Source: a virus. Taken from it: a stretch of DNA of 13,400 nucleotides. The notes below the pieces were generated by a model. That model was not told the origin of the DNA and did not search any database. It saw nothing but the letters and a program-made list of their open reading frames with translations. The translations under genes and the position numbers were made by a program. Of the stretch, positions 1 through 13,400 are shown one piece after another; positions within the stretch are counted from its first letter, which is position 1; the number at the start of each line of letters is the position of its first letter. The stretch lies in the UHGV virus genome UHGV-0365817. One strand, 5' to 3'.

Positions 1-28
1 AATCCCTACCCGAAATAATACTTATTAG

Positions 29-55
29 AAAAAAACCAGCCTTTGGGGAGGCTGG
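29..55 (-). terminator. Rho-independent terminator, candidate late terminator tR' downstream of Q
   Basis: 7-bp inverted repeat ccagcct/aggctgg (36..42 and 49..55) with a 6-nt loop, followed on the minus strand by a 7-T run (29..35). It lies about 100 nt beyond the Q stop, where the Q-dependent terminator is expected. Confidence 0.55.
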
Positions 56-155
56 CTAAATCAGGAAACAAGCTGTTATATGATAATAACTACGTTGCGA
101 TTCCAACATTTAAAATGTTAGACTAATGACAATCAGACAGCAACTTTTCCTTTAA
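56..155 (-). promoter_or_regulatory. Candidate late promoter pR' / Q-utilisation (qut) region
   Basis: Placed by position only, between the Q stop and the downstream terminator. Only weak -35/-10-like hexamers (TTGCTG ... TAACAT on the minus strand) were seen. Confidence 0.3.
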
Positions 156-533
156 TTATTTCGAACAATCAGCATCCATCTCCAATCGGAGATCCAACAC
201 CATCAGCATACCCTCCACTACGCCCTCAGCTTTCTGAAGCATCCTGCCAACCCAACAATCAGATCGCCCATGCTTACGTGCAAGCGCCATAAAAGTCATG
301 CCGCCGACATAATAGTCCACCAATAAATCATGCAAATCGCTGTTGTTCTTTTTCAGACGGGCCATGCACCCGCAAATGATCATCGCGTCATCGTCACAAC
401 ATTGTGGGCGAGATTTTACTTTTGAAGGAATTAATCCCTTAAAACCGGCGGCAATGGACGACCAGGTCACATCTTCATGATTATTAGCCGCCCACGCTCC
501 CCAACGCTCAAGAACCATCTGAATATCACGCAT
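156..533 (-). CDS. Q: Late-gene antitermination protein Q, phage-82/DLP12 QuuD type (not the lambda Q family)
   Basis: ORF 156..548; translation ([22 protein letters not shown]...[12 protein letters not shown]...) recognised as the short Q family of phage 82 and E. coli DLP12. The track start at 548 is TTG; the ATG at 533 has a GGAG Shine-Dalgarno 7-8 nt upstream. Confidence 0.8.
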
Positions 534-618
534 CAACTTACTCCACAAAACTCAGACCAGAACGCCAATTACAAGCAAAAATCAACAAAACAGTATTAGT
601 TGATTGTTATCTCTGACT

Positions 619-759
619 TCATACTCCTGCTCCTGTCAGTGTTTTGGCGTAATTCTTCAGTATTCGGTAATCGGTCAAAACAGAACCGGGGAAACGATAT
701 AAGCGCAGACGCCCCCAGCGGTGGCGAAGAAGTTCTGCCATATTAAACTCAAACATCAT
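619..759 (-). CDS. ylcG: Small YlcG-like protein (46 aa), translationally coupled to rusA
   Basis: 46-codon ORF ([25 protein letters not shown]...) absent from the track because it is under 60 aa. Its ATG overlaps the rusA stop in an ATGA arrangement, and rusA-ylcG-Q is the order I recall in DLP12. Confidence 0.5.
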
Positions 760-1118
760 TCATTCCCCATTTCGGTGATGGTCAGTTCCAGCCTCCCACC
801 TTTGGTAACAGGCATCTTCACAACGCGGTAATCAACGACCTGAGCATCATCCAGCCAGAAACCTGCTTTAGTGAGTGCGTCAAAAGCGGCTTTTTGCAGA
901 TTATCCAGGTCACGGCGACGGCGATCCGGCATGTGGCACTCAATGCGGATTTTCACAGGCATAGCCAGGCCGATATCTAGCATTGCGTTTTTAATGATTC
1001 GGGCGACGTTATCGCGGTATGCCTGCCCCTCTGCGCTGATGTGCGTGCGTCCGCGATTATGGCGGTAATAGCGATTATTGCTCGGAGGCCAGGGTAATGT
1101 GATGCTGTAGGTATTCAC
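756..1118 (-). CDS. rusA: Crossover junction endodeoxyribonuclease RusA (Holliday junction resolvase)
   Basis: 120-aa ORF whose translation ([24 protein letters not shown]...[13 protein letters not shown]...) I recognise as RusA. The start codon is GTG, preceded by a GAGGGGG Shine-Dalgarno. Confidence 0.9.
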
Positions 1119-1324
1119 GCCTTAATAACCCCCTCTTTCAGCCAGATAACCTGTGTTCTCGCCATACCTTCCAGCGCGCATTCTTTTGCATATGCAGCAT
1201 CGACTTGCTTGGCATGCCCTTTACCGGCAATCTTCTGTATGCGCTAAACCTAGATAGAATCCACTCTGTGCACATTGAAGCCCGCTCTATGCTTCCTTTC
1301 AGGTATTGAAGGGATTGAGATGGG

Positions 1325-1672
1325 CTAAGCATTATTGGCCTCCTGCATCAGGAGAAAGACAATCATGGCGGCGCGGAGAGGTCTGGTATCAAATATTGGG
1401 CTTACGCCTTTTGCATCCACACACCATTCAGTTAACTGGTCTAAGATAGAAACCCTGTATTTCTCAATAATCGGCCATGAAGCGCTCGGATCATTGCAGT
1501 AGTCAGGCAAATGATTTAATGGCTCAAAAGTTGTATCAGCATTTCCGTAATACCATTTGTTGGTGTTATTCCCTGATGTTTCCGGTTTACTTGCCCAAAG
1601 GCCTTTAAAAATTATGTCTCCTACCATTCTGTTAATTTCAAAATCACTTAACTGTGAATAATCCATTGTCAT
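1325..1672 (-). CDS. Conserved nin-region hypothetical protein (about 115 aa)
   Basis: ORF 1325..1708; the internal ATG at 1672 overlaps the ninE stop (ATGA), so 1672 is the likelier start. No family recognised from sequence. Confidence 0.55.
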
Positions 1673-1845
1673 TTCCTCGCACGATATCTTAGCCACCGGA
1701 TATCCCACAGGTGAGCTGTGTAATTGAAGGTTTTTACGTCAGATTCTTTTGGGATTGGCTTGCGTTTATTTCTGGAGCGTTTCGTTGGAAGGTATTTGCA
1801 GTTTTCGCAGATGATGTCGGTGAAACTTCGTCGCTGTCGCCTCAT
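1669..1845 (-). CDS. ninE: NinE-like small protein (58 aa)
   Basis: The internal Met of track ORF 1669..1935 gives [58 protein letters not shown], which resembles lambda NinE as I recall it. Its ATG overlaps the dam stop (ATGA). Confidence 0.65.
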
Positions 1846-2369
1846 GCCGCCCTCCTGACGCCCTGCCCGATCGCCATCAATGCCGCTTTGGATACGGTAG
1901 TAAACATCCGTCGAGGACTGATGAACGGTCGCCAAATCAGCAGCATGGAGCCTTTGCTGTTTCCCTTCTTCTCCAGCCCTGTCGATGGTTCGATAAAATT
2001 AATCCGTCCATCAGTGATAATGCGAACTTCGTCGACACTCTCCAGAGCCTTGCTGAACCATCCGACTGACATATCCTCTGGCACAAGCATAACTACCGTC
2101 TGTCGCTGTTGTATGCACTGCTCAGCAGCTTTTTCCACCCACGGCCTGATATTGCTGTACGGTGGGTTATTCCAGATTGCACCGTGGCTTACCCACTCAG
2201 AATTGAGCGCGTCGTCGGCCTCAGTTAGCCAGTGAGCACACAGAGCATTTTTGTCGCTCGCTGCCGAATCCAGCCAGAATCCAAACTCAATATCCAGTGC
2301 ATCAAAAAGCCAAAGCGGCGTTTGCCAGCAGTCCTTGTCGTGTGCTGGCGTATTTGATTTGATAGTCAT
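1842..2369 (-). CDS. dam: Phage DNA N6-adenine methyltransferase (Dam-like orphan methylase)
   Basis: ORF 1842..2429 contains the NPPY catalytic motif (...[18 protein letters not shown]...) typical of N6-adenine MTases. Start set at the Met of [19 protein letters not shown] (2369), which overlaps the ninB stop (ATGA). Confidence 0.85.
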
Positions 2370-2806
2370 GCAGCCCGATCTCCCCATCTCGCTTTCCACT
2401 CCAGAGCCAGTCTCGCTTCGTCTGACCACTTAACGCCACGCTCTGTACCGAATGCCTGTATAAGCTCTAATAGCTCCGCAAATTCGCCTACACGCATCCT
2501 GCTGGTTGACTGGCCTATTACCACAAAGCCATTCCCGGCAAGGTTAGGAACAACATCCTGCTGCTTTAATGCTGCGGTAAACACACACTTCCAGCTTTCT
2601 GCATCCAGCCAGCGACCATGCCATTCAACCTGACGAGAGACGTCACCTAAGCAGGCCCATAGCTTCCTGTTTTGGTCTAAGCTGCGGTTGCGTTCCTGAA
2701 TGGTTACTACGATTGGTTTGGTTGGGTCTGGAAGGATTTGCTGTACTGCGTGAATAGCGTTTTGCTGATGTGCTGGAGATCGAATTTCAAAGGTTAGTTT
2801 TTTCAT
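2366..2806 (-). CDS. ninB: Recombination protein NinB (Orf family)
   Basis: Translation from MKKLTFEIRSPAHQQNAIHAVQQILPDPTKPIVVTIQERNRSLDQNRKLWACLGDV... matches lambda NinB as remembered. The ATG at 2806 has a GGAGAGGGAAG Shine-Dalgarno. Confidence 0.9.
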   Translation of the reverse strand: MKKLTFEIRSPAHQQNAIHAVQQILPDPTKPIVVTIQERNRSLDQNRKLWACLGDVSRQVEWHGRWLDAESWKCVFTAALKQQDVVPNLAGNGFVVIGQSTSRMRVGEFAELLELIQAFGTERGVKWSDEARLALEWKARWGDRAA

Positions 2807-2822
2807 GACTTCCCTCTCCCCC

Positions 2823-2854
2823 AAATAAAAAGGCCTGCGATTACCAGCAGGCCT
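2823..2854 (-). terminator. Rho-independent terminator between ren and ninB (tR2 position)
   Basis: 7-8 bp inverted repeat (a)ggcctgc / gcaggcc(t) with an 8-nt loop, followed on the minus strand by TTTTATTT. Its position matches lambda tR2 upstream of the nin region. Confidence 0.6.
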
Positions 2855-2879
2855 GTTATTAGCTCAGTAATGTAGATGG

Positions 2880-3170
2880 TCATCTTTTAACTCCATATAC
2901 CGCCAATACCCGTTTCATCGCGGCACTCTGGCGACACTCCTTAAAAACCAGGTTCGTGCTCATCTTTCCTTCCCGTTCTTCCCTGGTAGCAAACCGGTAA
3001 TACACCGTTCGCCAGACCTTACCTTCGATAACCAGAAGACCTGCCCGTGCCATTTTAGCCGCGGCCTGATTTATGCTGGTTACTGTTGCGCCTGTTAGCG
3101 CGGCAACGTCCGGCGCACAGAAGCTATTATGCGTCCTCAGGTAATGAATAATTGCCTCTTTGCCCGTCAT
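2880..3170 (-). CDS. ren: Ren protein
   Basis: 96-aa ORF (MTGKEAIIHYLRTHNSFCAPDVAALTGATVTSINQAAAKMARAGLLVIEGKVWRTVYYRF...) recognised as lambda Ren. Its start overlaps the P stop. Confidence 0.9.
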   Translation of the reverse strand: MTGKEAIIHYLRTHNSFCAPDVAALTGATVTSINQAAAKMARAGLLVIEGKVWRTVYYRFATREEREGKMSTNLVFKECRQSAAMKRVLAVYGVKR

Positions 3171-3868
3171 ACACTTGCTCCTTTCAGTCCGAACTTAGCT
3201 TTGATTTCTGCGATCTTCGCCAGAGCCTGTGCACGATTTAGAGGTCTACCGCCCATGACAGGAAGTTGTTTTACTGGTTCAGGGATCGCCTCACCACGGT
3301 TAATTCTCGCAGTCATATGGACAAGCTCATCTGCGGCCTTACGGCGTAATTCCGCATCAGTAAGCGCATTGGCCCGCATGTTCTGATACAGGTTGGTAAT
3401 CAGCCAGTAGTGCGCGTTTGATTTCCACGGATAAGACTCCGCATCCGGATACAGGCCTCGCTTCCGGCAATACTCGTAAACCATATCAACCAGCTCGCTG
3501 ACGTTTGGCAGTCCGGCGGTAACGGATGCTTCTTCCCGGCACCATGCAACAAACTGCCCGGGTGATGGCAGAAATGGTCGATTCTGCCGACGGGCTACGC
3601 GCATTCCTGCGTTAACCTGTTCCATCGTGGTGATCCCGTTTTCCCGAAAAGCCAGAACCCACTGGCGACGGATTTCGTTCACTTCGTTCTGGTCACGGTT
3701 AGCCAGGCTCGCAGGGAAAGTTGCCAGTAACTGGCTGAACACACCGTTGATGATCTGCGCTACCTGCTGTACCTGCGGCTTTTCGTCGTACTGTTCCGGC
3801 ATGTTGTTGGCGATCCGACGCATCTGCTCACGGTCAAAGTTAACCATCTGTGCGGCGATGTTTTTCAT
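3167..3868 (-). CDS. P: Replication protein P (DnaB helicase loader)
   Basis: 233-aa ORF with translation recognised as lambda P (MKNIAAQMVNFDREQMRRIANNMPEQYDEKPQVQQVAQIINGVFSQLLATFPASLANRDQ...). Its start overlaps the O stop (ATGA). Confidence 0.95.
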   Translation of the reverse strand: MKNIAAQMVNFDREQMRRIANNMPEQYDEKPQVQQVAQIINGVFSQLLATFPASLANRDQNEVNEIRRQWVLAFRENGITTMEQVNAGMRVARRQNRPFLPSPGQFVAWCREEASVTAGLPNVSELVDMVYEYCRKRGLYPDAESYPWKSNAHYWLITNLYQNMRANALTDAELRRKAADELVHMTARINRGEAIPEPVKQLPVMGGRPLNRAQALAKIAEIKAKFGLKGASV

Positions 3869-4764
3869 AGATCCACCCCGTAAATCCAGTCTGTGTTTGT
3901 CAGGTCGAGTTTTGGTTTGCTGGCTGTCACGCCTGCCTGTTGCTTGTTACGGTTGATTTCGAGTTGGGTCCACTTATCGCGGAGTTTGGCCGGGCTCAGC
4001 ACGTTACCGGACCAGAAGTTGTCCTGGCATGCCCAGCGGAACAGCACGCACATGTCGCGGTGGTTACGTCCGTCACGTTCACGCATCAGGCGGATATCGT
4101 TAGCCCACCCAGCAAAATTCGGTTTTCTGGCTGATGGTGCGATAGTCTTCACCATGTCAAACATCCACTCTGCGGCGGTCAGGTCTTCTGCTGTCCCCCA
4201 CTTGCTGCCGCTCTGAATTGCAGCATCCGGTTTCACCACAGAAAGGTCGTTTTCTGGCTGGTCAGAGGATTCGCCAGAATTCTCTGACGAATAATCTTTT
4301 CTTTTTTCTTTTGTAATAGTGTCTTTTGTGTCCCCCTGTTTTGAGGGATAGCAATCCCCCAATTTGAGGGATGTTTTATCCCTCGTTTTAGGGGATTTTC
4401 CCTCGTTTTGAGGGATGCACCATTCTGAGATGTTTTTATTTGGTCCAAACATGCCGCCTTGCTGCTTGATAATATTCATTCTGACGAGTTCTAACTTGGC
4501 TTCATTGCACCGTTTGACGGGTAACTTTGTAATCTCGCTAAGTTGAGAATCGGTGATTCTGTCCATTGGTTTATTCCACCCATAGGTTTTACGCAGAATG
4601 GCAAGCAGCACTTTAAACTGTCGCTTGGTCAGATCTGCGCCCGAATAAGCCTCAAGCAGCATATTTGATAGTCTGGCGTAACCATCATCGAGATCTGCCA
4701 CATTACGCTCCTGTCCGGCAAAGTTACCTCTGCCGAAGTTGAGTATTTTTGCTGTATTTGTCAT
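3865..4764 (-). CDS. O: Replication initiator protein O
   Basis: 299-aa ORF with translation recognised as lambda O (MTNTAKILNFGRGNFAGQERNVADLDDGYARLSNMLLEAYSGADLTKRQFKVLLAILRKTYGW...). The ori iterons are embedded in the coding sequence. Confidence 0.95.
   Translation of the reverse strand: MTNTAKILNFGRGNFAGQERNVADLDDGYARLSNMLLEAYSGADLTKRQFKVLLAILRKTYGWNKPMDRITDSQLSEITKLPVKRCNEAKLELVRMNIIKQQGGMFGPNKNISEWCIPQNEGKSPKTRDKTSLKLGDCYPSKQGDTKDTITKEKRKDYSSENSGESSDQPENDLSVVKPDAAIQSGSKWGTAEDLTAAEWMFDMVKTIAPSARKPNFAGWANDIRLMRERDGRNHRDMCVLFRWACQDNFWSGNVLSPAKLRDKWTQLEINRNKQQAGVTASKPKLDLTNTDWIYGVDL
4290..4416. other. Origin of replication (ori-lambda type): four iterons plus adjacent AT-rich region
   Basis: Four about 19-bp dyad-symmetric iterons of the form tccc(c/t)c...ttttgagggat at 4331..4350, 4354..4372, 4378..4396 and 4399..4416, next to an AT-rich stretch (about 4290..4325). 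This is the arrangement known for ori-lambda inside O. Confidence 0.85.
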
Positions 4765-4767
4765 AAT
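4739..4767 (+). promoter_or_regulatory. pO promoter for oop RNA
   Basis: TTGAGT (-35, 4739..4744), 17-bp spacer, CATAAT (-10, 4762..4767), 7 bp upstream of the oop 5' end. Antisense to the O start and cII 3' end. Confidence 0.55.
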
Positions 4768-4774
4768 GACTCCT

Positions 4775-4851
4775 GTTGATAGATCCAGTAATGACCTCAG
4801 AACTCCATCTGGATTTGTTCAGAACGCTCGATTGCCGCCGGGCGTTTTTTA
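4775..4851 (+). ncRNA. oop: oop antisense RNA with its terminator (lambda t0/to)
   Basis: Sequence gttgatagatccagtaatgacctcagaactccatctggatttgttcagaacgctcgattgccgccgggcgttttttatt is nearly identical to the lambda oop/t0 sequence I know. It ends in a GC-rich stem plus T6 and is antisense to the 3' end of cII. Confidence 0.65.
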
Positions 4852-5090
4852 TTGGTGAGAATCGCAGCAACTTGTCGCGCCAATCGAGCCATGTCGTCGT
4901 CAACGACCCCCCATTCAAGAACAGCAAGCAGCATTGAGAACTTGGGAATCCAGTCTCTCTTCCACCTGCTGATCTGCGACTTATCAACTCCCACAGCTTC
5001 CGCTGTCTTCTCAGTTCCAAGCATTGCGATTTTGTTAAGCAACGCACTCTCGATTCGTAGTGCCTCGTTGCGTTTGTTTGCACGAACCAT
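4797..5090 (-). CDS. cII: Transcriptional activator CII
   Basis: Translation from the ATG at 5090 (MVRANKRNEALRIESALLNKIAMLGTEKTAEAVGVDKSQISRWKRDWIPKFSMLLAVLEWGV...) matches lambda CII. The track ORF carries a 20-codon upstream extension that is not part of CII. Confidence 0.95.
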   Translation of the reverse strand: MVRANKRNEALRIESALLNKIAMLGTEKTAEAVGVDKSQISRWKRDWIPKFSMLLAVLEWGVVDDDMARLARQVAAILTNKKRPAAIERSEQIQMEF

Positions 5091-5100
5091 ATGTAAGTAT
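5068..5100 (+). promoter_or_regulatory. pRE promoter region with CII-binding TTGC-N6-TTGC repeat
   Basis: TTGCGTTTGTTTGC at 5068..5081 on the plus strand (antisense to the cII 5' end), with AAGTAT-like -10 downstream. This matches the known CII-activated pRE architecture. Confidence 0.6.
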
Positions 5101-5169
5101 TTCCTTAGATAACAATTGATTGAATGTATGCAAATAAATGCATACACCATAGGTGTGGCTTAATTGGAT

Positions 5170-5201
5170 GCCCTTTTTCAGGGCTGTGATGTGTAAGAGC
5201 G
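5170..5201 (-). promoter_or_regulatory. nutR (boxA + boxB) N-utilisation site
   Basis: On the minus strand, boxA CGCTCTTA (5201..5194) is followed by boxB hairpin GCCCTGAAAAAGGGC (5184..5170), immediately downstream of the cro stop. Confidence 0.8.
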
Positions 5202-5208
5202 GTGTTAT

Positions 5209-5418
<210 letters not shown>

Positions 5419-5433
5419 TTAGTACATGCAATT

Positions 5434-5503
5434 ATTATCACCGCTAGAGGTAAAACAGTCAACACGCACGGTGTTAGATATTTATCCCTTGCGGTGATAG
5501 ATT
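5434..5503. promoter_or_regulatory. Right operator OR1-OR2-OR3 with divergent promoters pR (towards cro) and pRM (towards cI)
   Basis: Three 17-bp operator sites: OR1 5436..5452, OR2 5460..5476, OR3 5483..5499. pR on the minus strand has -35 TTGACT (5462..5457) and -10 GATAAT (5439..5434). pRM on the plus strand has -35 TAGATA (5475..5480) and -10 TAGATT (5498..5503), with the cI ATG at 5510 (leaderless). Confidence 0.9.
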
Positions 5504-5506
5504 TAA

Positions 5507-6223
<717 letters not shown>

Positions 6224-6341
6224 CCACAATACAACCTTGTTGTCGCAAAAAGATCGCATATGCGATTGTTTATTAGAAATAGAAATCGCCATATAGGCGA
6301 ATAGTCGATCTCAGCGCATAACATAAGGAAATCAATAACAT

Positions 6342-7247
6342 ATGCCAAATTTACCGATGGGCGGATCGCAGGGTGAATTACCCTTAGTACCTACAGTAGA
6401 AGTTGTTGCTGATGGCATTCCTATGGGGGTGCTTAATGATGGAACCCCTTATCTAACTCTTTACGGTTTAGCCAAATTATGTGGCATAGATGAAGCACCT
6501 CTTCGAATGTTTACATCTAACTGGGAGACTGAAAAAAATAAGCCAAGAGGACAAAAAGTAGCTGCATACTTAGCTGAGAAAGGATTTAACAACGTTGACC
6601 GACTGTATACCCGCGTCATAAATAGCTCAAACGTTGAAACACATGCTTATCCTGACTATGTTTGTATGGCTATCCTCCGTTACTACGCTCTAGATGCCAC
6701 CAATTTTGATAGGTCAGTCGCAATAGGTAATTTTGTTCGCTTGGCTGAGTACACGCTTAAGCGAATGATTTATGAAAAGTCAAATTACAACCCAAATGCT
6801 TCAATAGATATCTCATTCGAGAACTATAGAGCAAGGATTAAGCTAAACGATCAGATACCGACAACTCATTTTGCAGTATTCAGAGAGATAGCTGACATTG
6901 CCATGAACCTGATCGGAGGAGGATTCCCAATGGATGACACCACATCTTTGGATGGAAGTGTTGGAATTCACTGGGGAAAGTATTGGACAGCTAATGGGCT
7001 ATCTGAGAAATTCGGGGAAAGGGTGCAGTACCCACATCTATTCCCCGAAAATTACAGGCAGTCAGCTGCAAATAAGCATATAACAGCTTGGATTTATCCT
7101 ATTGAGGCACTTGGCGTGTTCAGAAAATGGCTACACGATAATTACGCAATGGAAAAACTGCCAAATTACCTTGGGAACAAAAAGATTAGTAATGCCTCCG
7201 AGCTATTAGAGTCGATAAAAAAACCAGCACTCCCAAATAAGCATTGA
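6342..7247 (+). CDS. Hypothetical 301-aa protein in the rexAB slot; candidate phage-exclusion / abortive-infection protein with a possible KilA-N/Bro-N-like N-terminus
   Basis: Long ORF with an ATG at 6342 preceded by AAGGAA. It is not RexA or RexB by sequence. It looks more AT-rich by eye than the flanking cI and N genes. The N-terminal segment (...DGTPYLTLYGLAKLCGIDEAPL...) resembles the conserved core of KilA-N/Bro-N DNA-binding domains. It is followed by its own terminator. Confidence 0.8.
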   Translation: MPNLPMGGSQGELPLVPTVEVVADGIPMGVLNDGTPYLTLYGLAKLCGIDEAPLRMFTSNWETEKNKPRGQKVAAYLAEKGFNNVDRLYTRVINSSNVETHAYPDYVCMAILRYYALDATNFDRSVAIGNFVRLAEYTLKRMIYEKSNYNPNASIDISFENYRARIKLNDQIPTTHFAVFREIADIAMNLIGGGFPMDDTTSLDGSVGIHWGKYWTANGLSEKFGERVQYPHLFPENYRQSAANKHITAWIYPIEALGVFRKWLHDNYAMEKLPNYLGNKKISNASELLESIKKPALPNKH

Positions 7248-7258
7248 TCTCCACCACA

Positions 7259-7285
7259 ACCCGGCATCTGCGCCGGGTTTTCTTT
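7259..7285 (+). terminator. Rho-independent terminator after the immunity-region cargo gene
   Basis: Inverted repeat acccggc / gccgggt (7259..7265 and 7272..7278) with loop atctgc, followed by TTTTCTTT, 12 bp after the stop of ORF 6342..7247. Confidence 0.65.
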
Positions 7286-7425
7286 GCCTAACGCCCCCAA
7301 AAAACACATAACCAATTGTATTTATTTTAAAATTAATAGATACAACTCGCTAAACATCGCAATTCAGATCTCTCGATCACCTTCCCAATCCACACAACCC
7401 TGCAAAAAATAAATCTATATAAAAA

Positions 7426-7495
7426 ACATACAGATAACCATCTGCGGTGATAAATTATCTCTGGCGGTGTTGACACAGATACCACTGGCGGTGAT
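7426..7495 (+). promoter_or_regulatory. Left operator OL3-OL2-OL1 and pL promoter
   Basis: OL3 aaccatctgcggtgata (7426..7442), OL2 tatctctggcggtgttg (7446..7462), OL1 taccactggcggtgata (7470..7486). pL has -35 TTGACA (7460..7465) and -10 GATACT (7483..7488), with a start site near 7495. Confidence 0.9.
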
Positions 7496-7538
7496 ACTAA
7501 GCGCATCAGCAGGACGCACTAACCACCATTGAAGGTGA

Positions 7539-7569
7539 GGCTCTTAAAAATTTAGCCCTGAAGAAGGGC
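7539..7569 (+). promoter_or_regulatory. nutL (boxA + boxB)
   Basis: boxA-like GGCTCTTAA (7539..7547) followed by boxB hairpin GCCCTGAAGAAGGGC (7555..7569), between pL and N. Confidence 0.75.
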
Positions 7570-7679
7570 AGCATTCAAAGCAGAAAGCTTTGAGTAGCGC
7601 GAAATGCAGCTGCAAGACAGCAACCGTGGGGATAAGCATCACGGCGCGTTACTCAAAGCTAACTGACAGGAGAATCCAG

Positions 7680-8003
7680 ATGGATGCACAAACACGCCGC
7701 CGCGAACGTCGCACAGAGAAACAGGCTCAATGGAAAGCAGCAAATCCCCTGTTGGTTGGGGTAAGCGCAAAACCAGTTAACCGCCCTATTCTCTCGCTGA
7801 ATCGCAAACCGAAATCACGAGTAGAAAGCGCACTGAATCCGATAGACCTTACGGTGCTGGCTGAATACCACGAACAGATTGAAAGCAACCTGCAACGTAT
7901 TGAGCGCAAGAATCAGCGCACATGGTACAGCAAGCCTGGCGAACGCGGCATAACATGCAGAGGACGCCAGAAAATTAAGGGAAAATCGATTCCTCTTACC
8001 TAG
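7680..8003 (+). CDS. N: Antitermination protein N
   Basis: Translation from MDAQTRRRERRTEKQAQWKAANPLLVGVSAKPVNRPILSLNRKPKSRVESALNPIDL... matches lambda N, including the arginine-rich boxB-binding motif. The ATG at 7680 has an AGGAGA Shine-Dalgarno; the track ORF extends in-frame upstream to 7590. Confidence 0.9.
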   Translation: MDAQTRRRERRTEKQAQWKAANPLLVGVSAKPVNRPILSLNRKPKSRVESALNPIDLTVLAEYHEQIESNLQRIERKNQRTWYSKPGERGITCRGRQKIKGKSIPLT

Positions 8004-8555
8004 TTACTTAGATATTGGCCTTGGCTTTATCTCAATATTATATGGATCATAGCTGGCAACTAATTCAGTCCAGTAAATATCCTCAATAGGGAATAATATA
8101 TGCTTCCCGTTCCATCGGGAAAAAGTTTTGTTCAACACACCAAGCTCAATCAACTCACTAATGTATGGGAATTGTTTTGATGTAACCACATACTTCCTGC
8201 CTTCATTAAGGGCTGCGCACAAAACCATAGATTGCTCTTCTGTAAGGTTTTGAATTACCGATCGCACTTTATCGTTTTGCATCTTAATGCGTTTTCTTAG
8301 CTTAAATCGCTTATATCTGGCGCTGGCAATAGCTGATAATCGATGCACATTAATTGCTAGCGAAAATGCAAGAGCAAAGACGAAAACATGCCACACATGA
8401 GGAATACCGATTCTCTCATTAACATATTCAGGCCAGTTATCTGGGCTTAAAAGCAGAAGTCCAACCCAGATAACGATCATATACATGGTTCTCTCCAGAG
8501 GTTCATTACTGAACACTCGTCCGAGAATAACGAGTGGATCCATTTCTATACTCAT
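8004..8555 (-). CDS. sieB: Superinfection exclusion protein B (SieB-like membrane protein)
   Basis: ORF convergent with N and abutting its stop, the position and size I recall for lambda sieB. Hydrophobic N-terminal segments (IVIWVGLLLLSP, VFVFALAFSLAINV) fit a membrane protein. The track start at 8558 is TTG; an ATG follows at 8555. Confidence 0.7.
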   Translation of the reverse strand: MSIEMDPLVILGRVFSNEPLERTMYMIVIWVGLLLLSPDNWPEYVNERIGIPHVWHVFVFALAFSLAINVHRLSAIASARYKRFKLRKRIKMQNDKVRSVIQNLTEEQSMVLCAALNEGRKYVVTSKQFPYISELIELGVLNKTFSRWNGKHILFPIEDIYWTELVASYDPYNIEIKPRPISK

Positions 8556-8682
8556 CAAACTGTAGGGGTTGTAATAGTTTATCCGATTTCTCGCTGTAGG
8601 GGTACACGAGAACCACCGAGCCTGATGTGGTTAAAAGACAGGCACAATCTTTACTACCGCAATCCACTATTTAAGGTGATAT

Positions 8683-8769
8683 ATGGAAGAAGAATTTGAA
8701 GAGTTCGAAGAGCATCCGCAGGATGTAATGGAACAGTACCAGGACTATCCGTATGACTACGACTATTGA
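8683..8769 (+). CDS. Small acidic ORF (28 aa), orf28-like
   Basis: ATG at 8683 preceded by AAGGTGAT; translation MEEEFEEFEEHPQDVMEQYQDYPYDYDY. It overlaps the ral start and sits where lambda has a small ORF upstream of ral. Confidence 0.45.
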   Translation: MEEEFEEFEEHPQDVMEQYQDYPYDYDY

Positions 8770-8953
8770 TAAGAATCAATGGTGTGGACAATTCAAGCGA
8801 TGCAATGGATGCAAGCTGCAATCGGAATGCATGGTTAAGCCTGAAGAAATGTTTCCTGTAATGGAAGATGGGAAATATGTCGATAAATGGGCAATACGAA
8901 CGACGGCAATGATTGCCAGAGAACTTGGTAAACAGAACAACAAAGCTGCCTGA
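8753..8953 (+). CDS. ral: Restriction alleviation protein Ral
   Basis: 66-aa ORF (MTTTIDKNQWCGQFKRCNGCKLQSECMVKPEEMFPVMEDGKYVDKWAIRTTAMIARELGKQNNKAA) recognised as lambda Ral. Confidence 0.9.
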   Translation: MTTTIDKNQWCGQFKRCNGCKLQSECMVKPEEMFPVMEDGKYVDKWAIRTTAMIARELGKQNNKAA

Positions 8954-9089
8954 TAGTGGCCTTTATTTTTGGCATAAATAACAGAATAAACACTGCACTG
9001 TGTATTCATTCCAACGAGTGAATACACGGAGCAATGTCGCTCGTAACTAAACAGGAGCCGACTTGTTCTGATTATTGGAAATCTTCTTT

Positions 9090-9116
9090 GCCCTCCAGTG
9101 TGAGGGCGATTTTTTA
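9090..9116 (+). terminator. Rho-independent terminator-like hairpin between ral and ea10
   Basis: gccctc / gagggc 6-bp stem (9090..9095 and 9102..9107) with a 6-nt loop, followed by GATTTTTTAT. It lies in the pL operon, where the N-suppressed tL2-type terminators are expected. Confidence 0.5.
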
Positions 9117-9135
9117 TCTATGAGGATATGAATAG

Positions 9136-9504
9136 ATGTCAAACATCAAAAAATACATCATTGATTACGACTGGAAAGCATCAATAGAAATTGAAATCGA
9201 TCATGACGTAATGACAGAGGAAAAACTTCACCAGATTAATAATTTCTGGTCAGACTCTGAATACCGACTCAATAAACACGGCTCTGTATTAAATGCTGTA
9301 TTAATCATGCTGGCGCAACATGCTCTGCTTATAGCAATTTCAAGCGACTTAAATGCATATGGTGTTGTGTGTGAGTTCGACTGGAATGATGGAAATGGTC
9401 AGGAAGGATGGCCTCCAATGGATGGTAGCGAAGGAATAAGAATTACCGATATCGATACATCAGGAATATTTGATCCAGATGATATGACTATCAAAGCCGC
9501 CTGA
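9136..9504 (+). CDS. ea10: Ea10 protein (early-left ORF)
   Basis: 122-aa ORF (MSNIKKYIIDYDWKASIEIEIDHDVMTEEKLHQINNFWSDSEYRLNKHGSVLNAVLIMLAQ...) recognised as lambda Ea10. Confidence 0.85.
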   Translation: MSNIKKYIIDYDWKASIEIEIDHDVMTEEKLHQINNFWSDSEYRLNKHGSVLNAVLIMLAQHALLIAISSDLNAYGVVCEFDWNDGNGQEGWPPMDGSEGIRITDIDTSGIFDPDDMTIKAA

Positions 9505-9576
9505 GCGCGGCGTTACCGCATACCAATAACGCTTCACTCGAGGCGTTTTTCGTTATGTATAAATAAGGAGCACACC

Positions 9577-9741
9577 ATGCAATATGCCATTGCAGGGTGG
9601 CCTGTTGCTGGCTGCCCTTCCGAATCTTTACTTGAACGAATCACCCGTAAATTACGTGACGGATGGAAACGCCTTATCGACATACTTAATCAGCCAGGAG
9701 TCCCAAAAAATGGATCAAACACTTATGGCTATCCAGACTAA
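9577..9741 (+). CDS. cIII: CIII protein (FtsH inhibitor that stabilises CII)
   Basis: 54-codon ORF absent from the track (under 60 aa): ATG at 9577 preceded by AAGGAG; translation [54 protein letters not shown] matches lambda CIII. Confidence 0.85.
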   Translation: MQYAIAGWPVAGCPSESLLERITRKLRDGWKRLIDILNQPGVPKNGSNTYGYPD

Positions 9742-9874
9742 ATTCACTATCGCCACTTTTATTGGCGATGAAAAGATGTTTCGTGAGGCCGTCGACGCTT
9801 ATAAAAAATGGATATTAATACTGAAACTGAGATCAAGCAAAAGCATTCACTACCCCCCTTCCCTGTTTTCCTAA
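9710..9874 (+). CDS. kil: Kil protein (host cell-division inhibitor)
   Basis: [47 protein letters not shown]... begins inside the end of cIII and overlaps the gam start, as in lambda. Here the frame runs 7 codons longer than the lambda Kil I recall. Confidence 0.7.
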
Positions 9875-10224
9875 TCAGCCCGGCATTTCGCGGACGATAT
9901 TTTCACAGCTATTTCAGGAGTTCAGCCATGAACGCTTATTACATTCAGGATCGTCTTGAGGCTCAGAGCTGGGCGCGTCACTACCAGCAGATCGCCCGTG
10001 AAGAGAAAGAGGCAGAACTGGCAGACGACATGGAAAAAGGCCTGCCCCAGCACCTGTTTGAATCGCTATGCATCGATCATTTGCAACGCCACGGGGCCAG
10101 CAAAAAAGCCATTACCCGTGCGTTTGATGACGATGTTGAGTTTCAGGAGCGCATGGCAGAACACATCCGGTACATGGTTGAAACCATTGCTCACCACCAG
10201 GTTGATATTGATTCAGAGGTATAA
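9808..10224 (+). CDS. gam: Gam protein (RecBCD inhibitor)
   Basis: 138-aa ORF ([61 protein letters not shown]...) recognised as lambda Gam. Confidence 0.9.
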
Positions 10225-10229
10225 AACGG

Positions 10230-11015
10230 ATGAGTACAGCACTCGCAACGCTGGCTGGGAAGCTGGCTGAACGTGTCGGCATGGATTCTGTCGACCCACA
10301 GGAACTGATCACCACTCTTCGCCAGACGGCATTTAAAGGTGATGCCAGCGATGCGCAGTTCATCGCATTGCTGATCGTCGCCAACCAGTACGGCCTTAAT
10401 CCGTGGACGAAAGAAATTTACGCCTTCCCTGATAAGCAGAACGGCATTGTTCCGGTGGTGGGCGTTGATGGCTGGTCCCGCATCATCAATGAAAACCAGC
10501 AGTTTGATGGCATGGACTTTGAGCAGGACAATGAATCCTGTACATGCCGGATTTACCGCAAGGACCGTAATCATCCGATCTGCGTTACCGAATGGATGGA
10601 TGAATGCCGCCGCGAACCATTCAAAACCCGCGAAGGCAGAGAAATCACGGGGCCGTGGCAGTCGCATCCCAAACGGATGTTACGGCATAAAGCCATGATT
10701 CAGTGTGCCCGTCTGGCCTTCGGATTTGCTGGTATCTATGACAAGGATGAAGCCGAGCGCATTGTCGAAAATACTGCATACACTGCAGAACGTCAGCCGG
10801 AACGCGACATCACTCCGGTTAACGATGAAACCATGCAGGAGATTAACACTCTGCTGATCGCCCTGGATAAAACATGGGATGACGACTTATTGCCGCTCTG
10901 TTCCCAGATATTTCGCCGCGACATTCGCGCATCGTCAGAACTGACACAGGCCGAAGCAGTGAAAGCTCTTGGATTCCTTAAACAGAAAGCCACTGAGCAG
11001 AAGGTGGCAGCATGA
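10230..11015 (+). CDS. bet: Bet (Red-beta single-strand annealing protein)
   Basis: 261-aa ORF ([66 protein letters not shown]...) recognised as lambda Bet. Confidence 0.95.
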
Positions 11016-11692
11016 TACCGGACATTATCCTGCAGCGTACCGGGATCGACGTGAGAGCTGTCGAACAGGGGGATGATGCATGGCACAAATTACGGCTCGG
11101 CGTCATCACCGCTTCAGAAGTTCACAACGTGATAGCAAAGCCCCGCTCAGGAAAGAAGTGGCCTGACATGAAAATGTCCTACTTCCACACCCTGCTTGCC
11201 GAGGTTTGCACCGGTGTGGCTCCGGAAGTTAACGCTAAGGCGCTGGCCTGGGGAAAACAGTACGAGAACGACGCCAGAGCCCTCTTTGAGTTCACTTCCG
11301 GCGTGAATGTTACTGAATCCCCGATCATCTATCGCGACGAAAGTATGCGCACCGCCTGCTCTCCCGATGGTTTATGCAGTGACGGCAACGGCCTTGAACT
11401 GAAATGCCCGTTTACCTCCCGGGATTTCATGAAGTTCCGGCTCGGTGGTTTCGAGGCCATAAAGTCGGCTTACATGGCCCAGGTGCAGTACAGCATGTGG
11501 GTGACGCGAAAAGATGCCTGGTACTTTGCCAACTATGACCCACGAATGAAGCGTGAAGGCCTGCATTATGTCGTGGTTGAGCGGGATGAAAATTACATGG
11601 CGAGTTTTGACGAGATGGTGCCGGAGTTCATCGAAAAAATGGACGAGGCACTGGCTGAAATTGGTTTTGTATTTGGGGAGCAATGGCGATGA
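11012..11692 (+). CDS. exo: Exo (lambda exonuclease, Red-alpha)
   Basis: 226-aa ORF ([65 protein letters not shown]...) recognised as lambda Exo. Its start overlaps the bet stop. Confidence 0.95.
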
Positions 11693-11871
11693 AGCATCCT
11701 CGCGATAATATCCGGGTAGGCGCGATCACTTTCGTCTACTCCGTTACAAAGCGAGGCTGGGTATTTCCCGGCCTTTCTGTTACCCGAAATCCCCTGAAAG
11801 CACAGCGGCTGGCTGAGGAGATAAATAATAAACGGGGAGCTGTATGCACAAAGCATCTCCTGTTGAGTTAA
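11689..11871 (+). CDS. Small early-left protein, orf60a-like
   Basis: [60 protein letters not shown]; position and sequence match lambda orf60a as recalled. The track ORF begins two codons upstream, overlapping the exo stop. Confidence 0.7.
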
Positions 11872-12035
11872 GAACGAGCATTGAGATGGCACATAGCCTC
11901 GCTCAAATTGGAGTCAGGTTTGTGCCAATACCAGTAGAAACAGACGAAGAATTTCACACGTTAGCCGCATCCCTTTCACAAAAGCTGGAAATGATGGTGG
12001 CGAAAGCAGAAGCAGATGAGAGAGACCAGGTATGA
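11844..12035 (+). CDS. Small early-left protein, orf63-like
   Basis: 63-aa ORF ([63 protein letters not shown]) in the position of lambda orf63. Confidence 0.7.
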   Translation: MHKASPVELRTSIEMAHSLAQIGVRFVPIPVETDEEFHTLAASLSQKLEMMVAKAEADERDQV

Positions 12036-12115
12036 CAACCACTGAATGCATTTTTCTGGCAGCGGGCTTCATATTCTGTGTGCTTATGCTTGCCGACATG
12101 GGACTTGTTCAATGA
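12032..12115 (+). CDS. Candidate 27-aa hydrophobic micro-protein, translationally coupled on both sides
   Basis: ATG at 12032 overlaps the orf63 stop (ATGA) and its TGA overlaps the next ATG at 12112 (ATGA). Translation MTTTECIFLAAGFIFCVLMLADMGLVQ is consistent with a single transmembrane helix. Confidence 0.35.
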   Translation: MTTTECIFLAAGFIFCVLMLADMGLVQ

Positions 12116-12327
12116 CACCTCAGCAGGAAAACGCCCTTCGCAGCATTGCCCGTCAGGCTAATTCTGAAATCAAAAAAGCCAGACAGCAGTTTCCGGATAA
12201 AAACGTCGATGACATTTGCCGTAGCGTACTGAAGAAGCACCGCGAAACGGTAACGCTGATGGGATTCACACCGACTCATTTAAGCCTGGCAATCGGCATG
12301 TTAAACGGCGTCTTTAAGGAACGATGA
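12112..12327 (+). CDS. Small early-left protein (71 aa), orf61-like
   Basis: Internal Met of track ORF 12046..12327: MTPQQENALRSIARQANSEIKKARQQFPDKNVDDICRSVLKKHRETVTLMGFTPTHLSLAIGMLNGVFKER. No domain recognised. Confidence 0.6.
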   Translation: MTPQQENALRSIARQANSEIKKARQQFPDKNVDDICRSVLKKHRETVTLMGFTPTHLSLAIGMLNGVFKER

Positions 12328-12425
12328 ACATGAAAAGCAAAATCATCAGGGAGCTACAGGCTCCTTTTTTATTATTCGCATTCACCCTCAAGCGTATTAA
12401 CCAACAATTCAGGGATTAATGGAAG

Positions 12426-12647
12426 ATGGCAGACATCATTGATTCAGCATCAGAAATTGAAGAATTACAGCGCAACACAGCAATAAAAATGCGTCGTCTG
12501 AACTACCAGACTGTATCTGCCACTCATTGTTGTGAGTGTGGCGATCCGATAGATGAACGAAGACGCCTGGTCGTTCAGGGTTGTCGGACTTGTGCAAGTT
12601 GCCAGGAGGATCTGGAGCTTATCAGTAAACAGAGAGGTTCGAAGTGA
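12426..12647 (+). CDS. TraR/DksA-family C4 zinc-finger protein (lambda Orf73-like)
   Basis: 73-aa ORF with a CxxC...CxxC motif (HCCECGDPIDERRRLVVQGCRTCASCQ) and an acidic N-terminus, characteristic of phage TraR-like RNA-polymerase-binding proteins. Confidence 0.85.
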   Translation: MADIIDSASEIEELQRNTAIKMRRLNYQTVSATHCCECGDPIDERRRLVVQGCRTCASCQEDLELISKQRGSK

Positions 12648-12895
12648 GCGTAATTCACTCTCAGGCACTGCGTGAAGCGGCAGAGCAGGCAATGCCTGAC
12701 AACTGGGGATTTGACGCGGACCTTTTCCATGAGCTGGTAACACCATCGATTGTGCTGACACTGCTGGATGAACGGGAAAGAAACCAGCAATACATCAAAC
12801 GCCGCGACCAGGAGAACGAGGATATTGCGCTAACGGTGGGGAAACTGCGTGTTGAGCTGGAGACAGCAAAAATCAAAACTCAACGAGCAGCGTGA
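12644..12895 (+). CDS. ea22: Ea22-like protein, N-terminal portion, ending at an in-frame TGA
   Basis: GTG start at 12644 overlapping the TraR-like stop, with an AGAGAGG Shine-Dalgarno. Translation MSVIHSQALREAAEQAMPDNWGFDADLFHELVTPSIVLTLLDERERNQQYIKRRDQENEDIALTVGKLRVELETAKIKTQRAA resembles the lambda Ea22 N-terminus. The same frame stays open for 53 more codons after the TGA. Confidence 0.6.
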   Translation: MSVIHSQALREAAEQAMPDNWGFDADLFHELVTPSIVLTLLDERERNQQYIKRRDQENEDIALTVGKLRVELETAKIKTQRAA

Positions 12896-13183
12896 GTAGA
12901 AGGTGTTATCTCGGATGGAAGTAAGCGTATTGCTGAACTGGAGGCCTGGGTTGAATACACAAGAGCTGCATACGTAAGAGCAAAAGACAAGGGAGATTTG
13001 ATCAGAGTTATTACCCGCCAACCAACGGGATTTTACGCTTACGTACCATGTAATTAGGAATCCTTGAAGTGGCAGCCTAACTGCGGATACACTGAAATGG
13101 CGATTTGGTAACATGTTTCGCACAAGGCTGTTACTACACTTAGAGATAATCAGCCATGATTAAACGCTTTGTAAAAAGTAAAA

Positions 13184-13255
13184 GGAAATTACAATGAAAA
13201 AATCAATACTAATTTTAGGGCTTACGTTAATTGTCTCATCTCAAATACCATCGGC
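13184..13255 (+). pseudogene. Signal-peptide-like ORF truncated by IS1 insertion
   Basis: ATG at 13184 with an AAGGAAA Shine-Dalgarno; translation MKKSILILGLTLIVSSQIPSAMG has a signal-peptide-like N-terminus. The last codons and the stop are supplied by the IS1 terminal repeat, which begins at 13251. Confidence 0.4.
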
Positions 13256-13400
13256 AATGGGGTAATGACTCCAACTTATTGATAGTGTTTTATGTTCAGA
13301 TAATGCCCGATGACTTTGTCATGCAGCTCCACCGATTTTGAGAACGACAGCGACTTCCGTCCCAGCCGTGCCAGGTGCTGCCTCAGATTCAGGTTATGCC
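13251..13400 (-). mobile_element. IS1: IS1 insertion sequence, partial: right terminal inverted repeat and 3' end of insB, continuing beyond the window
   Basis: GGTAATGACTCCAACTTATTGATAGTG at 13251 onward is the IS1 terminal inverted repeat as I know it. The minus-strand reading frame ending at 13276 encodes the InsB C-terminus (...[40 protein letters not shown]). Confidence 0.9.
13276..13400 (-). CDS. insB: IS1 transposase InsB, C-terminal fragment (partial at window edge)
   Basis: Minus-strand frame open from the window edge to the stop at 13276..13278; its translation matches the InsB C-terminus. Confidence 0.85.

Follow-up and report, generated by a model that had tools for sequence, protein, structure and literature searches.

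An orphan PF05869 adenine methyltransferase identical to the VT2-Sakai dam product stands in place of ninC and ninD in a lambda-like mosaic element

What gene has taken the place of ninC in the nin region of an otherwise lambda-like element, and what might it do in an E. coli host that already methylates GATC through Dam? The question is raised by an open reading frame in the virus genome UHGV-0365817, of which a stretch of 13,400 nucleotides (the window) was analysed. The frame lies on the minus strand at 1842–2369, runs from an ATG at 2369–2367 to a TGA at 1844–1842, and comprises 528 bp, or 175 codons. A mechanical list of open reading frames had begun it at a GTG at 2429, giving 195 residues; the ATG at 2369 is the start in all homologues and in the RefSeq and GenBank annotations. 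Its upstream neighbour is ninB (2366–2806, minus strand; PF05772, E = 2.3e-54), encoding the Orf recombination mediator, which is 100% identical to lambda NinB, and its downstream neighbour is ninE (1669–1845, minus strand; PF05322, E = 3.4e-42). A sequence-only reading of this DNA had described tight coupling of the gene to both neighbours through ATGA overlaps, and the two overlaps can be read directly: tcat on the plus strand at 2366–2369, ATGA on the coding strand, joins the ninB stop to the methylase start, and tcat at 1842–1845 joins the methylase stop to the ninE start in the same way. A GATC site also lies at 2377–2380, 8–11 nt upstream of the methylase ATG and directly 3′ of the likely ribosome-binding sequence GGGGAG, with one base common to both (GGGGAGATCGGGCTGCATG); its position there is probably a coincidence.

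To place the gene relative to lambda, the window was compared by BLAST with lambda 31000–45500. Window positions 2366–6219 (ninB through cI) aligned with lambda 41084–37231 at 98.8% identity, and positions 7654–12040 (N through orf63) aligned with lambda 35386–31000 at 98.3%, so that the cI-cro-O-P-ren-ninB and N-to-exo blocks are 98–99% identical to those of lambda. The Cro, O, SieB and NinB proteins are identical to their lambda counterparts, P, Ren and Bet differ by one residue each, and cI and Exo by six each. A third match joined window 1672–1838, within ninE, to lambda 42263–42097 at 95.2% nucleotide identity. Within the lambda stretch searched, no match was found for window 1–1671 (NinX, RusA, YlcG and Q), 1839–2365 (the methylase) or 6220–7257 (the BstA region). 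Since the lambda order is ninB, ninC (873 nt), ninD (174 nt), ninE, the methylase gene stands exactly in place of ninC and ninD, with its junctions at gene boundaries; the earlier placement of the gene where lambda has ninC onward thus holds.

Beyond ninE, the non-lambda part of the nin region starts at a ninX-family gene (DUF2591; 1325–1666, minus strand; PF10765, E = 2.9e-16; PHROG 444), which is followed on the same strand by the Holliday-junction resolvase gene rusA (756–1118; NF007305 RusA, E = 2.6e-84; PF05866), a small ylcG-family gene (619–759; NF033498, E = 5.7e-22) and a gene for an antiterminator Q of the PF06530 family (156–533; E = 2.5e-51). The Q product is about 125 residues long, in keeping with a 378-nt RefSeq annotation at the corresponding place in the closest genome, and its region did not match the part of lambda that holds Q, a 624-nt gene encoding 207 residues. 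We take lambda Q to belong to a different Pfam family from the PF06530 protein. Both parts of the earlier description of the element are borne out by these comparisons, namely a mosaic of lambda-type immunity, replication and Red genes and, beyond the methylase, a non-lambda module of RusA, a YlcG-like protein and a short Q. In the closest genome, that of E. coli LR-17-1, the block lies within a lambdoid prophage, flanked by an integrase and, on the opposite side, by head and tail genes.

Several further features of this mosaic were observed. The ninX-rusA gap (1119–1332, minus strand) contains only a 64-residue open reading frame without a family match, and in the closest genome RefSeq shows, immediately upstream of rusA, 90 nt of a DUF1364 gene that lacks its N-terminus; the gap looks like a scar left when the nin region recombined earlier. 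To the left of Q, E. coli LR-17-1 (NZ_AP027479.1, 3216091–3221386) carries lipocalin-family, YbgA-family and HTH protein genes as cargo between Q and the lysis genes, and an IS3 insertion interrupts its lysis cassette; this Q-to-lysis region is beyond the end of the window. Between cI and N, where lambda has rexA and rexB, the window carries on the plus strand (6342–7247) a gene for a 301-residue protein that matches the BstA abortive-infection protein (PHROG 6287, E = 5e-135; PADLOC BstA, E = 3.6e-106). This match in the rex position, together with the absence of a lambda match at 6220–7257, argues that another prophage-encoded defence gene, the putative BstA, has taken the place of Rex in this phage with lambda immunity. 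The cI repressor itself (5510–6223, plus strand) differs from that of lambda at six residues (T3A, K71N, G125S, R129K, D139G and S157Y), and since identity to lambda is otherwise 98.8% for Cro and the whole DNA block from cI to ninB, it is a natural variant of lambda immunity.

The product of the gene between ninB and ninE had been read as an N6-adenine methyltransferase with an NPPY motif, and the profile HMM assignment proposed as a check on that reading gave a consistent answer. The protein matched Pfam PF05869 ('DNA N-6-adenine-methyltransferase (Dam)') with E = 6.4e-65 and 218.4 bits over profile positions 1–167 of 169, where the curated cut-off is 28.1 bits, and the NCBIfam equivalog TIGR01712 ('phage N-6-adenine-methyltransferase') with E = 9.7e-80 and 265.9 bits over 1–165 of 165, where the cut-off is 97.05 bits. 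PHROG 111 ('DNA methyltransferase') was also matched, with E = 8.6e-88. Because both the PF05869 and the TIGR01712 matches are full length and well above their curated cut-offs, membership of this family is far beyond chance as judged from the amino-acid sequence. The enzyme is also, as had been suggested, an orphan. Its best PADLOC matches were 'orphan methyltransferase' (oMTase) models, and profile searches found no nuclease gene adjoining it, its neighbours being NinB, NinE, NinX and Ren, of which NinB and NinE are not nuclease partners. RefSeq and phage records annotate the gene in the same context.

Conserved methyltransferase motifs, whose absence from a full alignment would have told against this assignment, are present. 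The (D/N)PPY motif IV of N6-adenine methyltransferases occurs as NPPY at residues 68–71. In a 21-sequence alignment NPPY, D34, T17 and P18 are invariant and W15 nearly so, and a 91-sequence alignment agrees, the N, P and P of NPPY being invariant there and Y71 nearly so; the latter alignment spans 55–86% identity, the profile search for homologues having given only close relatives among the matches listed. More distant relatives were brought in by aligning the window protein and its VT2-Sakai counterpart with the Dam enzymes of phages T1 (M.EcoT1Dam) and HP1 (orf13) and two others, and here NPPY, D13, W15, T17, P18, L33 and D34 were all invariant. The N-terminal WQTP and L-D-x-A-A segments are likewise conserved, and are presumed to contribute to cofactor binding. 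T1 Dam and HP1 Dam, which are 33% and 38% identical to the window protein, respectively, share with it the PF05869 family, NPPY, D34, W15/T17/P18 and other positions, and orphan status. T1 Dam differs in having a 40-residue N-terminal extension and two insertions, and the genomic contexts differ as well, T1 being a virulent phage and HP1 a P2-like temperate phage. T1 Dam is described as GATC-modifying (PMC4996451), and HP1 Dam is named among phage Dam-like enzymes (PMC7556043).

Comparison with annotated phage proteins provided the most specific information on the enzyme. All 175 residues of the window protein are identical to those of VT2-Sakai BAA94133.1 ('dam', H0105), which is annotated as 'dam: DNA N-6-adenine-methyltransferase; similar to 933W L0094, HP1 Orf13 and T1 M.T1', and the protein is also identical to RefSeq WP_000153280.1 (E. 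coli LR-17-1) and YP_009910092.1 (phage ev243). The VT2-Sakai gene likewise lies between ninB and ninE, and there too the start and stop codons overlap. The two phages differ around it: VT2-Sakai has its own immunity, HK022-like O and P genes and an H-19B-type Q followed by stx2, whereas the window has lambda immunity, replication and Red genes with the RusA, YlcG and PF06530-Q module.

We take the name M.EcoVT2Dam to denote the BAA94133.1 gene. We considered whether VT2-Sakai H0075, which lies near int, might be a second methylase and the real M.EcoVT2Dam, and ruled this out as H0075 is a DUF551 gene. Because BAA94133.1 is encoded by the only VT2-Sakai gene annotated 'dam', we infer that M.EcoVT2Dam is the window protein, an identification that also draws on the distinction made in the literature between this enzyme and M.EcoGV. 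A passage of PMC6602927, citing Radlinska & Bujnicki 2001, refers to M.EcoVT2Dam 'of E. coli prophage VT2-Sa' as an orphan methylase 'known to target 5'-GATC-3'', and treats it as distinct from M.EcoGV, the other Stx-phage Dam homologue; M.EcoVT2Dam is also named among phage Dam-like enzymes in PMC7556043. By virtue of its identity to the VT2-Sakai dam product, the window protein would thus be an enzyme with reported GATC methylation.

A structural model was used to examine the fold. The AlphaFold model from the single sequence was too poor (pLDDT 43.5), whereas one based on the alignment of 91 homologues reached a pLDDT of 88.2 and a pTM of 0.86. In a Foldseek search of the latter model against the PDB the top matches were all N6-adenine methyltransferases, and the fold is predicted to be that of a class-I (Rossmann-type) methyltransferase. 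The closest solved fold was PCIF1/CAPAM (E = 2e-4 to 9e-4, TM 0.52–0.61, 13–15% identity), followed by TrmM, E. coli Dam, CamA and METTL16. Among predicted viral structures, phage N-6-adenine methyltransferases matched best (E = 1.6e-21, TM 0.86), with giant-virus PCIF1-like proteins lower among the matches. A sequence search of the PDB recovered no relative of the methylase, its only matches being unrelated proteins at E values of at least 0.2, and no solved structure of the PF05869 family was detectable by sequence in that search. As an observation in its own right, the catalytic domain of PCIF1/CAPAM, a eukaryotic mRNA cap m6Am methylase, lies nearer to this PF05869 model than does any DNA methylase. 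The PCIF1/CAPAM cap-specific adenosine N6-methyltransferases are otherwise different, being eukaryotic RNA enzymes three times larger with extra domains, and the resemblance is one of fold only.

That the closest solved folds, PCIF1/CAPAM (E = 2e-4, TM about 0.6) and TrmM, belong to RNA m6A enzymes raises the possibility that the physiological substrate is RNA, either rRNA or mRNA, rather than DNA. There is a precedent among Stx prophages, as a methylase annotated as a GATC DNA methylase, M.EcoPA8orf6770P (M.EcoGV-like), has been reported to prefer 16S rRNA when acting with a partner protein (PMC10810198). This enzyme resembles the window protein in being an orphan adenine methylase carried by lambdoid Stx prophages with a GATC-specific annotation, but its gene is another one. 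It is an MT-A70 enzyme with a DPPW motif, encoded as gp5 of its prophage, and depends on the product of the adjacent, co-transcribed gp6. The window protein carries NPPY where that enzyme has DPPW, has PF05869 as its only Pfam match, with no match to the MT-A70 profile, and is encoded between ninB and ninE. An identification of the window gene with the 16S rRNA methyltransferase gene of Gong et al. (PMC10810198), which is an MT-A70 gene with DPPW, gp5, next to gp6 and gp7, was accordingly ruled out. Structural likeness among N6-adenine methylases, moreover, cannot separate RNA from DNA substrates, and both T1 Dam and the protein identical to that of the window are reported to methylate DNA at GATC, with HP1 Dam being named among phage Dam-like enzymes. 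We therefore regard an RNA substrate as very improbable and retain the reading of the enzyme as a GATC DNA methylase.

The model also bears on specificity, as it shows no separate target-recognition domain. This feature and the very small size of the protein are what would be expected to favour a relaxed-specificity or non-specific adenine methylase, one that would act in many sequence contexts and protect broadly against host restriction. The cloned prophage enzyme M.Btr190III, which shares 35% identity with T1 Dam, methylated GATC and also showed significant off-target activity; in its lysogen it appeared to be inactive or silent (PMC4996451). Its GATC methylation is independent support for that target in the family. 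Other phage adenine methylases are non-specific (PMC3299994; PhiOS31_p25, PMC7556043). However, the off-target activity of the T1 Dam relative was seen only on over-expression (PMC4996451), and the protein identical to that of the window is reported to be GATC-specific (PMC6602927). No family link to the non-specific enzymes surfaced either, as judged by the text of the Hia5/Hin1523 paper, in which the VT-2 and HP1 Dam enzymes go unmentioned. Relaxed specificity is thus improbable, and methylation of GATC remains the reading that we favour.

The description of the enzyme as 'Dam-type' stands only in part. It holds for the name and for the reported GATC target, and does not hold for kinship with the host enzyme. 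E. coli Dam, an alpha-class enzyme of PF02086, is like the phage enzyme an orphan with a class-I methyltransferase fold that is reported to make m6A at GATC. No sequence relationship between the two was detectable, as PF02086 (MethyltransfD12) gave no match to the methylase at E values up to 0.01, and the structural likeness is weak, with Foldseek matches to E. coli Dam chains at E = 0.03–0.1, TM 0.32–0.35 and 12–13% identity. The phage enzyme has 175 residues versus 244–254 in the solved Dam chains, and so is about 100 shorter. Neither sequence nor close structural similarity thus supports kinship with E. coli or T4 Dam: the methylase works like host Dam but, given the absence of PF02086 and the weak fold similarity, falls outside the family to which host Dam belongs.

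We found the gene to be widespread. Over window 1300–2900 the DNA is 99.9% identical to phage ev243 and 99.0–99.8% identical to some fifteen further records, mostly of lambda-like phages, all of which, ev243 included, annotate the run Ren, NinB, methyltransferase, NinE, NinX. A translated search of 50,697 phage records recovered a relative in 1,908, with at least 95% protein identity in 244. At thresholds of at least 95% nucleotide identity and at least 80% coverage, the 528-bp gene was found in 1,540 of 5,426 complete E. coli genomes, more than a quarter of them; when full-length matches were sampled across the ranking, 11 of 11 were named 'phage N-6-adenine-methyltransferase' and lay between NinB and NinE. 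Homologues at 57–86% identity occur in Pectobacterium, Serratia, Edwardsiella, Providencia, Yersinia, Photorhabdus, Xenorhabdus and others.

This distribution bears on whether the gene might be an inactive passenger that persists only through linkage to the nin region. The presence of host Dam makes its activity look redundant, and lambda itself has no methylase gene. The gene does not look like a passenger, however: the open reading frame is intact and full length, all residues invariant in the family are present, and the window and VT2-Sakai genes, which come from unrelated phages, differ at 6 of 528 nucleotides, all of them silent, without a single amino-acid change. Its retention at 95% identity or more in the 1,540 complete E. 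coli genomes, and the homologues at 57–86% protein identity in many other Enterobacterales, point the same way. Since only silent changes and invariant motifs are found, an inactive passenger is extremely improbable, and the gene more plausibly encodes a functional GATC methylase.

When might such an enzyme be made? A strong hairpin resembling an intrinsic terminator lies on the coding strand at 2854–2831 (2831–2854, minus strand), between ren and ninB and thus upstream of the ninB-methylase-ninE run, within the block that is 98.8% identical to lambda; its stem is 8 bp long, 6 of these being GC pairs, and is followed by a T-run with the sequence TTTTTATTT. We take this to be the position of lambda tR2. 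No promoter-like site was found near the methylase gene by a consensus scan, the promoter and terminator scans being consensus matches only, with frequencies no higher than in shuffled sequence. Because of the tR2-like terminator upstream, the lack of a promoter-like site of its own and the ATGA overlaps, which tie its translation to that of ninB and ninE, we propose that the methylase belongs to the pR operon and would be a delayed-early product dependent on N antitermination. It would then be made in lytic growth or after induction and would be silent in a stable lysogen. The most likely reading is that the methylase is expressed only in lytic growth and does not reprogramme the lysogen. An effect on host epigenetic regulation, which the sequence-only reading had raised as one possible role, is unlikely on these grounds, since silence in the lysogen argues against it and host Dam, acting on the same GATC, would mask such an effect in any case.

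In a paper from the group that cloned the enzyme, what phage Dam enzymes do is called 'still not well understood' (PMC7556043). GATC is neither avoided nor enriched in the window, where 50 sites are observed and 51.8 are expected from base composition. In the mechanism that we propose, the enzyme would pass the methyl of S-adenosyl-methionine on to the adenine of GATC, using the NPPY catalytic loop of its Rossmann-type fold, and its most likely role is to complete the methylation of GATC sites in phage DNA that replicates too fast for host Dam. Full methylation would make progeny and packaged DNA safe from enzymes that cut unmethylated GATC, and would spare phage DNA the action of MutH and SeqA on hemi- or unmethylated sites. 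There is also a slim chance that the enzyme has a role beyond duplicating host Dam, as is suggested by its constant coupling to the recombination mediator NinB and by an RNA m6A enzyme being its nearest solved fold; such a role might involve single-stranded or recombination-intermediate DNA, or RNA, as substrate, or the timed shielding of recombination and replication intermediates from MutH, SeqA or GATC-sensing defence. Overall, we consider it highly probable that the gene encodes a GATC methylase of the M.EcoVT2Dam type, made as a delayed-early product, that keeps replicating phage DNA methylated.

The exact protein has already been named, annotated and reported as characterised, and nothing in its finding is new; it already carries a REBASE-style name, an accession in RefSeq and a reported specificity, NCBI has a curated model of its family, and the result carries little weight as a discovery. 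What it offers is caution in annotation. The PF05869 gene is not to be confused with the Stx-phage MT-A70 methylase, which has recently been reassigned to rRNA, and the label 'Dam' denotes here a functional analogue, and not a relative, of host Dam.

Follow-up and report, generated by a model that had tools for sequence, protein, structure and literature searches.

A Probable BstA-aba Abortive-Infection Cassette in the rexAB Slot of a Lambda-like Phage, with a Putative aba Element across the bstA Start Codon

Introduction

The DNA analysed here (UHGV virus genome UHGV-0365817, 13,400 nucleotides, hereinafter referred to as the window) contains a lambda-like early region in which rexA and rexB have given way to one gene of 301 codons. 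Judged by homology, this gene is a member of the already described BstA family, and the cassette is very probably a BstA-aba abortive-infection system as in the BTP1, E. coli and Klebsiella prophages. A direct repeat on the two sides of the bstA start codon is proposed as its putative aba (anti-BstA) self-immunity element, and the alignment of alleles identifies the gene as a chimera of two E. coli alleles.

The BstA family was defined by Owen et al. in 2021 (Cell Host Microbe, PMC8585504). Abortive infection with a block of phage DNA replication was reported for BstA from BTP1, E. coli NCTC10963 and K. pneumoniae, and a conserved position of bstA downstream of the prophage repressor was described, together with its synteny with lambda rexAB (PMC8585504). 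For the E. coli protein, BstA-Ec, both phage defence and cognate self-immunity were found; in BTP1, defence is exerted by the protein alone, and the deletion of bstA leaves lysogeny frequency and induction unchanged (PMC8585504). The aba element of BTP1 consists of 63 bp, namely 29 bp upstream and the first 34 bp of bstA. Relative to the ATG, its CCCGCC direct repeats are at -28 and +28, and a change of one base in either copy abolishes the function of the element. The minimal element takes in a single base ahead of the first copy and is closed by the final base of the second. It is active as DNA, needs no transcription and operates in trans at high copy; each BstA has its own cognate aba (PMC8585504). 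Both the BstA family and its occurrence in the rexAB slot have been published, so that the system in the window is an already known one.

Borders of the Slot between cI and OL

The features that define the slot and its flanks are as follows:

5510..6223, + strand: cI repressor gene, from the ORF list, with 231 of 237 aa of its protein identical to lambda cI
6326..6334, + strand: Shine-Dalgarno region AAGGAAATC, read from the sequence, ending 7 nt before the ATG
6342..7247, + strand: bstA CDS, 301 aa plus stop, ATG start, from the ORF list and from profile and tblastn homology
7258..7289, + strand: Timm, the intrinsic terminator found in lambdoid immunity regions, with stem-loop 7258-7279 and a T run
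7436..7498, + strand: OL3-OL2-OL1 operators and pL, right-hand border of the slot, from the operators as read and from lambda homology

About 72% of the whole window can be aligned to lambda, at about 98% identity, and it is oriented as a lambda-like early region with cI, N and the pL operon on the + strand. The original prediction had described a discrete cassette swap relative to lambda, and BLASTN against lambda bears this out: window 5201-6219 corresponds to lambda 38249-37231 with 96.9% identity, covering cro, OR and cI, the homology then stops, and it resumes at 7258, where window 7258-7592 corresponds to lambda 35826-35496 with 89% identity. Because the alignment is broken between 6219 and 7258, lambda 35827-37230 (rexA and rexB, 1404 bp) has been replaced by window 6220-7257 (1038 bp). 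Within this slot, cI stops at 6223 and bstA starts at 6342 on the same strand, with a spacer of 118 bp between them. A lone ORF with its own Shine-Dalgarno sequence and terminator had been expected here, and all three parts are present, that is, the ORF, AAGGAAATC and a hairpin at 7258-7279. In the terminator scan this hairpin has 8 pairs, of which 6 are G-C, is followed by a T run and lies 11 nt past the bstA stop codon; it is homologous to the annotated Timm of phage CL707 and to the lambda DNA at the rexB stop. On the right, the promoter scan reads pL as TTGACA-17-GATACT at 7470-7498. Further along the same strand, Rfam Lambda_thermo, the cIII thermoregulator, is found at 9564-9622 (88.5 bits, E=6e-21), located 5′ of cIII as in lambda.

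The claim that the slot ORF is unrelated to RexA and RexB also stands: BLASTN gives no alignment with lambda 35827-37230, there is no Rex model among its PADLOC matches, and the slot holds a single ORF rather than a two-gene operon homologous to RexA and RexB. The one claim that fails is that the ORF is more AT-rich than its neighbours. It has a GC content of 0.415, compared with 0.467 for the whole window; among windows of equal length, 12% have this value or one below it, and the adjoining gene sieB is lower still at 0.391. AT-richness as a sign of horizontal acquisition was rejected, the GC content of bstA being not distinctive.

At the left edge, the final bases of the repressor gene (about 25; …GGCC[AT]GAAGAGACGTTTGG…; window 6200-6223) also occur in the O111-type prophage (2013C-4538 locus 2426-2500), the repressor of which is otherwise unrelated to the window cI despite this common gene end. 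Cassettes in the slot are probably exchanged with this conserved gene end as the left crossover site.

Identity of the Slot Gene

It had been suggested that the gene is an abortive-infection cargo resembling BstA, and homology from four sources confirms it. The PADLOC BstA profile matches with E=3.6e-106 (residues 8-286 of the protein, aligned to positions 4-281 of the 292 in the profile), and PHROG 6287, 'BstA abortive infection system, replication inhibitor', matches with E=5e-135 over residues 5-301. In the tblastn search against phage genomes, the protein has 43.5% identity with BstA of Salmonella phage BTP1 across 97% of its length, and further homologues were found in Klebsiella, Salmonella and Pseudomonas phages. 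In the large-database search, PF26567 (BstA-like C-terminal domain) is present on 113 database homologues bar one short fragment, and members are named 'BstA-like C-terminal domain-containing protein' in UniRef. The homology thus extends over both the N-terminal and the C-terminal domain, the gene is prophage-borne and located directly downstream of the repressor, as in the family, and in an alignment of 83 sequences the window protein conforms in every invariant column. The signal upstream is also shared, since AAGGAAATC precedes bstA in CL707 as well and the BTP1 counterpart, AAGGAAAATC, is near-identical. Scans of the 301-aa protein against Pfam-A, in a copy older than PF26567, and against NCBIfam gave no match even at E<=10, and a sequence search of the PDB with a 7-sequence profile gave nothing at E<=1; no solved BstA structure was found.

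The AF2 model has a mean pLDDT of 87.1, with residues 1-12 disordered. The protein consists of two parts: an N-terminal domain that is DNA-binding-like, having weak matches in the fold search to antirepressor, 'repressor domain', KilA-N, Bro-N, APSES and winged-helix DNA binders, and the C-terminal BstA domain PF26567, for which the fold search returned no convincing match. The N-terminal matches could be taken to mean that the gene encodes a DNA-binding regulator of the KilA-N/Bro/Ant type, for instance an antirepressor or a transcription factor, which acts in the lysis-lysogeny control of the phage and has no role in defence. However, the homology to BstA is full-length, and such a regulator is hardly credible. 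Membership of the BstA family is the reading followed below.

The Putative aba Element

The proposed element, its repeat copies and a related upstream word are located as follows:

6306..6373, + strand: putative aba self-immunity DNA element, from positional homology to BTP1 aba and the family repeat peak
6307..6316, + strand: non-coding upstream repeat copy, GATCTCAGCG, 35 nt before the ATG (-35)
6364..6373, + strand: downstream copy of the direct repeat, GATCGCAGGG, +22 from the ATG, in codons 8-11 of the disordered N-terminal tail
6252..6267, no strand assigned: third GATCGCA word (6252-6258) in the perfect palindrome ATCGCATATGCGAT (6253-6266), then a T-rich tract, 55 nt upstream of the 6307 copy

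The two copies GATCTCAGCG and GATCGCAGGG are equal at 8/10 positions and are spaced by 57 bp, with the Shine-Dalgarno sequence and the start codon between them. A 5′-overlapping element with terminal direct repeats is therefore present, the agreement with aba being one of architecture only. The register is close to that of BTP1: counted from the conserved protein motif MGV[LM]xDGxP, the copies are at -116/-59 nt in the window and at -115/-59 nt in BTP1. The repeats of the other loci compared, by distance from the ATG, are as follows:

BTP1: CCCGCCA, -28 / +28, spacing 56
CL707 / 2012C-4431: ATCCCT, -34 / +23, spacing 57
2013C-4538: GATCGC, -35 / +22, spacing 57

From positional homology and the family statistics given below, the repeat at about 6306-6373 is taken as the putative aba. 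As the published mapping of aba concerns BTP1 and does not extend to the BstA-Ec and BstA-Kp loci, the repeat is equated with aba outside BTP1 by inference. In the structural model, the codons of the disordered residues 1-12 overlap the downstream half of the element, which would fit a stretch of the gene that is free to double as a DNA signal.

Several other explanations of the details of this region were considered. A defective aba was suggested by the G/T mismatch of the upstream copy (GATCTC vs GATCGC), which resembles aba-mut1, a change that kills the BTP1 aba. This was rejected, because the two changes do not coincide when the words are aligned; moreover, many natural enterobacterial loci have the same pattern of four matches, a mismatch and two or three matches, so that the mismatch in the window is no sign of a defect. 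The sensing of replicating DNA by Dam methylation through GATC is not general, as the BTP1 aba and many other repeated words are without GATC. A general third copy of the repeat, some 55-60 bp upstream of the other two, is not convincing: an exact one is confined to the window and the O111 allele, and BTP1, S137 and a further locus have one that differs at a single position. The feature at 6252-6267 may itself be a weak hairpin or attenuator, or an extra protein-binding site. The spacer between cI and bstA contains a second perfect palindrome, TCGCCATATAGGCGA, at 6286-6300, and ATCGC[AC] occurs four times within 6253-6370.

The upstream copy at 6307-6316 is a variation hotspot among otherwise identical E. 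coli copies (6311, 6313 and 6315). Within the patch discussed below, the window departs from the O111-type allele at three positions, two of which (6311 and 6313) fall in this copy; so does one (6315) of the four differences from ST131 strain ZH063 over 1202 bp. Being variable between near-identical strains, the upstream copy may be under weak constraint.

The 56-57-bp Repeat across the BstA Family

For the family-wide comparison, 80 further bstA loci from species-representative genomes and four from other phages were anchored on MGV[LM]xDGxP, and exact direct repeats of at least 6 nt, at spacings of 20-120, were scanned in the 200 nt upstream of the anchor in the 80 unique loci. A peak was found at spacings 56 (20 repeats) and 57 (29 repeats), which makes 49 observed against about 5 expected; the other spacings between 20 and 120 have 0-12 repeats each, with a mean of 3.2. 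For 56/57, shuffles gave 5.07 +/- 2.21 (maximum 13) and three control regions of the same loci gave 5-7. When mismatches were allowed, the best 10-nt self-match had a spacing of 56/57 in 35/80 loci, where about 2 were expected. An exact repeat of at least 6 nt at this spacing is missing from half of the 80 loci. Among 39 loci there are 32 distinct repeated words, and because the word differs between loci, both copies must change together. No start codon was found after the downstream repeat copies.

From alpha- to gamma-proteobacteria, bstA is preceded by a conserved Shine-Dalgarno-like word, AAGGAAATC. Many alpha-proteobacterial loci include this word in the 57-nt-spaced repeat, whose units reach up to 14 nt, and their downstream copy is separated from the conserved protein motif by about 10 nt more than in enterobacteria.

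It should be considered whether the gene is a BstA homologue in which the 56-57-bp repeat acts in translation or as some other cis feature of the 5′ region, for instance a doubled Shine-Dalgarno-like word, with aba elsewhere in the locus or absent. Of the rival readings this is the serious one, and it bears on the repeat alone. This is suggested by the Shine-Dalgarno-like sequence being the repeated word in those alpha-proteobacterial loci, by the imperfect copies of the window and the strain-to-strain variability of the upstream one, and by the published placement of aba in the E. coli and Klebsiella loci, which goes only as far as 'the locus including upstream sequence' and reports no repeats (PMC8585504). 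Nevertheless, the minimal aba of BTP1 is bounded by its repeats, is killed by one-base changes and is active as DNA without transcription, and the register in the window is within 1 nt of that of BTP1. A translational role is also at odds with the lack of a start codon past the downstream copies and with a word that varies by locus in both copies together. On balance, the repeat is less likely to be such a feature, and its interpretation as aba is preferred.

As for the whole family, the chances are about even that aba is a two-site element of co-varying 6-14-nt repeats, 56-57 bp apart and bracketing the ribosome-binding site and start codon, with the downstream repeat lying in the codons of a disordered N-terminal tail, and that this element is swapped as a module together with an N-terminal reader, the C-terminal effector being interchangeable. 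No report of family-wide aba repeats or of such a modular swap, and no later work on aba repeats or the BstA mechanism, was found in the searchable literature.

Mosaic Structure of the Allele

The alignment of alleles shows one recombinant patch:

6221..6665, + strand: O111/2013C-4538-type patch of 445 bp, comprising the intergenic region and bstA codons 1-108

Within 6221-6665, the window differs from the 2013C-4538/O111-type allele solely at 6311, 6313 and 6323, and its identity to the CL707/2012C-4431-type allele is about 50-84% per 50-nt bin. Outside the patch the relation is reversed: over the end of cI (6101-6220) and again over 6666-7430, a handful of mismatches separate the window from the CL707/2012C-4431 type, while identity to the O111-type allele is roughly 50-93% per 50-nt bin. 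At the protein level, residues 109-301 are identical to the CL707/2012C-4431 allele and overall identity is 92%; all 24 amino-acid differences from the CL707 type are in residues 2-94. By this alignment, the bstA of the window is a chimera of the two alleles.

The joint movement of the aba-bearing spacer and the variable N-terminal part as one block of 445 bp is what the alignment suggests, and it would be expected of a protein that recognises aba by its N-terminal domain and uses the C-terminal one as effector. The edges of the block may also just mark stretches of homologous crossover, at the conserved end of the repressor gene and in the conserved segment coding for PDYVCMA.

The allele type of the experimentally studied BstA-Ec can be deduced in part. 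Its cloning, and the transfer of the locus into P22, used the forward primer GTCCGCAGCAAGAGACTTTATACG (PMC8585504). The bases directly after the cI stop of CL707 and 2012C-4431 match this primer exactly, and the window does not contain it; from this exact match, BstA-Ec (NCTC10963) would be of the CL707 type at least at its 5′ end.

Occurrence in E. coli

The bstA alleles in E. coli genomes fall into three groups. The 1202-nt region 6224-7425 is identical in four complete E. coli chromosomes, has a match of at least 99% in 23 complete genomes and is covered to at least 80% in 43 of 5426 genomes. In E. coli CP53, the identical DNA lies within a lambdoid prophage adjoining ybhC. In recent RefSeq records, PGAP names the 99.7%-identical copies 'BstA C-terminal domain-containing protein'.

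Damaged copies also occur, and they raise the reading that the cassette is in decay and has lost its function or expression, its ORF being intact by chance. A frameshift in E. coli LR-17-1 cuts BstA to 246 aa, ECO2947 has an IS1 within the region matching the window, and the CP53 prophage that carries the identical bstA DNA has an IS5 in cro (CP53 locus 17998-18978). Against this, the window has a full-length ORF with all the invariant residues, its Shine-Dalgarno sequence and terminator are intact, its AF2 model is confident (pLDDT 87), and the 23 complete genomes mentioned above keep the 1202 nt at 99% or more, so that decay is highly improbable and a working BstA cassette is the reading retained. 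Since some lysogens have a disrupted bstA, as the LR-17-1 frameshift shows, the gene is dispensable.

Comparison with Known Systems

The nearest studied system is that of BTP1. The two share the same two-domain protein family, the position directly downstream of a CI-type repressor, a short spacer bearing a Shine-Dalgarno sequence, a terminator past the gene, and a direct repeat that straddles the start codon in a register within 1 nt. They differ in the repeat, which is CCCGCC with a spacing of 56 and perfect copies in BTP1 but GATC[T/G]CAG with a spacing of 57 and 8/10 equal positions in the window, and in the host phage, which is P22-like for BTP1 and lambda-like for the window.

The allele of CL707/2012C-4431 (EF120459.1, WP_000026554.1) is closer, being identical or nearly so in residues 109-301, in the terminator and in the cI and OL DNA on either side. 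In CL707, bstA occupies the same slot of a lambdoid immunity region, and in Klebsiella, Pseudomonas and Salmonella phages it is also located downstream of a cI-type repressor. CL707 and, to judge from the primer match, presumably BstA-Ec differ from the window in being of the other allele type over the intergenic region and codons 1-108; the repeat of CL707 is ATCCCT. Given the different repeat words and the rule that each BstA has its own cognate aba (PMC8585504), the window and CL707 alleles may not cross-protect.

RexA-RexB of lambda occupies the same slot between cI and Timm/OL, presumably with the same pRM-driven expression in the lysogen, and like BstA it is a prophage-encoded abortive-infection system. 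There is no sequence similarity between them, and BstA is one soluble protein, whereas RexA-RexB is a sensor plus a membrane protein. Their modes of action also differ, in that BstA blocks phage DNA replication and RexAB collapses the membrane potential (PMC8585504).

Proposed Mechanism

In the lysogen, bstA would be co-transcribed with cI from pRM, and the transcript would end at Timm; lambda rexAB is likewise transcribed from pRM. A consensus scan of the + strand of the 118-bp intergenic region finds no promoter of bstA's own. The weak hairpin with its T tract at 6252-6277 could lower the read-through from cI.

By analogy with the tested homologues, BstA would remain idle until a sensitive foreign phage replicates, and would then gather at the phage DNA and block its replication, so that the infected cell dies and no progeny are released. 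During induction of the prophage itself, its own aba, proposed at about 6306-6373, would neutralise the cognate BstA and thereby spare the phage from its own defence. The abortive-infection phenotype and the phage range of the window BstA are likewise presumed from its relatives.

Significance

The window adds one more lambdoid prophage with BstA in place of rexAB, and the gene is detected by the existing defence-finder models. For the family, a candidate aba may be located in any bstA locus by a sequence rule, namely two repeats that co-vary and straddle the start codon at a spacing of 56-57 bp, and the natural chimera provides a direct means to ask which half of BstA recognises aba.

Follow-up and report, generated by a model that had tools for sequence, protein, structure and literature searches.

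Two dyads between cI and bstA in a lambda-immunity prophage are at most a minor accessory feature of a BstA-aba cassette

The cargo gene downstream of cI in this virus genome belongs to a BstA-aba cassette in a lambda-immunity prophage, and the two dyad-symmetric sites in the spacer preceding it are at most a minor accessory feature. Tuning at the RNA level is the best explanation in a weak field: two small hairpins in the co-transcribed cI-bstA leader may modestly tune the expression of bstA, a reading that we put forward tentatively. At best, the dyads would finely adjust how strongly a toxic abortive-infection protein is expressed, or supply a self-immunity element of a known kind with a few more binding sites. 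The more useful outcome, compared with the dyads themselves, is a repeat rule for the self-immunity element together with a natural swap of the 5' cassette.

Organization of the locus

The window, by which we mean the whole stretch of 13,400 nucleotides of UHGV virus genome UHGV-0365817 that was analysed, is the immunity region of a lambda-immunity prophage, and its cargo region is identical to that of E. coli CP53. The following features were assigned.

5209-5409, minus strand: cro gene
5436 and 5491: exact operator half-sites of OR
5510-6223, plus strand: cI repressor gene of the lambda-immunity type, 237 aa, with HTH_3 and Peptidase_S24; shares 95-97% identity with the 3' ends of cI from HK97, mEp234 and CL707
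6224-6341, plus strand: cI-bstA spacer or bstA leader, 118 nt, specific to the cassette variant and presumably transcribed from the cI promoters
6342-7247, plus strand: bstA abortive-infection gene, 301 aa, in the slot of lambda rexAB
7258-7279, plus strand: terminator of the immunity operon (Timm equivalent), 8-bp stem with six G-C pairs and a T tail; Timm is annotated at the same place in CL707
7444-7498: OL/PL, with exact operator half-sites at 7444 and 7488, followed by N

The original prediction had considered a BstA-type cargo with a DNA self-immunity element, and the family assignment is borne out. The 301-aa product matches BstA (PADLOC PDLC02356) with an E-value of 3.6e-106 over residues 8-286 and shares 43% identity over 298 aa with BstA of phage BTP1. 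Its homologues carry PF26567, near-identical copies in RefSeq are named 'BstA C-terminal domain-containing protein', and the gene lies directly downstream of the prophage repressor gene cI. In BstA systems, self-immunity is conferred by a DNA element, aba, and the protein carries a putative DNA-binding domain of the KilA-N-like kind (PMC8585504).

The gap that separates cI (stop at 6223) from the bstA start codon (6342) is 118 bp long, as first described. On its plus strand, between 6224 and 6341, no sigma-70 promoter-like site (-35 and -10 hexamers at a spacing of 16-18 bp) was found. In BTP1, cI and bstA form one operon with a single start site at the cI promoter, and reads cross the gap (PMC7067206). 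Given this precedent, the lack of a promoter-like site in the gap and the terminator after bstA, transcription very probably runs across the cI-bstA gap here by analogy with BTP1 and lambda, so that the dyads are very probably transcribed. Autoregulation by the cargo protein, which had been suggested as a role for the dyads, is unsupported for the same reasons, as the gap has no promoter-like site on the plus strand and cI-bstA of BTP1 is read from the cI promoter.

Sequence and geometry of the dyads

Both dyads lie at -89 to -42 relative to the bstA start codon. Their coordinates and sequences, as first reported, were confirmed by direct reading and by a script.

6253-6266: palindrome 1, ATCGCATATGCGAT, a perfect 14-bp palindrome
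6286-6300: dyad 2, TCGCC-ATATA-GGCGA, with 5-bp arms and a non-complementary centre of 5 nt

The shared half-site is real, with ATCGC starting at 6253 and at 6285, and 24 bp separate the end of dyad 2 from the Shine-Dalgarno sequence AAGGA (6325-6329). Palindrome 1 is the sole perfect dyad with arms of at least 6 bp in the 13.4-kb window. In first-order Markov sequences ca. 0.99 perfect dyads with arms of at least 7 bp are expected per window, while dinucleotide shuffles of the cI-bstA gap gave P = 0.029 for a dyad like palindrome 1. Hairpins of the dyad 2 class (5-bp arm, loop of 3-7) occur in the window at chance frequency (77 observed, 71 expected). The motif [GA][AT]TCGC has five copies in 6245-6372 against 0.36 expected, the densest cluster of the window, in a post hoc count to which each dyad contributes two copies by construction. 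Palindrome 1 is mildly unusual, and the dyads are related solely through a shared 4-6-mer. The distance between TCGC and GCGA, centre to centre, is 8 bp in palindrome 1 and 11 bp in dyad 2. With half-sites differing in spacing by 3 bp, the binding of one rigid dimeric protein to both dyads, as originally proposed, is unlikely.

A predicted self-immunity element adjoins the dyads

In BTP1, aba is a 63-bp DNA comprising 29 bp upstream of bstA and the first 34 bp of the gene (-29 to +34), which is necessary and sufficient, while the sequence further upstream can be omitted; CCCGCC direct repeats, spaced by 56 bp, form the two ends of the element, which does not function without them (PMC8585504). 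The element works as DNA, each BstA variant having its own cognate aba that, as high-copy DNA in trans, suppresses no other variant (Owen et al. 2021, PMC8585504); in that work the term 'direct repeat' applies to BTP1 alone. BstA loci were collected from genomes and viral contigs, 160 in all, and anchored on their start codons; in the 124 non-redundant ones we searched for exact direct repeats of at least 6 bases, with one copy in the leader and the other within the first 60 coding bases, at offsets of 30-114. Of these 124 loci, 53 have such a repeat at one of two offsets (56 in 32 loci, 57 in 21), against 0-3 loci for any other offset in this range. These 53 loci span gamma-, beta- and alphaproteobacteria and others, and the sequence of the repeat is lineage-specific (CCCGCCA, GATCGCCA, TTTGGTCACCA, CACCCGGCACCCCC and others). 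The rule of a repeat at 56/57 bp, experimental for BTP1 alone, holds across much of the BstA family and makes aba predictable in any locus. Most enterobacterial BstA loci have aba-type repeats built around GATC, which is missing from aba of BTP1.

In the window, the repeat flanks the start codon at an offset of 57 bp.

6307-6314, plus strand: DR1, upstream copy of the predicted aba repeat, GATCTCAG; it reads GATCGCGG in copies of the OkiPb01691 type
6364-6371, plus strand: DR2, downstream copy, GATCGCAG, in bstA codons 8-10 (G-S-Q), 57 bp from DR1
6252-6258, plus strand: heptamer GATCGCA, which forms the left arm of palindrome 1 and recurs unchanged in DR2; it precedes DR2 by 112 bp (2 x 56) and DR1 by 55 bp

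From the position of this repeat, the aba equivalent is predicted at 6306-6372. It would start 6 bp after dyad 2, so that the dyads adjoin the element and are not included. The repeat co-varies between cassettes: the OkiPb type has GATCGC/GATCGC, and the CL707 type has ATCCCTACA/ATCCCTGCA in the same alignment columns. The proposal that the dyads themselves are a self-immunity site is right in so far as a DNA self-immunity element exists at the locus, but its most probable sequence is 6306-6372, and the dyads lie outside the equivalent of -29 to +34 and form inverted repeats rather than terminal direct repeats ca. 56 bp apart.

The window and BTP1 (Owen et al. 2021, PMC8585504) have in common the protein family, the slot directly downstream of the prophage repressor gene, and a direct repeat with copies 56/57 bp apart on either side of the start codon (CCCGCCA twice in BTP1, GATCTCAG/GATCGCAG in the window). 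They differ in that BTP1 has no comparable dyads upstream of aba, and in the repeat motif, as expected for a cognate aba. Three GATC (Dam) sites, at 6252, 6307 and 6364, are spaced by 55 and 57 bp in and around the predicted element.

A possible role of the dyads in the leader RNA

If the dyads act at all, they would most likely act in the mRNA, where each could form a small G+C-rich hairpin of ca. -7 kcal/mol in an otherwise A+T-rich leader. As RNA, palindrome 1 is predicted to form a 5-6-bp stem with an AUAU loop and T-rich sequence on both sides (-6.9 kcal/mol, z -1.85), and dyad 2 a hairpin of -7.6 kcal/mol (z -3.63, plus strand). The 121-nt leader folds with -24.4 kcal/mol and z -2.47, and 5 of 200 shuffled sequences fold as well. 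Both dyad hairpins, together with a stem covering the Shine-Dalgarno sequence, are present in the centroid structure with pair probabilities of 0.6-0.8. The stem is formed by the following segments.

6235-6246, plus strand: predicted 5' arm of the long-range stem, CCUUGUUGUCGC, pairing with 6314-6328 in the minimum-energy and centroid structures (pair probabilities ca. 0.8)
6314-6329, plus strand: 3' arm in the predicted fold (6314-6328) and Shine-Dalgarno sequence AAGGA (6325-6329)

In the proposed mechanism, the hairpin of palindrome 1, followed by UUGUUUAUU, could stop some transcripts or mark or protect the 3' end of cI, and the long-range stem, with both dyad hairpins inside it, would partly cover the Shine-Dalgarno sequence of bstA. 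The net effect would be that BstA synthesis is lowered and uncoupled relative to that of CI. Any regulatory effect of the dyads is inferred. The degree to which the long-range stem occludes the Shine-Dalgarno sequence was not significant, since 9.7% of shuffled leaders do as well.

A transcriptional attenuator between cI and the cargo gene had also been suggested. In a permissive scan for terminator-like sequences, palindrome 1 passes on both strands, with six pairs, three of them G-C, and the tail GTTTATTAGA on the plus strand. Dyad 2 lacks a T tract on the plus strand and is terminator-like on the minus strand only. Palindrome 1 resembles intrinsic (Rho-independent) terminators and attenuators in its G+C-containing stem-loop followed by a T-rich tract, but differs from them in its short, weak stem (-6.9 kcal/mol) and interrupted U tract; the terminator at 7258-7279 is much stronger. 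From the terminator-like appearance of palindrome 1, a weak attenuator may be present; with a stem of six pairs, three of them G-C, it would be a weak terminator.

Across the 124 non-redundant BstA leaders, stem-loops with arms of at least 5 and loops of 3-7 are present in 58%, compared to 38% in shuffled sequences, while in a coding control both values are 35%. This enrichment favours the RNA reading, as do a covarying hairpin in a sister leader type and a hairpin of the lambda cI-rexA spacer at a similar distance from the start codon, both described below. A general structuring of BstA leaders was rejected family-wide, with a mean z of -0.65 compared to -0.62 in the coding control. The leaders of the two experimentally validated systems have no excess structure (BTP1, z +1.0; CL707/BstA-Ec type, z +0.07). 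Two features of the window also argue against an RNA role: the perfect central symmetry of palindrome 1 exceeds what an RNA hairpin needs, and the identity of its 7-mer with the aba repeat is not predicted by the RNA model. A search of 6100-6500 with the covariance models of Rfam 15 returned noise only, with E-values above 1.

The region of palindrome 1 (6249-6271) is 74% complementary over 23 nt to the bstA initiation region (6330-6352), with CATATGC in both; this is a possible alternative pairing of the start codon and is absent from the predicted minimum-energy fold. A direct repeat of ATAACATA has its copies at 6318 and 6335.

The dyads travel with the bstA cassette

Homologous sequence in other phages of lambda immunity (HK97, mEp234, HK106 and Stx phages) breaks off precisely where cI stops, at 6223, and a blastn search with 6224-6400 in 50,697 phage records gave no match. 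The original prediction had named lambda as a comparison that could speak against it if the palindromes were found there; read directly, the lambda cI-rexA spacer contains neither of them. E. coli OkiPb01691 has the window leader, both dyads included, behind a different repressor gene and a remnant of a lambda-type cI 3' end. The break in homology, the absence from lambda and the context in OkiPb01691 show that the dyads travel with the bstA cassette; on comparison of these sequences they are assigned to the cargo cassette and not to cI. Remnants of a lambda-type cI 3' end (…CAGTGGCCTGAAGAGACGTTTGGGTAA; CCAGCCAATGGCCTGATGAGATATTCGGGTGA) are found between the resident repressor gene and bstA in OkiPb01691 (L002, 2950-3000) and in BTP1 (L163, 1442-1473). 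They suggest that the cassette may move via recombination within the conserved repressor tail.

The leader was found in 33 complete E. coli genomes, in 6 IMG/VR contigs, identified by exact-pattern scans, and in 2 metagenome contigs, the latter being the dyad-bearing leaders among 79 matches of a metagenome pattern scan. Over the 197-nt query (6224-6420), all of these ca. 41 copies show an identity of at least 98.5%, and both dyads are unchanged throughout, so that neither conservation nor covariation of the dyads is informative. The copies vary at 6311, 6313, 6315 and 6323 alone, all downstream of the dyads. These sites cluster inside the upstream aba repeat or directly behind it (GATCTCAGCGC, GATCTCAGTGC, GATCGCGGCGC), and the other ca. 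105 bp of the gap have none. Elsewhere in IMG/VR, the 17-mer and the 19-mer of the dyads occur in unrelated contexts. The dyads thus belong to a single, recent variant of the bstA cassette leader.

A sister cassette was characterized in the published E. coli system. BstA-Ec of E. coli NCTC10963 corresponds to the hypothetical gene CL70704 of the lambda-immunity phage CL707 (EF120459, Degnan et al. 2007), which shares with the window the lambda-immunity order cI, bstA, Timm and OL/PL. From 6395 on, bstA of CL707 and of strain E272 (L001, L003) is 93.5% identical to the window at the DNA level, whereas the entire 5' cassette, 6224-6394, comprising the leader, the repeats and the first ca. 17 codons, differs. 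The CL707 leader has CATCTAGATG and ATCCCT(A/G)CA repeats where the window has two dyads and GATC(G/T)CAG. The primer used by Owen et al. for cloning BstA-Ec ends in GTCCGCAGCAAGAGACTTTATACG and matches the CL707-type leader; hence, a validated E. coli BstA with cognate self-immunity works without the dyads. The BstA of the window is not the published BstA-Ec, which has the CL707-type leader. The window cassette is instead a natural 5'-end swap of BstA-Ec, and offers a direct test of how the cognate BstA-aba specificity is encoded.

These data bear on the possibility that the dyads have no function at all. They would then be neutral by-products of a mosaic junction, either quasi-palindromes perfected by template switching or a local duplication of the ATCGC-rich repeat region, that are carried in a recently spread cassette. 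Recent spread explains the unchanged dyads among copies at least 98.5% identical, roughly one perfect 14-bp palindrome is expected per window by chance, the dyad 2 class is at chance level, and the same 17-mer and 19-mer recur in unrelated contexts only. The experimentally tested sister cassette of the CL707/NCTC10963 type works with a different leader, and in L091 the 10-bp palindrome of that sister cassette, CATCTAGATG, is disrupted by changes that do not compensate each other. Set against this are the position of the palindrome in a short non-coding gap at P = 0.029, the occurrence of two G+C-rich dyads with a shared motif within 50 bp of an A+T-rich leader, the z of -2.47 for the leader fold and the moderate enrichment of hairpins in BstA leaders. 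Overall, we consider a complete lack of function a serious alternative, only slightly less probable than tuning at the RNA level.

Additional sites for BstA

The dyads may alternatively be accessory DNA sites of the aba type, i.e. extra copies, in inverted pairs, of a motif recognised by BstA, which would extend aba upstream and titrate more BstA on the replicating prophage. The heptamer GATCGCA at 6252-6258 equals the coding-region repeat at 6364-6370 and is phased with it by 2 x 56 bp, in a family with a strict repeat spacing of 56/57 bp, and the five copies of [GA][AT]TCGC against 0.36 expected in 6245-6372 point in the same direction. Such a role is also consistent with the action of aba as DNA and the KilA-N-like putative DNA-binding domain of BstA (PMC8585504), and compensating copies are conceivable because DR1 is degenerate in the window (GATCTC). 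However, 63 bp suffice in BTP1 and the upstream sequence is dispensable; the repeats of aba are direct, while the dyad copies are inverted at spacings of 8 and 11 bp; and the motif statistics are all post hoc. A third phased copy of the repeat was seen in none of the 52 other repeat-positive loci, the 6-mers of the repeat are not enriched upstream of DR1 family-wide (0.029 compared to 0.052), and loci with the same DR2, GGATCGCAGGG (L096, L106, L112, L113 and L127), have no upstream ATCGC copies. We therefore regard accessory aba sites as unlikely in the window; as a family trait, extra upstream copies of the aba repeat were rejected on the 0/52 loci and the lack of 6-mer enrichment.

An extended form of this proposal seems slightly more doubtful still. 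In it, three GATC(G/T)CA copies phased by ca. 56 bp (6252, 6307 and 6364) would form an array of BstA motifs, with inverted partners of the motif giving rise to both dyads, and the cassettes of the window and BstA-Ec would represent a natural swap of aba specificity. If true, the comparison of the two would show which part of BstA reads the repeat.

An operator for CI, Cro or a host regulator, or an antisense terminator on the minus strand that protects cI, is very improbable: T-rich tracts follow both dyads on the minus strand, both pass the terminator-like scan there and a weak promoter-like site on that strand (6348 to 6320) points into them, but this site matches at 9 of 12 positions, such matches number 6 compared to 4.6 in shuffled sequences, and no antisense transcript is known at the locus. 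Lambda CI/Cro operators were rejected, as the exact half-sites TATCACCGC occur solely at 5436 and 5491 (OR) and at 7444 and 7488 (OL). Within the gap, no lambda operator half-site with up to one mismatch was found, the single match there having two mismatches.

Leaders of lambda and other BstA loci

The lambda cI-rexA spacer occupies the same slot as the window leader, where cI of the PRM/PRE operon is followed by a cargo gene for exclusion or defence. Like the window leader it holds a hairpin (L185, 37099-37226, minus strand), a 6-bp stem AGGGGA-ATTTTCAC-TCCCCT with an N8 loop, ca. 35-55 nt before the rexA start. Immediately ahead of the ribosome-binding site, CTCAG..CATAACATA is common to the lambda spacer and the window (6310-6326). 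The two differ over the dyads, where there is no homology and both palindromes are absent from lambda.

In ca. 24 enterobacterial loci, a conserved bstA leader was observed at ca. -125 to -30 from the bstA start (L097, L098, L105, L112, L114-L116, L111, L113, L150, L012, L154, L158, L014-L017, L007, L079, L124-L126, L148 and L121). It opens, directly behind the repressor stop, with a CGGCAT(T/A)TGCCG dyad (CGGCATTTGCCG), followed by ACACAGCGCG, by a hairpin whose C..AGA loop is invariant, by CAGGGAA and finally by a short hairpin in which the upstream aba repeat lies. The main hairpin shows compensatory changes in all eight of its pairs, and G-U wobbles on the plus strand, as a genuine RNA hairpin. 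Rfam gave no match for the leader region of three representatives of these loci, and we know of no description of this conserved, structured leader. Where the first dyad is missing from the conserved leader, a hexamer resembling TATAAT immediately precedes CACACAG, and this sequence suggests that bstA may have its own promoter there.

The conserved leader takes the same position as that of the window, between the repressor stop and the aba repeat. MAFFT aligns palindrome 1 over the covarying hairpin, with TTAGAAATAG of the window over CAGGGAAAT, and the dyad of L098, CGGCATATGCCG, has the same centre, GCATATGC, as palindrome 1. The window leader differs in having neither the conserved loop of the hairpin nor its flanks, and the similarity is too low for a claim of homology. 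The relation of palindrome 1 to CGGCAT(T/A)TGCCG or to the covarying hairpin is suggestive, and at this low similarity we do not claim homology to either.

Structures near the upstream aba repeat were also observed in other lineages. Alphaproteobacterial loci (L030, L038, L046, L051, L053, L058 and others) have, at ca. -60 to -5, a long stem (e.g. TCTAGCC...GGCTAGA) over the Shine-Dalgarno region, and an inner stem TTGA...TCAA whose loop presents GCACCAC or GTCACCA, the upstream copy of the aba repeat. Hairpins with arms of at least 6 bp overlap the upstream repeat in 19% of loci, compared to 5% in shuffled sequences, and the coding-region repeat shows no such excess. In Izhakiella capsodis (L012, 3555-3638), ca. 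150 bp downstream of bstA, the Rfam family sRNA-Xcc1 (RF02221) was matched with 78.6 bits, above its gathering score of 53.

Follow-up and report, generated by a model that had tools for sequence, protein, structure and literature searches.

The Ea22 proteins of lambdoid phages consist of a short N-terminal segment, followed by a coiled coil and by a C-terminal domain that varies (PMC10834534, PMC7093339), and their common C-terminus is K/R-G-E (PMC7093339). Full-length Ea22 assembles into tetramers, against dimers for the C-terminal domain on its own (PMC10834534); this domain is inactive by itself (PMC10834534, PMC7093339). In Stx and other lambdoid phages Ea22 is mosaic, the N-terminus and the coiled coil being shared and the C-terminal domains interchangeable (PMC10834534, PMC7093339). 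The lambda protein (NP_040612) comprises 182 residues, of which the last 81 (residues 102-182) form the C-terminal domain with a K/R-G-E end; the structure of this domain (PDB 8dsx) covers residues 102-182 and begins right after KRIAKLE. Its gene is located in the exo-xis region right after a TraR-like gene, and its GTG start overlaps the upstream TGA. In IMG/VR, 89 alleles with an intact junction were identified, in which a conserved block extends to ...SKRIAELE, beyond which the C-terminal modules are numerous and unrelated. Most complete modules in this database comprise 69-186 residues counted from EGVISDG, and they mostly end in ...IKGE or a close variant. The EaA-like proteins, such as CYRAN_97 of Cyrano and XSB42471 of PhiR41_1, have 220-284 aa and contain neither the Ea22 N-terminus nor its Pfam domain.

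The locus described here was identified in a window of 13,400 nucleotides (the whole stretch of DNA that was analysed), where the leftward early arm of a lambda-like prophage is carried on the plus strand. This arm comprises bet (10230-11015, +) and exo (11012-11692, +), followed downstream by genes with DUF1317 and DUF1382, which occupy the places of lambda orf60a and orf63 respectively, and, instead of lambda orf61, by an unrelated ORF (12046-12327), all of them on the plus strand. The latter encodes 93 aa from its first ATG, is called by PGAP as a hypothetical protein of 71 aa (WP_000188870.1) and matched no Pfam family up to its cut-off. Rfam, at the gathering threshold, identified only Lambda_thermo, the cIII thermoregulator (9564-9622, +, 88.5 bits), which is far from the ea22 locus and is consistent with a lambda-like early left operon; an ORF of 237 aa in the window is presumably the lambda cI repressor. 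A terminator-like hairpin (12348-12376; AGGGAGC-TAC-AGGCTCCTT, then a T-rich run) is placed between the 93-aa ORF and the next gene, within the operon. This next gene encodes a TraR/DksA-type C4 zinc-finger protein of 73 aa (12426-12647, +; Pfam PF01258, 36.7 bits), named 'TraR/DksA family transcriptional regulator' in RefSeq. Several lambda records contain a 'TraR/YbiI family' or 'DksA/TraR C4-type zinc finger' gene at the same place, just upstream of ea22, and the title of PMC9239242 presents lambda Orf73 as a TraR homologue. The ea22-like ORF follows as it does in lambda and in the isolated phage Chlobot, that is, in the exo-xis region after orf60a, orf63 and the TraR-like gene, and on the strand of exo and bet.

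The ea22-like ORF (12644-12895, +) is formed by a GTG start, 83 codons and a TGA stop. The GTG (12644-12646) overlaps the TGA of the TraR-like gene (12645-12647), a Shine-Dalgarno-like GAGAGG was identified at 12632-12637, and the start region aligns to lambda ea22 including its annotated GTG start. The stop is placed at 12893-12895, and beyond it no further stop interrupts this frame for 53 codons (12896-13054; VEGVISDGS...YVPCN) up to a TAG at 13055-13057. The coordinates of the ORF, its TGA and the open run had been given exactly in a sequence-only reading of the window, which had also noted a strong Shine-Dalgarno and proposed the coupling to the TraR-like gene and the kinship with ea22; both proposals are supported, the kinship by a match of the 83-aa product to Pfam PF13935 (Ead_Ea22; 74.8 bits, cut-off 27). 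Residues 3-76 of this product cover positions 2-110 of the 139 of the profile and the TGA falls inside the domain, the frame through the whole conserved domain being interrupted in this allele. The product is equivalent to the short N-terminal segment and most of the Ea22 coiled coil, and about its last eight residues (IKTQRAA) are out-of-frame sequence. In the annotation of Chlobot, the ea22 fragment begins at an internal ATG and has 67 aa. As a bare statistic the open run of 53 codons is unremarkable, intervals of at least 53 codons between stops being 8.3% of all those in the six frames of the window (composition-based expectation, 6%), yet the run is not due to chance because homology accounts for it.

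The lesion is a pair of indels and not a nonsense substitution. In a three-way DNA alignment of the window, lambda ea22 and Chlobot, exactly two indels separate the window from lambda in a region of near-identity with scattered substitutions that extends from the GTG to about 12943. The first is the insertion of one base in a run of adenines (12868-12872, +), with five in the window and four in lambda and in the intact alleles. The second is the deletion of four nucleotides (TTAC) between 12898 and 12899 on the plus strand, where lambda presents GAG TAT TAC GAA (E-Y-Y-E) and the window presents GAG TA- --- -GAA. The 26 nucleotides between both indels (12873-12898, +) are identical to those of lambda, are read one base off register and hold the TGA, so the lambda reading ...AKSKLNEQREYYEG... 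becomes ...AKIKTQRAA-TGA-V-EG... in the window. Around ten codons are read out of frame, and the original frame is back at 12899 with a net change of -3; it is because +1 and -4 sum to -3 that the frame appears to continue past the TGA. All three frames are closed within 12893-12924: the TGA at 12893, a TAG at 12897-12899 in the ancestral frame, created by the TTAC deletion, and a TAA at 12922-12924 in the third frame. The removal of one A and the re-insertion of TTAC restored ...AKSKLNEQREYYEGVISDG..., and the repaired protein presented 95 identities in 102 residues (93%) without gaps to residues 1-102 of lambda Ea22, and 100.2 bits to PF13935 over profile positions 2-139 of 139. The alignment of Ea22 homologues across the TGA, which had been suggested as a check, was thus carried out and homology does cross the stop; the nonsense point mutation proposed together with it has to be replaced by the insertion and the deletion. 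Among the database relatives of the 83-aa product there is a variant of 93 aa (P0009) that reads ...ETAKIKNSTSSVSRRCYLGWK, in which the reading changes frame beyond ...AKIK and stops at the TAA of 12922-12924. This shift to the third frame is due to one more indel or to a sequencing error in this region.

Two segments of different origin compose the open run beyond the stop. The first, after a single V codon, comprises 16 codons (12899-12946, +), EGVISDGSKRIAELEA, and is true Ea22 coiled coil in its original frame; it is the end of the conserved Ea22 block and precedes every C-terminal module catalogued in IMG/VR. The second comprises 36 codons and the TAG (12947-13057, +), WVEYTRAAYVRAKDKGDLIRVITRQPTGFYAYVPCN*, and is foreign, with neither the Ea22 C-terminal domain nor the K/R-G-E end. 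The earlier view of the downstream segment as a continued coiled coil therefore holds for the first 16 codons and fails for the remaining 37, which are unrelated mosaic sequence. Positions 12947-13025 are in frame with an internal piece of EaA-like phage-plasmid proteins (Cyrano, PhiR41_1 and CMS-2020a, by tblastn and blastn), with 69-77% amino-acid and 86-90% nucleotide identity, and the last ten codons of the tail, along with the intergenic DNA that follows, come from yet other sources. The tail matched no Pfam family and showed no similarity to the lambda Ea22 C-terminal domain, its end being VPCN. It reads as a mosaic patch of formerly coding DNA and not as an Ea22 C-terminal domain, and the sequences indicate that lambdoid prophages and phage-plasmids have exchanged fragments of genes. 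The search of the protein database with a tail query of 41 aa returned no Ea22-tail fusion and only four short fusion proteins, and the scan of genome contigs (one genome per species) with a tail 31-mer returned nothing. The segment matched by positions 12947-13025, WVECTRAAYVRAKDKGELTRVV, belongs to EaA-like hypothetical proteins encoded beside the Ea22-like genes of phage-plasmids of around 108 kb, among which are Cyrano, PhiR41_1 and CMS-2020a, together with over 100 plasmids of E. coli. An antisense ORF covering the TGA and the tail (12830-13123, minus strand, 97 aa) matched no Pfam family and is probably spurious; its counterpart in Chlobot is annotated as CDS0046 (hypothetical protein).

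Compared with the described systems, the locus shares with lambda the position right after the TraR-like gene in the exo-xis region and the GTG that overlaps the upstream TGA, but it is frameshifted (+1, -4), stops at codon 84 and presents a foreign patch of 37 codons instead of the 81-residue domain with its K/R-G-E end. Neither a folded C-terminal domain nor that end, both features of the functional Ea22 of lambda and Stx phages, is present. Unlike the interchangeable modules of the mosaic Ea22 proteins, that of the window is short, with 37 residues and VPCN as its end, and in nearly all cases it is not translated. The likeness to the EaA-like proteins is limited to a single internal fragment of 26 residues. 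The view of the gene as shorter than lambda ea22, diverged from it and decayed agrees with these differences.

The intact and single-indel states of the junction were obtained from a metagenome scan with the tail 31-mer and from look-ups of database proteins. The intact state (four adenines and TATTAC) was identified in a human gut metagenome contig (L145), where a complete Ea22-like ORF of around 182-190 aa ends in the tail. Two loci (L148 and L149) contain only the run of five adenines and present the same TGA, with the tail out of frame. Other two, L132 and L158 (an E. coli draft genome), contain only the TTAC deletion and end in ...NEQRE-TAG, the tail being out of frame as well. All four combinations of the two indels are thus found in public data, the double one in 33 of the 122 junction-bearing loci of the IMG/VR scan and in around 50 of the 58 tail-bearing loci. 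The tail was identified in 31 contigs of IMG/VR, all with the double indel, and exact scans of this database for either single-indel junction returned none. A sister lineage, comprising E. coli 1409 (L153) and PI12 (L154), presents an intact junction and two TAG codons placed two codons apart, GAG to TAG at 12941-12943 and TGG to TAG at 12947-12949, the former just before the first tail codon and the latter at it. These TAG codons are placed in a cluster of around 7 substitutions in 30 nt, and the gene is labelled 'incomplete; missing C-terminus' by PGAP. This lineage represents a second, independent inactivation of the same mosaic gene. Other ea22 alleles of IMG/VR are also truncated or frameshifted (L014, L017 and L025), and recombination has joined the frameshifted 3' segment of the window to five or more other N-terminal variants.

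This allele has a very wide distribution. A stretch of 617-618 nt of the window is shared, with 100% identity, by a large number of independent complete genomes of E. coli, both in chromosomes and in plasmids, and by 33 IMG/VR contigs. Chlobot carries the allele as well (98.9% identity over a match of 835 nt, identical across the junction), and its isolation with this allele implies that an intact ea22 is dispensable. The locus was identified in 128-131 of 5,426 complete E. coli genomes. The best 30 of 128 matches to the repaired query of 172 nt were all double-indel alleles with 97.1% identity and a length of 169 nt against 172 nt, and no intact or single-indel allele ranked above the double-indel one in the 5,426 genomes. 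At least 1000 contigs encode exactly this 83-aa product, which the protein databases name 'ead/Ea22-like family protein'. A loss of the gene described as recent is, in view of this distribution, doubtful. In RefSeq the locus already has an annotation as a pseudogene, given by PGAP ('ead/Ea22-like family protein; frameshifted; incomplete; missing C-terminus') and corresponding to positions 12692-12943 of the window. The pseudogenes SE697_RS09155, DTO54_RS17820 and WD728_RS14715 are the same allele with 100% identity; their annotation contains neither the +1/-4 anatomy nor the origin of the tail.

The reading with the highest probability, of roughly 0.86, is that ea22, a lambdoid accessory gene located here in the exo-xis region of a prophage similar to lambda, is present as a decayed, frameshift-truncated allele. 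The history of this allele would comprise two steps. In the first, mosaic recombination would have swapped the Ea22 C-terminal domain just after the ...KRIAELE(A) linker, the replacement being a short in-frame patch derived in part from an EaA-like gene; L145 would be a surviving intact fusion. In the second, in the lineage of the window, the two indels would have been acquired 26 nt apart, the run of four adenines becoming five (+1) and TTAC being lost (-4). With either indel alone the protein already ends at nearly the same point (TGA at codon 84 or TAG at codon 85); the second indel was therefore probably neutral in its effect, and the net change of -3 would have put the remnant back in its starting frame by accident. 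Both orders of events are possible because both single mutants exist and slippage in the run of adenines is reversible. The open run would then be composed of 16 fossil codons of Ea22 and 37 codons of formerly coding patchwork. The likely product in the cell would be the 83-residue N-terminal and coiled-coil fragment made from the conserved GTG, presumably with little or no Ea22 function, and the translation of the tail would reach at most the background leakiness of UGA.

Two observations count against this reading: intact alleles are far rarer than double-indel ones, and the 83-aa ORF has retained both its start and its translational coupling. The variants of the N-terminal ORF among the double-indel alleles were 5 nonsynonymous and 3 synonymous, too few to separate neutrality from weak constraint; those of the tail were 6 nonsynonymous and 2 synonymous (5 and 2 without the T-to-P change of P0004), small numbers that are consistent with neutrality. 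Though real and reproducible, the feature is an ordinary one, to be understood as a frameshifted remnant of ea22 and not as a candidate for readthrough or recoding; its value is mainly that of a correct annotation. It is also a clear case of compensating +1 and -4 indels that mimic an in-frame stop with a continuing ORF, and it illustrates how an accessory gene of the exo-xis region may decay in lambdoid prophages after the swap of its C-terminal module.

The persistence of the start and the abundance of the allele can also be explained by an adaptive truncation, which is considered unlikely. Here the selected product would be the N-terminal segment with the coiled coil, of 83-100 aa and devoid of the C-terminal domain, which might, by oligomerising, modulate or antagonise the Ea22 from co-resident lambdoid prophages. 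The higher-order assembly of Ea22 depends on the N-terminal or the coiled-coil part, as indicated by the tetramer of the full-length protein against the dimer of the C-terminal domain (PMC10834534). Both independent truncations, the frameshift pair and the double TAG of 1409 and PI12, spare the N-terminal two-thirds; the start codon, the GAGAGG and the overlap with the upstream stop are all intact; and the mobility of the frameshifted 3' segment among N-terminal variants would fit as well. The number of contigs encoding the 83-aa product points in the same direction, but hitch-hiking on a successful prophage explains such a high frequency equally well. The variants of the fragment, in small numbers, give no sign of constraint, and the other truncated or frameshifted alleles of IMG/VR are those expected of a dispensable gene. 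If the fragment were active, it would bear on which part of Ea22 carries the pro-lysogenic activity.

Readthrough or recoding of the TGA at 12893-12895, also raised by the sequence-only reading as the lesser of its two options, is very improbable. It would yield, at a low level, a protein of 137 residues formed by the N-terminus, the scrambled patch, the linker and the tail, the deletion having been selected for the frame that it restores. The net change of -3 would make such a product continuous, and among the stop codons of E. coli UGA is the most prone to leakage. The fold of the 81 nt around and after the TGA has a minimum free energy of -13.2 kcal/mol against a mean of -17.6 kcal/mol for shuffled sequences (z = +1.5), that is, it is less stable than these; neither a SECIS-like element nor a stimulatory hairpin was identified 3' of the UGA in this fold, and Rfam returned nothing at the locus. 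The stop and its in-frame extension are not conserved among the relatives, since L145 contains no stop, L148, L149, L132 and L158 present the tail out of frame and L153 and L154 contain other stops. The tail, besides being a patchwork without the Ea22 C-terminal domain, presents the 6 nonsynonymous and 2 synonymous variants given above, with the same caution on small numbers. Programmed ribosomal frameshifting was discarded because no alternative frame is open, the TGA at 12893, the TAG at 12897 and the TAA at 12922 closing all three. Transcriptional slippage would need a run of more than five adenines. No sign of readthrough, selenocysteine or programmed frameshifting was identified at this stop.

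A sequencing or assembly artefact, in which a miscall of the adenine homopolymer gives a false stop, has a negligible probability: one of the two changes does lie in a homopolymer and a few database variants, such as P0009, differ there again, but a deletion of 4 nt is not a homopolymer error, and the identical allele in many independently sequenced genomes, in 33 IMG/VR contigs and in Chlobot already refutes it.

The decayed ea22 allele also contains a perfect inverted repeat of 9 bp, with its left arm at 12921-12929 (GTAAGCGTA) and its right arm at 13034-13042. At the left arm fall the right-hand junctions of several fusions and deletions, independent of each other, in other datasets. Five different fusions were identified in Logan and in metagenome contigs (L123-L127, L139, L150 and L151), with the right junction within 12921-12925, at the K of KRIAELE. 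Their left partners, all in frame with the tail, are Orf63 residues 1-12, Orf63 residues 1-17, NinD residues 1-19, Bet (...ERDITPV) and an inverted-duplication joint; one of the five may be an artefact of amplification or assembly. In P0030, a natural Ea22 variant that is intact, the SKLNEQREYYEGVISDGS block is missing and the join falls directly at KRIAELE. Positions 12921-12925 may be a hot spot of illegitimate recombination from which in-frame fusions with the tail arise repeatedly. As DNA, the region of the inverted repeat does not fold with unusual stability (z = -0.4), which makes a hairpin a weak explanation for such a hot spot.

Downstream of the tail the window contains the start of a gene encoding a hypothetical protein of 204 aa (13195-13261, +), of which around 22 codons are left before it is broken by an insertion sequence. 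The segment MKKSILILGLTLIVSSQIPSAMG is the hydrophobic N-terminus of this protein and looks like a signal peptide by eye. The gene is uninterrupted in Chlobot and in most of the E. coli carriers. The insertion is the end of an IS1-family element (13262-13400), with 93.5% identity over 138 nt to the annotated IS1 of strain EP91B, and it runs past the end of the window; in EP91B itself the IS1 is inserted elsewhere than in the window. Strain 81EVA (H31), with 100% identity to the query, presents just downstream an IS5-family transposase pseudogene and not IS1. In other strains, IS1, IS5 and IS3 were identified at differing sites of the same small region.

Follow-up and report, generated by a model that had tools for sequence, protein, structure and literature searches.

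IS1 at the 5′ end of a gene for an exported SH3b-domain protein in the pL region of a lambda-like prophage

Gene content and the IS1 junction

The window analyzed here is a 13,400-nucleotide stretch of the viral genome UHGV-0365817. Its plus strand carries, in order, cI (5510-6223), a gene for a 301-aa BstA-like protein, N, ral, a DUF2528 gene, cIII, kil, gam, bet, and exo. Past exo, on the same strand, lie DUF1317 and DUF1382 genes, a 71/93-aa ORF, a TraR/DksA-like gene, a truncated Ea22-like fragment (12644-12895), and the interrupted gene that is the subject of this report, while sieB is found on the strand opposite to the cI-pL genes. Annotations and Pfam matches of regions 98-99.98% identical to the window identify this as a lambda-type early-left (pL) region, and the Lambda cIII thermoregulator RNA (Rfam RF01804, Lambda_thermo; 88.5 bits) at 9564-9622 on the plus strand confirms a lambda-type pL operon.

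Directly 3′ of cI, in the slot that rexAB occupies in lambda, the plus strand encodes the abortive-infection defense protein BstA (301 aa, 6342-7247). The product of this gene matched the PADLOC BstA entry with E=3.6e-106 and has a precomputed match to PF26567 (BstA_C), with no match in our local copy of Pfam. Further downstream, the Ea22-like ORF (12644-12895, plus strand) is reduced to 83 codons and is annotated as frameshifted and incomplete in relatives, and the roughly 300 nt on its 3′ side (12896-13193) hold no annotated gene. The segment 12644-13193 looks like a mosaic joint at which a module carrying the 204-aa gene described below may have replaced the usual ea22/ea8.5 genes of other relatives.

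The right end of the window contains the following features:

13183-13186, plus strand: Shine-Dalgarno sequence AGGA, 7 nt upstream of the ATG and identical in uninterrupted relatives
13194-13265, plus strand: truncated ORF of 23 codons and a stop, MKKSILILGLTLIVSSQIPSAMG, from the ORF list and the alignment to the intact gene
13252-13260, no strand assigned: predicted 9-bp IS1 target, CGGCAATGG, proposed by analogy with three other IS1 insertions at the locus
13261-13400, minus strand: right end of IS1, the first 140 of ~768 bp, with 140/140 identity to annotated IS1A of PSS-16; the window edge ends the copy
13261-13283, no strand assigned: 23-bp terminal inverted repeat of IS1 (IRR, GGTAATGACTCCAACTTATTGAT), which supplies the TAA at 13263-13265
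13276-13398, minus strand: 3′ end of insB, comprising its last 40 codons (13279-13398) and stop codon (13276-13278), from translation

From 13261 to the window edge, the sequence aligns at 140 of 140 positions with the annotated IS1A copy of E. coli PSS-16, and BLAST found it at 100% identity in the IS1 of the phage P1 fragment AF125376.2 and in other records; the match is not due to chance. The terminus at 13261-13283, which we take to be the IRR sequence of IS1, is that of the annotated PSS-16 element, where it likewise abuts the flank, and is one of the two ends of the element, the other falling beyond the window. The minus strand at 13279-13398 encodes the C-terminal 40 residues of InsB, followed by a stop, as an exact match, so the transposase reads opposite to the interrupted gene. 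In IS1, a -1 frameshift joins InsA and InsB into a DDE_Tnp_IS1 transposase; the full-length PSS-16 copy matches this Pfam family (PF03400) with E=2.3e-78, and the window holds the last 40 insB codons. The original prediction, which described an IS1 terminal repeat and InsB 3′ end in minus orientation running to the window edge, was correct in this respect, but its positions were 10 nt too low. It placed the IS1 end at 13251 and the start of the ORF at 13184, when the element begins at 13261 and the ATG lies at 13194, position 13184 falling inside the Shine-Dalgarno AGGA. That ribosome-binding site, 7 nt ahead of the ATG, is as good as had been proposed.

The interrupted gene and its product

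The truncated ORF runs from the ATG at 13194 to a TAA at 13263-13265. Codons 1-22 encode the signal peptide of an exported protein of 204 aa, whereas codon 23 and the stop were created by the IS1 end, which lies directly 3′ of nucleotide 67 of the gene (window 13260). Codon 23 (GGG) is a hybrid in which the gene contributes the first base and IS1 the second and third, and the stop is made of IS1 nucleotides 3-5, in agreement with the earlier reading that the repeat supplies it. The remnant retains a KK n-region, the hydrophobic core SILILGLTLIVSS, and an A-M-A cleavage motif that IS1 splits after the M.

We recognized Sec signal peptides of the signal peptidase I type by a basic n-region, a hydrophobic core of 10-15 residues, and small residues at -3/-1 (AXA). 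By inspection, the intact protein presents these as MKK, the 13-residue core, and QIPSA-M-A|K, and the N-terminus is accordingly signal-peptide-like, as first supposed. The insertion, after codon 22, is one residue ahead of the predicted signal-peptidase site AMA|K. As the remnant is a bare signal peptide, the allele is null for the mature protein.

Intact versions of the gene were found in two ways. A look-up with the exo protein of the window identified three prophages (L025, L028, and L031) that lack IS1 and serve as empty-site references. These differ from window positions 1012-13260 by 2, 2, and 4 mismatches, respectively, in 12,249 nt (99.97-99.98% identical), and their alignment to the window ends exactly at 13260. 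The 204-aa ORF is intact in each and shares codons 1-22 with the window ORF. Among 5,426 complete E. coli genomes searched with the flank, WP_000748282.1 of strain AMSHJX01 (L002) is an intact example; the gene occupies L002:6795-7409 and L025:12183-12797. The insertional truncation of a secreted-protein gene proposed from the window alone is borne out by these uninterrupted copies. The original prediction had also staked itself on a longer homolog existing in some uninterrupted prophage, and the 204-aa gene, matching up to 13260, is that homolog.

The 23-codon ORF has a good Shine-Dalgarno and an ATG, as a genuine small gene would, but codons 1-22 coincide with the beginning of a 204-aa gene whose conservation extends from E. 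coli to Pseudomonas and Aeromonas, and its last codon and stop are IS1 sequence. We regard the small-gene reading as hardly credible, and the alignments to the intact gene and to the uninterrupted prophages effectively refute it. The proper annotation of the ORF is a disrupted-gene remnant and not a gene for a small secreted peptide.

With 2-4 substitutions in 12.2 kb separating the window from uninterrupted prophages, the IS1 insertion appears evolutionarily young. Relative to the three references, a single substitution is specific to the window; it affects position 6220, which is the third base in the final codon of cI, and the cI protein of the window has exact matches in other loci.

Downstream of the gene, the intact relatives carry a 112-aa ORF, a DUF2513 gene, a 55-aa ORF, xis, and int (~2.2 kb), and then chromosomal ybhC. 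With ybhC next to int, the near-identical relatives occupy the lambda attachment site, a placement seen in those relatives, as the window itself stops short of the attachment-site end. The interrupted gene belongs to the ea region and is distal in the pL transcript without being last. The suggestion that IS1 sits at the distal end of the pL operon therefore holds for the lambda pL context and the distal position, but not for the end itself, with another ~2.2 kb before ybhC in the intact relatives. Promoter and terminator scans around the intact gene returned no more signals than in shuffled sequence, and so give no evidence for the gene as a self-contained transcription unit.

The lost product is an uncharacterized exported accessory protein of mobile elements, with an SH3b-like domain and a conserved C-terminal domain. 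The intact protein matches PHROG 8310, a family of unknown function, with E=1.8e-136. An AlphaFold model built with 39 sequences has a pLDDT of 90.3, with residues 1-23 disordered and of low pLDDT and the fold starting at residue 27. The mature part matched no Pfam family above threshold. Its score for SH3_3 (PF08239) was 16.2 bits (E=0.012), below the gathering cut-off of 27, and the SH3b assignment of the intact protein comes from its fold; precomputed PF08239 matches are present in some of its homologs. The 204-aa protein had no PADLOC match and no sequence relative in the PDB, and in fold searches its conserved C-terminal ~80 residues (SDDY...C...GGW...YFTYCGG...N-R-IYL) had no PDB fold match.

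Homologs with 34-69% identity occur in Pseudomonas, Aeromonas, and metagenomes. They carry signal peptides, some with a lipobox in place of the AXA site, and they adjoin genomic-island integrases or lie inside a prophage. Such uncharacterized exported SH3b-domain proteins form a widespread family, found on prophages and integrative islands, to which the disrupted gene belongs. In other strains the 204-aa gene also occurs in frameshifted and partial form, which suggests that it is often lost.

Recurrent IS insertions at the locus

The flanking locus is carried by 132 of the 5,426 complete E. coli genomes, and in 11 of these carriers a 361-nt probe around the start of the gene met an interrupted or partial locus. 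We mapped IS breakpoints in ~130 carriers onto L025. Six independent IS insertions fall in an AT-rich stretch of about 200 bp with a GC content of 30-31% (window ~13126-13318, L025:12115-12307). Five of them are IS1 elements in one orientation (ATCC 8739 lineage, EP91B, F829, the window, and PSS-16), and the sixth is an IS5-family element (81EVA). The IS1 insertions other than that of the window are as follows:

ATCC 8739 lineage: IS1 ~68 nt upstream of the ATG, same orientation, no clean duplication
EP91B: IS1 between the Shine-Dalgarno and the ATG, same orientation, 9-bp duplication
F829: IS1 at codons 5-8, 45 nt upstream of the site in the window, same orientation, 9-bp duplication
PSS-16: IS1 at codons 39-42, 58 nt further into the gene than in the window, same orientation, 9-bp duplication

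The 9-bp duplications in PSS-16, F829, and EP91B are TACCTGCCC, TACTAATTT, and GGAAATTAC, respectively, and the IS5-family element in 81EVA duplicated the 9-bp sequence TCGGCAATG, offset by 1 nt from the predicted target in the window. The elements in F829, EP91B, and ATCC 8739 are of a different IS1 isoform (terminus GGTAGTGAC), in contrast to the IS1A type of the window. These differences in position and isoform indicate that all of the insertions were independent events. We also considered a single IS1 insertion common to PSS-16 and the window, followed by a 58-bp adjacent deletion, and rejected it as the default reading on the grounds that PSS-16 has its own clean 9-bp duplication.

The PSS-16 prophage (L001) shows further IS-associated changes. 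At 5288-7627, the TraR-like gene, the Ea22 fragment, and the 5′ portion of the 204-aa gene lie between two IS1A copies. The second IS1 abuts the TraR-like gene, and the stretch between ninE and that gene has been lost, an instance of how IS elements degrade prophages of this type. One "partial" protein of 167 aa, with 76 member sequences, starts at residue 38 of the 204-aa protein, and contig-edge fragments of a PSS-16-type insertion would look like this.

The insertion pattern resembles an AT-rich IS hot spot. IS1 is known to prefer AT-rich targets of 8-9 bp (PMC10359306), and the insertion site in the window is a local GC minimum (30-31%), so that this preference may have governed the choice of site. 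Alternatively, the recurrent landing of IS elements may reflect selection and not target preference alone, either by silencing a costly exported SH3b protein or by uncoupling xis/int from pL, a form of domestication; we think this quite unlikely. For specialists, one minor point of interest is that the same short AT-rich stretch has been struck repeatedly by IS elements in different E. coli lineages, and another is the widespread protein family to which the disrupted gene belongs.

The proposed insertion event and its consequences

Our favored explanation, with a probability of roughly 0.8, is that a lambda-like prophage received an IS1A-type element by transposition, at the AT-rich 5′ end of one of the accessory genes of its pL region. 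This would have been a simple insertion that duplicated the 9 bp CGGCAATGG and left the rest of the gene beyond IS1, as suggested by the three other IS1 insertions here that have clean 9-bp duplications and intact downstream genes. Beyond the window edge, such an event predicts 628 more nucleotides of IS1 ending in AAGTTGGCAGCATCACC, then CGGCAATGG, CAAAAAATGAATCAAAACTATGG, and the other 548 nt of the interrupted gene, and the far side of the element would read CGGCAATGG-CAAAAAATGAATC.

The junction itself appears to be unique to this genome among the collections searched. A 301-nt junction query (window 13100-13400) matched 9,407 E. coli records, nearly all via its IS1 half, and BLAST found the two halves only separately in the 5,426 complete E. 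coli genomes, the INPHARED phages, and the PLSDB plasmids. Searches for the exact 47-nt junction in GTDB species representatives, JGI metagenomes, and IMG/VR found no match, the predicted far junction (…CATCACC-CGGCAATGG-CAAAAAATG) was absent from the genome contigs searched, and a 36-aa ORF spanning the junction was not on record. Look-ups with the TraR-like, BstA-like, and exo proteins returned relatives that were uninterrupted or otherwise interrupted, and not the junction of the window.

This uniqueness could be taken to mean that the contig was misjoined or misended in a multi-copy repeat and that there is no real IS1 in the gene, since assemblies fail at repeats and IS1 has a median of 10 matching places per genome. 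Transposition, however, requires the break to coincide with the first base of the inverted repeat of IS1, and it does so exactly, whereas a misjoin inside the repeat would not yield a precise terminus-to-target junction, and the same AT-rich site holds several independent IS insertions in other strains. An assembly artifact is for these reasons very improbable.

A different possibility is that IS1 marks the endpoint of a rearrangement, in which an adjacent deletion or IS1-IS1 recombination took out or inverted what remained of the gene, and perhaps xis/int as well. The prophage would then be locked in place, in line with the suggestion in the original prediction that it may be cryptic or rearranged. 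Only 140 nt of IS1 are visible, with the far side beyond the window, and there are precedents among related prophages: PSS-16 has two IS1 copies with the ninE to TraR-like segment deleted beside one of them, the IS1 of ATCC 8739 at this locus lacks a clean target duplication, with ~12 nt of flank missing or different, and IS3, IS5, IS66, and IS21 litter related prophages. Set against this, three of the four other IS1 insertions at the locus have perfect 9-bp duplications, and the 2-4 substitutions relative to intact prophages point to a young event. Gene order through xis is also kept downstream in all four relatives with IS1 here, xis being contiguous in each and int intact in three and split by IS3 in PSS-16. 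We consider a rearrangement unlikely, but the most serious competitor to simple transposition.

A simple insertion would probably have little effect on the phage life cycle, as the gene lies in a part of the pL transcript expected to be dispensable. In lambda, N is the only pL gene that plaque formation requires (PMC10695390), and for this reason loss of the gene should not disable the phage. By analogy with lambda, a simple IS1 insertion at this site would not make the phage cryptic. Transcription from pL toward xis/int would nonetheless have to cross 768 bp of untranslated antisense IS1, and the efficiency of excision may drop unless N antitermination reads through the element. Classical work on gal-IS insertions established that N-modified polymerase overrides the polarity of IS insertions, so excision may be reduced but not abolished. 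The prophage may usefully be flagged as carrying an IS1 between its recombination genes and the presumed xis/int module. Overall, a well-known element has knocked out a dispensable prophage gene by insertion, an ordinary event of a kind already known that matters little beyond annotation.

Several known systems offer points of comparison. In the bgl regulatory region, a short AT-rich stretch is repeatedly hit by IS1 and IS5-family elements, and the insertions activate a silent operon. The locus described here is similarly AT-rich and struck repeatedly by IS1 and IS5-family elements, but its insertions interrupt or precede a coding sequence, and activation is not indicated. In relation to PHROG 8310 and its member WP_000748282.1, a hypothetical exported SH3b-domain protein, the window ORF corresponds to residues 1-22, and the mature part is fully absent. 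The element itself agrees with the IS1A-type IS1 of E. coli K-12 and phage P1 in its terminal 140 nt, which take in the 23-bp inverted repeat and the 3′ end of insB, without any difference in the visible part, and it shares their AT-rich type of target, whereas its insertion site in the window is absent from the searched collections. The closest parallels are the IS1 copies in PSS-16, F829, EP91B, and the ATCC 8739 lineage, which share the locus, the orientation of IS1, and the knock-out or polar type of the insertion in the window, but occupy other positions, from ~68 nt upstream of the ATG to +125.
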